Sequence record: PV754031.1
Direction: 5' to 3' (one strand)
Length of the DNA: 64,000 nt
Shown: positions 1 to 64,000 of the stretch, one piece after another
Numbering within the stretch: position 1 is the stretch's first letter
How the letters are laid out: every line of letters begins with the position of its first letter
Position numbers and translations under genes: made by a program
Notes under the pieces: model-generated
Told to the model about the DNA's origin: nothing
Databases searched by the model: none
What the model saw: the letters and a program-made list of their open reading frames with translations, nothing else

Positions 1-2
1 TC

Positions 3-1214
<1,212 letters not shown>

Positions 1215-1250
1215 TTATAACTCTCTGCAAACCCATATAGGAAGAGAAAA

Positions 1251-2414
1251 ATGCCATTACCTGTAATCGCCGGAGCAGTAAGTTCTGCTCTGATGACTGT
1301 TGCTGCTGATCAAGGTGTACGTGGTCTAATGCAGACTGTCCTACAAGCCACTAAAAATGGTGTAGAGATTTCTTCTCTAACCGATCTAGCACGTCCAACT
1401 CGTGTTGAACCATTGGTCATCGTAGACCAAACCTTAGTTGATCAACCTTACATGAAAGACGTTATGAAATTTGTTTCATCGTCTTTTACTGGTTATTATC
1501 TACAAGCTGTTAATATGCTTCTAGGTGTGGATAAGATTGATACTTTAAAAGTATTCGATACTATTAATCCTAACCGTACAGGTGTAACTCGCACTAGTGT
1601 ATTCTCTGCCGAAGAGTATTCTGATGGTCTTCCTTCATTAGAGTCTTTTGAGAAGCCTGTGCATTTACCAAATATCGTCGCTGAACACTCACATGAGCGT
1701 TGGGTAGCTTCAATGGAAGCGAATGACGAAAGTACAAGTGCACAAAGTATTTCTAGTGGTGATACACAAAAGATTTATGAAGTTGAAAACCTTGCCGTTG
1801 GTAAGCTGGTTAACGTTGATGTTAAATCAGGAAAGCAGAAAGCTAAAATTCCTGTTATGATCCGTTTAATTCCAGCCGCTGTTAGTCCTCAGATTATTGC
1901 GCACATCTTTAGTGCTGGTGGACGAGATACTTGGCTACATCGCCTATTTCTAGTAAAAACTGGTCAAATTAAATTCTGGCGTGACTTCGTTCTAGGTCAA
2001 GATATGATCGATGAACATTATCGCATTCTAATGAATGATAAATCAGGTGTTTATAAACAAATCACCGATCGCCGCCGTAACAACTGGAAACAATCAGTTC
2101 GCAGTGGTACGGTTTCATTAGCAGATGCATCAAATATCGCGATTGTATCAACTTCAACTCTTAAAGCTGCTTCTAATTCTCTTTATGGTCGTATTGATGA
2201 TTTCGCCACTCGGCAAAAGATCTTTGACAATAGCTATCTAATGATGCTTGTTGTTATTGATGACCGTTATGAGCGAGTAACTATTTATCATCGTGGGGTT
2301 GATCTATCTACATCTCACCGACTTGATGAAATTAAAATGGCTGAAAAGAATAAAGGTCCGGATATCACTGAGATCTTTAAAATGATGAATAAAACCATGT
2401 CTACCAATATTTAA
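1251..2414 (+). CDS. Internal head (inner body) protein, phiKZ gp89-like
   Basis: 387 aa; SD-like AGGAAG upstream; internal prohead-protease-type sites (PSLESF, ASMEAN); first gene of head cluster; number by synteny. Confidence 0.7.
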   Translation: MPLPVIAGAVSSALMTVAADQGVRGLMQTVLQATKNGVEISSLTDLARPTRVEPLVIVDQTLVDQPYMKDVMKFVSSSFTGYYLQAVNMLLGVDKIDTLKVFDTINPNRTGVTRTSVFSAEEYSDGLPSLESFEKPVHLPNIVAEHSHERWVASMEANDESTSAQSISSGDTQKIYEVENLAVGKLVNVDVKSGKQKAKIPVMIRLIPAAVSPQIIAHIFSAGGRDTWLHRLFLVKTGQIKFWRDFVLGQDMIDEHYRILMNDKSGVYKQITDRRRNNWKQSVRSGTVSLADASNIAIVSTSTLKAASNSLYGRIDDFATRQKIFDNSYLMMLVVIDDRYERVTIYHRGVDLSTSHRLDEIKMAEKNKGPDITEIFKMMNKTMSTNI

Positions 2415-2421
2415 GGACTGA

Positions 2422-3354
2422 GTGATGAGAATTATTGATTATGTACGTGAACTCGCACCAGTTACTGAACGTCGTGAACTATTAAATCAAATCCGTTCAT
2501 TACGTGAAGAATATGATGCAACTCTCGCACCAATTATTGACGATGTAGGTGAAGTATTTGGTAATATGCAACTTAAATCAGATTTAGGTATGCGGTTATC
2601 TACTGAACTACGGCGAGCGATTAGTTTTAATACTGAACCGATTAAACTAGTACTGGATACTCTTTCAAATATTCGTGGTAGCTTTGATATGATCGAAAGC
2701 GAAATCCGGCGTTTATTTGCTATTCAGTTTACTAACTCTAATCTAACCTTTGACCGTGCAAACATGTTACGTTTTGTTGATGGTCTTAGTTTCTATATTC
2801 GTTATGGCCGTAAACTACTACTAAATCTAATTGCACAAGAAGCAATGAAATTAGGTAAGGCTACAGAATTAAAATCATCTCGTGCTGAGAAAGAATGGCT
2901 ATACACTAATATGGCGCAATTCATTACTCTGTATCCAGCAATGAGTCTTAAGACTAATGAACTGAAACAACGCTTAAGTCGTGCATCTAGTGCTGAAGTC
3001 AATGAAGGTACTTATGATGTAGCTGTGAGTGCTCTCTCTATAGCTCAACGTGATCCACTTAACATGGATGGCTTCTCACCTCGTCAGAACCCGTTCGTGC
3101 TATTTGGCAAGTTCTTAGCTGAGTATCAGGTTGAACGTTTTAAAGAAGCTGAGCAAGAATTCCTTGCACTTCAGCTACGTTTACAAGAAATGCGGGAAAT
3201 GCAAAGTAATGGTAAAGTGGATGCACGCCTACAGAAGCTTATTAAAGAGTATGAAATTCGTATCTCTGATTATAACTATCGCCTAGGTATGATCCAAGAT
3301 CGCGCATCTGAGTTCTTTGCTAACCATCGTGATCTACTATCTCTTGGTCACTAA
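2422..3354 (+). CDS. Internal head protein, phiKZ gp90-like (alpha-helical)
   Basis: 310 aa from GTG (ATG at 2425 equally plausible); AAGGA SD; coiled-coil C-terminus; synteny. Confidence 0.65.
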   Translation: MMRIIDYVRELAPVTERRELLNQIRSLREEYDATLAPIIDDVGEVFGNMQLKSDLGMRLSTELRRAISFNTEPIKLVLDTLSNIRGSFDMIESEIRRLFAIQFTNSNLTFDRANMLRFVDGLSFYIRYGRKLLLNLIAQEAMKLGKATELKSSRAEKEWLYTNMAQFITLYPAMSLKTNELKQRLSRASSAEVNEGTYDVAVSALSIAQRDPLNMDGFSPRQNPFVLFGKFLAEYQVERFKEAEQEFLALQLRLQEMREMQSNGKVDARLQKLIKEYEIRISDYNYRLGMIQDRASEFFANHRDLLSLGH

Positions 3355-3899
3355 TGGAGGGCATTGATATGCCAGCAACTAATGCTGTACGCCCATTTGG
3401 TCGTAATTACTCAGGTGGTCAACAACAGGCCATTTCACGGTTCACTGCTCGTCCCGGTGATCCTCAAGTTGAAGAACTATATCTTATCTTTACCAACTTT
3501 CCTGCACAAACGGCATATTGGGAATTCCATAAGAAAGTCCTAGCTTGTGCTATCCGTCTTTTTAGCGGAAACTATAATTGGTTTATTCTACAGGACAATA
3601 ATAGTAATATCGATAGTTATAATTATCAATTCCTATTAGATACTGTTCGATACATTGCTACGGGTCATCGACGTATTTCAATTACCCAATGGCCAATGTT
3701 ACTAGCTACTGAACCAGATGCTGGTGCACAACTCATTGAACCGCGCGCTGAAATTGCTACTCTCTTTAATGAGTTAAAATTAGATCTAGATACTGTTTCA
3801 ATGATCCAGAATTGGGTTAAACACAAAAACGGTATGAATGATCTAATGTATACCCTACATCTACTATTTGGATCTGTAGAAGTAATAGATAAGGACTGA
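3354..3899 (+). CDS. Minor head protein, phiKZ gp91-like
   Basis: 181 aa; TAATG stop/start overlap with previous gene; ends in TGA; synteny. Confidence 0.6.
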   Translation: MEGIDMPATNAVRPFGRNYSGGQQQAISRFTARPGDPQVEELYLIFTNFPAQTAYWEFHKKVLACAIRLFSGNYNWFILQDNNSNIDSYNYQFLLDTVRYIATGHRRISITQWPMLLATEPDAGAQLIEPRAEIATLFNELKLDLDTVSMIQNWVKHKNGMNDLMYTLHLLFGSVEVIDKD

Positions 3900-3908
3900 G
3901 GACTATCT

Positions 3909-5231
3909 ATGACTAATAATTCACTTAGTCATTCGGTCTTACTTGAATCAATCGACGGGGACAGCCCCGTCGATATGATCGCTACATGCGATGGATATCT
4001 AAAAGAATTATTGCCATCAATTGAAGATATTCAAAGTAGATTAGAATGCACTGAAAAAGACATTTTAGTTAAAACCTATACCGATGGCTTATTTCAAAAA
4101 TATGCAGATAACCAAGATGTTGTTAGTGAACACATTCTAAAAACTGAGAATGTATCATTAGAAGATCTATCTAAGACAGCACGAAATACCTGGGATGAAA
4201 TGAAAAAATCCCAAGCAAAGCATCGAGATGAGTTAAAAGAGTATGCACGTGTTATTACACAAGGTAATCAACGTACTCTTGAACGAATAAACATGCTTTT
4301 AGAAAGAGCTGAAAATATTAAGCATGAGCCATTTAAGCAAGAATTAAAATTTAAAAATACTAAACGATTTAGTATTGATGGTAAATTCGAACCGACTACA
4401 GTTGATCCGATACTCATGCAAGTTAACAACTTGATAGCTTTCTATGATAAATCCCTACTCTTGTATATCCAATCTGTAGCTGATATCCTTAGGAAATTAT
4501 CATTTGATGAAAAATGGACTGATAGAGCTGCACAAGACTTTAGTAAGTTTAATGTTAAGAACTGGATGAAGGGTGCAGTACCTATTAAGAAAGATGATAG
4601 ATTTAGAGTAAGTTCTACAGTTTATCGTAGTATGCCAGTTCAAGGTAATAAAACTTTATTTGGCGCAGGGCCAACTGAAACACAGACTGAAGAGATCAGG
4701 GATTGGGATTTTTTAGTAAACACTGTCCGTGATTTTGCCTTTAAGTTTTATACTATTCCTACTATGAAGGATGCACCTGAAGGTAACAATACCTTTAAGG
4801 TTAATGATACGAGTTCAATTGGAAGACGGTTAGTATTATTAAGCGAAATGGCTAAACGTATAGATGCTAGAAAAGATTATGCAACTAAACTAGATTTTGA
4901 ATTTGGTAGGTTAATGCAGTTAGCCGAGACTAATCGTCAACAAGCTGGTAGGATTCGGGCACAACAATCTAATATGCGAAATCGTCAAGCAAAAGTTCAA
5001 GATCCGGATGCACCTGATGGCATCCCTGCTATCTCAAATATCATTAATTCAATTACATTAATGATCAATAATGTAAGTCGCGTTGTAACAGATTTTAGTA
5101 ATGCTCTTGCTGGTTTAGTCAGAGTAATGGGTCGACTAGTATTCGTGACCGAGTTAGAATTAAAAGCTTACCAGCGTCCAATTCAAAGACCTACGCAAGA
5201 ACAAGTAAATAATCCCTCCCAGGTAAGGTAA
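3909..5231 (+). CDS. Head protein, phiKZ gp92-like
   Basis: 440 aa; GAGGA SD; N-terminal LLESID and VSLEDL processing-type motifs. Confidence 0.65.
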   Translation: MTNNSLSHSVLLESIDGDSPVDMIATCDGYLKELLPSIEDIQSRLECTEKDILVKTYTDGLFQKYADNQDVVSEHILKTENVSLEDLSKTARNTWDEMKKSQAKHRDELKEYARVITQGNQRTLERINMLLERAENIKHEPFKQELKFKNTKRFSIDGKFEPTTVDPILMQVNNLIAFYDKSLLLYIQSVADILRKLSFDEKWTDRAAQDFSKFNVKNWMKGAVPIKKDDRFRVSSTVYRSMPVQGNKTLFGAGPTETQTEEIRDWDFLVNTVRDFAFKFYTIPTMKDAPEGNNTFKVNDTSSIGRRLVLLSEMAKRIDARKDYATKLDFEFGRLMQLAETNRQQAGRIRAQQSNMRNRQAKVQDPDAPDGIPAISNIINSITLMINNVSRVVTDFSNALAGLVRVMGRLVFVTELELKAYQRPIQRPTQEQVNNPSQVR

Positions 5232-5236
5232 TTAAC

Positions 5237-6544
5237 ATGTCTCTACTTAAAATGCTAGACAAACTATCACTTGAATCAATTGAAGATCAAGGCACTACGA
5301 TTCATGGTGATGTTGAATTAGTCGTTGAAAATGAAACTTCTGCTGATGTATCATCCGTTTTAGCAGAAGTAGATCAGATTGAGAATAATCCCGTAGAAGA
5401 AGTTCTTGATGCAGATGATGCTGTTCAACCCACTGCATTAGATACTGAAGTGACTATTGTTCAAGCTGAAGATGAATTAGGCCTAATTGAAGATGCTAAA
5501 GAAGCACTTGAAAAGTTCCAAGGTCTTTTACTTCAAGCTGGTGAAGATGGTATCTCTCGTCAAGCAGCTGCCTTCATGCATGTTGGTATGGAATCAATCG
5601 ATCGTATCCTAGGTATTGAAAAATCTGGACTCACTGCTGCGCTTGAGAATTACGATGCTTCCCCACGTAGCGCTATTCAGAAAGCAGCAGTTATCTCTCT
5701 TGAAGACCTCAAAGAGAAACTAAAGGAAGCAGGCAAGAAAGCTTTAGAAATTATCAAGAAGATTGTTGCAATGATAAAGCAGAAGATTAAAGATTTTAAT
5801 CCTAAGCTGATTGCACTTGATATGCGTATTACTAAAACTATTGATGCTATTAAATCACTCAAAGCCAGTGATCTAAAGGAAGAAGAAATTAAGTTCACTC
5901 CTTCTGAGTATATGGTATCTAGTGGTGGCTTTATTGCAAATAATCCGAAGACTATTGCAGACTTCATGACTGTATTCTCAACCCAGTATGTATCTGCTCT
6001 TAGGAAATATGGTGAACTTGGGGTACGTTATCTCAAAGGTGACGAGTCTATTGATATCAACCAGATCACCAGTGATTTACAAACTAAGATGGCTGAAGAT
6101 ATTAATAAAGCTGTTGAGAAAGCTCCTGGTAATGTGAAGTTAGAAGTTACTTCTTCTAAGTCAGGTGTGAATAAGTGGGAAGTTGTTAAGGGTAATGGGG
6201 ACACCGATCTACATGAAGTTGAAGTTGATGTCCGTGCTCCGAGTAAGATCTTAGCACATCTTAATATTCTTAAAGGTCTTATTATTAAACTACAAGACTT
6301 TAATAAGATCGATTACAAGATTGCTGAGAATCTTGAAAAGGCCCTAGCTGATTGGAATCCTGATGAAACAGGTATGTCAAAAGAAACAGCGCGTGATGCA
6401 CTGAATATTGGTAGCATTGATAATAGTGAACTAGTTAACTATATTGCTAAATGCATCTCTGCGCAATATACATTCATTGTTAAACATGAACTAGCTGCAT
6501 ACGGAAAAGAAACTTCTAAAGCATCTGAGAATGATGAGAAGTAA
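5237..6544 (+). CDS. Internal head protein, phiKZ gp93-like (phiKZ internal-protein family)
   Basis: 435 aa; acidic propeptide with SLE/ALE sites and conserved GISRQAAAFM...YDASPRS...SLEDL block shared with neighbours. Confidence 0.8.
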   Translation: MSLLKMLDKLSLESIEDQGTTIHGDVELVVENETSADVSSVLAEVDQIENNPVEEVLDADDAVQPTALDTEVTIVQAEDELGLIEDAKEALEKFQGLLLQAGEDGISRQAAAFMHVGMESIDRILGIEKSGLTAALENYDASPRSAIQKAAVISLEDLKEKLKEAGKKALEIIKKIVAMIKQKIKDFNPKLIALDMRITKTIDAIKSLKASDLKEEEIKFTPSEYMVSSGGFIANNPKTIADFMTVFSTQYVSALRKYGELGVRYLKGDESIDINQITSDLQTKMAEDINKAVEKAPGNVKLEVTSSKSGVNKWEVVKGNGDTDLHEVEVDVRAPSKILAHLNILKGLIIKLQDFNKIDYKIAENLEKALADWNPDETGMSKETARDALNIGSIDNSELVNYIAKCISAQYTFIVKHELAAYGKETSKASENDEK

Positions 6545-6554
6545 CAAACATAAT

Positions 6555-6576
6555 GAGGAACCCTTAGGGGTTCCTC
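6555..6576 (+). terminator. Intrinsic terminator-like hairpin GAGGAACCC-TTAG-GGGTTCCTC
   Basis: 9-bp perfect stem 10 nt after stop, followed by TTATG. Confidence 0.8.
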
Positions 6577-6613
6577 TTATGCTATGTAATTAAGTATTCT
6601 TGAGGAATTGTAA

Positions 6614-8959
6614 ATGAACTTAAATAAGTTACTTGATAGTTTAGAAGGTTATGGTGTTGTCGAAGTAAAAGAAAAAGTTGCGAAAGCCAAACTAAAGCAC
6701 GCTGCTATAGATGACAAACAAATATCTAAAGAACCAGAAGAAGCTGCCAAGTTAATTGATGAATTACCAAATGATGTAAAAGCAACTAATAATGGGTTAG
6801 ATGTTAAAGAAGCACATAAACCTAACATCCATTGGAAATCAGATCGTGGTTTAGTTACTGAAGTTGATTCATTTGGTAAAACATACATCGTATCAAATGA
6901 AGGCTTCTCTGATTCAATTAAGAAGTTCTTCGGCGTAGCTAATCGGGGTAAGCAAAAGAAATTATTTAACAGTTACACATCTGTATCCCACCTCGCTAGG
7001 GATATCATTGATCATTTTACTTTGGATTGGTTGAAGAAGCAGACCTTTGTTAAGGGTGATATTTCTGGTAAAGGTATTTCTGACCGACTAATCATTAATG
7101 GTAAGGTTGACATCCTAGATGCTATTCAAGCCAACGCTAAATTCGTTGAACAGGATGCAAAGATGAAGGAAACTTTGAATCAGTGGTTTGGTATGACTAG
7201 ACCGATTCTTGATTACCTGAATAAGAACGCGTCCAACCTAAGTGATGAAGTTTATGCTGAAGCCAATGCCATGCTGGCTAAGCTCAAAAAACCAGCTTTC
7301 CCCAAATTACCATGGCCAGCTGAAGGGTATTCCGGTAAAGCTATATTCCGTAATGATAATGTTGTCATCCCAAGTTATAATGGTGAAGGACCGGACAAGC
7401 TTCCAGCATTGGATGAGGTAACAGCTACTAAAGCACTGGACCAAATTCTTAAACTGCTGGATGGACTTACCAAGGTAAGACTGGACCTCGATGAGGTAAA
7501 AGAACAAGTAAGTCGTTATATGTGGTCTGATGACCTTACCAATCCGAAAGGTAAGGTATCTTACGACAAATGGAATACACTTGTTTTATCTGTGGTAAGT
7601 TATCCAGTTGGATCTAGTCCAGATGAGCGCATGAAATGGTGGCGAGCAGAAGGATGCTTCTCTCAAGCTATCTACGCATGTGCCAAGTGGATTGATAATT
7701 CGATTAAAGGTAAGATTTCCGTTGAATCGGCTGAAGTAATCGATAGCAGTAATCTAGATACCCGCCAGAACCCAAGTAATCTTCCAGATCTGCCTGAAGA
7801 TGTACCTTCCATTAATCATGAGCAAAATTTTGTTAGTGATTCTGATCCAGCTACTAATATTGGTGGTGAGTATGATCAAGTAGTATCGATGCGCACTACT
7901 CTTGAAGAATTCATTGGTCTCATTAAAGAGGCGGGTGATAAAGGTATTACTCGCCAGTCAGCTGCATTCATGGATGTCGCTCTGGAAAGCATTGATCGTT
8001 ATCTTGGTCGTAAAGACATCTCTAATGAGAAATACGACGCTTCCCCTAGAAGTGCTATGACATTTATCCAACCTTCTCTGGAAGACCTTGGTGAGCGTCT
8101 GGAGGCCCTTGGAAAAAAGCTATTAGCGCTGATCATTAAGTTCATTGATGAGGCTAAGGCATTTGGTCAGCGCATGCTCTCTGGTATCAATTCTACTCTC
8201 ACTGAGACTGATGAATTGATTGATAAGGCGAAGAAACTAGCAAATGGCATTAGAGTATCTAACGAACGGGCTGCTCCAGACTTTAATATGACATTGCAGA
8301 TAAATAGTCCTAAGCTATTATATCTTTGCGGAGAATTCATTCTCGATGACATGTCTTGTGAAAGGAAAGTCAGTACGTTTCTAGCTAGGGATTGGCCGAC
8401 CACTGCTCTCAGTAATATTGATCGAGCTGTTAAGATGTTGAAGAACTATGATCTTGAAACTGACAACTTAGATAAGTTTGATGAGTCTTTCAATGCCATC
8501 GGCAATGGCCATATGTTTGACAAAGTTAATGGTACTGAACTACCAGGTAATGTTAAGTTGACATTTGTCAAAGACAAGTTCGGACCACGTCTGGTAGAGT
8601 CTGATCAAGAAGCTGCTCCTGAAAGTATTTCTATTGAAATACGTGATCCAGCTATCGTTAGGAAAACACTTGACGAAAACAAAGTACAGATTCGTGACTT
8701 AGGAGAGTTGTTTAAAGCTGAAGCGCGCGTTCTAGAAAGACTTAGGCTTGTAGCATCTGAGATAGAAGGATTGGATGGACGACGCTCTAAGACAGTATGG
8801 AAAGGTGCTCGGGAAGATGCAGATGCTATTCTAAGGATAGCTGCTGAATTTGCTCGGGATATAAAACCCGAGTACTCAACCCACATTTCCCATCTACTCA
8901 GAATTGCAAAGCAACGAAATGCTGTTTGTAATATGGAATTAGAAAGATATGGCCAATAA
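6614..8959 (+). CDS. Internal head protein, phiKZ gp94-like, with two propeptide-like modules
   Basis: 781 aa; LDSLEG, VSNEG, ISVES, VALES, PSLED sites; internal block homologous to the gp93-like propeptide/core junction. Confidence 0.75.
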   Translation: MNLNKLLDSLEGYGVVEVKEKVAKAKLKHAAIDDKQISKEPEEAAKLIDELPNDVKATNNGLDVKEAHKPNIHWKSDRGLVTEVDSFGKTYIVSNEGFSDSIKKFFGVANRGKQKKLFNSYTSVSHLARDIIDHFTLDWLKKQTFVKGDISGKGISDRLIINGKVDILDAIQANAKFVEQDAKMKETLNQWFGMTRPILDYLNKNASNLSDEVYAEANAMLAKLKKPAFPKLPWPAEGYSGKAIFRNDNVVIPSYNGEGPDKLPALDEVTATKALDQILKLLDGLTKVRLDLDEVKEQVSRYMWSDDLTNPKGKVSYDKWNTLVLSVVSYPVGSSPDERMKWWRAEGCFSQAIYACAKWIDNSIKGKISVESAEVIDSSNLDTRQNPSNLPDLPEDVPSINHEQNFVSDSDPATNIGGEYDQVVSMRTTLEEFIGLIKEAGDKGITRQSAAFMDVALESIDRYLGRKDISNEKYDASPRSAMTFIQPSLEDLGERLEALGKKLLALIIKFIDEAKAFGQRMLSGINSTLTETDELIDKAKKLANGIRVSNERAAPDFNMTLQINSPKLLYLCGEFILDDMSCERKVSTFLARDWPTTALSNIDRAVKMLKNYDLETDNLDKFDESFNAIGNGHMFDKVNGTELPGNVKLTFVKDKFGPRLVESDQEAAPESISIEIRDPAIVRKTLDENKVQIRDLGELFKAEARVLERLRLVASEIEGLDGRRSKTVWKGAREDADAILRIAAEFARDIKPEYSTHISHLLRIAKQRNAVCNMELERYGQ

Positions 8960-9046
8960 ATATATCTAAGTGTTCATTTTTATCTAAGTACCTAATTCTA
9001 TGGTTTATTGTTAAACGCGCGCAAAGAAATTCCTTGAGGAAATAAC

Positions 9047-10690
9047 ATGACATTTAAACTCAATGAGTATCTAGATAGTCTAGAAGACTATACTGAGGTA
9101 CCTATTCCTGAAACAGCAGTTGATAAAGTAGCAGCCATGACTAGTGGTGATTGCACTTCTGAAGACGCTGTACCTGAAAATACTATTCAAGATGTAGCTG
9201 ACAATAATGTTGGTGTTACACCAACTGCACCAGTAGAAGCAGATACCACTATTGTTAATACTCCTAATAATGGTGTTATTGTTGAGACTCCAGCTGCTAC
9301 TCTAGTCGAACAACCTGCTGTGCCAGTTGCTGTAGTTGAAACAGATGTAGTAACAGAAGTACCCCCTATTCCTGAACAACCTAATGTTGCTGTTGAAACA
9401 GTTATTCCAGCAGGTGCTGAAGGAGAGGATCCACAAGGTGGTGAGACAGTAACTCAGCAAATTGCTGACCAGGCTGCTAAAGATAGTTCTATTCCACTAG
9501 CACATAATGGCGTGGTGCCACAGATCGCTGTTGCAGTGGATATGGATAAACCTACTGATTTCATGGACATTGGTAATGCACAAGTAGTTACTACAGCAGT
9601 GCAAGATATCAATCAAGGTCTAAATACCGCATATGCCCTAGAGTCAATTAAAGCTCTTGTTCGACAAGCTGGTATGAATGGTATCAGTCAGAGTACAGCT
9701 GCATTTATTCATTCTGCACTCTTACCGCATCGTCATGTACTTGGTGATAATACTTTAACTAGCTCATTAGAAAACTATACGACTGGTGGTAAAAGTCATT
9801 TATACCCAGTTAAGATTTCAACTGAGGACATTAAAGAGTTAAGTCGTAAGGCACTTGCTTATATCAAGAAAGCTATTGCTAAACTACGTGAAATCATTAG
9901 CCACGTATGGAATAGTCTTAAGAATAGTGTACCGCGTGTGAGCATAAAAGTTGATGAACTCATTTTAGCTATCCAAAATGCTAAGTTTGAAAATATGCCC
10001 AGTGAATTAACGGTCCCTGTTAAAAATGGTGGACCCGTATTTGCTAATGGTAAATTCATTCAGCCTTCAGCGAATGTTGGATATGGCCCGATCATTAAAT
10101 GGATGGCATCTGTTTATGCAAAAGACTATGCTACCTACCTAACGAATATTGGCACTGTGCTTAAAGCTTGGGATCCAGAGCGTAATGATGCTAGTGAATT
10201 AGTTGAGAAGATGGACAAACTTCAAGATGGACCTCTCAAACACTACGCTAGTACATCTAACACTTTACCAGGTAATAAGCTTGTAACTACGACTGCTACT
10301 CAAGTATATCTAACGGATGATGAGACAGCCGCAGAACCTGGCACTGAAGTGACTTTAAAGAACTTTGATAAGAGTCAAGCTAAGAAAGAAGCAGTAGCTT
10401 TACGTAATCTGGTTGATGATGCAGCTAATGTTATCACTGGCGGTCGGAATATTGTTAAAGCCATTAAGCAACTTGAAGATGATGTTGATCTACTTTCACG
10501 GAAACTAGAGAGTGATAAAATCGACGATGTTTCTAAAGAACAAATCGAAGAAGTATCACGTAAGGTAGCATCTATTATTACAGATAGTGCACCTAAACAT
10601 GACTCCATTATTCGTGAAGCAATGCGTTACGCAAATACTGCAACTGGACTTTATAATAGTGTAATTAACACTAAATTCCAAGCAGAATAA
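9047..10690 (+). CDS. Internal head (inner body) protein, phiKZ gp95-like
   Basis: 547 aa; GAGGA SD; P/V/T/E-rich propeptide; YALES, SSLEN, ISTED sites; paralogous to gp93-like. Confidence 0.8.
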   Translation: MTFKLNEYLDSLEDYTEVPIPETAVDKVAAMTSGDCTSEDAVPENTIQDVADNNVGVTPTAPVEADTTIVNTPNNGVIVETPAATLVEQPAVPVAVVETDVVTEVPPIPEQPNVAVETVIPAGAEGEDPQGGETVTQQIADQAAKDSSIPLAHNGVVPQIAVAVDMDKPTDFMDIGNAQVVTTAVQDINQGLNTAYALESIKALVRQAGMNGISQSTAAFIHSALLPHRHVLGDNTLTSSLENYTTGGKSHLYPVKISTEDIKELSRKALAYIKKAIAKLREIISHVWNSLKNSVPRVSIKVDELILAIQNAKFENMPSELTVPVKNGGPVFANGKFIQPSANVGYGPIIKWMASVYAKDYATYLTNIGTVLKAWDPERNDASELVEKMDKLQDGPLKHYASTSNTLPGNKLVTTTATQVYLTDDETAAEPGTEVTLKNFDKSQAKKEAVALRNLVDDAANVITGGRNIVKAIKQLEDDVDLLSRKLESDKIDDVSKEQIEEVSRKVASIITDSAPKHDSIIREAMRYANTATGLYNSVINTKFQAE

Positions 10691-10709
10691 TGATAAGTGA
10701 CGACATATC

Positions 10710-10733
10710 GACGGGGCTCGGAAGAGTCCCGTC
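10710..10733 (+). terminator. Hairpin GACGGGGCTC-GGAA-GAGTCCCGTC
   Basis: 10-bp stem with one G-U pair valid on + strand, followed by TTATGTT. Confidence 0.75.
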
Positions 10734-10751
10734 TTATGTTAGGAGTTAGCA

Positions 10752-11867
10752 ATGGAATTAATTGATATTTATAAAGATACTCCAGATGAAATGATTATTG
10801 ATCTTGATGAACCTAAAAGACTTGCAGATTTATTATCAGGCGATGAAGCGTTAGCTAGGCGAGTGATGGATCTATTAGGCGGTATGGAAGATTATAATCA
10901 GATCCAAGGGGTTATCAAAGAATTAGAGGATGTTGTATCTACTGAAGATATTAGTGATACTATTAAACATGTTATTGATCGAGTTATAAAACTATTTGTT
11001 ACCACTATTGAGAAACTGATGGATAGTGGAGTAGTGCTAGCAGCTACTGCTGAATATGTTGCAATTCGAGCAGAAAACTTACGAGTTAACAGTCGTGCTA
11101 GAACTCGTAAAAATAAGAATCCTACATTTCTAATTACAACTCGTATTCAGAACTTAAGTGTTAGATATAAACCTATTACCAATAGTGCTAATTTGTTATC
11201 TCACTTACGCGTATTGGAGACAGTAGTTGATGGGTATATCAATGGATTAGACAATGTGATTCTAAGGCCAGCTAATATCATACCTTCGTATATGAATCCA
11301 AATGCTAGTCCAGATGCTTTAGCAGAACTACTATTAAATAGTGCCCCAACTAAAATAACCACACCATCTGTTTATCGCGATCAAGGTAATCGATTTGTAT
11401 CATTGCATTTGCTAGGTAATCATCAAATTGTAATTAACTATAATCCCGATAAGAATGCAAGTGCTTATGATCAGTGTAGGGATATTTCTTCACGGTTAGT
11501 TCCATCTGAAGAAACCCCTAGACCACTACCAGTCGAAATAGAATTTGAACATTTCAACCATCAAGTTACTGAAAGTATTATTGATCGAGTTGTTAAGGTA
11601 GTTGATAAGATCAATCGTGCAAATGCTGCATCAATGCGTACTCGTCGAAATGAACGGTTAAGGACTCTTAAAGGTGCATTAATCAGGTTTAGAGATGAAC
11701 TAACACGTGCTCGTAATGAAGGGCGACCTGATAGAGAAATACAAGAACTTGTTTCATTGGTAGAAACATATGTTGATTGGTTGGCTATTCCTTATCACGA
11801 CCTATTTAAATTAACATGTCGTAATTTGACTGCCATACTCAATGTATGCGATGAAAATCTAAAGTAA
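10752..11867 (+). CDS. Head protein, phiKZ gp96-like
   Basis: 371 aa; AGGAG SD; GGMED and VSTED processing-type sites. Confidence 0.65.
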   Translation: MELIDIYKDTPDEMIIDLDEPKRLADLLSGDEALARRVMDLLGGMEDYNQIQGVIKELEDVVSTEDISDTIKHVIDRVIKLFVTTIEKLMDSGVVLAATAEYVAIRAENLRVNSRARTRKNKNPTFLITTRIQNLSVRYKPITNSANLLSHLRVLETVVDGYINGLDNVILRPANIIPSYMNPNASPDALAELLLNSAPTKITTPSVYRDQGNRFVSLHLLGNHQIVINYNPDKNASAYDQCRDISSRLVPSEETPRPLPVEIEFEHFNHQVTESIIDRVVKVVDKINRANAASMRTRRNERLRTLKGALIRFRDELTRARNEGRPDREIQELVSLVETYVDWLAIPYHDLFKLTCRNLTAILNVCDENLK

Positions 11868-11966
11868 GATTCCAGCGCAATATTTTGAATGTTAACGTTC
11901 GTCGCTTGGAGTTATGACTAAGACGAATAGCATAACTCATAAACTCTGTACAGAAGGTATATTAAC

Positions 11967-14417
11967 ATGATGGTAAATATTCACAAATATGTAGCCAGCC
12001 TTGAGAACCAAGATGGTACGGCTGTGGAACAGGATGTATCCAAAGTCGAGACATCTGTTAAAGATGATCATGAACTAGTTCAAGATTTAAAGAAAGATAA
12101 TGATGCATCTGCAACTATTGAGAATGAAACTGTTAAAACAGATACTGATATTATCTCTGCTGAAGAACATGAAGAAACAGCACATGCTGCTGATAAGTCA
12201 GCAGTAATTGTTGAAGAAGTTGTACCAGAAGAAACTGTTGTTGAGGAAAGTATTCCTGAACCGCTAGCTACCACTAGTGTCGAAGAAGGCGAAGAAGCAG
12301 TTAAAGTTGCTGAAGCTGAAATCGCTGAAGAAATCGGTACAATTTCTGAAGGCGGTAAAGAGGTTTTAGATTCAACCACTGAAATTATTGAAGCTGCACA
12401 AGATGCGGCTGATGATACTGAACTAGTACCTGTTGCAGAAGCACCTGGTGAAACAGCAGTGGAATTAACCCCCACTGAAGAAACCCCACTTGGTGACGAA
12501 ACTCCACCGCCTGCACCACTATCTGAGGAACTTCCAGCTGGTGATGAACCTGTTTCATCAACCATGGATACACTACCAGATGAAGTGTTAGATGCTGGTG
12601 AAGTTGTAAGTGAAGCAGTCCCTGGTATTGATGACGATGTAACTCCTGAAGAAGCCGGTGCTGAGCAAACAACTGCTGATGAAAGTTCCAATGATGAACC
12701 TGAGACAGAGATCACTGAAACAGAAGAAGTCGAAATTACTGAACCAGCTGTAGCTGATGCTGAAACAGAAGTTGTTGAAACCGTAGAAGATACGCCGGAT
12801 ACAACTGATAGTGAAGTAGCTGAAGTAGTAGAGGCGGAATCTGAAAGTGTTCCTGCTGAAGCTGAACCAGATGAAATCGTAGCAGTTGATGAAAAAGTAG
12901 CTGTAACTGATCCAATTGTAGAAGAAGCTGCCGAAACAGCAGAAGTAGCTGAAGAAGGCTTAAGCGAATTGGAAGAAGTTCGGGATGAAGCTGAAGAAGA
13001 ATTAACTAATGATGACAGTGATTCTACTGATGTATTAATCAATGAAGCTGAAACTGAAGAAACAGTTGCTGAAACCGAAACGGCATCTACTATTTCCGAA
13101 CCAACAATTGAAGAAGGTGCTGTTGAAGACGACAGTGAAACAATTGTTGCAGAAACAGATGATGACGTTTCAGAAGATGACATCGAAGAAAAGTTAGCTG
13201 AAGGTGAAATTGACATCCCGGATGTTGACGTAGAAGTAACTGAAGATGATGTTGAAGAAGCTGACGAGACTGCTGATGAGGCAGTTGAAGAAGCCGATAA
13301 GCTTGAAGATGACATTGAAGATGGTAAGAAAACCATTGGTCAATTACTTGAAGAGCAGGCATCAAATGAATCCATGCTTGAGATTCTACATTATGGCCTA
13401 GAACATAAGCAATATAGTCCTCAGTTCATCGTACATGCTAATAGCTGTTTAGAACGCCTGCATAACGCCTTTGATGTCTATTCACCTGGTGTTCCAGCAA
13501 TGGAAGATTATGGTTATGGTAATCTAGAAGATTACTATAAGGCGATGGTTACTTCGCTAGAATCATTTAATAGCACTATTGGTAAGTTTGTTCGAAATAT
13601 TATCGACAACATTGCTGAAGGTGCAAATGCATCCATCCATGTTAAAGCTAACCAAAAAGAACTAGCCGCAGCTAATACTAAAGCTGACCAACTTCTAGTT
13701 AAGCTTAAAGATACTGATAATTTTGAAAATAAAGAAATCAAAATTAATGGTATTCTAAAAGGTGATGATAATCTAGTACGCGGTGTTGCTGGAGAAGTTC
13801 GTCGTATTAGCGATATTATTAACAAATGCTTCAAAATCGATGGTGAATACATCGAACGTTTAGTTGGTCACCTATCAACTGCTATTGAAGCTGATAGTGA
13901 AGAAGCTATTGATAAGGCTCTAGAAGAAGCAACTAAATTAGAAGTACCTGTTAAGAAATATCCTGAGAGTTCATTTATCAGTGGAAAACTAGAAGGTAGT
14001 TTTACCTTCGAGAAGTCTGGCCGTGATGTAACTGGTCGCACTAGTAAAGATATTGAACGATTAGCTGCTATTGCACTTCCAACTGGTGAATGGGGTGCTA
14101 CCGGTACTACTACTGCTAAAGTTAGCCGTAAGGACGTTACTGAACTAATGAAACTTTCTAAAGTTCTAATTGGTCTTGGTAATGCCTCTCTAAAAGTTAG
14201 CGGTAACCGCGGTGTACGTCGTCTTGACCAAGCTAACCGTGATATCTCTAAAGTGGCTAGCATGGATAGTAAAGCCGGTAAAAAGAAAGTCCGGCAACTA
14301 GCTAGTGCAGTATGGGAAGTTGTTGGCCAATCGGCTGAAAACCACACCGTTCTAGTTGATTACATTGTAGCTCTTACCAATGCAATTAACACTGCTGTGA
14401 ATCGTGCCATTAAGTAA
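11967..14417 (+). CDS. Internal head (inner body) protein, phiKZ gp97-like, with very long acidic propeptide
   Basis: 816 aa; about 450 residues of E/D/A/V/T-rich low complexity, then ASNES, PAMED, TSLES sites and a helical core. Confidence 0.8.
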   Translation: MMVNIHKYVASLENQDGTAVEQDVSKVETSVKDDHELVQDLKKDNDASATIENETVKTDTDIISAEEHEETAHAADKSAVIVEEVVPEETVVEESIPEPLATTSVEEGEEAVKVAEAEIAEEIGTISEGGKEVLDSTTEIIEAAQDAADDTELVPVAEAPGETAVELTPTEETPLGDETPPPAPLSEELPAGDEPVSSTMDTLPDEVLDAGEVVSEAVPGIDDDVTPEEAGAEQTTADESSNDEPETEITETEEVEITEPAVADAETEVVETVEDTPDTTDSEVAEVVEAESESVPAEAEPDEIVAVDEKVAVTDPIVEEAAETAEVAEEGLSELEEVRDEAEEELTNDDSDSTDVLINEAETEETVAETETASTISEPTIEEGAVEDDSETIVAETDDDVSEDDIEEKLAEGEIDIPDVDVEVTEDDVEEADETADEAVEEADKLEDDIEDGKKTIGQLLEEQASNESMLEILHYGLEHKQYSPQFIVHANSCLERLHNAFDVYSPGVPAMEDYGYGNLEDYYKAMVTSLESFNSTIGKFVRNIIDNIAEGANASIHVKANQKELAAANTKADQLLVKLKDTDNFENKEIKINGILKGDDNLVRGVAGEVRRISDIINKCFKIDGEYIERLVGHLSTAIEADSEEAIDKALEEATKLEVPVKKYPESSFISGKLEGSFTFEKSGRDVTGRTSKDIERLAAIALPTGEWGATGTTTAKVSRKDVTELMKLSKVLIGLGNASLKVSGNRGVRRLDQANRDISKVASMDSKAGKKKVRQLASAVWEVVGQSAENHTVLVDYIVALTNAINTAVNRAIK

Positions 14418-14427
14418 CAAACATAAC

Positions 14428-14447
14428 GGGGAGCCTTCATGGCTCCC
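14428..14447 (+). terminator. Hairpin GGGAGCC-TTCAT-GGCTCCC plus TTTTATG
   Basis: 7-bp GC-rich stem with T-tract after stop. Confidence 0.8.
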
Positions 14448-14482
14448 TTTTATGCTGTTAGACCATGATCTTATGATCTTAA

Positions 14483-17538
<3,056 letters not shown>

Positions 17539-17542
17539 TACC

Positions 17543-19516
<1,974 letters not shown>

Positions 19517-19532
19517 TTTATTTAGGTGTATT

Positions 19533-19955
19533 ATGGAACAACTATTTATACGAGTTGATGTGAGGTGGTCACAACAATTCTTTTCTGAATTAAAACAATA
19601 CTTTAATTATACCGCAAAAGATGAAGATGATCTTAACTACTTGATCATTCTTTATATTAAAGAACGACATAATTTCTTTTGGACATGTGTTCCAGATAGA
19701 TACAATGATGTAATGTGTAGTTTCTATAAATCAATTTGTGGTTATCCAATAAATCCTAATATCATTGCAAATAGATTTGATCAACTCTATCGTGAGATTA
19801 TGAATAGCTTATTACAAATAAAAGGTATTATCAAAGATATAGTTGCTGTTAAAACAAAAGAAGGGGATATCGAGGGATTCATTATACATTCTGAATCACT
19901 ACCTAGGTCCTATCCAAGACCTACTAATTGGAAAGGTGTATTTGAAAGATCTTAA
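19533..19955 (+). CDS. Hypothetical protein (140 aa)
   Basis: Start moved from GTG 19509 (inside terminator) to ATG 19533, which has an AGGTG SD. Confidence 0.6.
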   Translation: MEQLFIRVDVRWSQQFFSELKQYFNYTAKDEDDLNYLIILYIKERHNFFWTCVPDRYNDVMCSFYKSICGYPINPNIIANRFDQLYREIMNSLLQIKGIIKDIVAVKTKEGDIEGFIIHSESLPRSYPRPTNWKGVFERS

Positions 19956-19968
19956 ACAGTATATTACA
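19952..19968 (+). promoter_or_regulatory. phiKZ-type early promoter (TATATTAC at 19960-19967)
   Basis: TTAAACAGTATATTACA, identical to 21140-21156; TATATTAC is the published phiKZ early (virion RNAP) promoter core. Confidence 0.8.
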
Positions 19969-19994
19969 CATATGAACTAATGTGGAGTATATAC

Positions 19995-20120
19995 ATGGAA
20001 AACATCCCTTTAAATAAACCTAAACAACCGGTAGTACCTGAAACATGGATAAAACTTCATCATGTGGTCGTGTTATTCATTCTCTCACTAATAGGAACTT
20101 TAATCTTCAATGGTATTTAG
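19995..20120 (+). CDS. Small membrane protein, 41 aa (not in ORF track)
   Basis: GGAG SD; MENIPLNKPKQPVVPETWIKLHHVVVLFILSLIGTLIFNGI with C-terminal hydrophobic helix. Confidence 0.7.
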   Translation: MENIPLNKPKQPVVPETWIKLHHVVVLFILSLIGTLIFNGI

Positions 20121-20128
20121 GAGGACAT

Positions 20129-20521
20129 ATGTCATTTATAATTGCTATATGTCTAGCAGTAATGGTAATAGGTATTTTTACTATTGGATCTAAAGTTAGA
20201 GCTTTATGGTATCTTATAAATGGTAAAACTTTAAATGAGCATAAGAAATGGCGCGCAGACTTCAATGAAGTAATTCAATGGCTTCATGAAGGTGCTTTCT
20301 TTACTAAATCAGGTTTATTTAAAGATCAAGCTATCTCGATTAGATTGTGTGAGCTATCGCGCAGTAAGAAATTATTCCCAATGCTACGGCGTTCTAAGTT
20401 CGAAGTTATAACTGCTAAGGTATTTAGGGAAATAACTGGTGAGCCTTCAGAGTATAATTATTACTTGAAATTTAATAAGGCTTATATTGGCTTCTACAAC
20501 GCTAATCCAGAAATCCAATAA
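20129..20521 (+). CDS. N-terminally membrane-anchored early protein (130 aa)
   Basis: AGGAGG SD before ATG 20129; MSFIIAICLAVMVIGIFTIG hydrophobic start. Confidence 0.7.
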   Translation: MSFIIAICLAVMVIGIFTIGSKVRALWYLINGKTLNEHKKWRADFNEVIQWLHEGAFFTKSGLFKDQAISIRLCELSRSKKLFPMLRRSKFEVITAKVFREITGEPSEYNYYLKFNKAYIGFYNANPEIQ

Positions 20522-20601
20522 GCCTGGAAATGCACCCAATCTAATGAGAAGGTCTATGTTTTGATCTTCTCATTAGTACTCTTGTAGAAGGAGCCATTAT
20601 C

Positions 20602-21090
20602 ATGGCTGAATTTATTATAGGTAAAGATATATTCAATGTACCTGGTGATCTTTATCTAATCACTGTTAATGTTGTTGGCGTCATGGGCGCTGGTTTAGCC
20701 AAATCGTTTAAAGAAAAGTATCCTGAACTTTTTGAAAGATACAAACACGATTGCAAAAAGAGAATTATTACTATTGGTAATCCGGTTATTTACAAAGCAT
20801 CCGATGGTAAACGTTTCATGATGTTTCCTACTAAGGATAACTGGCGGAACCCATCTCAAATTAGTTTCATTGAACGTGGTCTAGAGTGGATGATGGAGAA
20901 CGTATCGGATTCTGCGGAAAATGAAGAAGACTGTATTCATCCAGATTGGAAAATTATCATACCACCTCTAGGGTGTGCTAATGGTGGATTAGATTTCTCT
21001 GATGTTAGAACTATCATTGAAGATTGGTCTAATCACATGCCTAACCAGATTGTGGTTGTTTATCCACCGTGGATAGATTCATCGGTTTAA
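20602..21090 (+). CDS. Macrodomain ADP-ribose hydrolase, DarG/TARG1-like (phiKZ gp104-like)
   Basis: VNVVGVMGAGLA, FPTKDNWR and IPPLGCANGGL motifs characteristic of DarG/TARG1-type macrodomains; AAGGAG SD. Confidence 0.85.
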   Translation: MAEFIIGKDIFNVPGDLYLITVNVVGVMGAGLAKSFKEKYPELFERYKHDCKKRIITIGNPVIYKASDGKRFMMFPTKDNWRNPSQISFIERGLEWMMENVSDSAENEEDCIHPDWKIIIPPLGCANGGLDFSDVRTIIEDWSNHMPNQIVVVYPPWIDSSV

Positions 21091-21095
21091 CATTG

Positions 21096-21115
21096 GCCTT
21101 CCCTCAGGGGAAGGC
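21096..21115 (+). terminator. Hairpin GCCTTCCC-TCAG-GGGAAGGC plus TTTATG
   Basis: 8-bp perfect stem just after stop. Confidence 0.8.
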
Positions 21116-21139
21116 TTTATGTCGTATATTCAAACCATT

Positions 21140-21156
21140 TTAAACAGTATATTACA
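21140..21156 (+). promoter_or_regulatory. phiKZ-type early promoter (TATATTAC at 21148-21155)
   Basis: 17-nt exact copy of 19952-19968. Confidence 0.8.
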
Positions 21157-21213
21157 TTTGTGACAATACTGTAAACATTATCATACAACTTAATGTAAAT
21201 AGGTGGAAATAAA

Positions 21214-21660
21214 ATGGCAAAGACTAAAAAGCAGAAAGTGCAAGAGGCGATTACTCGTAAATTGATCAAGTTCTATAGTGATACATTTCCGGAGTTGATG
21301 AAAGCTATTGAAAACTGTGATAGCAGTGGCGAAGAGCATAACCTCCACAATGTATTTGATAATTATAAGAAAACCATTAAAATGGCAGAAGAAGCCAAGG
21401 TTGACCTTAGTCTTTATGGAGTAAATTTAATTGACAAGGATACATACACGAGTCTTTTGTGGTTTATCGAAGGTTGCTATGTATGGGACATGATTAAAAA
21501 ACTTAACAAAGCAAAATATGACAATGTTCCTGAACTGGCCAGAATTACACAATGGGATGAACTGGATGACGCAAAGAAACTTCAATTCAATAAAAGTCGA
21601 GATTACATCATCAAACGACTGAAAGAAGTAACGACTTGTGAACATTTCAGAAACTATTAA
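21214..21660 (+). CDS. Hypothetical early protein (148 aa)
   Basis: GTAAATAGGTGG leader; helical, charged. Confidence 0.7.
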   Translation: MAKTKKQKVQEAITRKLIKFYSDTFPELMKAIENCDSSGEEHNLHNVFDNYKKTIKMAEEAKVDLSLYGVNLIDKDTYTSLLWFIEGCYVWDMIKKLNKAKYDNVPELARITQWDELDDAKKLQFNKSRDYIIKRLKEVTTCEHFRNY

Positions 21661-21694
21661 ATAGTTTTAATATTAGTAAATAGGAATATTTATT

Positions 21695-22033
21695 ATGAAA
21701 TTCAATACGATTGCAAAAGGTGTATCTTTTCTTCTGGCCACTGCATCACTGGCTGGAACTGGGTATGTTATCTACAAGAAGGCTAAAGAGACTAAAGCCA
21801 ACTTTGACAAACTCATGGGTTTCAGGGATCAGTTTAAAAGTATTTCAAAAGAGTATGGTGAATCAGATGAGTTCATGATGTTCGTCAATGCTGCAATGAC
21901 TGAGACAATGGATAGTGCTGTTGCTGAGAGCAATATTGAAAAACATCGACTGGATGTAATTCGTAATAAGCTGTCGATCATTTATGGTGATGATTATACG
22001 AATCAAGTATTCGATACAGTTCGTAAGATGTGA
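21695..22033 (+). CDS. Membrane-anchored early protein (112 aa)
   Basis: GVSFLLATASLAGTGYVIYKK hydrophobic helix followed by basic residues. Confidence 0.7.
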   Translation: MKFNTIAKGVSFLLATASLAGTGYVIYKKAKETKANFDKLMGFRDQFKSISKEYGESDEFMMFVNAAMTETMDSAVAESNIEKHRLDVIRNKLSIIYGDDYTNQVFDTVRKM

Positions 22034-22140
22034 AAATGGATAGGGCCTCATTGAGGCCCCATTCAAATATAATTACAATAATAAAATTATATTTGAATGA
22101 GTTTGTTAAATCTTAAATTAATGTAAAAAGGAAAATACAA

Positions 22141-22302
22141 ATGAATATTGATAAAGTTAAACTTCAAAAACTTATCGCGGATGTACCTGAGGCACCTAAA
22201 CCTAAGAAGATCGTAAATGTCATCACCAAATATGCGGAGATAGCATTAGGAGTATATGTTGGTATTGTAATAGCTAAACGTGTTCTAAATATCAAGTTTT
22301 AA
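22141..22302 (+). CDS. Small membrane protein, 53 aa (not in ORF track)
   Basis: AAGGA SD; MNIDKVKLQKLIADVPEAPKPKKIVNVITKYAEIALGVYVGIVIAKRVLNIKF. Confidence 0.7.
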   Translation: MNIDKVKLQKLIADVPEAPKPKKIVNVITKYAEIALGVYVGIVIAKRVLNIKF

Positions 22303-22347
22303 TATAATCGAAATAAATCTACATTCATTAACTAATAGGATATTATC

Positions 22348-22665
22348 ATGCTTTCCATTATCGGCAATGTTGTAAAAACTGGTCTCATGCTGGCCGGCAC
22401 CATCTACGTGTTCGAAGTTGGTGTGACTGTTTATAATGAGATTAAATTAGAAAAGAGTATCCGTGAAAAAGTAAAGGGCTATTCTGAGCATATCAAAACT
22501 AATTCAGATAATTGCACCGTGGAAGTAATGGCGGACTTAATTGAAGCAGAGCTTATGGATGTCATTAATGATGGATTGAATATGTTTAACACCATCAGTG
22601 ATAAACATCGAATTAAATCAAAAATCCGTAACTGGATTAAGGATGCAATTAACAATGAACTCTAA
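22348..22665 (+). CDS. Putative membrane-anchored early protein (105 aa)
   Basis: AATAGGA leader; hydrophobic N-terminal segment GLMLAGTIYVFEVGVTVY. Confidence 0.65.
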   Translation: MLSIIGNVVKTGLMLAGTIYVFEVGVTVYNEIKLEKSIREKVKGYSEHIKTNSDNCTVEVMADLIEAELMDVINDGLNMFNTISDKHRIKSKIRNWIKDAINNEL

Positions 22666-23095
22666 GCTATCTCTTACATTAGGGATGGTAAGTGGAGCCG
22701 TACTCGGTAAGCTTGCTTGGGATTCTAGAGAAAAACTTTATGAATTCTATTATGGACGAATTATTATACATAGATTGAAAGCCTATCAGAAAACGATCGA
22801 TGTAGATAAGCTACCATTCCACCCTGCAACTGCAATGATTCATTATCTTAAAGCTAGTATTAATGCTTCCAAGGAGACACTTGTGTCACTGGATCTTCTT
22901 GAGAGCATTAATGAAGTAGGGCTTAAATATATTGAGTCAGTGCGATGCCGTTATGATACTGCATGGCAAATGAGTCTGCACAGGCGGCTTGTCAAAAGGC
23001 AGAAAGAGATTGAAGAAGAGAATCGTCGTATCGAAGAAGAAGAACGACGTAATCGGAAACAACTTGATCTGTTCGATGATGTGTCAGATGTGTAA
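22655..23095 (+). CDS. Putative membrane-anchored early protein (146 aa)
   Basis: Start refined to ATG 22655 (AAGGA SD); MNSKLSLTLGMVSGAVLGKLAW; charged coiled C-terminus. Confidence 0.65.
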   Translation: MNSKLSLTLGMVSGAVLGKLAWDSREKLYEFYYGRIIIHRLKAYQKTIDVDKLPFHPATAMIHYLKASINASKETLVSLDLLESINEVGLKYIESVRCRYDTAWQMSLHRRLVKRQKEIEEENRRIEEEERRNRKQLDLFDDVSDV

Positions 23096-23103
23096 CTGAT
23101 AAT

Positions 23104-23121
23104 GGGAGTCTTCGGACTCCC
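23104..23121 (+). terminator. Hairpin GGGAGTC-TTCG-GACTCCC plus T-tract
   Basis: UUCG loop, 7-bp stem, TTTTATTTT. Confidence 0.9.
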
Positions 23122-23182
23122 TTTTATTTTCTACATCGTAATATTTTTTAATCACTTCAATAAACGTAAATAGGTATACAAA

Positions 23183-23539
23183 ATGAATATTGATAAAGTA
23201 TCACTCTATCTTGGTATTTTTGTTGGTTCAGTTGCCATGTGCGCAGTTGGTAAAATCTATCACAAAACTGTTATTGATGTGAAAATCAATAAGTTGCGTA
23301 ATGCTGCTTCAGTGTCTAATGAAATTCTTACAATGCTTTCTAAGCGCGCCTCTGTCATTCGCGCTGAGGTTATGCCAACCGCAGAAGACTTTATCGATTG
23401 TGAAGGTAAAGTGCACAACAAACTCACTGAAGAGTTACAGGATATCGTTGCTGGTTTTAAAGTAGCACCTGAACATGGAGCTAGTGTTAATACACGTATT
23501 AATGATTGGTTCCTACAAACATTCCCAACTGTTTACTAA
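23183..23539 (+). CDS. Membrane-anchored early protein (118 aa)
   Basis: MNIDKVSLYLGIFVGSVAMCAVGKIYHK; shares first 6 residues with the 22141 gene. Confidence 0.7.
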   Translation: MNIDKVSLYLGIFVGSVAMCAVGKIYHKTVIDVKINKLRNAASVSNEILTMLSKRASVIRAEVMPTAEDFIDCEGKVHNKLTEELQDIVAGFKVAPEHGASVNTRINDWFLQTFPTVY

Positions 23540-23549
23540 TAGGTGATAT

Positions 23550-23972
23550 ATGTCAAAAGTAGTATTTCCTAATGGTCTACTAATAGCGCTCATGCAAAAC
23601 TTCGATCACACTCTCGAATGTTTTGATCATGATGTTAGTGTTTTTAAAAAGGCACTAAGTGACCTAGGTAATAAAATTAAAGGTGGTATTAAGTCACTTG
23701 ATAATGATTACCCTAATGCTAAAATTGCATTAGAACGCATTCTTGAAGAACTTTTTAAAAGAGGATTACATATCCCTGGGCCTTCTGGAAAAGCATTTGT
23801 CATTGAAAAAGTACACATTGTAGATAGCACAGGTGTGGCTAAGGCATACCGTGTCAGTTACAATGATGAAAAAGCTATGCCTGAATATGTATCAGCCGAT
23901 AATGTATGGGATGCACTAATTTCATATCAAAAACGTAGTCGTAGTGCAAATCCATTCAAACCAACTGCGTGA
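23550..23972 (+). CDS. Hypothetical protein (140 aa)
   Basis: AATAGGTG leader. Confidence 0.65.
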   Translation: MSKVVFPNGLLIALMQNFDHTLECFDHDVSVFKKALSDLGNKIKGGIKSLDNDYPNAKIALERILEELFKRGLHIPGPSGKAFVIEKVHIVDSTGVAKAYRVSYNDEKAMPEYVSADNVWDALISYQKRSRSANPFKPTA

Positions 23973-24043
23973 AAAGGATCTGATGGTTAAAGCCATAATC
24001 CATTATCGTATTACATAATACCTGCAAAAGAAGGAATAAGTCA

Positions 24044-24295
24044 ATGAGCGAATCTAAAGAAGTTATCAACATGGTGGAATGTTTTATCAGTGAATCTTAC
24101 ATGGAGCCAGGTGTTGACCACAATCGTCGGATTTTGATGCGTGAATACGGGATCAACCCTAACAGCGGTATACCACTTCGGGGGAACTGGGTTCTGCGTA
24201 ACATGCTCACTGGGGAATTTATCGACAATGATAAATACCTCAACGATATTGTTGAACGTAATTCCATCCAATTCGAACGCAATACCTTCGTCTAG
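24044..24295 (+). CDS. Hypothetical protein, REYGINP family (83 aa)
   Basis: AAGGA SD; paralogous to 25289-25564. Confidence 0.7.
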   Translation: MSESKEVINMVECFISESYMEPGVDHNRRILMREYGINPNSGIPLRGNWVLRNMLTGEFIDNDKYLNDIVERNSIQFERNTFV

Positions 24296-24330
24296 CTATA
24301 ATTAATCCAAATCTGAAAATAGGTCAAACC

Positions 24331-24714
24331 ATGAACGAACACATTCAAAAGAAAATCAACCAGGGTACTGGCAAACTGGCTATGTGCAACTTCGACAAAA
24401 TGAACTATGTTCAGGGTCGTGAGTACTATGCCATCTCAGATAGTGGTTTACTTGAACAAATCGTTGCTCTATGCGCAGTTCAGTGGCCTCAGGAAATGGC
24501 CAACTACCTGCATGATGAAAGCGCTCTGTTCTGGGCTCTTTTCGACCGTGGTATCGTAGCTGATGGTAAACCTCGCGCCGACCGTAAAGACTTCATCTAC
24601 GAACGCCTTGGTTTCATCCACAAGAAGAAGTTCAAAAAATACGGCTTGTCTATTCTACAGCGTGCGCGCACCCGCTCGATGGCTAGTTTTGAGAAAGCTC
24701 AAGAGACTTGCTGA
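24331..24714 (+). CDS. Hypothetical protein (127 aa)
   Basis: AATAGG leader; codon usage like highly expressed genes (CGT, AAC, TTC). Confidence 0.7.
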   Translation: MNEHIQKKINQGTGKLAMCNFDKMNYVQGREYYAISDSGLLEQIVALCAVQWPQEMANYLHDESALFWALFDRGIVADGKPRADRKDFIYERLGFIHKKKFKKYGLSILQRARTRSMASFEKAQETC

Positions 24715-24749
24715 GCTATGCTGCAACACCAATACGAGGATCGTTAATT

Positions 24750-25247
24750 ATGAACCGCATGATTCCTGCAAATGAGCGTGACAGTGAACTCAGTCTCTAT
24801 GGCTATTTGACCTCTGTTGTAACTGGTGGGGTTGCTTGGGATTATAACCCTATTGTTCTACTGGAGAAGATGTGTAACCATGATGATGAAGCCATCTGTA
24901 TGGGTGAACCCAATTACGACCAGTTACGTTTAATCGGCGCAAGGGGTATATTCGAACAGATCTCTGAAAACATACTGTCTCGTAATGAACAAATCATGGA
25001 TGGTATTCGTGATTTCTTCAAAGACGGTCTCCAATTGAAAACCAATGTAGATGACATGTTGGTGAGACTGAATTATCAAACTGTACATAACGGGATTGAT
25101 ATGGATGAGGTGATCATGGTACGCTTGTTCAAAAAAATTGATGGTGCTTATGTGATTGCACATAAGTGCACATATGACCCTCAAGATTGGAAACACGCGT
25201 TATATTACTTCACTAATGCCTCCATGATCAGTCAAAAACAAAAATAA
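24750..25247 (+). CDS. Hypothetical protein (165 aa)
   Basis: Start refined to ATG 24750 with GAGGA SD. Confidence 0.65.
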   Translation: MNRMIPANERDSELSLYGYLTSVVTGGVAWDYNPIVLLEKMCNHDDEAICMGEPNYDQLRLIGARGIFEQISENILSRNEQIMDGIRDFFKDGLQLKTNVDDMLVRLNYQTVHNGIDMDEVIMVRLFKKIDGAYVIAHKCTYDPQDWKHALYYFTNASMISQKQK

Positions 25248-25288
25248 ATATCATACATATCCCTTCAGGTAATTTTAGAGAGGTTATT

Positions 25289-25564
25289 ATGAGCAATAAA
25301 GATGTATCGATGATCCCAGTTTATGAAAATCACTTTGTCACTACTGGTGCTACTCCACGACATGAAGCAATTGTGATATGTCGTGAATATGGTATTAATC
25401 CATTGGATGATGCACCATTTCGGGGTTCATGGGTGATGCGCTATCGAGAGACTGGCAAATTCATTGATTGTTCCAGGGATATTGATGATTTAGCTAAGAA
25501 ATATAATCTGACCATTCATAAACCAACCATTGAATTATACACCAGCACGTATATTGGTCAATAG
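25289..25564 (+). CDS. Hypothetical protein, REYGINP family (91 aa)
   Basis: GAGAGG SD; paralogous to 24044-24295. Confidence 0.7.
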   Translation: MSNKDVSMIPVYENHFVTTGATPRHEAIVICREYGINPLDDAPFRGSWVMRYRETGKFIDCSRDIDDLAKKYNLTIHKPTIELYTSTYIGQ

Positions 25565-25570
25565 AAAAAA

Positions 25571-25595
25571 AAACCACCCTATATAAGGGTGGTTT
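25571..25595. terminator. Bidirectional-type hairpin AAACCACCCT-ATATA-AGGGTGGTTT
   Basis: 10-bp stem with A-tract before and T-run after. Confidence 0.7.
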
Positions 25596-25611
25596 ATAAA
25601 AGAGGTGAAAT

Positions 25612-25875
25612 ATGCATAAACTTAATCCTGGTTGTTATCCATTAACTATAAATCCTAATGGTAAGTTTCTGAATAAAGACGATTTACGGAATCTTCCCAA
25701 TGGAATTTATGTAACTTCTCCGTTACATGGTCCTAGGGTATATAGCCATGATCGACGCGTTATGGTTGATGGTGATTATTGTTATCTAATCACTGCACCG
25801 AACATAAAATTCAAGGTAAGTGATTTCTTTAAATATAATGTAGTTTATTATCCGAGCATTTACCTCAAGAGGTAA
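25612..25875 (+). CDS. Hypothetical protein, NLPxG..HGP family (87 aa)
   Basis: GAGGTG SD; paralogous to 26231-26458. Confidence 0.65.
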   Translation: MHKLNPGCYPLTINPNGKFLNKDDLRNLPNGIYVTSPLHGPRVYSHDRRVMVDGDYCYLITAPNIKFKVSDFFKYNVVYYPSIYLKR

Positions 25876-25882
25876 TAAATAA

Positions 25883-26167
25883 ATGGCAAACGAATGCACT
25901 CCCGGTGTCTGGGATACACTAGTTGACTCGACAAAAGAAACTGAAAACCTACGTATCCGTTCCCAACTCATGCGGGCTCTCACCCGTACTATAAAGGGCT
26001 GGGATCTTCCGCAAAAAGACGCTGCTGCTCGCCTACATGTTACGCAACCGAGATTGAATGATCTTCTCAAAGGCAAGATTGACAAGTTCTCTCTGGACGC
26101 CCTGGTAAACCTACTGGACGCGGCTGATCTGACTCTTGAGATATCAGTGATCCCACGTGCAGTATAA
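25883..26167 (+). CDS. XRE-family HTH protein, HigA-type antitoxin-like (no toxin partner)
   Basis: VWD.L.D...E.ENL..RS.LM and QKDAAARLHVTQPRLNDLLKGKIDKFSLDALV match the bacterial HigA/HTH_37-type signature; GAGG SD. Confidence 0.85.
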   Translation: MANECTPGVWDTLVDSTKETENLRIRSQLMRALTRTIKGWDLPQKDAAARLHVTQPRLNDLLKGKIDKFSLDALVNLLDAADLTLEISVIPRAV

Positions 26168-26230
26168 ACCATGGGGACGCAGCTTGATACGGCCACCGGG
26201 TGGTTTCATGACAGCAAGGAAATAAAGAAA

Positions 26231-26458
26231 ATGACAACTGATAAAAAGTTTAGTATTAAAGAACTCGGATGGGAAAAAGCCACTAATCTACCCGATGGTG
26301 AATACTACACTATTCCTAAACATGGACCACAAAACTGGCGGTATGATCGCAAGATTATCAAAACCAAGAACAGTGTAAAACTGGTAAATGAACCAGATTA
26401 TAGCTGGTCAGCCCCATTCTTTTTCGAGGCAAATAACTTGTTAATCGAAGAACCATGA
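26231..26458 (+). CDS. Hypothetical protein, NLPxG..HGP family (75 aa)
   Basis: ATG 26231 has AAGGA SD (track start 26171 has none); paralogous to 25612-25875. Confidence 0.6.
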   Translation: MTTDKKFSIKELGWEKATNLPDGEYYTIPKHGPQNWRYDRKIIKTKNSVKLVNEPDYSWSAPFFFEANNLLIEEP

Positions 26459-26616
26459 CTATGAAACGATCACCAGGTTATTTTAAAAGAGTAGTAAAAG
26501 AACTAACTGAGCGAGAGAACATTATACATCAGAAAGTTCTTAAATACATCAATGATAATCCGAATATTTCTTATAAAGAAGCACGTCAGATAGTAACTAA
26601 GGAGATTATAAAGTGA
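26455..26616 (+). CDS. Small basic hypothetical protein, 53 aa (not in ORF track)
   Basis: ATGA overlap upstream and GTGA overlap downstream; MTMKRSPGYFKRVVKELTERENIIHQKVLKYINDNPNISYKEARQIVTKEIIK. Confidence 0.65.
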   Translation: MTMKRSPGYFKRVVKELTERENIIHQKVLKYINDNPNISYKEARQIVTKEIIK

Positions 26617-26825
26617 CTATTTCAATTCCTGCATCAGTTCGTGGTGAGTTTGGAATTTATTACAAAAATAATAAGAATCTTCGCCTGGGTCAGGCATGGC
26701 ATAATTACATGCGTCTTGAAAATATCCAAAATGAAATGGATAAAGAATGGGCTGATAAACTCTGGAATGCTTCTGATAAAGAAGCAGCTGACATGGTTGA
26801 TGAAGCCACTAATTGGACTATGTAA
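26613..26825 (+). CDS. Hypothetical protein (70 aa)
   Basis: GTG start with AAGGAG SD; LRLGQAW motif seen in small phage proteins. Confidence 0.7.
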   Translation: MTISIPASVRGEFGIYYKNNKNLRLGQAWHNYMRLENIQNEMDKEWADKLWNASDKEAADMVDEATNWTM

Positions 26826-26864
26826 CTAAACAATATTCAATATAGTAAATAAGGAGAAATACAA

Positions 26865-27008
26865 ATGACCAATGAAGAAATTATCGCAGATGAAAGTAAA
26901 TGGGCCGATGACAGTGAGGCGGTCGGCTGTGAACCAGTTGATCTGTTTATTGATTTTTACTGGGTAGAGCCCGCTCATCATACCCAAGAAGGAAAAGAGG
27001 ATAATTAA
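26865..27008 (+). CDS. Small acidic protein, 47 aa (not in ORF track)
   Basis: AAGGAG SD; MTNEEIIADESKWADDSEAVGCEPVDLFIDFYWVEPAHHTQEGKEDN. Confidence 0.65.
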   Translation: MTNEEIIADESKWADDSEAVGCEPVDLFIDFYWVEPAHHTQEGKEDN

Positions 27009-27009
27009 C

Positions 27010-27285
27010 ATGGGTGAATATACACAGAATGGTATTCGTTATTTTCGTCCGGATGATACCGAAGATACCTTTTATGTCTTGGGTGATTGTTATGAGGCCA
27101 ATACTATCGCCGATATTATCAAGATGGCAACTAAGAAATGGGGTGATGGTATTACTCTTGATATGATTAATATCAGTACTGAATATATCCATACAAGTTG
27201 TCTAGGGTATGATGAGTACGACCCTAGCGATTATAGTAATTATCTATGCATCTCTCGTATTAGGGAACCATCGCTGGTTAAATAA
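27010..27285 (+). CDS. Hypothetical protein (91 aa)
   Basis: GAGGA SD; followed by terminator. Confidence 0.7.
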   Translation: MGEYTQNGIRYFRPDDTEDTFYVLGDCYEANTIADIIKMATKKWGDGITLDMINISTEYIHTSCLGYDEYDPSDYSNYLCISRIREPSLVK

Positions 27286-27298
27286 ATCAACGACATAA

Positions 27299-27320
27299 GC
27301 CCTCTCCTTCGGGAGAGGGC
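27299..27320 (+). terminator. Hairpin GCCCTCTCC-TTCG-GGAGAGGGC
   Basis: 9-bp stem, UUCG loop. Confidence 0.85.
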
Positions 27321-27354
27321 ATTTATTCAGTTAAACATTTAAGAATAAAAGAAT

Positions 27355-27427
27355 TAGCCCTACTGTTGCAGCAGTAGGGCTATATGCCGTTGAGTAAAAA
27401 ATACTCAACATTTTCGCCCAAATGGGC
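27355..27427 (+). promoter_or_regulatory. Three-hairpin structured leader containing TATG (late-promoter-like core at 27383-27386)
   Basis: Stems at 27355-27382, 27389-27409 and 27416-27427. Confidence 0.5.
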
Positions 27428-27450
27428 TTGGATTAACAAGAGGAACCATC

Positions 27451-27756
27451 ATGTTAATTCCAGTTACCGCTAACAATGTTAGCCCTGACCTGCACAGAAT
27501 GCAGGATGTGGGTTTCTTTTTCAAGAGACCCGATGGATCAACCCATAGCATGTCAGTTGCGAAAATACACGCTGATAATGTTATCCAATGTCGAGATCGT
27601 AAAGGTCACTTCATTGGTTATTGGGCTGGTCCTACGATAGGATACGTCAACAACGCAAGTTTAGCCGTATCCATCAACCCCTTCGACAATTTCATAGTAA
27701 CGGACACTGACATGGATCAGAAGAAGTTCTATGTAACCGAAAGGAGAAGCCTATGA
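27451..27756 (+). CDS. Hypothetical protein (101 aa) in its own transcription unit
   Basis: GAGGA SD; terminators on both sides. Confidence 0.7.
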   Translation: MLIPVTANNVSPDLHRMQDVGFFFKRPDGSTHSMSVAKIHADNVIQCRDRKGHFIGYWAGPTIGYVNNASLAVSINPFDNFIVTDTDMDQKKFYVTERRSL

Positions 27757-27764
27757 TAAACAAC

Positions 27765-27784
27765 CCCTCTCCTTCAGGAGAGGG
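27765..27784 (+). terminator. Hairpin CCCTCTCC-TTCA-GGAGAGGG
   Basis: 8-bp stem; near-copy of the 27299-27320 hairpin. Confidence 0.8.
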
Positions 27785-27811
27785 ACTTATCTGAATTCTT
27801 TTTTTGTTTAA

Positions 27812-28131
27812 GTGAGAGCCGCCCGCTAAAGCGGCTCCCAAGTGGAGTTAAGTCTCCCGCTAAAGAGACACTCCAGTATACATGGGGTAGCGACTCCTCA
27901 TGTAGATATCCTAATTAATCTCTTTAGCTAGTAATCAATACCAGTTATCACTCGTTGATAATTGATTTGTTTATTAACTAATTTGACTTAATCAGAATAA
28001 TCAATACATATTGTTAATAACCTAGTATATTATTACCAGTATCATTGAGTAATACTGGTAATCAAATATTACTCATGAATATTACCTAATGTGGAACTGA
28101 TGAATCGGATCGCCCCGTAGGGGCTTTTATT
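27812..28131 (+). ncRNA. Candidate structured non-coding RNA (or ssDNA/origin element)
   Basis: No ORF; at least five hairpins, two with identical CCGCTAAA loops; G-U pairs valid only on + strand; ends in GCCCC-GTA-GGGGC-TTTTATTT terminator-like hairpin. Confidence 0.4.
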
Positions 28132-28374
28132 TCATAATAAACTATACCGAAGGTATATCCTTATTCTAATAATAAACAATATTAGCATTATTCTAATAGC
28201 GTTAGCTAATACATACTGTCTCCCTAAAAGGAGACACAGTATAGATTATATTTTTTTTTAATTAAAAATAATAAGTCTAGAGATAGACTTTCTTTATGCC
28301 TTTAATACCTTCTAATTTGCTCTATAATCGATTTTATTCGTTATTCACTAGCATATTAGCCATACGACATAAAA

Positions 28375-28390
28375 GCCCTCCTATGAGGGC
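28375..28390 (-). terminator. Hairpin GCCCTC-CTAT-GAGGGC ending the minus-strand unit
   Basis: On minus strand followed by TTTTATG; lies just past the 28400 stop. Confidence 0.75.
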
Positions 28391-28399
28391 TTAAATGCT

Positions 28400-28636
28400 T
28401 TATTTTTCATTAGTCGGATATAGGAGTACAATAGACTCTGCGCATACTTTAATAACTTGGATATTTTCACTGTCATTATTTTTTGATTGTTTATTTTTAA
28501 CGCAGTATTCAAATTGTTGGGATTTGAGTTTATATACGTTATTGTTCTCTTCTCCCAGTATTCCTCCAAATACCAATCCTAGGATAAATATTAATAAACC
28601 ACCAATAAAGATAATATAAACATTACCATAGTACAT
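28400..28636 (-). CDS. Small membrane protein (78 aa)
   Basis: VYIIFIGGLLIFILGLVFGGIL transmembrane helix; AAGGAG SD. Confidence 0.7.
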   Translation of the reverse strand: MYYGNVYIIFIGGLLIFILGLVFGGILGEENNNVYKLKSQQFEYCVKNKQSKNNDSENIQVIKVCAESIVLLYPTNEK

Positions 28637-28637
28637 A

Positions 28638-29006
28638 TTACATTAACTCCTTTACATCATCTGGAATAGATTCACACCGATCTAAATCCCAGTAGATGTG
28701 TGTATAGTGATCTTGGTTTACGATACTGATAAAATCCCCATTAGGATCGGGTAATGGTTTACGGATAATATCAACGTAAATAGTGTAATATAAATAAAGA
28801 TCACTGATGAGTTCATCAATGTTTAAATTATTACCCTCTGCATATTTCCCATATTTAAAATAATGGGCTTCTTCTGCTACAGCATAACGGATTTTATCGT
28901 AATTTTGTGATGCGGCATATACACGTGCAAATAGAGGGCGATTAAACTTTCTACATTCACTAATATTTTTTCTTAAAGTATTTACTAAATTATCAATTGC
29001 ACTCAT
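28638..29006 (-). CDS. Hypothetical protein (122 aa)
   Basis: AATAGGTAATCTAA leader like early genes. Confidence 0.65.
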   Translation of the reverse strand: MSAIDNLVNTLRKNISECRKFNRPLFARVYAASQNYDKIRYAVAEEAHYFKYGKYAEGNNLNIDELISDLYLYYTIYVDIIRKPLPDPNGDFISIVNQDHYTHIYWDLDRCESIPDDVKELM

Positions 29007-29031
29007 TTAGATTACCTATTAAAATTATAGT

Positions 29032-29051
29032 GCTCTCCCCGAAGGGAGAGC
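29032..29051 (-). terminator. Hairpin (minus strand GCTCTCCC-TTCG-GGGAGAGC) after the helicase gene
   Basis: 8-bp stem with UUCG loop on minus strand. Confidence 0.8.
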
Positions 29052-29060
29052 TTTATGTTG

Positions 29061-30608
29061 TTAATATCCCCAGTCATCTCCACCAGTTGCTTGCATGTTA
29101 CTAAGACTTGGTACGAAATCCATGTAATTGTTTTCTTCTTTATCGATATCCCATCTAATACCACCAATACGGTCTGGATCAAACGGCATAACAAAATAGT
29201 GATGCTTACTATCACTTACAACGTTACGGTGTTTACCACGTTGTACAGTTAGATAATACTTACCACTTACTTTAACAATGTGGAAGAAGAATTCCAGATC
29301 AGGTTCTTGCCCAAGTCGACGACAACCATCATAGTAACCTTTGTTAGCAACTTGTTTAACAAAGTCTTCTGGTGGGATATTATCCCTGATTAGTTCTAGT
29401 GCCTGAGAACTTAACTGGTGTGGACTAAAGAATGTAATACCACGTGGCGCAGTATAATTACGCATTCGCCTAAATAGGAGACGAACGTCATCACCTGCTA
29501 CACTGGTTACTAATCCAGTTTTAGGCAACATGTTTAGATAATCTACGCAGAGATATTGTAGTTCATAACCACGTGCTTGATATGTATCTAGATAGTTAAC
29601 TAAACCAGCAATCGTAAATTCAGTCGGGTCAAAACGGTACATTACTGGCTCGAAACCATTTTCACGAAGACGAGCTGATACATATTCAGCTGCTTCAGCT
29701 TTACTAATGGAACTACGATCTACCTTGATACCTGTTTCATTTTCGTAAATATACTCATAAATGAAAATAAGGTTATCCGGAATCTCATTCTCAAGAGTAA
29801 TAAACATTACTAATGGTTTCTTATTGATATCACGCATGTATGGTTTATTAAATAGACATACATGACAAAATAGACTCATAGAAACGCCAGATTTATATTG
29901 GTGTTGTAGGCCACCACCAATAATGAATTCACCACGTTTTAATGCACCTAGATCACCAAGCATACGGTTAAAGCCTTTCCATCCAGTTCGGAAAGCACCA
30001 TTTGGTGAAAGAATGGTTTTAGCTTCTTCGAAGAATCCTTCAATAGAATCTAAATTACCAAAATCAAGTGCACCCATTTCAGCTGGGTGTTTCTCTTCAG
30101 CACGGGCGCGAATATATGGGTCAGCTCTGGTTGCCATTTCATTAATGATTGCCGGAATATCAGCAGAGCCTCTATTGAAAAGAATTTTTGATGAACATTC
30201 TTTTACAATAGCTTTTACCTTTTCATCAGCTAAGTAGCTATTTAGATCACGACGATATGATGTTACACGCATAGCTAATGCCATGCCATTTGGAAATTCT
30301 TCTTCTACCGCATTTTTAACAGCATCGTATAGATAACTTTCTTCACGACAACATACTTGTAGTGATTGTAATACCTGTTGGGTAGCTGGGAAATATGTTT
30401 TCTGTTTCTTATTTAGATCCACTAGTAGATTACGAAGATCTAAAAATGTTTGCCGACCATGATCTACATCTAATGTACCACCCTTATCATTTAGAGTATC
30501 AAGAATCTCGGTAACCAATTCATTGGATGGTTCCACAGGAGAATCTTCTCGATTTTCTAAACATAATAGAGTGATACATGAAACGAGTAATTGTTTTGGA
30601 CTTGACAT
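29061..30608 (-). CDS. gp118: DnaB-like (SF4) replicative helicase, phiKZ gp118 homolog
   Basis: 515 aa; RTGW..FNRMLG, variant Walker A GGLQHQYKS, FITLEN, LCVDYLNML Walker B, RGKHR arginine-finger motif; divergent from capsid genes. Confidence 0.9.
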   Translation of the reverse strand: MSSPKQLLVSCITLLCLENREDSPVEPSNELVTEILDTLNDKGGTLDVDHGRQTFLDLRNLLVDLNKKQKTYFPATQQVLQSLQVCCREESYLYDAVKNAVEEEFPNGMALAMRVTSYRRDLNSYLADEKVKAIVKECSSKILFNRGSADIPAIINEMATRADPYIRARAEEKHPAEMGALDFGNLDSIEGFFEEAKTILSPNGAFRTGWKGFNRMLGDLGALKRGEFIIGGGLQHQYKSGVSMSLFCHVCLFNKPYMRDINKKPLVMFITLENEIPDNLIFIYEYIYENETGIKVDRSSISKAEAAEYVSARLRENGFEPVMYRFDPTEFTIAGLVNYLDTYQARGYELQYLCVDYLNMLPKTGLVTSVAGDDVRLLFRRMRNYTAPRGITFFSPHQLSSQALELIRDNIPPEDFVKQVANKGYYDGCRRLGQEPDLEFFFHIVKVSGKYYLTVQRGKHRNVVSDSKHHYFVMPFDPDRIGGIRWDIDKEENNYMDFVPSLSNMQATGGDDWGY

Positions 30609-30747
30609 TTTTATAGATTTCCAATTGTGAAATTAAGAGATGTACAGTGTATCATTTAGATAGCTAGTAATTTTAGTGAATGTATTTGCTATATTGCTAT
30701 GTAGACAGTTCCCAAAAGCCTAAAGTTACAATATAGGTACTTTCACA

Positions 30748-31281
30748 ATGACCCAAGTTCTGGTTATGCCAAAAGCTGTTTTTGAATCATATAAAACAGC
30801 AGGTGTACAATTTAACAAATTGTTAGACACCAACTATATAGTTTCCGAAACCTCCGTAAATGATCTTGCGGAGATACATCAGGCTTTAACTGCTTTCCCC
30901 TTTCTATTACCAGAAAAACTAGATATTAAGTTAGCAGTAAGCCCGATAATTAAAGTTGCTGAGCTAGGTGAAATAGACGGTCCTGAACAATTTAAGATGA
31001 AGGATTTACACAATCGTTTAGAGAGCCGCCTAGCGACTAATGAACTTAGGGATGCAGGTAACCGTAATTTAGTGTACGATTATTACCTATATCCTGTAGA
31101 TGAGAATCTGTGGGTTGCGGTGCAGCAGAGTGCGCACATTGCAAGTAGCGATCCTAGACGTGTCTCAATTCAACTTAACCATACTTTCTTTGATAGTATG
31201 ATAAATGAAATGTTGAACACCCGCCCACGTGAATCCGTGGCGTCAACACAAATTTTTACCTATTATTTGGAGAGCTGCTAG
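30748..31281 (+). CDS. Head protein, phiKZ gp119-like
   Basis: 177 aa between helicase and capsid gene; synteny. Confidence 0.65.
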   Translation: MTQVLVMPKAVFESYKTAGVQFNKLLDTNYIVSETSVNDLAEIHQALTAFPFLLPEKLDIKLAVSPIIKVAELGEIDGPEQFKMKDLHNRLESRLATNELRDAGNRNLVYDYYLYPVDENLWVAVQQSAHIASSDPRRVSIQLNHTFFDSMINEMLNTRPRESVASTQIFTYYLESC

Positions 31282-31353
31282 GTTGATTCCGGAAAAGATG
31301 CTTAGTAGACCCAAATTTTTAAACCAAAAACTCATCCTACGTAGGAATAAAAA

Positions 31354-33597
31354 ATGAGCGTACATGCCCTAAGAGAACTGTTTAAACACAAAGGCGAAAA
31401 GAAATACGAAGTCTTCTCAATGGAAGATTTCATTGGCCGCCTAGAAAGTGAAATTGGTCTAAATGACAGCATTGTTAGTCAAGGTCGTTCCCTTGTTAGC
31501 ACCATTTCACATGAAAACTTCGGTACCGTACAAGCTACCGACGTTCAAGATGCTGCTGCAATTTATAACAAAATGCAAATGCTCGTTAACGACTATGGTT
31601 TCGAACGAGTAAGTTCCAGTGATCCTCAAGTACGTGCTCGTGAAGAACGTGTTCGTGAGAACCAGATCACTGCTGCTACCATGGCTGCTATCGCCTGTGC
31701 TGATGAAACTAAATATATCCGTGCACTACGTGGTATTACCAAAGCTAAAGCTTCTAACGAAGATCATGTTAAGGTTGTACAGCATCAGTTCAATGGCCCT
31801 GCTGGTGGCATTCAAGTATTCGAAAATGGTGTTGGCCTAGAGAACTATAACGAGAAGTCACAGCGTGATTTCCGTGTTGTAACTATTGGTTATAACCTAG
31901 CTGCTAGCCGTCAGGATGAATTCGCTGAGCGTATCTATCCGACCACCGTTATCAACCCGATTGAAGGTGGTGTTGTTCAGGTTCTTCCTTACATCGCTGT
32001 AATGAAAGACGTTTACCACGAAGTATCCGGCGTTAAGATGGATAACGAAGAAGTGAACATGGTAGAAGCCTATCGTGATCCTTCCATCCTCGACGACGAA
32101 AGCATTGCACTAATTCCTGCCCTAGATCCGGCTGGTTCCAATGCTGACTTCTTCGTAGACCCGGCTCTTGTTCCTCCGTACACCATCAAGAACGAGCAGA
32201 ACCTAACTATCACTACTGCTCCGCTAAAAGCGAACGTACGTCTTGATCTAATGGGTAACTCCAATGCTAACCTACTCATTCAGCGTGGCATGCTTGAAGT
32301 TTCTGACACCATTGATCCGGCTGGTCGTCTAAAGAACCTATTCGTTCTACTCGGCGGTAAAGTTGTTAAGTTCAAGGTTGACCGTCTACCTCGCGCTGTG
32401 TTCCAGCCCGATCTAGTTGGTGATACCCGGAACGCAGTTATCCGTTTCGATAGCGATGACCTTGTTGTTAGTGGCGATACCACTTTCATCGACGGTTCAG
32501 CTGATGGCGTTATTAACGACCTTAAGACTGCTAAACTAAGCCTACGTCTAAGCGTTGGTTTTGGTGGTACTATCAGCCTATCCAAAGGCGATTCTAAGTT
32601 TGGTGCTACCGACACTTACGTCGATAAAGTTCTAAACGAAGATGGCCAGGTAATGGATAATGCTGACCCGGCTGTTAAAGCTATTCTAGATCAGCTAACT
32701 GACCTAGCTGTTATCGGTTTCGAACTAGATACTCGCTTCACCAACACTAACCGTCGTCAGCGTGGTCACCTACTACAGACCCGTGCACTACAGTTCCGTC
32801 ATCCGATCCCGATGCACGCTCCTGTAACTCTACCGATGGACACCATGACCGATGAAGGTCCGGGTGAGGTTGTTAAAGCTCTAACTGTTAACACCAACAT
32901 CCGTAACAGCAACAACGCTGTTAAGCGCATGCTTAACTACCTTGCTCAACTACGTGAAGTTGTACACAATGGTTACAACCGTCCGAAGTTTGGTATCATC
33001 GAAGGTGCACTATCCGCTGTAATGCGTCCGACCTATCGTTACAAAGAACTAGATCTTGAGAAAGTCATCGACACCATCAAGTCTAAAGATCGTTGGGACG
33101 ACGTTTGCGCTGCGATCCTAAACTGTGTTAAAGCTGAGCTATTCCCGGCTCACCGTGATTCCAACATTGAAGCTGCCTTCCGTGTTATCTCCGGTAACCA
33201 GGATGAAACTCCGATGTATCTCTTCTGCTCCGACAAAGAGATTGCTAACTATCTAATGACTAAAGGTGACGACCGTACTCTAGGTGCTTATCTCAAGTAC
33301 GATATCGTTTCCACCAACAACCAGCTATTTGATGGTAAGCTAGTTGTAATTCCGACCCGCGCAGTACAACAAGAAAATGACATCCTCTCCTGGGGCCAGT
33401 TCTTCTACGTATCTACTGTTATCGCTGACCTACCGATCACTCGTGGTGGTCACCAGGTTACTCGCGAAATCGCGGCCATTCCGTTCAACCTACACGTCAA
33501 CAACATTCCGTTCGCGCTAGAGTTCAAGATCACTGGCTTCCAGAAAGTCATGGGCGAAACTCAGTTCAACGGTAAGCTTGCTGATCTTAAGCCGTGA
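31354..33597 (+). CDS. gp120: Major capsid protein, phiKZ gp120 homolog
   Basis: 747 aa; strongly biased high-expression codons; propeptide with FSMED/ISHEN/VGLENY sites; ends in TGA. Confidence 0.95.
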   Translation: MSVHALRELFKHKGEKKYEVFSMEDFIGRLESEIGLNDSIVSQGRSLVSTISHENFGTVQATDVQDAAAIYNKMQMLVNDYGFERVSSSDPQVRAREERVRENQITAATMAAIACADETKYIRALRGITKAKASNEDHVKVVQHQFNGPAGGIQVFENGVGLENYNEKSQRDFRVVTIGYNLAASRQDEFAERIYPTTVINPIEGGVVQVLPYIAVMKDVYHEVSGVKMDNEEVNMVEAYRDPSILDDESIALIPALDPAGSNADFFVDPALVPPYTIKNEQNLTITTAPLKANVRLDLMGNSNANLLIQRGMLEVSDTIDPAGRLKNLFVLLGGKVVKFKVDRLPRAVFQPDLVGDTRNAVIRFDSDDLVVSGDTTFIDGSADGVINDLKTAKLSLRLSVGFGGTISLSKGDSKFGATDTYVDKVLNEDGQVMDNADPAVKAILDQLTDLAVIGFELDTRFTNTNRRQRGHLLQTRALQFRHPIPMHAPVTLPMDTMTDEGPGEVVKALTVNTNIRNSNNAVKRMLNYLAQLREVVHNGYNRPKFGIIEGALSAVMRPTYRYKELDLEKVIDTIKSKDRWDDVCAAILNCVKAELFPAHRDSNIEAAFRVISGNQDETPMYLFCSDKEIANYLMTKGDDRTLGAYLKYDIVSTNNQLFDGKLVVIPTRAVQQENDILSWGQFFYVSTVIADLPITRGGHQVTREIAAIPFNLHVNNIPFALEFKITGFQKVMGETQFNGKLADLKP

Positions 33598-33678
33598 GCT
33601 GGAAAGGGTTACCGTTATCTAGAAAATGGGACTATCCGTTATTTGGAAGACGGTAATGCCCGGAAGTTAGAAGAGTAA
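33598..33678 (+). other. In-frame post-stop extension of the capsid gene (candidate UGA read-through tail, 26 sense codons)
   Basis: TGA-GCT GGA AAG GGT TAC CGT TAT CTA GAA AAT GGG ... GAA GAG TAA = AGKGYRYLENGTIRYLEDGNARKLEE; no SD/start of its own; ends before the terminator. Confidence 0.6.
33613..33642 (+). repeat. 30-nt exact direct repeat, copy 1 (CGTTATCTAGAAAATGGGACTATCCGTTAT)
   Basis: Identical to 59265-59294. Confidence 0.95.
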
Positions 33679-33687
33679 CAGACATAG

Positions 33688-33707
33688 GCCCTCCCTTCGG
33701 GGAGGGC
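33688..33707 (+). terminator. Hairpin GCCCTCCC-TTCG-GGGAGGGC plus TTTATG
   Basis: 8-bp stem with UUCG loop; capsid operon end. Confidence 0.9.
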
Positions 33708-33734
33708 TTTATGTTGTATTACATTAAAAAAAGT

Positions 33735-33751
33735 TTAAGATCTATATTACA
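33735..33751 (+). promoter_or_regulatory. phiKZ-type early promoter (TATATTAC at 33743-33750)
   Basis: TTAAGATCTATATTACA; same spacing of TTAA and core as the 19952/21140 copies. Confidence 0.75.
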
Positions 33752-33793
33752 GTAATGATCATGATCTTCTAATTTAAAAATAGGTTAATCCAA

Positions 33794-34246
33794 ATGAACG
33801 TTCAATTATTTCCAGAAGTCATCGAAAGATGGCAAGATGCCCTAAGGGTATCTCTTATAGAAAAAAATACCATGGTAGATAATAAGATGTCTACCGTAGA
33901 TGATGATAAATACATTAATACTTTCTTTGAAGAATTCCATCCTGTTCAGGATGCCTTTATGCCCAAAGGGCTAGAGGACTTTATTACTGATTATGCCAAG
34001 AAAAACATTGAGGAGATCCTTCAAGAAAAACAGTTTAAGCGGGCCACCGAAAAGTTATATTGTTCGAGTGACCCGCATAAATGGCAGAAATCAAGTAATA
34101 AGGAAAAGAGTGAATCCTTTAAGGGAAGGTCCGTACATCAAACTAAAAAGAGGCTCCCCAACATTGTAGATTTGGAGGCCGTTGTGATTAAGGTAGATTT
34201 CAATGGTAACACTAAAAATTGCGGGGCTTACTCAAGTATCAGTTAA
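33794..34246 (+). CDS. Hypothetical protein (gp121-like, 150 aa)
   Basis: AAATAGG leader after early promoter. Confidence 0.65.
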   Translation: MNVQLFPEVIERWQDALRVSLIEKNTMVDNKMSTVDDDKYINTFFEEFHPVQDAFMPKGLEDFITDYAKKNIEEILQEKQFKRATEKLYCSSDPHKWQKSSNKEKSESFKGRSVHQTKKRLPNIVDLEAVVIKVDFNGNTKNCGAYSSIS

Positions 34247-35285
34247 GCCTACTATCGATCACCCGTATGATAAGAAATCGGGAACTGCATACACTAAGGG
34301 TGATCCATACGCTAATTGGAATCTCCCTGTCTCACGTTTTGTTGAGTATCGGAATGAATCATTTCATCGTATTACTGTAGTCGATTCATCTGGTCACGCT
34401 ATCAATATTGGGACATCCCGTAAGTATGTAATGTCTAATAGACTAGTAGTTAAGGTCATTTACCGATGGAGTGGTGATGATAGTTTTAACTATGAAGTTA
34501 TGGCTAAATCTATTCCAGGTTTTACACCTGAGGAAATGTTAGAATATATTCAGTCATTTAGTCGACAGACATTCGATCAGTTTAATAACCAGCTATCTGA
34601 GATTACTATTTGGTATTCAATTGACTTATCAAAACTAGTAGATCAGTATCATGGTGGTTGGATTCAGAGTTTAGGTATCCAAGTATTTAAAACTGAGTAT
34701 AGTCAGTATTTTGAATTTTATCCAAATAGAAATATTAGTCCTCCTGGTTACAGCGGACTTAGTCCAGAAGAAGAAGCACTTTCTAATCAAGTATGGAATG
34801 AAACATATTCTTTAACGTATAATACTGACATCAATAAACCAGATAAATTGTTTTATGTAATGGCTGGCAGAATTATGGCCATTGAGTCAATCTACAATCC
34901 ATCATTAGATCCTGGTCTTATTGTTAATATCCGTGGTAAGCATGGATGTATTAGTCATAATGGCGAAAAGAGATATGTAATACCTCCTGAACAGTTCCAT
35001 GAAAATGGTTTCTTTAGAACACATGAAGAAGCTGCTGCAATGGTTGGAATTAAAGATAAGAAAGTTATTGAACGTCTTAAGACTGCACTCTTAACAGCGG
35101 CTGATATTAAGGAAAGGGAAGCCCAGGAAAAAGCAGCTGGTACGTTTGATAAAGAATTCAAACCAAAAGATGTTGTATTGATTCATGGTCTAAAATGGGG
35201 TGATCTAAACTCCATTGCCTCTGATCTAGTATCATCCATTAAAATTGTAGGTTCACTGATGGATTTAATTTTGCCAAAAGTTTAG
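34203..35285 (+). CDS. Conserved hypothetical protein (gp122-like, 360 aa)
   Basis: AAGGTAG SD; overlaps upstream gene by 44 nt. Confidence 0.65.
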   Translation: MVTLKIAGLTQVSVKPTIDHPYDKKSGTAYTKGDPYANWNLPVSRFVEYRNESFHRITVVDSSGHAINIGTSRKYVMSNRLVVKVIYRWSGDDSFNYEVMAKSIPGFTPEEMLEYIQSFSRQTFDQFNNQLSEITIWYSIDLSKLVDQYHGGWIQSLGIQVFKTEYSQYFEFYPNRNISPPGYSGLSPEEEALSNQVWNETYSLTYNTDINKPDKLFYVMAGRIMAIESIYNPSLDPGLIVNIRGKHGCISHNGEKRYVIPPEQFHENGFFRTHEEAAAMVGIKDKKVIERLKTALLTAADIKEREAQEKAAGTFDKEFKPKDVVLIHGLKWGDLNSIASDLVSSIKIVGSLMDLILPKV

Positions 35286-35294
35286 GAGTTTATA

Positions 35295-36926
35295 ATGCCG
35301 GATCCATTTCTAATTGAAAAGATTCGTGAAAATACGCCTTGCATGAATCCAACACTAGCAAATGGTATCACAGTCGAACACACCATGACTCGTGATCCAA
35401 ATACTGGTGTTAATATGACCAGGCGTTATATTGATTCTTTATTTGATATCAGTTCAGTTCTATTTCCCGATGGCTTCAAATATGAAGGCAATCGTGCATG
35501 TACACCGCTTAAGCATTTTGAAGAGATTACTCGGGAATATAATGCTAAGCGTATTGCCAATATTGCTCCAACTGACATGTACATGATTGACCTAATGTTT
35601 AGTTATAAAGGGGAAATGCTTTATCCTCGTCCAATGTTGTTACCAGCTTTTAAGAGAGGCAATATGGTAACTATCAATGGTGCGAAATATATCGGTTCAC
35701 CAGTATTAACTGATGTTGGGTTCTCTGTACTTAATGATAGCATCTTCATCCCGTTTCGTCGTACTAAGCTAACCTTTAAACAAACTGACCACCATTACAT
35801 GTGCAATGGTCAGCGTAAAATCATGTATGTGATCTGGTCACAGATTCACAATGAAATGGCTAAGCGTACTAAACGAGATCTGGATAATCGACCACATATT
35901 GAGTCATGTTTAGCTCATTATTTCTTCTGTCAGTTTGGAGTAACTCAAACTTTCAAACAATGGGCTAATGTAGATGTTAAGTGTGGACTGCTGTCTGATT
36001 TTCCTGAAGAAGAATATCCACGTGAAAAGTGGAATATTTATTCCAGTGCAACATTAAAAGGCAAACATCCCACCGGTGAAATGGTTCTTGTTATACCTCG
36101 TCATCAAGAATCTATTTTTGCCACACGACTTATCGCTGGTTTCTGGTATGTGGTCGATGCATTTCCAATGCGGTTTACTCGACCTGAATATGTAGATAGT
36201 ACCAACTTATGGCGTGTTATCCTAGGTCACATGGTGTTTGGTGATTTTGAGCACCAAGGTAAAGTAGAGGAAAACATTGATTCACACCTACACAGTTTCT
36301 GTAATTCACTAGACGAAATGACTATTGAAGAACTTAAAACAGTTGGTGTCAATGTAAGTACTATTTGGGAACTTCTTTACGAGATCATGACTAGTTTGGC
36401 TCATCATCTTTATGCTACTGATATTGATGAAACTAGTATGTATGGTAAAAGGTTAACAGTACTGCATTACTTGATGTCAGAGTTTAACTATGCTGTAAGT
36501 ATGTTTGGTTATATGTTCCAGTCTAGGCGTGATCGTGAATGGACTGTACAAGAGCTAAACGAAGGTTTAAAACGTTCTTTTAAACTACAGACAGCTATTA
36601 AACGATTAACAGTGGACCATGGTGAACTCGATACAATGAGTAATCCAAACTCCAGTATGTTGATTAAAGGGACATCTATCCTAGTTACACAGGATCGCGC
36701 TAAAACAGCTAAGGCTCATAATAAGTCTCTAATCAATGACTCATCTAGGATTATTCACGCATCTATTGCTGAGGTAGGTCAATATAAAAACCAACCTAAG
36801 AACAACCCGGATGGTCGAGGTAGGCTTAATATGTATACCAAAGTGGGTCCAACTGGACTAGTTGAACGTCGTGAAGAAGTGCGTGAAATAATTGACAACG
36901 CTCAATTAATGTTCCGTGCAAAATAA
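35295..36926 (+). CDS. gp123: Non-virion RNA polymerase beta-subunit fragment, phiKZ gp123 homolog
   Basis: 543 aa; AGGAG SD; beta N-terminal-type segment (LPAFKRGNMVTINGAKY..SPVLTD); position three genes after MCP. Confidence 0.88.
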   Translation: MPDPFLIEKIRENTPCMNPTLANGITVEHTMTRDPNTGVNMTRRYIDSLFDISSVLFPDGFKYEGNRACTPLKHFEEITREYNAKRIANIAPTDMYMIDLMFSYKGEMLYPRPMLLPAFKRGNMVTINGAKYIGSPVLTDVGFSVLNDSIFIPFRRTKLTFKQTDHHYMCNGQRKIMYVIWSQIHNEMAKRTKRDLDNRPHIESCLAHYFFCQFGVTQTFKQWANVDVKCGLLSDFPEEEYPREKWNIYSSATLKGKHPTGEMVLVIPRHQESIFATRLIAGFWYVVDAFPMRFTRPEYVDSTNLWRVILGHMVFGDFEHQGKVEENIDSHLHSFCNSLDEMTIEELKTVGVNVSTIWELLYEIMTSLAHHLYATDIDETSMYGKRLTVLHYLMSEFNYAVSMFGYMFQSRRDREWTVQELNEGLKRSFKLQTAIKRLTVDHGELDTMSNPNSSMLIKGTSILVTQDRAKTAKAHNKSLINDSSRIIHASIAEVGQYKNQPKNNPDGRGRLNMYTKVGPTGLVERREEVREIIDNAQLMFRAK

Positions 36927-36961
36927 ATTAAATCTTTAACTACTTAATAGGTATTATTCAC

Positions 36962-39127
36962 ATGAACTATGCACAGTACAATCTACCTGTCGATTTTGAG
37001 AGTGTAGATACCAGTACTTTCGATCCTAACCTACCTAATGGGAATTATCTGTTTAGCCTACCGCTACAGTTATCACCACATCAACAACATCCTCAACTAC
37101 AACCATATTTCAATGGTGTAATTGGGCTGTTCCGGCTGAATGCTCAAAATGCTGCTACTACCACCCAGCTTCATGCATTTGCGTATAATCTGCTATCTAG
37201 TAATGGTTTTCAGAATAACTATTATCAGCAGTGGGCTCAGAAAGTTATTGACTTTCTAGAGTTTCTATTTATTCATCGTCAAATGGTGAATAACCCACAG
37301 CAGGCAATGCAGCAAGCTGCATCTCTAGTATGGTCTGGTTTTGTTGGTAAATGTGCTCAAACCTTCCCGCAGCTACAAAGTCTAGTTCAACATCTAATGC
37401 CGAATATCCAACAGGCACTTGGTGTAATCGGGCAGATTGAATCAGATATCCAAAAGATGCGTATGGGTGGTAACACCATGATGCAGGGTGGATATCAACA
37501 ACCTGGTGTACAGCCTGGAAGTTTCCCTGGGATGGGTGCAGCAATGGGTCGTCCTGGCATGAGTTCACAACTACCTCCAATTAACGCAGGTATCCAACAG
37601 ACCTATGGTCAACCGGCTACCATGGCTAATCCGCAGCTGAACATTCCAGGGGCATATACACCAACAACTAATCATGACACTGGTCCATCAATTGCAAATG
37701 CTGCATATGACGTACCTGGTTCTTCTCCTTTCCTGGAAAACAAACCAGTCATGCAACCTAAAGACTCTTGGGGTGCCACTGTTGAAGTATCTCCAAATAG
37801 TAGTTATGATACAATCCCTGGTGGAGGTGATGTAATGATTCTACCTGAACTACAACAAAATGCAAATACTGTAACTAATGATAATACGGATCTACCCATC
37901 CCTCAAGATGTGAAAGAACTCGTATTCGATCCGAACTATTATGTACCCAATGGATTTGTAATTAATAAAGATCGTCCGATGGATGTTATCTATAATCCAG
38001 GTGGCATTGAAATCCGACCTGCTCATCTAGTTGCAGATAAACCTGATTGGGTACGTACTGCTAGTTCAGCTAATCCATACAGCATCCTAATGGATCCGGC
38101 AGTATATTGTCGCTTCCTTGCTAAATGGCCTGATAACACTGTACATGAAGTATATCGTAAGTGGGAGAATCACATGGAAATGGATTATCTAAAGCATGAG
38201 CTTCAAGATGATCTCCGTCGTCAAGCACATCGTGGTGGTGGTGCGCGTACTGCAACCAGTTATAAGCTATCTACCATTATGGGTGATGCCAAACCGGTTA
38301 AAGAAGTAGCCGAAGAGTTTTCACCAAATGATGCTGGGTTAACTGATAATCGTGAACATGATCCAGTTATCCTAGAAGGTTATATTGCTTGTGCAAATAA
38401 TCTTGAAGCAGAAGCTGGTGCACTCAATGCAGTTCGTGAAGCACTTGAGCTAAGCGAAGATGATGTAGTTCCAGCACATGAGTATCGCGCAGCATCATCC
38501 CATCCATTTGATGCTTCAACTGAAGTCATGTATGAGATCGAGGATATTCGAAAAGAACCCGATCCGCATCTAATTGCAAAGCGCCTTAAGCAACTAATGC
38601 TAGATGGTAAGCTGGCTCAACGCTACTATCGGTTCCTAGTTGAAAGGCTCACCAGTGCAGTTAATGAGTTCCTGGCTGATTCAATGAGTCAGAAGGTAAC
38701 CATTGATGACTTCTGTGAAGATATCGGTGACCTTATCGCATATCTGATCGGTAAGAAGGGTAAGTCAGTAGCTGATAAATTTACCGCTAGTATTCCGTTT
38801 ATTGTTGGACGGAGTATGTGTGTTAATATTGATCCAGAAGAAGGTAATTCTATTCTAGATCTATCAGTGCGTTTCCAAACTGGCTGGCGCCTTGAGGAAC
38901 TATCCTGCCTAAATATTTATACCGAGAAAGCAGTGCTTATCAGTAAACTTACTGAACCTAAGATTACTCAAGTAATCATGGGAATGGCAAAGCGTCTAAA
39001 TAGCTCTAAAGATTCAGATGATGCACGTACCCACAAAATGTACATTATCACTGCTGATGGATCTTATCTACAAGTTATTCGTGGCGCTCTTGTTGATAAT
39101 GCTGTTCTACTTAAGCTTATCAAATAA
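36962..39127 (+). CDS. Conserved hypothetical protein (gp124-like, 721 aa) with Q/G/P/M-rich low-complexity region
   Basis: ORF sequence; synteny. Confidence 0.7.
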   Translation: MNYAQYNLPVDFESVDTSTFDPNLPNGNYLFSLPLQLSPHQQHPQLQPYFNGVIGLFRLNAQNAATTTQLHAFAYNLLSSNGFQNNYYQQWAQKVIDFLEFLFIHRQMVNNPQQAMQQAASLVWSGFVGKCAQTFPQLQSLVQHLMPNIQQALGVIGQIESDIQKMRMGGNTMMQGGYQQPGVQPGSFPGMGAAMGRPGMSSQLPPINAGIQQTYGQPATMANPQLNIPGAYTPTTNHDTGPSIANAAYDVPGSSPFLENKPVMQPKDSWGATVEVSPNSSYDTIPGGGDVMILPELQQNANTVTNDNTDLPIPQDVKELVFDPNYYVPNGFVINKDRPMDVIYNPGGIEIRPAHLVADKPDWVRTASSANPYSILMDPAVYCRFLAKWPDNTVHEVYRKWENHMEMDYLKHELQDDLRRQAHRGGGARTATSYKLSTIMGDAKPVKEVAEEFSPNDAGLTDNREHDPVILEGYIACANNLEAEAGALNAVREALELSEDDVVPAHEYRAASSHPFDASTEVMYEIEDIRKEPDPHLIAKRLKQLMLDGKLAQRYYRFLVERLTSAVNEFLADSMSQKVTIDDFCEDIGDLIAYLIGKKGKSVADKFTASIPFIVGRSMCVNIDPEEGNSILDLSVRFQTGWRLEELSCLNIYTEKAVLISKLTEPKITQVIMGMAKRLNSSKDSDDARTHKMYIITADGSYLQVIRGALVDNAVLLKLIK

Positions 39128-39133
39128 GCATGA

Positions 39134-39155
39134 AAGCCCCTCTTCGGAGGGGCTT
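39134..39155 (+). terminator. Hairpin AAGCCCCTC-TTCG-GAGGGGCTT
   Basis: 9-bp stem, UUCG loop. Confidence 0.85.
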
Positions 39156-39207
39156 ATTTATGAGTAATGTATAGTTTAATCAAATATTGTAAAAAAGGAG
39201 TAATACA

Positions 39208-39840
39208 ATGCTAGCTAAAATGAATAAATTCTTTAAAGAATTACTAAACAAAAATACGGTGAATATGGCAGGACTATTCGATGATGTGGTATTGATGAAT
39301 AGTTATAGTAACTATAAACCAGATTTTAATGACACTGTAGAAGTAAATACAAAATGTGATCTACCGGCAAATGGTAAAGTTCTAGTTCTATATGTCGTTC
39401 AAGATACAATGGATATGTATATTTGGGATGGCCAACAATATCTTTCTTATAATCCATATTCCACTGAGCAATTAGCACCAATGATTGATGACCCATCAGC
39501 ATTTATTCCATCAACCAAAGCTAATACTTCTCTAAAAGTAACTTATGGTATCTGGGCGCTTAAGAAAGATCTAGAAACTATCCAGAAGTATTCAATTGGA
39601 ATGCACACTCTTCTTGATAAACATTCACTAGCACGAGTTAATGATAAGAATCCTATTAATAAGGTATTCTTCGAAACATGTCATAAAGCCCTATATACTG
39701 CACTTCGTGAATCATACAAAAACAATATGGTTAAACCACAAATCGCAGATGCAGTTACCAAGGAAGGATGTTGGTTTGGGCGAGATCATCGATCTAATAA
39801 ACTGTCATTTAAATGCGGTGAATTTAAGGTTGAATGGTAA
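39208..39840 (+). CDS. Hypothetical protein (gp125-like, 210 aa)
   Basis: AAGGAG SD. Confidence 0.7.
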   Translation: MLAKMNKFFKELLNKNTVNMAGLFDDVVLMNSYSNYKPDFNDTVEVNTKCDLPANGKVLVLYVVQDTMDMYIWDGQQYLSYNPYSTEQLAPMIDDPSAFIPSTKANTSLKVTYGIWALKKDLETIQKYSIGMHTLLDKHSLARVNDKNPINKVFFETCHKALYTALRESYKNNMVKPQIADAVTKEGCWFGRDHRSNKLSFKCGEFKVEW

Positions 39841-39860
39841 TAATTAAGTAATGGCATAAA

Positions 39861-39882
39861 CCCCTCTCCGCATGGAGAGGGG
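39861..39882. terminator. Bidirectional hairpin CCCCTCTCC-GCAT-GGAGAGGGG between convergent genes
   Basis: 9-bp stem flanked by CATAAA and TATG. Confidence 0.8.
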
Positions 39883-39904
39883 CTATGTCTTTATTTTTTT
39901 TTAT

Positions 39905-40348
39905 TTAACTGCTTTCAAATTCAAGAGTTACTGGTATTGTTGGTATCCACGACAAGTTATTAAAGTATGGATGTATCGTAACCGTATTCCCAGTAATAGG
40001 TTGCGGTTGTATCTCATCTATAATAAATGGAATACCGTAAACATCTCTTAATTTTTCAGCTACTTCTAAATTATCAGTATAGTCAGTTGGTTTACCCGGT
40101 ACTTTTATACCAAGACAGTACTCTGGTAAAGAGCGTCTATTAAAGTAAATAACTGTCTCACCTTTAAAATAAAGTGAACTGGTCTTCGCTCTCATTGTTG
40201 TTTTGGCATTTGTACCAGTTGCTAAGAATGTATCAGTCCCTATAAATTCAACATCATCAACAGTTAAATCCCTAGGCTTACCATTATTATCTTTAGGTTT
40301 ATTAGCCACATTCCAAGCAGCTACTAATTCAGCTCTTGTATCAGTCAT
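39905..40348 (-). CDS. Virion structural protein (gp126-like, 147 aa)
   Basis: GAGGTG SD; shares domain pattern with gp127-like and gp143-like. Confidence 0.65.
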   Translation of the reverse strand: MTDTRAELVAAWNVANKPKDNNGKPRDLTVDDVEFIGTDTFLATGTNAKTTMRAKTSSLYFKGETVIYFNRRSLPEYCLGIKVPGKPTDYTDNLEVAEKLRDVYGIPFIIDEIQPQPITGNTVTIHPYFNNLSWIPTIPVTLEFESS

Positions 40349-40356
40349 TACACACC

Positions 40357-41232
<876 letters not shown>

Positions 41233-41239
41233 TCGCTCC

Positions 41240-43420
<2,181 letters not shown>

Positions 43421-43440
43421 TTACTCACTTTAAAATTTAG

Positions 43441-46134
<2,694 letters not shown>

Positions 46135-46151
46135 TTTCTAAACAACATAAT

Positions 46152-46172
46152 GCCCTCCCATTACGGGAGGGC
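46152..46172. terminator. Bidirectional hairpin GCCCTCCC-ATTAC-GGGAGGGC
   Basis: 8-bp stem between convergent genes, flanked by CATAA and TTATG. Confidence 0.8.
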
Positions 46173-46180
46173 TTATGACG

Positions 46181-47464
<1,284 letters not shown>

Positions 47465-47561
47465 CTATTAGTCTCCATGGAATGATTGGACAATCCTATG
47501 TGAATTTCACATCATTACGCTAACAAATTGCGCAATAGCGTTTTATTAAAGGAGGGCAACC

Positions 47562-49877
47562 ATGGCCCACGGTGAAACTGGGTTATATCCATTCGACCCC
47601 AATGGAACAAATCCCCAGAACTTTATTAAAGGTGAGCGCCAAACTCTCCAGGTACCAGATGGTGATGATTATTATTTCATTATACCATTTGCTGCACCTT
47701 TCTTTGTAGATTCATTACGACTATTTAACCCACTGACCAATCAGACTTATGTAGAAGGTGTTGATTACCTTATTGGGCATTGGTTTATTGAAGCTATGGA
47801 ATCGATAGGTAGACCTATCGCTGGATCTATACGTATCATGAAGCGTTCGATAAACGCTATGATTGGTATGGATTATCGTACAATAGGTGGGCAATGGGGA
47901 TTTAGTAATCAACAGATCCTGGCTGAGCTTGCACGCAAACAGTATAACCCCTTGATTCGGTCATGGGGTGCAATTGGTCCATTACCTGCTTCTTTCCCAC
48001 CTTTAGAACACAATCAACCTATTGATTCATTAGTAGGTAGTAAAGAGATTCTTGAAGGTATCGAAGGTATTATAGAAGCTATCCGTGCTGCGGCTGCCGG
48101 TACAACTGACCAACATATTCGTGATTATAATAACCCACACAGGGTAACTAAAGCACAAGTTGGCTTGGCACTAGTTCCAAACTATGCGATGGCAACTGAT
48201 CAACAGCATTTAGATGCTAATCGTAATGATCTATTTACGAACCCACGTGGTACATTAGCATTAGTCAATAAGTTTGCCGTAAATCCACTTAATGCTCACA
48301 TAGCGGCTAGGGGTAACGTACACGGTCTAACAGCAGCTGATATTAATTTAGGTAATGTTCCTAACTATCCAGCTGCAACACCAACTACCGCGGTAGATGT
48401 AACTAATGATTCGGTATTATTAACACCTTATACTGCATCTATTCTCTATAGTCAGATTGGTGATGCTTCTAGAATTAATGAACTAGAAGAGAAACTTAAT
48501 CAACATATTAGTAATGAAAATAACCCACACGTTGTAACTGCCGACCAGGTTAATGCATATACTAAAACACAAGTTGATCAACTACTGGCAGGACTAGGTG
48601 GTGGTGATGCTTCTACCTTTGGTGGATTAACACCTGAGCAATGGAAAGATGAATTCCCATCATTCGGTGATATTGAAAGGATGGCAGCCGGCTATAACGC
48701 TAACTGGGATGATGTACAATTAAAGATAGATACATTACCAGTTATTGTGGATGATACTAGTGAATATGACCGAATGGAATTAATTCAAGGTGTCACGGCA
48801 GGTTTCCATGCTTATGCTGGATTTAATAGTTGGTGGGATTGTACAATTGTCAGAGATGACTGTGTAGTTCATCCTAAATCGCCAGCTAACCCTTATGCTG
48901 TTATACCAGAGCGTTTAGGATATGCTCAGGAATCCTGGGTATCTCACCGATATGGTCAGTATTGGGTAGAGAATGGTGTAGCCAAGTCAGCATGTATCGA
49001 TGAAACTAAAGTCGATGAGATGATACCAATTCCAGTAGAATGGACTGCACCTATAGATGGAAATATTCCTTCAAGTATCTGGGCGAATAAAACATCTCTG
49101 TATATGTTAACAGGTAAGTTCATCTTTAGTTCAACAGGTGAATCAGCAATCTTTGAGCACCAAGATCTTTATCGTTGTGTTAAAGGTGGCACATCTGAAC
49201 TATTAGTACCTGCTGCTAATAAACCATGGGCTTTATTTACCAATACTGAAGACACCTATCCTGGTGAAATGACAGTTGTTGTAAACATAGGTCCAGCTAG
49301 CAGTGCTGACTATGTATATACAGCTTATGGTATCCCAAGCTTCATTAGTGCTTTTAATGATTTTGTTAACAACACAATTAAACCATTGAATCATGTTATT
49401 GATTCAATGTCAATTGGTTGCACCCACATCATCATGCATTCAATAGATCCATTAGTTGCTCCTGAAGATTATACATCTGAATCTAGTAAAGTACATGTCA
49501 TGGAAATCATCCGCAATGGTAATGATACATCCTTTATGGTTATCTCGCCATTATGGTTTGATGGACGTGGTAAAGATGTAACTGCTAATGTAAATAGTAA
49601 CCCAATTGGTGGTGTATCAGGATTGTACACACATTACACAGTGATGTATGGTGATGGCCAAATCGCTTTCTTCGGAAATAACGATAATGGACAATGTGAC
49701 GTAGATGACCATGCTGGACCATATATTCAATTGGCAGCAGGGCATAATTTCACTGTGACAGTAAATACTTTGAATCAAGTCATGTTCTGGGGAGATTCAC
49801 CTGATAACTCCTTATTATGGAATGGCAGGGGTACACGTGTGAAACATATTGAACCAACTCCACCCACTGGTCCATAA
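47562..49877 (+). CDS. gp131: Tail fibre/baseplate-associated protein, phiKZ gp131 homolog
   Basis: 771 aa; H..D.NNPH.VTKAQVGL fibre repeats; C-terminal RCC1/beta-propeller-like repeats (FGNNDNGQC, AAGHNFTV). Confidence 0.85.
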   Translation: MAHGETGLYPFDPNGTNPQNFIKGERQTLQVPDGDDYYFIIPFAAPFFVDSLRLFNPLTNQTYVEGVDYLIGHWFIEAMESIGRPIAGSIRIMKRSINAMIGMDYRTIGGQWGFSNQQILAELARKQYNPLIRSWGAIGPLPASFPPLEHNQPIDSLVGSKEILEGIEGIIEAIRAAAAGTTDQHIRDYNNPHRVTKAQVGLALVPNYAMATDQQHLDANRNDLFTNPRGTLALVNKFAVNPLNAHIAARGNVHGLTAADINLGNVPNYPAATPTTAVDVTNDSVLLTPYTASILYSQIGDASRINELEEKLNQHISNENNPHVVTADQVNAYTKTQVDQLLAGLGGGDASTFGGLTPEQWKDEFPSFGDIERMAAGYNANWDDVQLKIDTLPVIVDDTSEYDRMELIQGVTAGFHAYAGFNSWWDCTIVRDDCVVHPKSPANPYAVIPERLGYAQESWVSHRYGQYWVENGVAKSACIDETKVDEMIPIPVEWTAPIDGNIPSSIWANKTSLYMLTGKFIFSSTGESAIFEHQDLYRCVKGGTSELLVPAANKPWALFTNTEDTYPGEMTVVVNIGPASSADYVYTAYGIPSFISAFNDFVNNTIKPLNHVIDSMSIGCTHIIMHSIDPLVAPEDYTSESSKVHVMEIIRNGNDTSFMVISPLWFDGRGKDVTANVNSNPIGGVSGLYTHYTVMYGDGQIAFFGNNDNGQCDVDDHAGPYIQLAAGHNFTVTVNTLNQVMFWGDSPDNSLLWNGRGTRVKHIEPTPPTGP

Positions 49878-49889
49878 GAGGATTTAAAA

Positions 49890-50222
49890 ATGGCAGAAGT
49901 TACACGTCAAGAGATGGATGCTCAAATAAATGCTTCTATTAGTAATCAAGGCTTATTTACTAAGGCAGTCCTTAATAAATTCATAGCTGTTATTAATAGG
50001 ATCAATGGGCACATTGCAGCTAGAGGTAACCCACATAATCTGCAACCATCAGATATTGGTCTTGGTAATGTGGCTAACTATCGTCCAGCTACTAAGAAGC
50101 GTGCACAAGAAGGTTTCAATAACACTACGTACATGACTCCTAAACGGACAGATGATTATAATCGAGTGCACATATACGGTCCACTTGCGAAATTATTTAA
50201 TGACGCAGCAGACCGTCTATAA
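49890..50222 (+). CDS. Short tail-fibre-family protein (gp132-like, 110 aa)
   Basis: HIAARGNPHNLQPSDIGLGNVANY repeat. Confidence 0.75.
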   Translation: MAEVTRQEMDAQINASISNQGLFTKAVLNKFIAVINRINGHIAARGNPHNLQPSDIGLGNVANYRPATKKRAQEGFNNTTYMTPKRTDDYNRVHIYGPLAKLFNDAADRL

Positions 50223-50240
50223 ACATCTGACCCGGCATAA

Positions 50241-50265
50241 GAGACACAGCTTTTGGCTGTGTCTC
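50241..50265 (+). terminator. Hairpin GAGACACAGC-TTTTG-GCTGTGTCTC plus TTTTT
   Basis: 10-bp stem and T-tract. Confidence 0.85.
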
Positions 50266-50296
50266 TTTTTGCTGTTTCAGTTAAAAGGTATTTCTT

Positions 50297-51685
50297 ATGT
50301 ATAATCCTATTTTACAATTACCATTTGATCCATTAGGTACAAATCCAGATTGTTTCATTGGTAGTGAACCACATACTCTAGTTCAGTATCAAGGGTTCGA
50401 CTATAGAATCATCAAATTATATCATGGTGGATTCTATACAAAAGGGTTAGAAGTTTATGATGGTAAATATAATCGTTTAGTTAAAGATATCGATTACATT
50501 GTTACTTATTATCATAAAGATGCTAGTGCATATGTTGGTCAAGAAATATGCTCAGCAATTGTTTTCTTAAAAACACCTAGTACACCAATAGTGTATACTT
50601 CAGCTCACATGGTTGGTGGTGACCTAGCTTTTAGTTTCACAGTTATTGATGATTATATTAACTGGTGGAAAACAAATGGTAAACCAAAGCCAAAAGACCT
50701 TGACTACACTGGTAATGAACCATACTGGAAAGATGGTGAGTTAGTTGGTGAACGATGGCATCTTGATACATATCAGCCTTACAATAATGAGATGGAGTGG
50801 ATAACACAAGCACTCATGGCTGGCGATACAAATGGTGAAGATAAATATCGTAGTAAAGTTAAAGAGATCTATGATGAATTCTTAAAGAAATTTAATGATA
50901 GGCTAGAAAAACATATTCAAGATAAAGCCAATCCGCACAAGATCACTCCAACTAATGTAGAACTAGGTTTAGTTAATAACTTCCCATTGGCTACTCCAGC
51001 CATTGCTCAGCTAGGTCAATCTAATGCGCATTATCTGACACCACAATTAGCATATGGTGTATTAGATGAAATAGCTATAAAACCACTCAATGCTCACATA
51101 GCTCGTCGAGATAATCCACATAAAGTCAAAAATACACATGTACAGTCATATTTGAAAAGTGATTTCGATACACGGGTCACTGGTAAGTATTTAAAGACTG
51201 ATACGGTGGCTAATACCAATATGGTTTATTATAAACCTAAAGGGCAACCTACTGCTACTTTAATGGGTTATAGCGATCTTATTTGGTGGATGCGCAAGAA
51301 CTTTGATACCGATGTGAACTTTACAGCTGGTGATGGCCAGAGTAATGTCATCAATATAAATCGGATTGGTTCTGGTACAATGGGGCAATGGAAAGCACCG
51401 CTCCGTGGGAATGGTATATTTACACATTTTGATCAATTAGCCACAGAGTATTCATTTCCGGTTAAGTTAAAGTTTTATGCACTAGGATTACAACCATCCG
51501 TGCAGGCAGCATTAGATTTCTGTAGAACTAACTTTACTAATCTAGATACATGGCCTATTGGATCTACTGTATTCTTTACTATTAAAGAACAGAAAATCCA
51601 GGCAGCTGGTAACGGATTGATTTTCGTTGATTATACTCCTAACTACGTGTGTTTCCGTTCACAAGGTGGCTGGGTAATTCCATAA
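50297..51685 (+). CDS. Tail-fibre-family protein (gp133-like, 462 aa)
   Basis: Paralogous to gp131 N-terminus (PFDPLGTNP..., NPH repeats). Confidence 0.8.
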   Translation: MYNPILQLPFDPLGTNPDCFIGSEPHTLVQYQGFDYRIIKLYHGGFYTKGLEVYDGKYNRLVKDIDYIVTYYHKDASAYVGQEICSAIVFLKTPSTPIVYTSAHMVGGDLAFSFTVIDDYINWWKTNGKPKPKDLDYTGNEPYWKDGELVGERWHLDTYQPYNNEMEWITQALMAGDTNGEDKYRSKVKEIYDEFLKKFNDRLEKHIQDKANPHKITPTNVELGLVNNFPLATPAIAQLGQSNAHYLTPQLAYGVLDEIAIKPLNAHIARRDNPHKVKNTHVQSYLKSDFDTRVTGKYLKTDTVANTNMVYYKPKGQPTATLMGYSDLIWWMRKNFDTDVNFTAGDGQSNVININRIGSGTMGQWKAPLRGNGIFTHFDQLATEYSFPVKLKFYALGLQPSVQAALDFCRTNFTNLDTWPIGSTVFFTIKEQKIQAAGNGLIFVDYTPNYVCFRSQGGWVIP

Positions 51686-51696
51686 GGATAGTTTAG

Positions 51697-53070
51697 ATGA
51701 ATCCATTACTTTTACCTCTTCCATTTGATGAAACTGGAGAGAGTTATAGTAACCGAACAAAGGGTGAATACCATTCACTAGCAAAACAGAAAGGATTCCC
51801 CTATCGCATCATCGTGATGGATAAGGGTTACTTTTATACTAAAGGAATGGTTATCAGAGATGGTAGGCAAAATGAGTTAAATCCAGAGATGGATTATCAG
51901 TGCACTGGTATTAATCCGGAGGTAATCGAGAAGACTGGACTTGAAGCTTGTTCAGTAATTGTCATTACAAAACAAGATGTCCACGAGGATATTTACATTG
52001 ATGCTCAGATGTGCGGTGGTATATACTGTAACCTTGCGCCTTCCATTTCTGAACATGCTAATGCTCTTTTAAATAATACCCGTAAACCACATTGGTCTAA
52101 TATCTTAGATATTCCTGACCAATTCAAACCTAATGGACATATGCATGCCTATTGGGAACTTTATGGTTTTACACCTAGAGTTGTTAAGTTAAAAGAAATA
52201 ACTGACTTATTAAAGAAAAGCTCATCTGACTCATATGACTCCATTTTAGATGAGTTTAAATATCAATTAAGTCTAATAGAAGCTGATCTGAATACAATTG
52301 AAGCACGGCTTACTACACACATCAATGATACCACCACCAACCCACACCAAACACGTAAAGGGCAGGTGGCATTAGGTAATGTTTATAACGCTGGTATTGC
52401 AACTGAAACACAAGCCAAACAACCAAATGGCGCTATCATGAATGTCTATGCTACGCCATGGTCAATGAAGTTATCTGTTGATACCAATTATACAGTACAG
52501 TATTTAGCCCACGTTAACGATATTACCACTAACCCACACAGGGTAACAGCTGAACAACTAAATACATATACTGTTACCCAAGCTAATATTTTACTAAATC
52601 AAAAATTAGATAAAGGTAAAACAGCTAATACATCTAAACTATTATTTGGTCAAGATGTTTATAGCATGGGTGAAACGGTACGTGCTAAAATGCCTTTAAG
52701 TGTATTGACGACTGGTCGGCTAGCACCTGGCCGGATCGGTAACTCAGCGACTTGGCCAGGTCGTGATTGGACATTAATGCCTAATGGCCAATGGACACAC
52801 TTTGGATTTATATTCAATCGCTTCCAGAAAACAGGGACGATGGTTCACTGGAACAATACTAACTTCAAGTCTATCCAAGAAGCAATTGCTTTCCATAACA
52901 CATACTTCTCAGATCCTGACCAATGGTGGCCTGGTTCACTAGCTATCTGCCATTACGAGCAAGAGTTCGTTATTGGGCATGGTAATGGTACAACAGCTAC
53001 TTCCTATAGGAATACTTTATTCTTACGTAAAGTGGGATCAACGTGGACCAATATAGGGGAACCGGCATAA
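51697..53070 (+). CDS. Tail-fibre-family protein (gp134-like, 457 aa)
   Basis: PFD..G N-terminus, NPH..T..Q repeats. Confidence 0.8.
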   Translation: MNPLLLPLPFDETGESYSNRTKGEYHSLAKQKGFPYRIIVMDKGYFYTKGMVIRDGRQNELNPEMDYQCTGINPEVIEKTGLEACSVIVITKQDVHEDIYIDAQMCGGIYCNLAPSISEHANALLNNTRKPHWSNILDIPDQFKPNGHMHAYWELYGFTPRVVKLKEITDLLKKSSSDSYDSILDEFKYQLSLIEADLNTIEARLTTHINDTTTNPHQTRKGQVALGNVYNAGIATETQAKQPNGAIMNVYATPWSMKLSVDTNYTVQYLAHVNDITTNPHRVTAEQLNTYTVTQANILLNQKLDKGKTANTSKLLFGQDVYSMGETVRAKMPLSVLTTGRLAPGRIGNSATWPGRDWTLMPNGQWTHFGFIFNRFQKTGTMVHWNNTNFKSIQEAIAFHNTYFSDPDQWWPGSLAICHYEQEFVIGHGNGTTATSYRNTLFLRKVGSTWTNIGEPA

Positions 53071-54461
53071 TGATTACTTTTTTACCATTAGATCTAAAAG
53101 CTAAATTGGCTTCTAATTACATTGTAGATGAGGAACACACACTCATTCAAGTTGCTAATAAAACACACCGTGTACTGATGTGTACACATGGTGGTTTCTA
53201 TACAAAGGACTTTAATCTACGTGATAAGAAGACTGGTTTATCTTTAAACAAAGATCAATATAAAACAACCTACCTTTATTCACAGTTATCTGAAATGACT
53301 GGTTTAGAAGTAATGGGTATTGTTGTAGTAACTGATCCTAAAGTTAGTCCTAATGTCCAAGTTACATATAGAGCAGTTGGTGGTTTCTTTAGTATTTCAG
53401 CATTAGAACTTAAAGCTGTTTTTGATAAACTTGAATTAGATGAATTAAGTTTCACCTGGGATGATATTATTGGTAAACCCGATGCATATCCACCTGCACC
53501 TCATGGCCATGAATATTGGCAGATTTATGGCACAGATACAATGGTAACCGAATTAAACCGAATAGCACATGCTTATCGGGTCGGTAGAAGTGCTATGGAT
53601 AATGCTGCTGATGATTATTATAAAGTTTATCTTGCTGATGCAAAAACTGCTGTAGATGATTATAGAGATCGGGTTACAGCACACTTAACTGATTATAATA
53701 ATCCACATGCCGATGATCGGTTCAAGTTAATTCCACCGCTTGATAAGATATCTAACTGGGGTTTTGCTACTGAAGCTGAGTCAGTTAATAGAAATATAAA
53801 TAATAAATACATGCCAATTGGTGGTATTTATCGTATTCTTAATATTGATACATTGGCTAAACTTGCATCACATATTAAAAACTTTAATAACCCACATGTT
53901 GTCACAGCTGACCAAGTTGGATCATATACCAAACCAGTAATGGATTCTAAAATATCTCCATTGTTAGGTATCAATGAACAAGCAGCTAATGCAACTACTA
54001 TTGGTGCTACTACCAATAGTCAGGGTTATCCAGTTGCTGGAACAGGTAAGGTATATCAGAATTTCTGGAATGATGTTCGAAAAGATATTCCAGCTGAAGA
54101 GGTAACTAGCGGTGTATTTAAATGGGGTGCATTAGGTAAAGGTAATGCATCAATATTAAATGATCCTGAAAGATATTATCTCGCAAGCGATGGTACTTGG
54201 CAAGACTGGGTTGAAGCTTTTAAAGAGTGGAACAAAGATAAGATTAAAGCTATTACCTTAGGCCAGGTAAATAGTGAAGCAGAAGCATTAAACACGTTAA
54301 ATACGATGTTTACCGATAATACCAAATATCCTGAAGGCACTTACGCTGTTGTAGGTGTTAGAACCAATACCCCCTTTGAAGCCTATTATTACCAGCAATA
54401 TGTAGCAATTAGAAATAATGGTACATGGCGTTGGATGATTCGAGCTGGAGCACTTGTATAA
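53070..54461 (+). CDS. Tail-fibre-family protein (gp135-like, 463 aa)
   Basis: Start refined to TAATG overlap at 53070 (AGGGG SD); NPH repeats. Confidence 0.8.
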   Translation: MITFLPLDLKAKLASNYIVDEEHTLIQVANKTHRVLMCTHGGFYTKDFNLRDKKTGLSLNKDQYKTTYLYSQLSEMTGLEVMGIVVVTDPKVSPNVQVTYRAVGGFFSISALELKAVFDKLELDELSFTWDDIIGKPDAYPPAPHGHEYWQIYGTDTMVTELNRIAHAYRVGRSAMDNAADDYYKVYLADAKTAVDDYRDRVTAHLTDYNNPHADDRFKLIPPLDKISNWGFATEAESVNRNINNKYMPIGGIYRILNIDTLAKLASHIKNFNNPHVVTADQVGSYTKPVMDSKISPLLGINEQAANATTIGATTNSQGYPVAGTGKVYQNFWNDVRKDIPAEEVTSGVFKWGALGKGNASILNDPERYYLASDGTWQDWVEAFKEWNKDKIKAITLGQVNSEAEALNTLNTMFTDNTKYPEGTYAVVGVRTNTPFEAYYYQQYVAIRNNGTWRWMIRAGALV

Positions 54462-55063
54462 TGAACAATCCGTTATCACTCCAAGAACTATCTTTAGCTA
54501 CTGCACCTACTGAAGATAAAGTAAAAGTACTATTAATGTTTAACCGTACATCTGAGGTATTCCTACAAAGCGTGGGTTATCTACCTTTAGATGCATTTGA
54601 TGCTAAGTCACGTGAGCACACTATTTTTGTTGAAGCAGAAATGGGTACTTATGATGTGGTCGTAAGTAATACACCTGGTAAACAACCTACACTTTCTGAT
54701 TGGAAGATTGTTCCTAAAGAAGAAGCACCACAAGTGATTACTGAAGATCACTTAAATAGTAAAGTAGCTTACAAAATTACTGAACGCTATCCAGTGACTG
54801 AGCAAATCAATATCCTTGCACGTGCAATTAAAAAGCTAGCTGAAAAATATGGTCAAGAGTTAGATGAACTAGAAGAAATGCTTGATTATATTGATCTTGT
54901 TAAACGAACTAATCGTGCGCATAAGGAGGCCCTAATTGAGAGCCCAGACGTTATCTATAAATCCAGGGAAGATCTCGACGCTGAGAAAGCACATCGATAT
55001 GCAGGTGGCCTGCATGAGCTTATCGGCCCACGAAAGATCGACCAAGGACGTGTTTTCAGCTGA
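54461..55063 (+). CDS. Putative tail-fibre assembly/chaperone-like protein (200 aa)
   Basis: Start refined to TAATG overlap at 54461; ITERYP..EQINIL...EM..YI..V segment resembles fibre chaperones (inference). Confidence 0.55.
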   Translation: MNNPLSLQELSLATAPTEDKVKVLLMFNRTSEVFLQSVGYLPLDAFDAKSREHTIFVEAEMGTYDVVVSNTPGKQPTLSDWKIVPKEEAPQVITEDHLNSKVAYKITERYPVTEQINILARAIKKLAEKYGQELDELEEMLDYIDLVKRTNRAHKEALIESPDVIYKSREDLDAEKAHRYAGGLHELIGPRKIDQGRVFS

Positions 55064-55496
55064 ATTTGCAGCTGACCTTGTATCTTATCTGGATACACTG
55101 GAAGATTCCTGGTGGTTTAATCGGAAAAAAATTAATAGTATCCCAACCAAAGGTATCACTGAATGTGATTATTGGTTTTTAGGTCATAACCAAATGCCAG
55201 TAGAATTACGGGAATTACTATTTCATATTGCACCTAAGGTAGAAGGTGCTTGGTTAGGCGAAGTACTAATCAATCGATATGAAATTGGTACAGGTATGCC
55301 TGAGCACATCGACCAAGCTGTTTATCGTTACAACATGGTTATTGCATTAAATGACAATGGCGATGGTATAATGATCAATGGTGAGTTTTATCAGGATGTA
55401 CCAGGTAGGGCTACTATTTTTCCAATCCGTTCAGAGCCACATGAGGTCCCTCCAGTTAAAAATAAAAGATACGTCCTTATATATCTCTACGAGTAG
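54936..55496 (+). CDS. 2OG-Fe(II) dioxygenase-like protein
   Basis: TTG start with AAGGAGG SD; H-x-D (EHID), distal H (PHEV) and R (KRY) in double-stranded beta-helix context. Confidence 0.7.
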   Translation: MRAQTLSINPGKISTLRKHIDMQVACMSLSAHERSTKDVFSAEFAADLVSYLDTLEDSWWFNRKKINSIPTKGITECDYWFLGHNQMPVELRELLFHIAPKVEGAWLGEVLINRYEIGTGMPEHIDQAVYRYNMVIALNDNGDGIMINGEFYQDVPGRATIFPIRSEPHEVPPVKNKRYVLIYLYE

Positions 55497-55504
55497 GGTA
55501 CAAC

Positions 55505-55993
55505 ATGGCAATTAAACTTAAGACTCTATCTAAGACAGAACTAAAAACATTAACAAAGCTTAAAGGTGAAGTTTCATTTAGAGACTCATATGGCCACCGT
55601 ATGCGAGTTGGCACTAATGGCCTTAAAGCATGTAGTGTTTATAATACTTCAAAATGGTTTAATTGGACTGCTAAACAGCGTAAAGAAATTAAACCAATTT
55701 TAGGCGAAGAACTATTTAACAAAGCATTACAAGTATGGTTTTTAGATTTCCCCAAAATAGATGGATTTCTAGATGAGATGAATTATTGGGTAGATAAACC
55801 CGAGTCCGGTACTATTCTTGCTTGGAATATTGGACCTGATGCTAAGTTCATTTTAGATGGCGAAGAACTATTAATTGGAAAAGGTGAAGGATTAGTATTT
55901 CATCTATCCCAATTACATGAAGTAAAACGTTCCCATAATGGACAATCATGGATCTGTGTAATGGTACGTGGTGCTCCTGAAAAATTTGCTTAA
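55505..55993 (+). CDS. Cupin/2OG-Fe(II) oxygenase-like paralog with altered metal triad
   Basis: GEGLVFHLSQLHEV aligns with GRATIFPIRSEPHEV of upstream gene; FLDE in place of H-x-D. Confidence 0.55.
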   Translation: MAIKLKTLSKTELKTLTKLKGEVSFRDSYGHRMRVGTNGLKACSVYNTSKWFNWTAKQRKEIKPILGEELFNKALQVWFLDFPKIDGFLDEMNYWVDKPESGTILAWNIGPDAKFILDGEELLIGKGEGLVFHLSQLHEVKRSHNGQSWICVMVRGAPEKFA

Positions 55994-56002
55994 CAGCATA
56001 AA

Positions 56003-56022
56003 TCCCCTCCACATGGAGGGGA
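56003..56022 (+). terminator. Hairpin TCCCCTCC-ACAT-GGAGGGGA
   Basis: 8-bp stem after stop. Confidence 0.7.
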
Positions 56023-56058
56023 ACTCTTACAAATTTACTCAATAGTACAGTGTACTAA

Positions 56059-56985
<927 letters not shown>

Positions 56986-56987
56986 AT

Positions 56988-57551
56988 ATGCTTAAGCTTC
57001 CAGCGAGTGATGAGCCATTTCGGGTACTAGCATTAGACCCTGGTTCACAAAACCTCGGCATAGCTATTCTGGAAGATAAGTTGGATGGAAGTAATAAGGT
57101 GGTACGTAATGCATTTACTTGCCACCTTAAAGATACAAATCCGGCATATGCTGCCATTTCCGAGGTTCATGGTAGTAGATTCACTAGAATGCAGCAAATG
57201 AGTGATGTGGTACTAAATATACTGCATACAGAAAAGCCACATGCAGTGATTGTAGAATCTAACTATCTTGGTAAGTTTGCCCAAAGCTTCGCTGTACTTG
57301 TAGAATGTGTAACCTATGTACATAGAGCATTATACGAGTATGATAGATTTATACCTTTATACATGATTGATCCGACCACAGTTAAGATCAATGCTGGTAT
57401 GAAAAAAGTAAAGGGTACTACTAAAGACGATGTTAAAGAAGCAATGCGCTCTCGTACTGATATCACATGGAACATCGACATAGATAGTCTAGATGATCAC
57501 TCTATGGATGCTTGTGCGATAGCTTACTACTACCTTACTAGGATTGTTTAA
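56988..57551 (+). CDS. ruvC: RuvC-like Holliday junction resolvase (gp140-like)
   Basis: LALDPG, VIVES and DDHSMDACAIA acidic catalytic motifs. Confidence 0.88.
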   Translation: MLKLPASDEPFRVLALDPGSQNLGIAILEDKLDGSNKVVRNAFTCHLKDTNPAYAAISEVHGSRFTRMQQMSDVVLNILHTEKPHAVIVESNYLGKFAQSFAVLVECVTYVHRALYEYDRFIPLYMIDPTTVKINAGMKKVKGTTKDDVKEAMRSRTDITWNIDIDSLDDHSMDACAIAYYYLTRIV

Positions 57552-57566
57552 CAATTCGAGGCAACA

Positions 57567-58073
57567 ATGTTCCTATTAGCAGGTATACGAAAAATAATTG
57601 GTAGTGTGCCATTGCATATATGGTTACTATTAGTTATTCTGATAGGTGCCTTAATTGGTATCATATATTACAAAAATAGTTATGAGACGGAACTTGTTCG
57701 CTCTACAGATTTAATTGGAAAAATTAAATCTTATGAAGCGGCAGAAAAGGTTAGGATTGAATCAGACCGTATCTCCGATAAAATTCAAGCTGAACTAATT
57801 ACTAAAAAGAAAGAGATACAAAAAGAGCAGGCGCAATCACGCACTGAGGTGATTGATGAGTACATTAGTTTATCAGGTCGTGGATATACTCCCCCTGTAT
57901 GGCCTGAGGTTAAAGCTAAAACAACTAATGGGGAAAGTACCACTACTGAGATTAAACATGAAACTGACACAAAAAAAGATAGCATTAATAAGTCTATTAA
58001 TGTTATTGCTAAACGGATGTACGAGCACTACTGTGCCGCCTCCCGTGAAAATACCAGTTGCAATCCCAAGTAG
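57567..58073 (+). CDS. Inner-membrane spanin (Rz-like, i-spanin)
   Basis: N-terminal TM helix, coiled-coil periplasmic part, two C-terminal Cys; GAGG SD. Confidence 0.75.
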   Translation: MFLLAGIRKIIGSVPLHIWLLLVILIGALIGIIYYKNSYETELVRSTDLIGKIKSYEAAEKVRIESDRISDKIQAELITKKKEIQKEQAQSRTEVIDEYISLSGRGYTPPVWPEVKAKTTNGESTTTEIKHETDTKKDSINKSINVIAKRMYEHYCAASRENTSCNPK

Positions 58074-58320
58074 TTTGCTTCTCCCTTGTGATGTAGAAGC
58101 CCCACCTACAGCTAATGAGATCATCAATGCATTAGATAGATATAAAGCTGTTGGGGTTACTGATGAGAATGAAGCACGTTTCTTACTTATGACCGAACAT
58201 TGGCTTTTACAAACTGATGCACTTGGACTATGTAATATCCAAGTAGACAAATTGCGTGAATGGAACGAACGTCAACGTAATTTGGAGAATAGTCATGACC
58301 CTAGAGGACGTTCTGATTGA
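57958..58320 (+). CDS. Outer-membrane lipoprotein spanin (Rz1-like, o-spanin), 120 aa
   Basis: ATG 57958 in +1 frame inside the i-spanin; MKLTQKKIALISLLMLLLNG-C signal peptide with lipobox; Pro-rich linker; two further Cys. Confidence 0.8.
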   Translation: MKLTQKKIALISLLMLLLNGCTSTTVPPPVKIPVAIPSSLLLPCDVEAPPTANEIINALDRYKAVGVTDENEARFLLMTEHWLLQTDALGLCNIQVDKLREWNERQRNLENSHDPRGRSD

Positions 58321-58690
58321 GATCGATGGTAATCCTTTATCTTCTTCTAAAGACTATGGAAAGAAGATACGTACCTATTTAAATAGTGTATTGGAAAAGG
58401 AACAACGTATAAATCTAAGTATAACTGGTGAGGAAGTACTTAGTCTAATTTATGCTATTACCGATTCAGATCTTCAATATAAAATTCTCAGCCGGGAAAT
58501 TGCTGAAGTGAAGGCTAAAGATTCTTACCGTAATGCGGTATTGGTATTAGCTGGTGGTGTTACTCTTATTGGGGCATCAGTATCTACTATGGTGGTTTTA
58601 TCTGGTGCACCTATGTCAGAAGAAAGTGCCAATGTGTTAAAGACTATTGTGCAAGGTACCTTTGAATTAATAAAGATGCTTATGCAATAA
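58295..58690 (+). CDS. Membrane protein, holin candidate (131 aa)
   Basis: ATG 58295 with GGAG SD; hydrophobic AVLVLAGGVTLIGASVSTMVVL segment; located between spanins and endolysin. Confidence 0.45.
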   Translation: MTLEDVLIEIDGNPLSSSKDYGKKIRTYLNSVLEKEQRINLSITGEEVLSLIYAITDSDLQYKILSREIAEVKAKDSYRNAVLVLAGGVTLIGASVSTMVVLSGAPMSEESANVLKTIVQGTFELIKMLMQ

Positions 58691-58700
58691 AAACTATAAT

Positions 58701-58725
58701 AGCCTTCCTCTTGAAGAGGAAGGCT
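58701..58725 (+). terminator. Hairpin AGCCTTCCTCT-TGA-AGAGGAAGGCT
   Basis: 11-bp stem followed by TT. Confidence 0.75.
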
Positions 58726-58772
58726 TTATAATGCTATGTGGATTAAACATTTTACCACTATAGAGGTTTGAC

Positions 58773-59306
58773 ATGCAGGATATCTTTCCGTATGACATGG
58801 CATCGAGGGACGCGCTAGTAAAACTTGCGCGGGATGATTTAAAAATAAACTTCAAACCAGAAACAGTTACATTTGAAGATATGTTTTTTAGTCCAACCAC
58901 GATTGAGCCTGGACGTACATTTATTGAAATGATCGACATTACTACTGACATTAAGTACATGTTAACTTACCGTCGGTTAGATTTTGCTGATCCACGAGCT
59001 ATTGGTGAAGGATCTATCCTTAAGATAGTTGGTACTTTAACACCTAAAGCAATTGCTGAAGAAATCAACCGTTCACGGGGTTGGAAGCTTGGACCAGATG
59101 ATGTTTCATTTGATACAACACCAATCAATGCAACTACGGATGTTGTTCCATACACGATAGTAGCTATGTCGAGTAGTTATGCTTACTATGGTGAATGTAA
59201 TATACTAATTCAACGTATTGATGATACATCGGATACTATCCGGCTATTAGAGAATGGCGCAGCACGTTATCTAGAAAATGGGACTATCCGTTATCTAGAA
59301 AGTTAA
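58773..59306 (+). CDS. Virion structural protein (gp143-like, 177 aa) ending in RLLENG-x2-RYLENG-x2-RYLES repeat
   Basis: GAGG SD; domain shared with gp126/gp127-like; C-terminal repeat. Confidence 0.7.
   Translation: MQDIFPYDMASRDALVKLARDDLKINFKPETVTFEDMFFSPTTIEPGRTFIEMIDITTDIKYMLTYRRLDFADPRAIGEGSILKIVGTLTPKAIAEEINRSRGWKLGPDDVSFDTTPINATTDVVPYTIVAMSSSYAYYGECNILIQRIDDTSDTIRLLENGAARYLENGTIRYLES
59265..59294 (+). repeat. 30-nt exact direct repeat, copy 2
   Basis: Identical to 33613-33642. Confidence 0.95.
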
Positions 59307-59328
59307 GTAATACCCTCAATGAACCTAA

Positions 59329-60150
<822 letters not shown>

Positions 60151-60233
60151 GATGTAGCAATAGAATGGAGTCTATGGTATCATGTGAAACTTCCCCTCAT
60201 GATAAACCACATCTTGTGTCAATGTAACTTTTT

Positions 60234-60253
60234 GAGAGTCCTTCGGGACTCTC
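60234..60253 (+). terminator. Hairpin GAGAGTCC-TTCG-GGACTCTC plus TTATG
   Basis: 8-bp stem, UUCG loop. Confidence 0.85.
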
Positions 60254-60355
60254 TTATGTTGTTAAAATATTACTCATTAGCAATAGTACATTACTGTATG
60301 AGTCTTCTTCGAAAGACTAACATGTTAGTGTTTCTTATACAGCAAGGAAATAAAA

Positions 60356-62725
60356 ATGGCAAATGCTACAGACAAAGGCAAGATCAGTCAACTGCCGGAT
60401 CTAGCTACTCTTAACGATAGCGAGTATATTGAATTAATTCATACCGATGCAGCTGGTCAAGTCGATAACTATAAGTTTCTGCTGTCAAAACTACAGACTG
60501 GAGCACCCGGTCTTAGTGCGTACGAGATTGCCGTTAAAAATGGTTTCCAGGGAACTGAAACCGAATGGCTTGATTCGCTTAAAGGTAAATCTTCTTATCA
60601 AATCGCAGTCGATCTAGGTTTCGTTGGTACTGAAGAAGAGTTTATAGCATCCCTTAAAGGTGATGCTGGTAAGAGTGCATATGAAGTAGCTGTGGAAAAT
60701 GGTTTCCAAGGTACTGAACAGGAATGGTTAACATCACTGCATGCAACCATGACTGCTGAACTACTCCAGACACTCTTAAATCAACAAGGCTATACAGTTA
60801 AAGATGTACTGCGTGTAACTGGTAAGAATGGTGGATTATCATCCAACGCTGCTTTCCATAACTTTGCTTTCCTGTTTGATAAGCGCCTAAATCAAGATGA
60901 CTTAACCGCTGGTGATAAAGTACCACAGCGTATGATGGAACAAGGCCGTATGGAAGCAGAAGGTTATTCTTATCTAAAGAACGCCTCTGCACCCACTACG
61001 CAAGGTGCATTACCCGAATTACCTGAGTCTGAAATTCGTATTTACGACAATGGTGAATTCCAGATTGGTAGTTTAACTGATTACATTGCATTCAAGAATG
61101 ACGGCAATATCCGTATTGTTGAAGGCGCTGATGAATCAACTGTTGATCTTAAGAACCTTCCTAAAAATGAAGGTATTAGTGGCGGTGTATTCGTCAAAGA
61201 TGTACAAGCAACTGACCCCAGTCAGAACGTAGGTAGTATTGTGCGTACCCCCGATGGGCACAGCGTACAGTCATGCCTATCAACTACTAGTAATGTTCGA
61301 GTTATCGTTGATGTAATAACTGGACATTCTAGTTATGTACCTAGTGTTAAAATCAATAACATAGATGCAGTTGTAACTCCTGGCGTTAATCCACCTATGT
61401 GGATTGCTACTGCCGATATTGATCTTGGTGCACCCACTACTGAAGGTTATGCTGATATTGTTGTAGAACACGCCGATGGGGCTAAATTCACTACTAAGGT
61501 ATTAGCCGATACTCCCGCTAATATTACTAGTGCTGTATTTACTGGCGGTTATCCGTTAGGTCAAACAGAACTTAAAGAAGATGACCTTGTTGCAATTAAA
61601 GTAGTTACTGATGAAAATATAGTAGCATACGAAATTGCTGACTTTGGTGCACTGAAAGAAAGTAGTGGTACTGTTGCACCTACTAAAGAACTAGAGGTTA
61701 CTGGTCTTTACGTAGCTGACCGTGGTAATACTACTAAGGCATATGGTTTCCGTGTACGTGTTCAGAAATCCACTGGTTCATGGTCAGAATGGTTTACTTC
61801 CAGTGATGCTGGTTCCGAAGATAAAATTAACACCATGCAGTTAAACGATCTTCGCCCAGTTGTTAATATTGGTCAAGTAACTTATCCGTCTGGTCAAAGT
61901 GCTATTAAAGTAGGTGAAACTGCTACTGTAGCCAATACAGTATCTAATGCTGATAGTGTGGTTTATTCCTCACCAAATGATCAGCTCACTATAACCAGTG
62001 CAAATGAAGCAGAAATTGCTAAGGTAGTTACTTATAAGTCTGGTACTTATAACGACAGCACTAATAACCTATTAATTACTGCTAAACGTGCAGCTAATGG
62101 TAGTGTAGCTACGGCTACTGCTGTTGTAGCTATTGCAAATGCGGCTCCTACTGCAACGGTTACCTATCCAGCAGCTCGCCTTCGCTCAGGTGGTAACTTT
62201 GGAACCCAAGTACAAAGTCATGTCATTACTTTAACCTCTACTCAGAAACTAAGTGCAGCTCCGGCCATGAATGCGCCTGGCGGTAAGTGGGCTACTGAGG
62301 ATTGGAAATCTGACGCCACTGGTAAGGTATGGACACGTGCGTTACTAGTACATGACGATGATCCTAAAGGAACCTACGATTTTAACAGTGTGGTTCTAAA
62401 AGGTTTAGCTGGTGTTGAAGCTAATAGTGTAAATGGTGGTACTTACGTACTAGGTGGATTTGTATTCCGCACTCTAAGTGTGGCTGCTTGGCCGAACCGT
62501 GAAACTGATATTGGTACTGAAGTAACCAATACTGGTAAACTACGTTGCAGTAACCTATCTAAAGGTTCTACTGGTAGCTTAAACTTCACTTATAAGGCGG
62601 ACGATGCAAATCAAGTTGACACCTACACCATCAAGGATGGCAATAAGTGGTATAACTGTGACTCAGCAAACGCTGTATCCAATACCACTGGACTGATGAA
62701 AATCGAACTTGAGGAAGTAGTATAA
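60356..62725 (+). CDS. Virion fibre/appendage protein (gp145-like, 789 aa)
   Basis: N-terminal KISQLP segment, three SAY..AV..GF.GTE.EWL.SL repeats, Ig-like beta-rich C-terminal region. Confidence 0.75.
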   Translation: MANATDKGKISQLPDLATLNDSEYIELIHTDAAGQVDNYKFLLSKLQTGAPGLSAYEIAVKNGFQGTETEWLDSLKGKSSYQIAVDLGFVGTEEEFIASLKGDAGKSAYEVAVENGFQGTEQEWLTSLHATMTAELLQTLLNQQGYTVKDVLRVTGKNGGLSSNAAFHNFAFLFDKRLNQDDLTAGDKVPQRMMEQGRMEAEGYSYLKNASAPTTQGALPELPESEIRIYDNGEFQIGSLTDYIAFKNDGNIRIVEGADESTVDLKNLPKNEGISGGVFVKDVQATDPSQNVGSIVRTPDGHSVQSCLSTTSNVRVIVDVITGHSSYVPSVKINNIDAVVTPGVNPPMWIATADIDLGAPTTEGYADIVVEHADGAKFTTKVLADTPANITSAVFTGGYPLGQTELKEDDLVAIKVVTDENIVAYEIADFGALKESSGTVAPTKELEVTGLYVADRGNTTKAYGFRVRVQKSTGSWSEWFTSSDAGSEDKINTMQLNDLRPVVNIGQVTYPSGQSAIKVGETATVANTVSNADSVVYSSPNDQLTITSANEAEIAKVVTYKSGTYNDSTNNLLITAKRAANGSVATATAVVAIANAAPTATVTYPAARLRSGGNFGTQVQSHVITLTSTQKLSAAPAMNAPGGKWATEDWKSDATGKVWTRALLVHDDDPKGTYDFNSVVLKGLAGVEANSVNGGTYVLGGFVFRTLSVAAWPNRETDIGTEVTNTGKLRCSNLSKGSTGSLNFTYKADDANQVDTYTIKDGNKWYNCDSANAVSNTTGLMKIELEEVV

Positions 62726-64000
62726 TGGCTTCTGCATTTGAAGATTATGTAAACGGGGAACTCCCCAAACGGGTATCATCAATTGATGAACCCACTTCTG
62801 TAGTTAATGGACACATCCCGGTTTCTACCGGGGTGGGTCTTAATACCACTTTCGTTGATCCTGTTACTATACCTGGATTAAAGGGTGAAGATGGTCAGCC
62901 GGGTAAAGATGGCGATCAAGGTCCCCCTGGCCCAGTTGGTCCGGCTATTAACATTATCGCTAATGTTGATCTAGCAACATTCGAACAAGATATTAAACCA
63001 TTAGATACGCATAATGTCGGTGATGCTTGGTTCGTTGAAGATCGGCTATGGGTATGGGAATCACCGCTAGGTAATGAAGATCCCCCTGTAAAAGGTCGTT
63101 GGGTTGAAACAGGTTCACTTCGTGGTCCAGATGGTACTGGTCTGGTTATCCGTGGTCGTTGGCCTAATAACTTAGAATTACCTAAGACTGAAAGTAATAA
63201 ACCTGGAGATGCTTACTCATGGAATAATCAACTCTGGGCGTGGATGCTTATCTCAGGTAATAATCCGCCAGAGAATCCAACTATTGATGACTATGATTGG
63301 TTCCCAGTTACACCACAGGGTGAACGTGGACCTGAGGGCCCTGAGGGTCCGCAAGGTAAAGATGGTGAAATTGGTCCTGAAGGTCCTCAGGGTGAACCAG
63401 CAATGCCGTTTACCATTAAGGATTCGCTACCATCACCAGCTGATTTACCTGATCCATCTGTAGCTAAAGAATCAGAAGCATACTTAGTTACTATGGAAGC
63501 TGGTAAACCAGAACATCTATTCATCTTTGTAAAAGGGGCATGGTCAGACCTAGGTACTTTCCAAGGCCCTGAGGGCCCACAAGGTAAACCAGGTAATACA
63601 GGTGATCCGGGTCCCGATGGTAAACAAGGTGAACCTGGTCCACAAGGTCGTAACTTAGAAGTAGTTAAAGCAGTTGAAACTGCTGATGATCTATTAACCA
63701 CCACTGGTGTAGAACAATACCAAGGTGTTTCAGTACGTTCCACCAATACGGTTTATGTACTGACTGGCCAAGATCCGACTGTTGATATCTCATGGACAGC
63801 CATGGGTTCATTCCGTGGCCCGCAGGGCCCTGAAGGTCCGCAAGGTGAAGATGGCGAACAAGGTCTACCTGGTGAACCAGGGGCACAAGGTAAATCGGCT
63901 TTCCAAGTAGCATTGGACAATGGCTTCACTGGTACTGAGGGTGAATGGTTAATCAGTCTACATGGTAAGAACGTAGTTATTACTGGTGCTGTTGCCAATG
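62725..64000 (+). CDS. Collagen-like fibre protein (gp146-like), 5' part; runs off window
   Basis: TAATG overlap; MASAFEDYVNGELPKR...; several G-X-Y runs (GPEGPEGPQGKDGEIGPEGPQG) and a SAFQVALDNGFTGTEGEWLISL repeat; no stop before 64000. Confidence 0.85.
   Translation, partial: MASAFEDYVNGELPKRVSSIDEPTSVVNGHIPVSTGVGLNTTFVDPVTIPGLKGEDGQPGKDGDQGPPGPVGPAINIIANVDLATFEQDIKPLDTHNVGDAWFVEDRLWVWESPLGNEDPPVKGRWVETGSLRGPDGTGLVIRGRWPNNLELPKTESNKPGDAYSWNNQLWAWMLISGNNPPENPTIDDYDWFPVTPQGERGPEGPEGPQGKDGEIGPEGPQGEPAMPFTIKDSLPSPADLPDPSVAKESEAYLVTMEAGKPEHLFIFVKGAWSDLGTFQGPEGPQGKPGNTGDPGPDGKQGEPGPQGRNLEVVKAVETADDLLTTTGVEQYQGVSVRSTNTVYVLTGQDPTVDISWTAMGSFRGPQGPEGPQGEDGEQGLPGEPGAQGKSAFQVALDNGFTGTEGEWLISLHGKNVVITGAVAN

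Follow-up and report, generated by a model that had tools for sequence, protein, structure and literature searches.

In phage phiKZ, the candidate non-coding RNA (ncRNA) 5'UTR-p40 was reported by Gerovac et al. (2021, mBio; PMC8545117), who observed a ~180-nt RNA together with a longer form by Grad-seq and northern blot. In the ONT-cappable-seq tables of Putzeys et al. (2024, microLife; PMC10914365), the unit running from P060 to T053 is TU089, which measures 197 nt and contains no gene. Its transcription start site (TSS), 114922(-), belongs to P060, a promoter of the middle class, and its termination site (TTS), T053, lies at 114725(-). The same promoter gives a rarer long form, the 715-nt RNA of TU088. 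Neither T053 nor a second site, T003, is classed as intrinsic in that paper.

Three other systems offer comparisons. Premature (conditional) termination yields short, abundant 5'UTR-derived sRNAs, such as phiKZ T102/PHIKZ221 and TU237/PHIKZ302 and the sRNAs of 201phi2-1. The intrinsic terminators of phiKZ consist of a consensus hairpin followed by YTTATKYYGT. RsmY/RsmZ-type protein sponges carry several hairpins and show one sequence on different stems. In this study, we compared these systems with a hairpin-dense island of sequence record PV754031.1, which comes from a phiKZ-type Pseudomonas aeruginosa jumbo phage.

Composition of the island

The window is a 64,000-nt stretch of this record, and positions refer to it unless a phiKZ coordinate is named. 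Its identity to phiKZ is 98.4-98.7% in this region, with zero indels across 27704-28062 and a constant coordinate offset of 86915. Genome-wide counts were made on the phiKZ RefSeq record, standing in for the window's own full genome. The public RNA runs come from phiKZ-type phages that are 95-99% alike, not necessarily the exact isolate. Their contigs carry no direction, and the strand polarity of the ncRNA was taken from the published ONT-cappable-seq tables.

The ORF-free island described in the initial annotation was confirmed: 27757-28399 (643 nt) holds no ORF of at least 40 aa except a 49-aa TTG ORF overlapping the left edge, and it is apparently the largest CDS-free gap of the phiKZ RefSeq record (114629-115313). 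All nine hairpins proposed there fold where they were placed. The flanking units, taken to be convergent, are so as ORFs but not as transcripts, both neighbours being minus-strand units in the published maps. Compared with dinucleotide shuffles, folding of 27810-28007 gave z = -5.5 on the minus strand (-67.9 kcal/mol for the ncRNA) and -5.8 on the plus strand; 28008-28365 gave -3.5 and -4.35, respectively. No shuffle equalled either segment.

These analyses indicate that the island is a composite of an ncRNA, a promoter with a dyad, and a near-silent spacer rather than a single element (Table 1). The left-hand GC-rich hairpin lies between the stop of the plus-strand ORF (27756) and the 3' end of the ncRNA, and the published 715-nt RNA passes through it (PMC10914365). 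At the right border, an adapter abuts an RNA end at 28366 in the public runs, within the terminator of the helicase-p42-p41 operon.

Database and motif searches gave little. A permissive Rfam search of 27000-29000, a check proposed in the initial annotation, returned 12 matches, all far below their gathering scores (best in the island, 21.9 bits against a threshold of 70). A tRNA/tmRNA scan of the window found none. A sigma-70 promoter scan gave fewer matches than shuffled sequence and is irrelevant to the phage's own polymerases. A possible phiKZ early promoter (TATATTAC consensus) at 28026-28036 on the plus strand was rejected, the site being interrupted by a 3-nt insertion.

Table 1. Features of the island and its borders (window coordinates)
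Feature	Position	Strand	Basis or remark
GC-rich hairpin CCCCTCTCC / GGAGAGGG	27762-27787	both, terminator-like	terminator scan
Ortholog of phiKZ 5'UTR-p40 leader ncRNA (TU089)	27810-28007	-	published TSS/TTS, orthology, RNA runs
Hairpin H1, 3'-terminal in ncRNA	27813-27840	-	12 bp including two U.G; UAGC tetraloop from UUUAGCGG
Hairpin H2, same UUUAGCGG loop, different stem with 3-nt bulge	27843-27875	-	folding
Hairpin 3 of ncRNA	27879-27904	-	folding; contains GAGGAG
Long imperfect AU-rich 5' stem of ncRNA, centre 27942-27964	27905-28002	-	folding
Core of middle promoter P060	28008-28030	-	published promoter table and sequence check
Inverted repeat, 11-13 bp, at -25 to -55 of P060	28032-28062	.	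folding, relatives
Non-coding block conserved in phiKZ, PA1C and phiPA3	about 28091-28177	+	three-genus alignment
Block: GC hairpin	28112-28124		stem sequence different in other genera
Block: TTTTATTT	28125-28132		
Block: TAATAAAC, two copies	28135-28142 and 28170-28177		
Block: small hairpin	28143-28157		swapped for a different hairpin in phiPA3
Block: TCCTTATTC... running up to second TAATAAAC	ends 28170-28177		
Direct repeats TTATTCTAATA	28161-28171 and 28188-28198	+	sole two copies in phiKZ genome
Hairpin with CTAAAA loop	28213-28242	.	paralog of H2
Small hairpin, GAGA loop on + strand	28273-28290	.	adjoins length-variable A/T-tract 28251-28263
Helicase-p42-p41 operon terminator, phiKZ type: AAGCCCTC / GAGGGCTT then TTTTATGTCGT	28362-28392	-	sequence

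The minus-strand leader ncRNA

The leader ncRNA is orthologous to 5'UTR-p40 of phiKZ, and its core feature is already known. It differs from phiKZ 114725-114922 by substitutions at 4 of 198 nt and is free of indels, and its promoter and end-forming hairpins are the same. The published TSS corresponds to 28007 and T053 to 27810. In the public RNA runs, a 719-nt contig spans 27284-28002, the contigs end at 28002-28007, and an adapter adjoins 27809/27810, which matches the published 3' end. By contig depth, a rough measure, the ncRNA stands 5-12 times above the downstream sequence; in two runs, the depth of 27888-28035 was ~12 times that of 27592-27739. A step in depth at ~27888, seen in two runs, is a hint that the major species may be shorter and lack the twin hairpins.

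Of the non-coding segments compared in 14 relatives, only the conserved block varies less than the ncRNA (0.035 variable sites per nt for the ncRNA, against 0.06-0.13). The 14 genomes hold five distinct ncRNA sequences, in which one pair changes from U.G to C-G, one is broken and one H2 pair is opened. Covariation is nearly absent, with a single informative pair, and this counts against the reading as a structured RNA of the minus strand. The minus-strand pair at position 27977 goes from U.G to C-G among relatives and would be A.C on the plus strand. No homologs of the ncRNA were found outside Phikzvirus.

The initial annotation had proposed a plus-strand ncRNA of roughly 300 nt, with its 5' end near 27810 and its 3' end near 28130. 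A small structured ncRNA is indeed present, on the minus strand, as given by the published TSS 114922(-) and TTS 114725(-), northern blot and Grad-seq. Position 27810 is a true end, namely the 3' end, the 5' end being 28007; the RNA measures 197-198 nt, and 28032-28290 lies outside it, in the promoter and the spacer. The plus strand had been chosen on the ground that G-T wobbles occur there only. This holds for the hairpins at 27879-27904 (-11.3 vs -7.2 kcal/mol) and 27942-27964 (-6.4 vs -2.6 kcal/mol), whose greater stability on the plus strand counts against the minus-strand reading. It does not hold at 27977 or for the twin hairpins, each of which has two additional U.G pairs in its minus-strand form (-14.1 vs -12.5 and -12.5 vs -10.9 kcal/mol), and the wobble argument is not valid for the twins.

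Like the 5'UTR-derived sRNAs, the leader RNA is short and abundant, stops at a hairpin within the leader, and has its 5' end in common with a long transcript that is rarer. It differs in that its end-forming hairpin lacks the hairpin-plus-TTAT signature of most phiKZ terminators and belongs to a tandem pair with identical loops.

The twin hairpins and their shared loop

The identical loops reported at 27816-27837 and 27844-27874 were verified: the 8-mer CCGCTAAA forms the loop of both. Counting both strands, the 280-kb phiKZ genome has 8 copies of this 8-mer, and it has 601 hairpins that combine an 8-nt loop with a stem of at least 5 bp. Inside such loops, ~0.017 occurrences were expected and 2-3 were seen, the third copy lying 103 kb away, and a twin loop by chance is unlikely. 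On the minus strand, each UUUAGCGG loop is closed by two U.G pairs, which leave a UAGC tetraloop, and most of the motif is base-paired.

H1 has a 12-bp stem, its 44-nt context folds at -20.0 kcal/mol, and the RNA 3' end lies 3 nt past it. H1 and both twin loops are invariant in the 14 relatives. In H2, 9 of the 14 genomes lose one pair through a C/A polymorphism at 27869; the window has C, not A, at this position and one more base pair in H2, and is otherwise essentially the same as phiKZ 5'UTR-p40/TU089.

The third hairpin with the 8-mer, at phiKZ 12010-12041, coincides with the published TTS T003, 12011(-), and is identical in PA1C at 44 of 44 positions. PA1C has one true hairpin copy of the 8-mer, of the T003 type, and phiPA3 has none. 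A search for further family members (stem of at least 5 bp, loop at most 2 edits from TTTAGCGG) gave weak extras only.

We then compared these hairpins with phiKZ intrinsic terminators. The T003 hairpin, with an extended stem followed by TTTTATGTTGT, fits the consensus, as do the hairpins at 27762-27787, 28112-28132(+) and 28362-28392(-). H1 shares the stable GC-rich hairpin with these terminators but lacks the U-tract: directly after it there is no U-rich tract or TTAT tail, and UCACUUAAAC follows instead. Since the U-tract is absent and T053 was not called intrinsic, termination and processing are indistinguishable at H1. The coincidence of mapped ends with these hairpins is not proof that the loop sequence matters, because any stable hairpin tends to gather 3' ends. 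Compared with RsmY/RsmZ-type sponges, the twin hairpins likewise show one sequence on different stems, but there are two copies only, the motif is UUUAGCGG (UAGC after closure) and the loops contain no GGA.

It is plausible that the identical loops are protein-binding sites. On the RNA, the shared UUUAGCGG would act as a stem extension (U.G, U.G) closing the UAGC tetraloop rather than as an open loop. The motif may mark a class of hairpins that does not need the usual U-tract to halt polymerase or to block 3' exonucleases, and a bound protein might assist this class. The UUUAGCGG hairpins are possibly sites of an RNA-binding or termination factor, giving U-tract-independent transcript ends by the non-virion RNA polymerase. 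The available parts of PMC8545117 and PMC10914365 mention neither the identical loop 8-mer nor its T003 copy nor the U.G-closed tetraloop.

Promoter P060 and its upstream dyad

P060 carries ATACT at 28028-28024, 16 nt ahead of the TSS G28007, like other phiKZ middle promoters, and its upstream 60 nt differ from phiKZ by one substitution. The inverted repeat upstream of it serves as a DNA dyad, the middle 9 nt of which are present as their reverse complement in 4 of the 14 relatives (FBPa36, SL2, PA7 and 30-1). A pseudoknot had been proposed between the loop of this repeat and 28067-28075; the loop inversion removes it in those four relatives, and the site lies in promoter DNA without RNA signal in 2 of 4 runs.

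We consider the composite reading, with a minus-strand leader ncRNA, a promoter with its dyad, and a near-untranscribed spacer, to be probably correct.

A possible evolutionary seam and possible antisense regulation

Alternatively, the locus could chiefly be an evolutionary seam at which genome modules meet. It would consist of regulatory stem-loop cassettes that can be reused, for which the promoter-stem-loop cassettes of T4-type phages offer a parallel, and its hairpins would serve as terminators and recombination substrates and have no joint function. The gp021-023 block abuts the helicase spacer in PA1C and phiPA3 and is ~103 kb away from it in phiKZ, where the T003 hairpin lies near one junction and the twin hairpins and P060 lie just inside the other. 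The phiKZ segments 12164-12243 and 114262-114344 have an 84-bp module in common (77% identity), H2 and the 28213 hairpin are paralogous, p41 is deleted in 3 of the 14 relatives, and the dyad loop inversion may be counted here as well. However, a seam leaves unexplained the identical 8-mer in three hairpins with differing stems, the low variability of the ncRNA and the block among non-coding segments, and the high abundance of the leader RNA. As the main account it is unlikely, and it is compatible with the composite reading.

Minus-strand transcription from P060 might instead regulate, in antisense, a real plus-strand gene (ORF 27451-27756, 101 aa). The 715-nt RNA would then cover this ORF rather than encode p40/p39, and the twin-hairpin leader would set the amount of antisense RNA. 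The ORF is open in 14 of 14 relatives, and its variable codons divide into 8 synonymous and 8 non-synonymous ones; the RefSeq minus-strand gene p39 carries in-frame stops in the window and in others. Most annotators call the plus-strand ORF, which has its own PHROG, and the same re-annotation pattern occurs at phiKZ 12.2-12.5 kb. On the other side, the substitution pattern cannot separate the two frames, because their third codon positions coincide, and the PHROG may reflect merely the repeated annotation of one ORF. PMC10914365 reports no plus-strand transcript over the ORF, the unit from P058 to T052 being only 76 nt. We regard antisense regulation as doubtful. Paralogy between the 101-aa ORF and phiKZ ORF024 was also considered and rejected, the two showing no protein similarity.

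The near-silent spacer and its conserved block

The spacer, 28063-28364, lies between the helicase-operon terminator and P060 and is nearly untranscribed: contig depth over 28036-28331 was zero in two RNA runs and ~1% of the ncRNA depth in another. Its conserved block aligns with PA1C-type phages over 58 bp at ~90% identity and is the least variable non-coding segment among the 14 relatives, with 1 variable site in 58. The neighbouring protein is just 27-32% identical across these phages despite the conserved block. An IMG/VR search with the 117.4 protein found no relatives. To the right of the block, the hairpin with the CTAAAA loop aligned to H2 with a local score of 33 (shuffles, 11.7 +/- 2.3; none of 2000 as good), and at the matching position PA1C and phiPA3 have hairpins with other stems and the loops CCCAAA and CTCAAA.

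The origin proposed in the initial annotation could apply to this silent right part of the island only. We then weighed whether phiKZ, PA1C and phiPA3, all phages of P. aeruginosa, have a replication origin in the spacer (~28063-28364), or some other essential DNA site to which a protein binds. The TTATTCTAATA/TCCTTATTC and TAATAAAC repeats would be iterons beside AT-rich DNA, next to the operon of a DnaB-like helicase, with terminators on both sides shielding the site from transcription. In all three phages the spacer directly follows the helicase-117.4 operon, and all three have the direct repeats: PA1C and phiPA3 have 2-3 copies of TCCTTATTC in the same place, 24-28 bp apart, and the 11-mer occurs nowhere else in phiKZ. 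The near absence of transcription, the low variability and the divergence of the adjacent protein fit this idea too. Like iteron-type phage and plasmid origins, the spacer combines short direct repeats, AT-rich DNA, hairpins and an adjoining replicative helicase gene; unlike them, it has no skew switch and 2-3 short repeats only.

Several observations argue against an origin. The GC-skew check suggested in the initial annotation gave no cumulative extremum at 115 kb: cumulative GC/AT skew tracks gene orientation, its extremes lie near 0 and 265 kb, and 115 kb shows only a slight local bend. The AT content is within the top 0.4-3.6% of genome windows (GC 0.20-0.29), but such values are not extreme here. 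In Viktualia, a P. syringae relative, the helicase operon is followed by no such spacer, and an IMG/VR scan for the invariant core of the block matched phiPA3 only. Every carrier infects P. aeruginosa and mosaic exchange occurs nearby (88% identity over 1 kb), so the conservation could reflect recent transfer. There is no known initiator protein, and the searchable literature gave no mapped origin for phiKZ or the other nucleus-forming phages considered here. An origin or other essential site is improbable; the idea is kept alive because a cross-genus block with short direct repeats adjoins a DnaB-like helicase operon.

The block might also be a tiny plus-strand transcription unit, with a middle-type promoter (TTACT at 28069-28073, 17 nt, then G28091 in CTAATG) and an RNA of ~42 nt ending at the 28112-28132 terminator; in PA1C and phiPA3, the corresponding RNAs would measure ~49 nt. 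The spacing and TSS context match the published middle promoters P014, P023, P026 and P029. Each of the three genera has the (T/A)TACT motif, a start context of the ATG type, the TTTTATTT tract and a GC hairpin whose stem differs but is compensated. Over the ~90 nt that precede the T-tract, phiPA3 and PA1C resemble each other. The motif-to-start spacing, however, is 13 nt in PA1C and phiPA3 against 17 nt here, and the conserved 45 nt downstream of the T-tract are left unexplained. No TSS or TTS is reported there in PMC10914365, and two runs gave no contigs, although RNAs below ~60 nt would escape both the libraries and the contig display. We think such a unit hardly probable.

A plus-strand ncRNA of ~300 nt from 27810 to ~28130 that ends at the 28112-28124 terminator and acts as a protein sponge through CCGCUAAA loops is largely refuted and very improbable. 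In its favour, folding of the plus strand is strong as well (z = -5.8), two of the hairpins have their greater stability there, and 28112-28132(+) holds a hairpin of terminator type with a T-tract. Against it, the mapped ends belong to the minus-strand RNA, the published table lists no plus-strand TSS in phiKZ 114163-117303 (PMC10914365), and no RNA spans 27810-28130, since contigs stop at ~28002-28007 and depth over 28036-28331 is zero in two runs.

Discussion

For the composite reading with a minus-strand leader ncRNA, we propose the following course of events. Middle promoters of phiKZ are read by the phage non-virion RNA polymerase, and transcription from P060 begins at G28007 on the minus strand. 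Most molecules stop at 27810, 3 nt beyond the second of two tandem hairpins, and, judging by contig depth, about one in ten goes on to the terminator at ~27292 to give the 715-nt RNA. The twin hairpins may thus form the 3'-end module of the leader RNA, and the same module would end a minus-strand transcript at phiKZ T003. The stable leader RNA may act in cis, by limiting read-through, or in trans. Ribosome-coupled attenuation would be unlikely here, because phiKZ transcription runs inside the phage nucleus.

The correction of the strand matters because plus-strand probes, mutants and target searches would all fail. In the spacer, a block that the available papers do not describe is kept across three genera beside a replicative helicase operon while the neighbouring protein falls to ~30% identity, and the spacer is a cheap place to look for an origin, since the literature search gave no mapped one. 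One 8-mer in three end-forming hairpins with unrelated stems provides a clean loop-mutant handle for pull-downs and termination assays, and the relevant polymerase is the phiKZ non-virion RNA polymerase, whose termination signals are poorly understood.

A published minus-strand RNA in the island

Across 27700-28450 the sequence matches Pseudomonas phages Churi, W10-2 and Bobae at 100% identity and phiKZ at 98.4-98.7%; near the island, phiKZ coordinates minus 86915 give window coordinates, with zero indels across 27704-28062. Our reading of the phiKZ RefSeq record showed that the island is the largest CDS-free gap in phiKZ. The initial annotation had called it ORF-free, and 27757-28399 indeed contains no ORF of at least 40 aa except for one overlapping TTG ORF. 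The nine hairpins proposed there all fold in place, and the twin hairpins, H1 and H2, carry the same 8-mer loop. Folding energy beat every dinucleotide shuffle on both strands and in both island halves (z -3.5 to -5.8). G-T wobbles had been assigned to the plus strand only, which holds for 27879-27904 and 27942-27964 but not for H1 and H2, where two extra U.G pairs each on the minus strand extend the stem into the 8-nt loop UUUAGCGG and leave a UAGC tetraloop. At 27977, 11 of 14 genomes have a pair that is U.G on the minus strand but A.C on the plus strand; three genomes have C-G or G-C there.

In the phiKZ ONT-cappable-seq study, the TSS of the middle-class promoter P060, also detected by dRNA-seq, is at 114922(-), and the termination site (TTS) T053 is at 114725 on the minus strand; the short P060 transcript (TU089) is 197 nt without a gene, and the long one (TU088) is 715 nt and extends to another TTS, T051 (Putzeys et al. 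2024, PMC10914365). These ends place the ncRNA at 28007 to 27810 on the minus strand of the window. It is the ortholog of the phiKZ 5'UTR-p40 leader RNA (Gerovac et al. 2021, PMC8545117); the phiKZ literature thus already contains the core feature.

Contigs from four public RNA runs were placed on 27000-29200. A 719-nt contig from one run spans 27284-28002, and a sequencing adapter abuts 27809/27810 in another. In two runs, rough contig depth on 27888-28035 was ~12 times that on 27592-27739; two runs had zero depth on 28036-28331. Because the contigs carry no direction and their depth is only rough, polarity was taken from the published tables; the published TSS table lists no plus-strand TSS between phiKZ 114163 and 117303. 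Thus, an ncRNA exists here as had been claimed, but the proposed plus-strand RNA was wrong in strand, length and extent. Contig depth also fell 2-5 fold at ~27888 in two runs, from the first 120 nt at the 5' side of the ncRNA to the twin-hairpin part; a shorter species ending past hairpin 3, or an effect of library or assembly, may account for this.

On the left flank, RefSeq annotates p40 and p39 on the minus strand, whereas most other annotators place a 101-aa plus-strand ORF (ORF101) at 27451-27756. The ORF101 frame is intact in 14 of 14 relatives (variable codons: 8 synonymous, 8 non-synonymous), and in the window codon 3 of p39 (PHIKZ117.1; minus, 27405-27713) is an in-frame stop; further relatives carry stops in this gene as well. 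Rather than being the p40/p39 mRNA, the 715-nt minus-strand transcript may run antisense to a real plus-strand gene.

Promoter dyad and 3' end of the ncRNA

Like other published middle promoters, P060 has ATACT (28028-28024) 16 nt upstream of its TSS, and an inverted repeat of 11-13 bp (28032-28062) occupies -25 to -55. The central 9 nt of this dyad (28043-28051) are reverse-complemented in FBPa36, SL2, PA7 and 30-1, and this loop flip between the arms bears the mark of recombination, or of template switching, from one repeat arm to the other. Through the flip, these phages lose the complementarity between the dyad loop and 28067-28075 that had been suggested as a pseudoknot or switch.

UCACUUAAAC comes directly after H1 and a U-tract is absent, T053 is not called intrinsic by the mapping authors (Putzeys et al. 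2024, PMC10914365), and the long form reads through a canonical phiKZ-type hairpin (27787-27762) 25 nt farther along. Therefore, true termination and exonuclease trimming to a stable stem are indistinguishable here.

Within the read-through RNA, an A-rich minus-strand run, AAACAAAAAAAGAA (27799-27809), lies directly 3' of the ncRNA end and varies in length between relatives (T-run indels at 27798). The ncRNA also contains a minus-strand mini-ORF (27901-27860) of 13 or 7 codons, with AUG at 27901 and a second in-frame AUG at 27883; its UAG stop is within the H2 loop (27862-27860), and AGGA and GAGGAG occur upstream. All 14 relatives keep the frame uninterrupted, and the polymorphism at 27869 is a synonymous change there. 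A published Grad-seq profile shows phiKZ 5'UTR-p40 RNA partly in 30S fractions.

Features of the ncRNA and of the conserved block
Feature	Window position	Strand	Basis
Long imperfect AU-rich stem	28002-27905	-	predicted fold
Hairpin 3	27904-27879	-	predicted fold
H2	27875-27843	-	predicted fold
H1, 12 bp	27840-27813	-	predicted fold
Three unpaired nt, 3' terminus of ncRNA		-	predicted fold
Invariant core GGGG.TTTTATTT..TAATAAAC			three-genus alignment
GC hairpin upstream of core; stem genus-dependent, GCCCC/GGGGC vs CCTCC/GGAGG			three-genus alignment
Small hairpin downstream of core; unrelated hairpin in phiPA3			three-genus alignment
2-3 direct repeats of TCCTTATTC	after small hairpin		three-genus alignment
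Hairpin with CTAAAA, CCCAAA or CTCAAA loop, stems different	after direct repeats		three-genus alignment

A loop motif at minus-strand RNA 3' ends

The 8-mer UUUAGCGG has 8 copies on both strands of the whole phiKZ genome, against ~6 expected. An extra copy at phiKZ 12025 is the loop of a hairpin with a 9-bp stem, CCCCATTGG/CCAATGGGG (12010-12041), in the same orientation, and this hairpin coincides with the published TTS T003, 12011(-). Hairpins with a stem of at least 5 and an 8-nt loop number 601 in phiKZ, and chance would place ~0.017 of the 8 copies inside such loops; 2 were observed in phiKZ and 3 in the window's type. PA1C, of another genus, has a T003-type hairpin (44/44 identical) inside a 1-kb stretch of 88% overall identity, and no UUUAGCGG hairpin was found in phiPA3. 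An H2 paralog with a CTAAAA loop lies at 28213-28242, and a search for more members gave only weak candidates. Therefore, UUUAGCGG marks a very small hairpin class, all at minus-strand RNA 3' ends, and a protein may read it.

A block of the silent spacer conserved across genera

The island aligns with PA1C-type phages (Pawinskivirus) over no more than 58 bp (28120-28177), at ~90% identity; the adjacent 117.4 protein has 27% identity in these phages and 32% in phiPA3, and the helicase gene has 65% DNA identity between PA1C and phiKZ. Among 14 phiKZ-type genomes, variable-site density was lowest in the conserved block (1/58), followed by the ncRNA (7/198), and was 0.06-0.13 per nt in the remaining non-coding parts. 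The window carries the direct repeats as two copies of TTATTCTAATA, which occurs nowhere else in the phiKZ genome. In IMG/VR, the block core was found in phiPA3 only, and a P. syringae relative has no such spacer. The block could be a patch that phages of one host share through recombination, or a tiny plus-strand unit with a putative middle-type promoter (28069-28091) and terminator (28112-28132). It might also be a protein-binding DNA site or a replication origin, the latter suggested for the island by the initial annotation; for an origin, GC skew gives no support and AT content is not extreme.

Module organization around the island

In the accessible literature, we found no description of UUUAGCGG as common to three end-forming hairpins, of the promoter-dyad loop flip, or of the cross-genus conserved block of the silent spacer.

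A second locus with the pattern of the island is phiKZ 12010-12041 plus 12164-12530, where minus-strand transcripts end at the UUUAGCGG hairpin (T003) and where the annotation has replaced the original ORF024 (+, 94 aa) by a pair of small ORFs on the minus strand, p04 and p05. The compared stretches were PA1C 2417-3430 against phiKZ 11565-12581, and phiPA3 4179-5345. Between PA1C and phiKZ, gp022-ORF024 share 85-88% identity and the helicase only 65%, a contrast that indicates mosaic exchange between genera.

The right flank of the island holds a DnaB-like helicase and minus-strand p41 and p42 (PHIKZ117.3, PHIKZ117.4). ANB1, OMKO1 and SL2 lack about 196 bp of p41 (28426-28621), which makes this gene dispensable in nature. 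The gp021-023 early block of PA1C and phiPA3 adjoins the helicase spacer, convergent with the helicase operon; in phiKZ, ~103 kb lie between them. P060 and the ncRNA are placed immediately inside one of the two junctions, and T003 is close to the second. At 77% identity, phiKZ 12164-12243 and 114262-114344 have in common an 84-bp module made up of a terminator and CATTTTCGCCCAAA.TGGGCTT. From the junction positions, the shared module and the p41 deletion, the island therefore looks like a seam between modules, made of reusable stem-loop cassettes, in keeping with the patchwork way in which it is conserved.

What the first reader, a model, noticed from the sequence alone, without database searches (positions are those of the whole stretch)
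33592..33707. Major capsid protein appears to have a programmed UGA read-through tail
Seen: the capsid gene ends CCG TGA G, and the same frame stays open for 26 more codons (AGKGYRYLENGTIRYLEDGNARKLEE) to TAA at 33676-33678. Only after that comes the operon terminator (33688-33707). Other late genes here put the terminator about 10-20 nt after the stop; the capsid gene has a 90-nt gap. The tail is a non-random triple repeat (R-x-L-E-[ND]-G-x-x), has no SD or start of its own, and follows a TGA although most highly expressed structural genes here use TAA. Established: UGA is the leakiest bacterial stop, and recoded minor capsid variants exist (Q-beta A1 read-through, T7 gp10B frameshift). Inference: a small fraction of capsomers (774-codon product) display a peptide tag, with stoichiometry set by read-through. 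I do not recall this being described for phiKZ-like phages.
Basis: partly seen in the sequence, partly recalled or inferred. Interest (0 to 1): 0.9.

Follow-up and report, generated by a model that had tools for sequence, protein, structure and literature searches.

The report
Conserved read-through tail on phiKZ capsid protein
The major capsid gene of phiKZ-like Pseudomonas phages ends in a TGA stop followed by a short in-frame coding stretch that relatives conserve as protein. A small share of capsid subunits therefore probably carries a 26-residue tail copied from the end of tail proteins, which nobody seems to have described.

Summary
The capsid ORF (31354-33597) ends in TGA. Twenty-six in-frame codons follow to TAA at 33676-33678, and the terminator hairpin starts 7 nt later.

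- Among 51 distinct capsid 3' ends from relatives (58-100 % identity), 27 have TGA plus a 24-30-codon extension with the same triple repeat.
- 21 have no extension, and all of these end in TAA.
- Indels come in whole codons, and Arg and Gly codons interchange synonymously.
- The other two frames are closed in most sequences.
- Within-clade pN/pS of the extension is 0.43-0.52.
- None of 120 database homologues has the tail fused through a sense codon.

The tail matches the true C-terminus of virion protein gp143 (58773-59306; hhalign probability 97.7 %). The same end-piece closes many phage tail proteins.

No suppressor tRNA, conserved SECIS-like hairpin or conserved start codon was found.

Best reading: leaky UGA read-through makes a minor 774-residue capsid isoform. 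Translation itself is not shown, and the function of the tail is unknown. There are three exceptions: two TAA stops followed by the motif, and one TGA followed by an Ig-like ORF. I found no description in the literature. I rate it a new variant of a known kind, with high interest.

The parts
31354..33597 (+). Major capsid protein gene (phiKZ gp120 orthologue), 747 codons plus TGA
   Evidence: ORF list. Pfam PhiKZ_MCP, E 5e-228. PDB 8y6v gp120, E 0. Annotation of NC_004629.
33595..33597 (+). TGA stop proposed to be leaky (context CCG TGA G)
   Evidence: TGA is kept in all 27 relatives that carry the short extension.
33598..33675 (+). 26-codon in-frame extension: a linker of about 5 residues, then three R-x-x-E units with D/N-G turns
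   Evidence: coding signature. (hhalign 97.7 % to gp143 C-termini).
33676..33678 (+). TAA, proposed true end of the extended isoform
   Evidence: In relatives the second stop falls 20-22 residues after the first Arg of the motif, as in authentic C-termini that carry the module.
33686..33709 (+). Intrinsic terminator hairpin with T-rich tail
   Evidence: A hairpin follows the second stop in all 22 relatives examined.
33599..33665 (+). Predicted RNA hairpin inside the extension, strong in this genome only; a possible by-product of Arg (CGN) and Asp-Gly (GAC GGN) codons being complementary
   Evidence: -29.6 kcal/mol, z -3.3. (consensus of 19 relatives only -2.4 kcal/mol).
58773..59306 (+). gp143 orthologue, a virion structural protein of 177 aa whose C-terminus carries the same module
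   Evidence: phrog_2935, E 2e-45; annotation.
59241..59303 (+). C-terminal module of gp143; 30 nt (59265-59294) are identical to capsid tail 33613-33642

Best explanation
Proposed mechanism. Host ribosomes usually terminate at the TGA of the capsid gene. In a minority of rounds a near-cognate tRNA (most likely tRNA-Trp; inferred) decodes it. Translation then continues for 26 codons to the TAA just ahead of the terminator.

Product. This gives a minor 774-residue isoform of the major capsid protein. Its extra tail is a short linker plus a three-unit R-x-x-E-[D/N]-G module. That module is homologous to the C-terminal end-piece of virion protein gp143 and of many phage tail proteins.

Why sub-stoichiometric. 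All six C-termini of a hexamer meet in one six-helix bundure around a pore of about 9 A (PMC11297242). A tail on every subunit would crowd there. A leaky stop gives a low dose, so a few subunits per capsid carry the module, probably on the outer face.

What the module does is not known. My leading guess is a docking or strand-pairing peptide.

Shown: the anatomy, the conservation as protein-coding sequence, the link between TGA and the extension, and the homology to gp143. Inferred: that read-through happens, its rate, which residue is inserted, and the location and role of the tail.
For: 1. TGA plus an open frame in seven named genera: Phikzvirus, Miltoncavirus, Pawinskivirus, Phabiovirus, Serwervirus, Tepukevirus and Noxifervirus.
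2. Among 51 distinct 3' ends, 27 have TGA plus the motif extension and 21 have TAA with no extension. Fisher p = 5e-10, not corrected for phylogeny.
3. Extension-less TAA forms lie nested among TGA-plus-extension relatives: L047 next to Psa21, and L056 and L039 inside the Noxifer group.
4. Coding signature. All indels are whole codons. Conserved Arg columns use CGT, CGA, CGC, CGG, AGG and AGA. Conserved Gly columns use all four GGN codons. Frame +1 has stops in 25 of 27 extensions and frame +2 in 23 of 27.
5. pN/pS is 0.61 in frame 0 against 0.86 and 1.07 in the other frames. Within clades the extension gives 0.43-0.52 and the capsid body 0.10-0.22.
6. The terminator follows the second stop in all 22 relatives checked.
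7. None of 120 capsid homologues from a 5.8-billion-protein set ends with the motif.
8. Profile-profile match of the capsid tails to gp143 C-termini: probability 97.7 %, E 2e-12, same register to the C-terminus. In the whole phiKZ genome the double motif occurs only at these two places.
9. The module is a real protein end elsewhere. A DNA pattern scan gave 87 hits against about 3 expected by my estimate. 67 of them lie within 26 residues of the frame end, on tail proteins.
10. phiKZ encodes no suppressor, Trp or Sec tRNA.
11. No start codon is conserved in any frame.
Against: - There is no direct evidence of translation. No peptide, ribosome footprint or extra band is reported in the papers I could search.
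- The cryo-EM model stops at residue 747 and mentions no extra density at hexamer centres.
- Two relatives carry the motif after TAA: L081, and L036 with an Ig-like domain in front. TAA is a poor read-through codon, so these are either decaying copies or a sign of some other mechanism.
- The extension evolves faster than the capsid body.
- The association statistic ignores shared ancestry; I count only about five independent losses.
- The read-through rate in Pseudomonas in this context is unknown.
Confidence: 0.72

Rival explanations
1. The stretch after the TGA is not translated. It is conserved as a cis-acting RNA or DNA element of the capsid 3' UTR, for example a stabilising hairpin, a processing site or a source of a small RNA.
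For: In this genome the region folds into a strong hairpin (-29.6 kcal/mol, z -3.3). The block after the terminator is also conserved across genera, so non-coding conservation does exist at this locus.
Against: - The consensus fold of 19 relatives is weak (-2.4 kcal/mol, 7 pairs, almost no compensatory change).
- Arg CGN-to-AGG changes keep the residue but break the pairs.
- Whole-codon indels, four-fold variation at Gly third positions and a single open frame are not expected of an RNA element.
- The peptide is homologous to real protein C-termini.
- Rfam gives nothing near threshold.
Confidence: 0.08
2. The extension is a silent relic. An ancestor had the module fused to the capsid protein, a nonsense change cut it off, and what remains is slowly decaying.
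For: - Extension-less lineages exist, so the tail is dispensable in some phages.
- L081 has TAA with a slightly degenerate motif.
- The extension evolves faster than the capsid body.
Against: - The frame and the key residues persist across lineages whose synonymous sites are near saturation (pS 0.66).
- There are no in-frame stops or frameshifts in 27 sequences.
- The TGA never changed to TAA while the tail was kept, in 27 of 29 cases.
- No lineage has the supposed ancestral sense-codon fusion.
Confidence: 0.06
3. The TGA encodes selenocysteine, directed by a downstream SECIS-like hairpin and the host Sel machinery.
For: There is a UGA followed closely by a hairpin in this genome. Some Pseudomonas species make selenoproteins (own knowledge).
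Against: - The hairpin is not conserved in sequence or in pairing.
- There is no Rfam match.
- The phage has no tRNA-Sec.
- The base after the TGA and the first extension codons vary freely.
- The residue would sit in a linker with no evident redox role.
Confidence: 0.02
4. The 26 codons are translated on their own as a free small peptide, through re-initiation after termination or from an unusual start.
For: A purine-rich GGAAAGGG stretch follows the TGA in several genera. In the uncultured relative L031 an ATG lies two codons after the TGA, ahead of an Ig-like ORF.
Against: - 12 of 20 extensions have no in-frame ATG, GTG or TTG at all, and those that occur are at different places.
- No start follows the purine-rich stretch at a usable distance in the window.
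- Wherever else the module is found it is the end of a larger protein.
Confidence: 0.04

Closest known systems
Q-beta A1 (read-through) protein of ssRNA coliphages
   Different: - Here the phage is a dsDNA jumbo phage with an HK97-fold capsid.
- The extension is 26 residues, not a whole domain.
- There is no sequence relation: Pfam and PHROGs give no such hit.
- The product has not been demonstrated.
T7 capsid protein 10A/10B, and the frameshift-appended ends of Listeria phage capsid and tail proteins
   Same: A dsDNA phage makes a minor capsid isoform with an alternative C-terminus by recoding near the end of the gene (own knowledge; PMC5009743 reviews such cases).
   Different: Those use -1 or +1 frameshifting into another frame. 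Here the extension is in frame 0 behind a stop, and the other frames are closed.
Ig-like domains added to phage structural proteins by recoding
   Same: An optional surface module at the C-terminus of a structural protein, made in sub-stoichiometric amounts. Two uncultured relatives have a Big_2 domain in exactly this position behind the capsid stop (L031, L036).
   Different: The window's tail has no Ig-like domain. It is only the short repeat module, which in L036 follows the Ig-like domain.
C-terminal R-x-x-E-D-G repeat end-piece of phage tail and virion proteins (gp143 / phrog_2935; Phage-tail_3 and Tail_P2_I proteins)
   Same: The same three-unit repeat, the same distance to the stop, and a profile match of 97.7 %.
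   Different: In those proteins the module is part of the ordinary reading frame. Here it lies behind a stop codon of the capsid gene. The library searches I ran (Pfam, PHROGs, solved structures) returned no function for the module.

Membership tests
Programmed stop-codon read-through giving a minor capsid isoform (Q-beta A1 type) | Leaky stop (UGA) ends the major capsid gene | tested here: met
   TGA at 33595-33597. TGA in 27 of 29 motif-bearing relatives.
Programmed stop-codon read-through giving a minor capsid isoform (Q-beta A1 type) | Downstream frame conserved as protein-coding sequence | tested here: met
   Whole-codon indels, synonymous codon turnover at conserved Arg, Glu and Gly columns, pN/pS 0.43-0.61, other frames closed.
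Programmed stop-codon read-through giving a minor capsid isoform (Q-beta A1 type) | Extended protein present in infected cells or virions | not testable with these tools
   No proteomic or ribosome-profiling data are available here, and the papers searched do not report it.
Programmed stop-codon read-through giving a minor capsid isoform (Q-beta A1 type) | Sequence homology to the Q-beta A1 extension | tested here: not met
   The tail gives no Pfam family, and in PHROGs only the gp143 family. This is an analogue, not a relative.
Frameshift-generated capsid isoform (T7 10B type) | Extension lies in the -1 or +1 frame and is reached at a slippery site | tested here: not met
   The extension is in frame 0. 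Frames +1 and +2 carry stops in 25 and 23 of 27 sequences.
Bacterial selenoprotein gene | Conserved SECIS hairpin just downstream of the UGA | tested here: not met
   Consensus fold -2.4 kcal/mol without covariation. No Rfam match.
Suppressor-tRNA-dependent decoding | Phage-encoded tRNA that reads UGA | tested here: not met
   ARAGORN on the whole phiKZ genome finds Thr, Asn x2, Asp, Met, Pro and Leu only. There are none in the window.
C-terminal R-x-x-E-D-G repeat end-piece (gp143 / phrog_2935 and tail proteins) | Three repeat units with Arg, Glu and Gly at fixed spacing | tested here: met
   Capsid tails: Arg, Glu and Gly of unit 1 and Gly of unit 2 are invariant in 20 of 20; Arg and Glu of unit 2 are in at least 90 %. 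In 42 gp143 homologues R157, E160, G162, R165, E168, G170 and R173 are invariant.
C-terminal R-x-x-E-D-G repeat end-piece (gp143 / phrog_2935 and tail proteins) | The module sits at the very end: a stop 19-24 residues after the first Arg | tested here: met
   Capsid tails show 20-22 residues. 67 of 87 pattern hits lie within 26 residues of the frame end.
C-terminal R-x-x-E-D-G repeat end-piece (gp143 / phrog_2935 and tail proteins) | Profile-level similarity | tested here: met
   hhalign probability 97.7 %, E 2e-12, 25 columns. The single-sequence PHROG hit is only E 0.083.
Ig-like (Big_2) capsid decoration appended by recoding | Ig-like domain in the extension | tested here: not met
   No Pfam hit for the window tail. 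Big_2 appears only in L031 (E 4e-9) and L036 (E 5e-7).
PhiKZ_MCP (PF25620) | Full-length match of the upstream ORF | tested here: met
   E 5e-228, profile positions 1-635.

The most novel reading that the evidence does not exclude
The recoded tail is a docking peptide. By copying the C-terminal end-piece that gp143 and many tail proteins carry, a few capsid subunits per head would recruit the same, still unidentified partner that this end-piece binds on the tail (for example a fibre or adhesin), or would pair with gp143 itself. The leaky UGA would act as the dosing device, because six tails cannot fit at one hexamer centre. Appending this module by recoding may also be recurrent. In an unrelated contig (L148) the module lies in the -1 frame, without a start, over the end of a small FN3-like ORF at a run of G.
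Probability: 0.15. Interest if true: 0.85.

Novelty: new variant of a known kind. Interest (0 to 1): 0.75.

Why it matters
- phiKZ is the model nucleus-forming jumbo phage. Its capsid and whole virion have been solved by cryo-EM and its genome screened by transposon and antisense methods. Even so, the papers I could search describe no recoding event in its most abundant gene.
- If confirmed, this would be, to my knowledge, the first stop-codon read-through isoform of a major capsid protein in a tailed dsDNA phage.
- It would add a component to the virion parts list that symmetry-averaged maps cannot see.
- It would draw attention to a widespread short C-terminal module of phage tail proteins whose role is unknown.
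- It also bears on annotation (intervals after a TGA stop that have been treated as 3' UTR) and on capsid display engineering, since nature appears to tolerate a low-copy C-terminal tag at this site.

Tried and rejected
- An alternative-frame small ORF starting at the ATG inside the first E-[D/N]-G codons. It looked conserved in the first five genera, but many relatives use GAC there and that frame carries stops. Rejected.
- A conserved start codon inside the extension: none.
- RNA family search: only sub-threshold noise.
- Pfam on the tail alone: nothing.
- Distant nucleus-forming phages (LucasX, RAY, DT01, RP31) have other, low-complexity C-termini and no motif, so the feature is limited to the Pseudomonas phiKZ clade and its uncultured relatives.
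- A search for a sense-codon fusion among 120 homologues: none.
- gp143 in the PDB by sequence: absent, apart from a weak hit to a 'Triplex 2 protein' (E 0.023). By fold, the only match is a chain of the phiKZ outer baseplate entry 9xqd. This hints at a tail location but does not explain the module.
- Co-occurrence test: gp143 homologues keep the module even at 32-40 % identity to the window protein. I did not match these distant homologues to genomes whose capsid lacks the extension, so whether the two copies depend on each other stays untested.
- Literature searches for read-through, stop codon, ribosome profiling or proteogenomics in phiKZ found nothing on this locus.
- The search for related loci with gp143 as a single protein found only two loci, so tblastn was used instead.

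Slip to disclose: in my private reasoning I wrote from memory a short peptide of the phage T4 fibritin foldon and a few half-remembered repeat fragments as leads. The DNA pattern was derived from the window's own motif.
Full report
**What is there**

The window is a phiKZ-like Pseudomonas phage. Over the 501-nt query (33300-33800) it is 100 % identical to phage Bobae and 99.8 % to phiKZ. Gene coordinates match the phiKZ annotation up to the capsid gene.

The capsid ORF runs from 31354 to 33597 and ends CCG TGA. The same frame then stays open for 26 codons to TAA at 33676-33678. The strongest terminator-like hairpin of the neighbourhood lies at 33686-33709.

Five other genes in the window have their hairpin 9-20 nt after the stop. 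The capsid gene has it 88 nt after the TGA but 7 nt after the TAA. Stop usage among 54 annotated genes is 40 TAA, 9 TGA and 5 TAG.

**Is it more than chance?**

One open 26-codon stretch in one genome would not be. The relatives decide the matter.

A blastn search showed that the DNA past the stop still aligns at about 70 % identity in other genera. In the alignment of five genera the TGA is invariant and all gaps are multiples of three. Reading each genome as it stands, Phikzvirus, Miltoncavirus, Pawinskivirus, Phabiovirus, Serwervirus, Tepukevirus and Noxifervirus all have TGA followed by 26-30 open codons with the same repeat. More distant nucleus-forming phages do not.

I added loci from three sources: IMG/VR, metagenomes and contigs that encode database homologues. 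This gave 51 distinct 3' ends:

| Stop | What follows | Count |
|---|---|---|
| TGA | motif extension of 24-30 codons | 27 |
| TAA | nothing; the terminator follows at once | 21 |
| TAA | motif (L081; L036 with an Ig-like domain in front) | 2 |
| TGA | Ig-like ORF (L031) | 1 |

Fisher's test gives p = 5e-10, but this ignores ancestry. On a neighbour-joining tree the extension-less TAA forms are nested among TGA-plus-extension forms at several places: L047 beside Psa21, and L056 and L039 within the Noxifer group. In L047 the remnant of the extension's end is still visible in a shifted frame.

**Coding signature**

- In the codon alignment of 22 extensions, the conserved Arg columns use CGT, CGA, CGC, CGG, AGG and AGA.
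- The conserved Gly columns use all four GGN codons, Glu uses GAA and GAG, and Asp uses GAT and GAC.
- Pooled pN/pS is 0.61 in frame 0, against 0.86 and 1.07 when the same alignment is read in the other frames.
- Within four clades the extension gives 0.43-0.52, against 0.10-0.22 for the last 200 capsid codons.
- Frames +1 and +2 contain stops in 25 and 23 of 27 extensions.
- No start codon is conserved.
- An ATG in another frame looked conserved at first, but it disappears in relatives that use GAC.
- In all 22 relatives examined the terminator follows the second stop, not the first.

**Mechanisms considered**

- Suppressor tRNA: phiKZ encodes seven tRNAs (Thr, Asn x2, Asp, Met, Pro, Leu). 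None reads UGA.
- RNA structure: the window's extension folds into a strong hairpin, but the consensus fold of 19 relatives is weak and lacks covariation. Arg codon switches keep the residue while breaking pairs. Rfam finds nothing. A conserved SECIS element or read-through-stimulating structure is therefore not supported, although a local hairpin could still help in individual genomes.
- Context of the stop: the base after the TGA is A in 18 cases, G in 7, C in 1 and T in none. The last sense codon is Pro in 12 of 26, and Pro is also common in extension-less relatives.
- From general knowledge of E. coli, UGA is the leakiest stop, a following T gives the strongest termination, and a C-terminal Pro slows termination. 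I did not test these points for Pseudomonas.

**Why a leaky stop rather than a fusion?**

None of 120 capsid homologues from the large protein collection ends with the motif. The published capsid structure models gp120 to residue 747. It shows the six C-terminal arms of each hexamer forming one six-helix bundle around a pore of about 9 A, while in pentamers the arms bind the outer decoration protein gp244 (PMC11297242). Six 26-residue tails at one point would be crowded. A low dose avoids that. This step is inference.

**What the tail is**

- A six-frame scan found the double motif at only one other place in the window, and in the whole phiKZ genome: the C-terminus of the 177-residue ORF at 58773-59306, which is gp143.
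- gp143 belongs to phrog_2935, 'virion structural protein'. Its 201phi2-1 orthologue is annotated as detected in virions by mass spectrometry.
- Thirty nucleotides are identical between the two loci in the window, which suggests exchange between them.
- gp143 homologues occur in 69 phage records, all from Pseudomonas phages. That is the same number as the records that match the capsid tail region by DNA.
- Their C-termini keep the three-unit module, with Arg, Glu and Gly invariant.
- A profile of 20 capsid tails matches a profile of 8 gp143 ends with probability 97.7 % and E 2e-12. The two are aligned in the same register up to the C-terminus.

A DNA pattern derived from the motif found 87 places in IMG/VR, where I estimate about three by chance. 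67 of them lie within 26 residues of the end of their reading frame. The carriers that could be named are tail proteins: phrog_1101, 6284, 21247, 4271, 48 and 6305, and Pfam Phage-tail_3 and Tail_P2_I. The capsid tail is therefore a copy of a widespread C-terminal end-piece of phage tail proteins. It ends at the same distance from the motif as authentic protein ends do.

An AlphaFold model of gp143 is confident for the core (mean pLDDT 88.8). It is less confident for the module (68-80), where it shows three short strand-bridge pairs. The only fold match is a chain of the phiKZ outer baseplate entry 9xqd. The structural atlas paper does not mention gp143. The function of the module remains open.

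**Literature**

Searches for read-through, stop codon, ribosome profiling and proteogenomics together with phiKZ found no description of this feature. The capsid structure paper, the virion atlas, the transposon screen and the 201phi2-1 transcriptome paper do not mention it.

**Verdict**

The interpretation, a programmed low-level UGA read-through that makes a minor tailed capsid isoform, is the best-supported explanation. I put it at about 0.72.

The main reservation is that all the evidence is evolutionary. Two TAA-bearing exceptions and the unknown function also remain. In kind it resembles the Q-beta A1 protein and the recoded capsid isoforms of T7 and Listeria phages, but it is related to none of them. 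I rate it a new variant of a known kind, and of high interest to phage specialists.

Noticed in passing
window 58773-59306 (module 59241-59303): gp143, a virion structural protein that the cryo-EM atlas does not mention, ends with the same three-unit repeat as the capsid tail. 30 nt (59265-59294) are identical to 33613-33642. In reference phiKZ one residue of that stretch differs.
   Followed up: yes
L031:2428-3042: In this uncultured relative the capsid gene ends in TGA. The same frame then continues for 203 codons that encode a Big_2 Ig-like domain. An ATG lies two codons after the TGA, so this is either a separate gene or read-through.
   Followed up: partly
L036:2443-2733 (same contig as L139): The capsid gene ends in TAA and is followed in frame by 95 codons: a Big_2 domain that begins at the first codon, then the repeat module, then a terminator. 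There is no convincing start codon. It could be TAA read-through, another mechanism or an assembly error.
   Followed up: partly
L081:2742-2822: TAA (next base C) is followed by a 25-codon extension that carries a slightly degenerate motif. This is an exception to the link between TGA and the extension, and may be a recently silenced copy.
   Followed up: no
L148:3738-4206: In an unrelated 62-kb viral contig the module lies in a 34-codon frame that has no usable start codon (its only start-type codon is a TTG at codon 31). The frame overlaps, in the -1 frame, the end of a 131-residue ORF that looks FN3-like by eye, at a run of G just upstream of a 441-residue ORF. The module may be appended here by frameshifting.
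   Followed up: partly
window 33707-33760: The block after the terminator (an A-run followed by a TCTATATTAC-like stretch) is conserved across five genera. It resembles what I recall as the phiKZ early-promoter motif, upstream of gp121.
   Followed up: no
window 4198-4740: gp91 ends in TGA and the gp92 start codon lies 9 nt downstream in the same frame. This is probably chance.
   Followed up: no
capsid homologues P0001-P0120 and loci L012-L083: Most capsid proteins of this clade end in Pro directly before the stop (31 of 49 distinct ends with a short motif extension after TGA, or with none), whether or not an extension follows. Several aquatic relatives end in Thr/Pro/Glu-rich linker-like tails with nothing behind them.
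   Followed up: no
window 33680-33715 and the matching sites in L012-L042: The capsid terminators share an extended stem in which CATA and TATG flank the G+C-rich hairpin, across genera.
   Followed up: no
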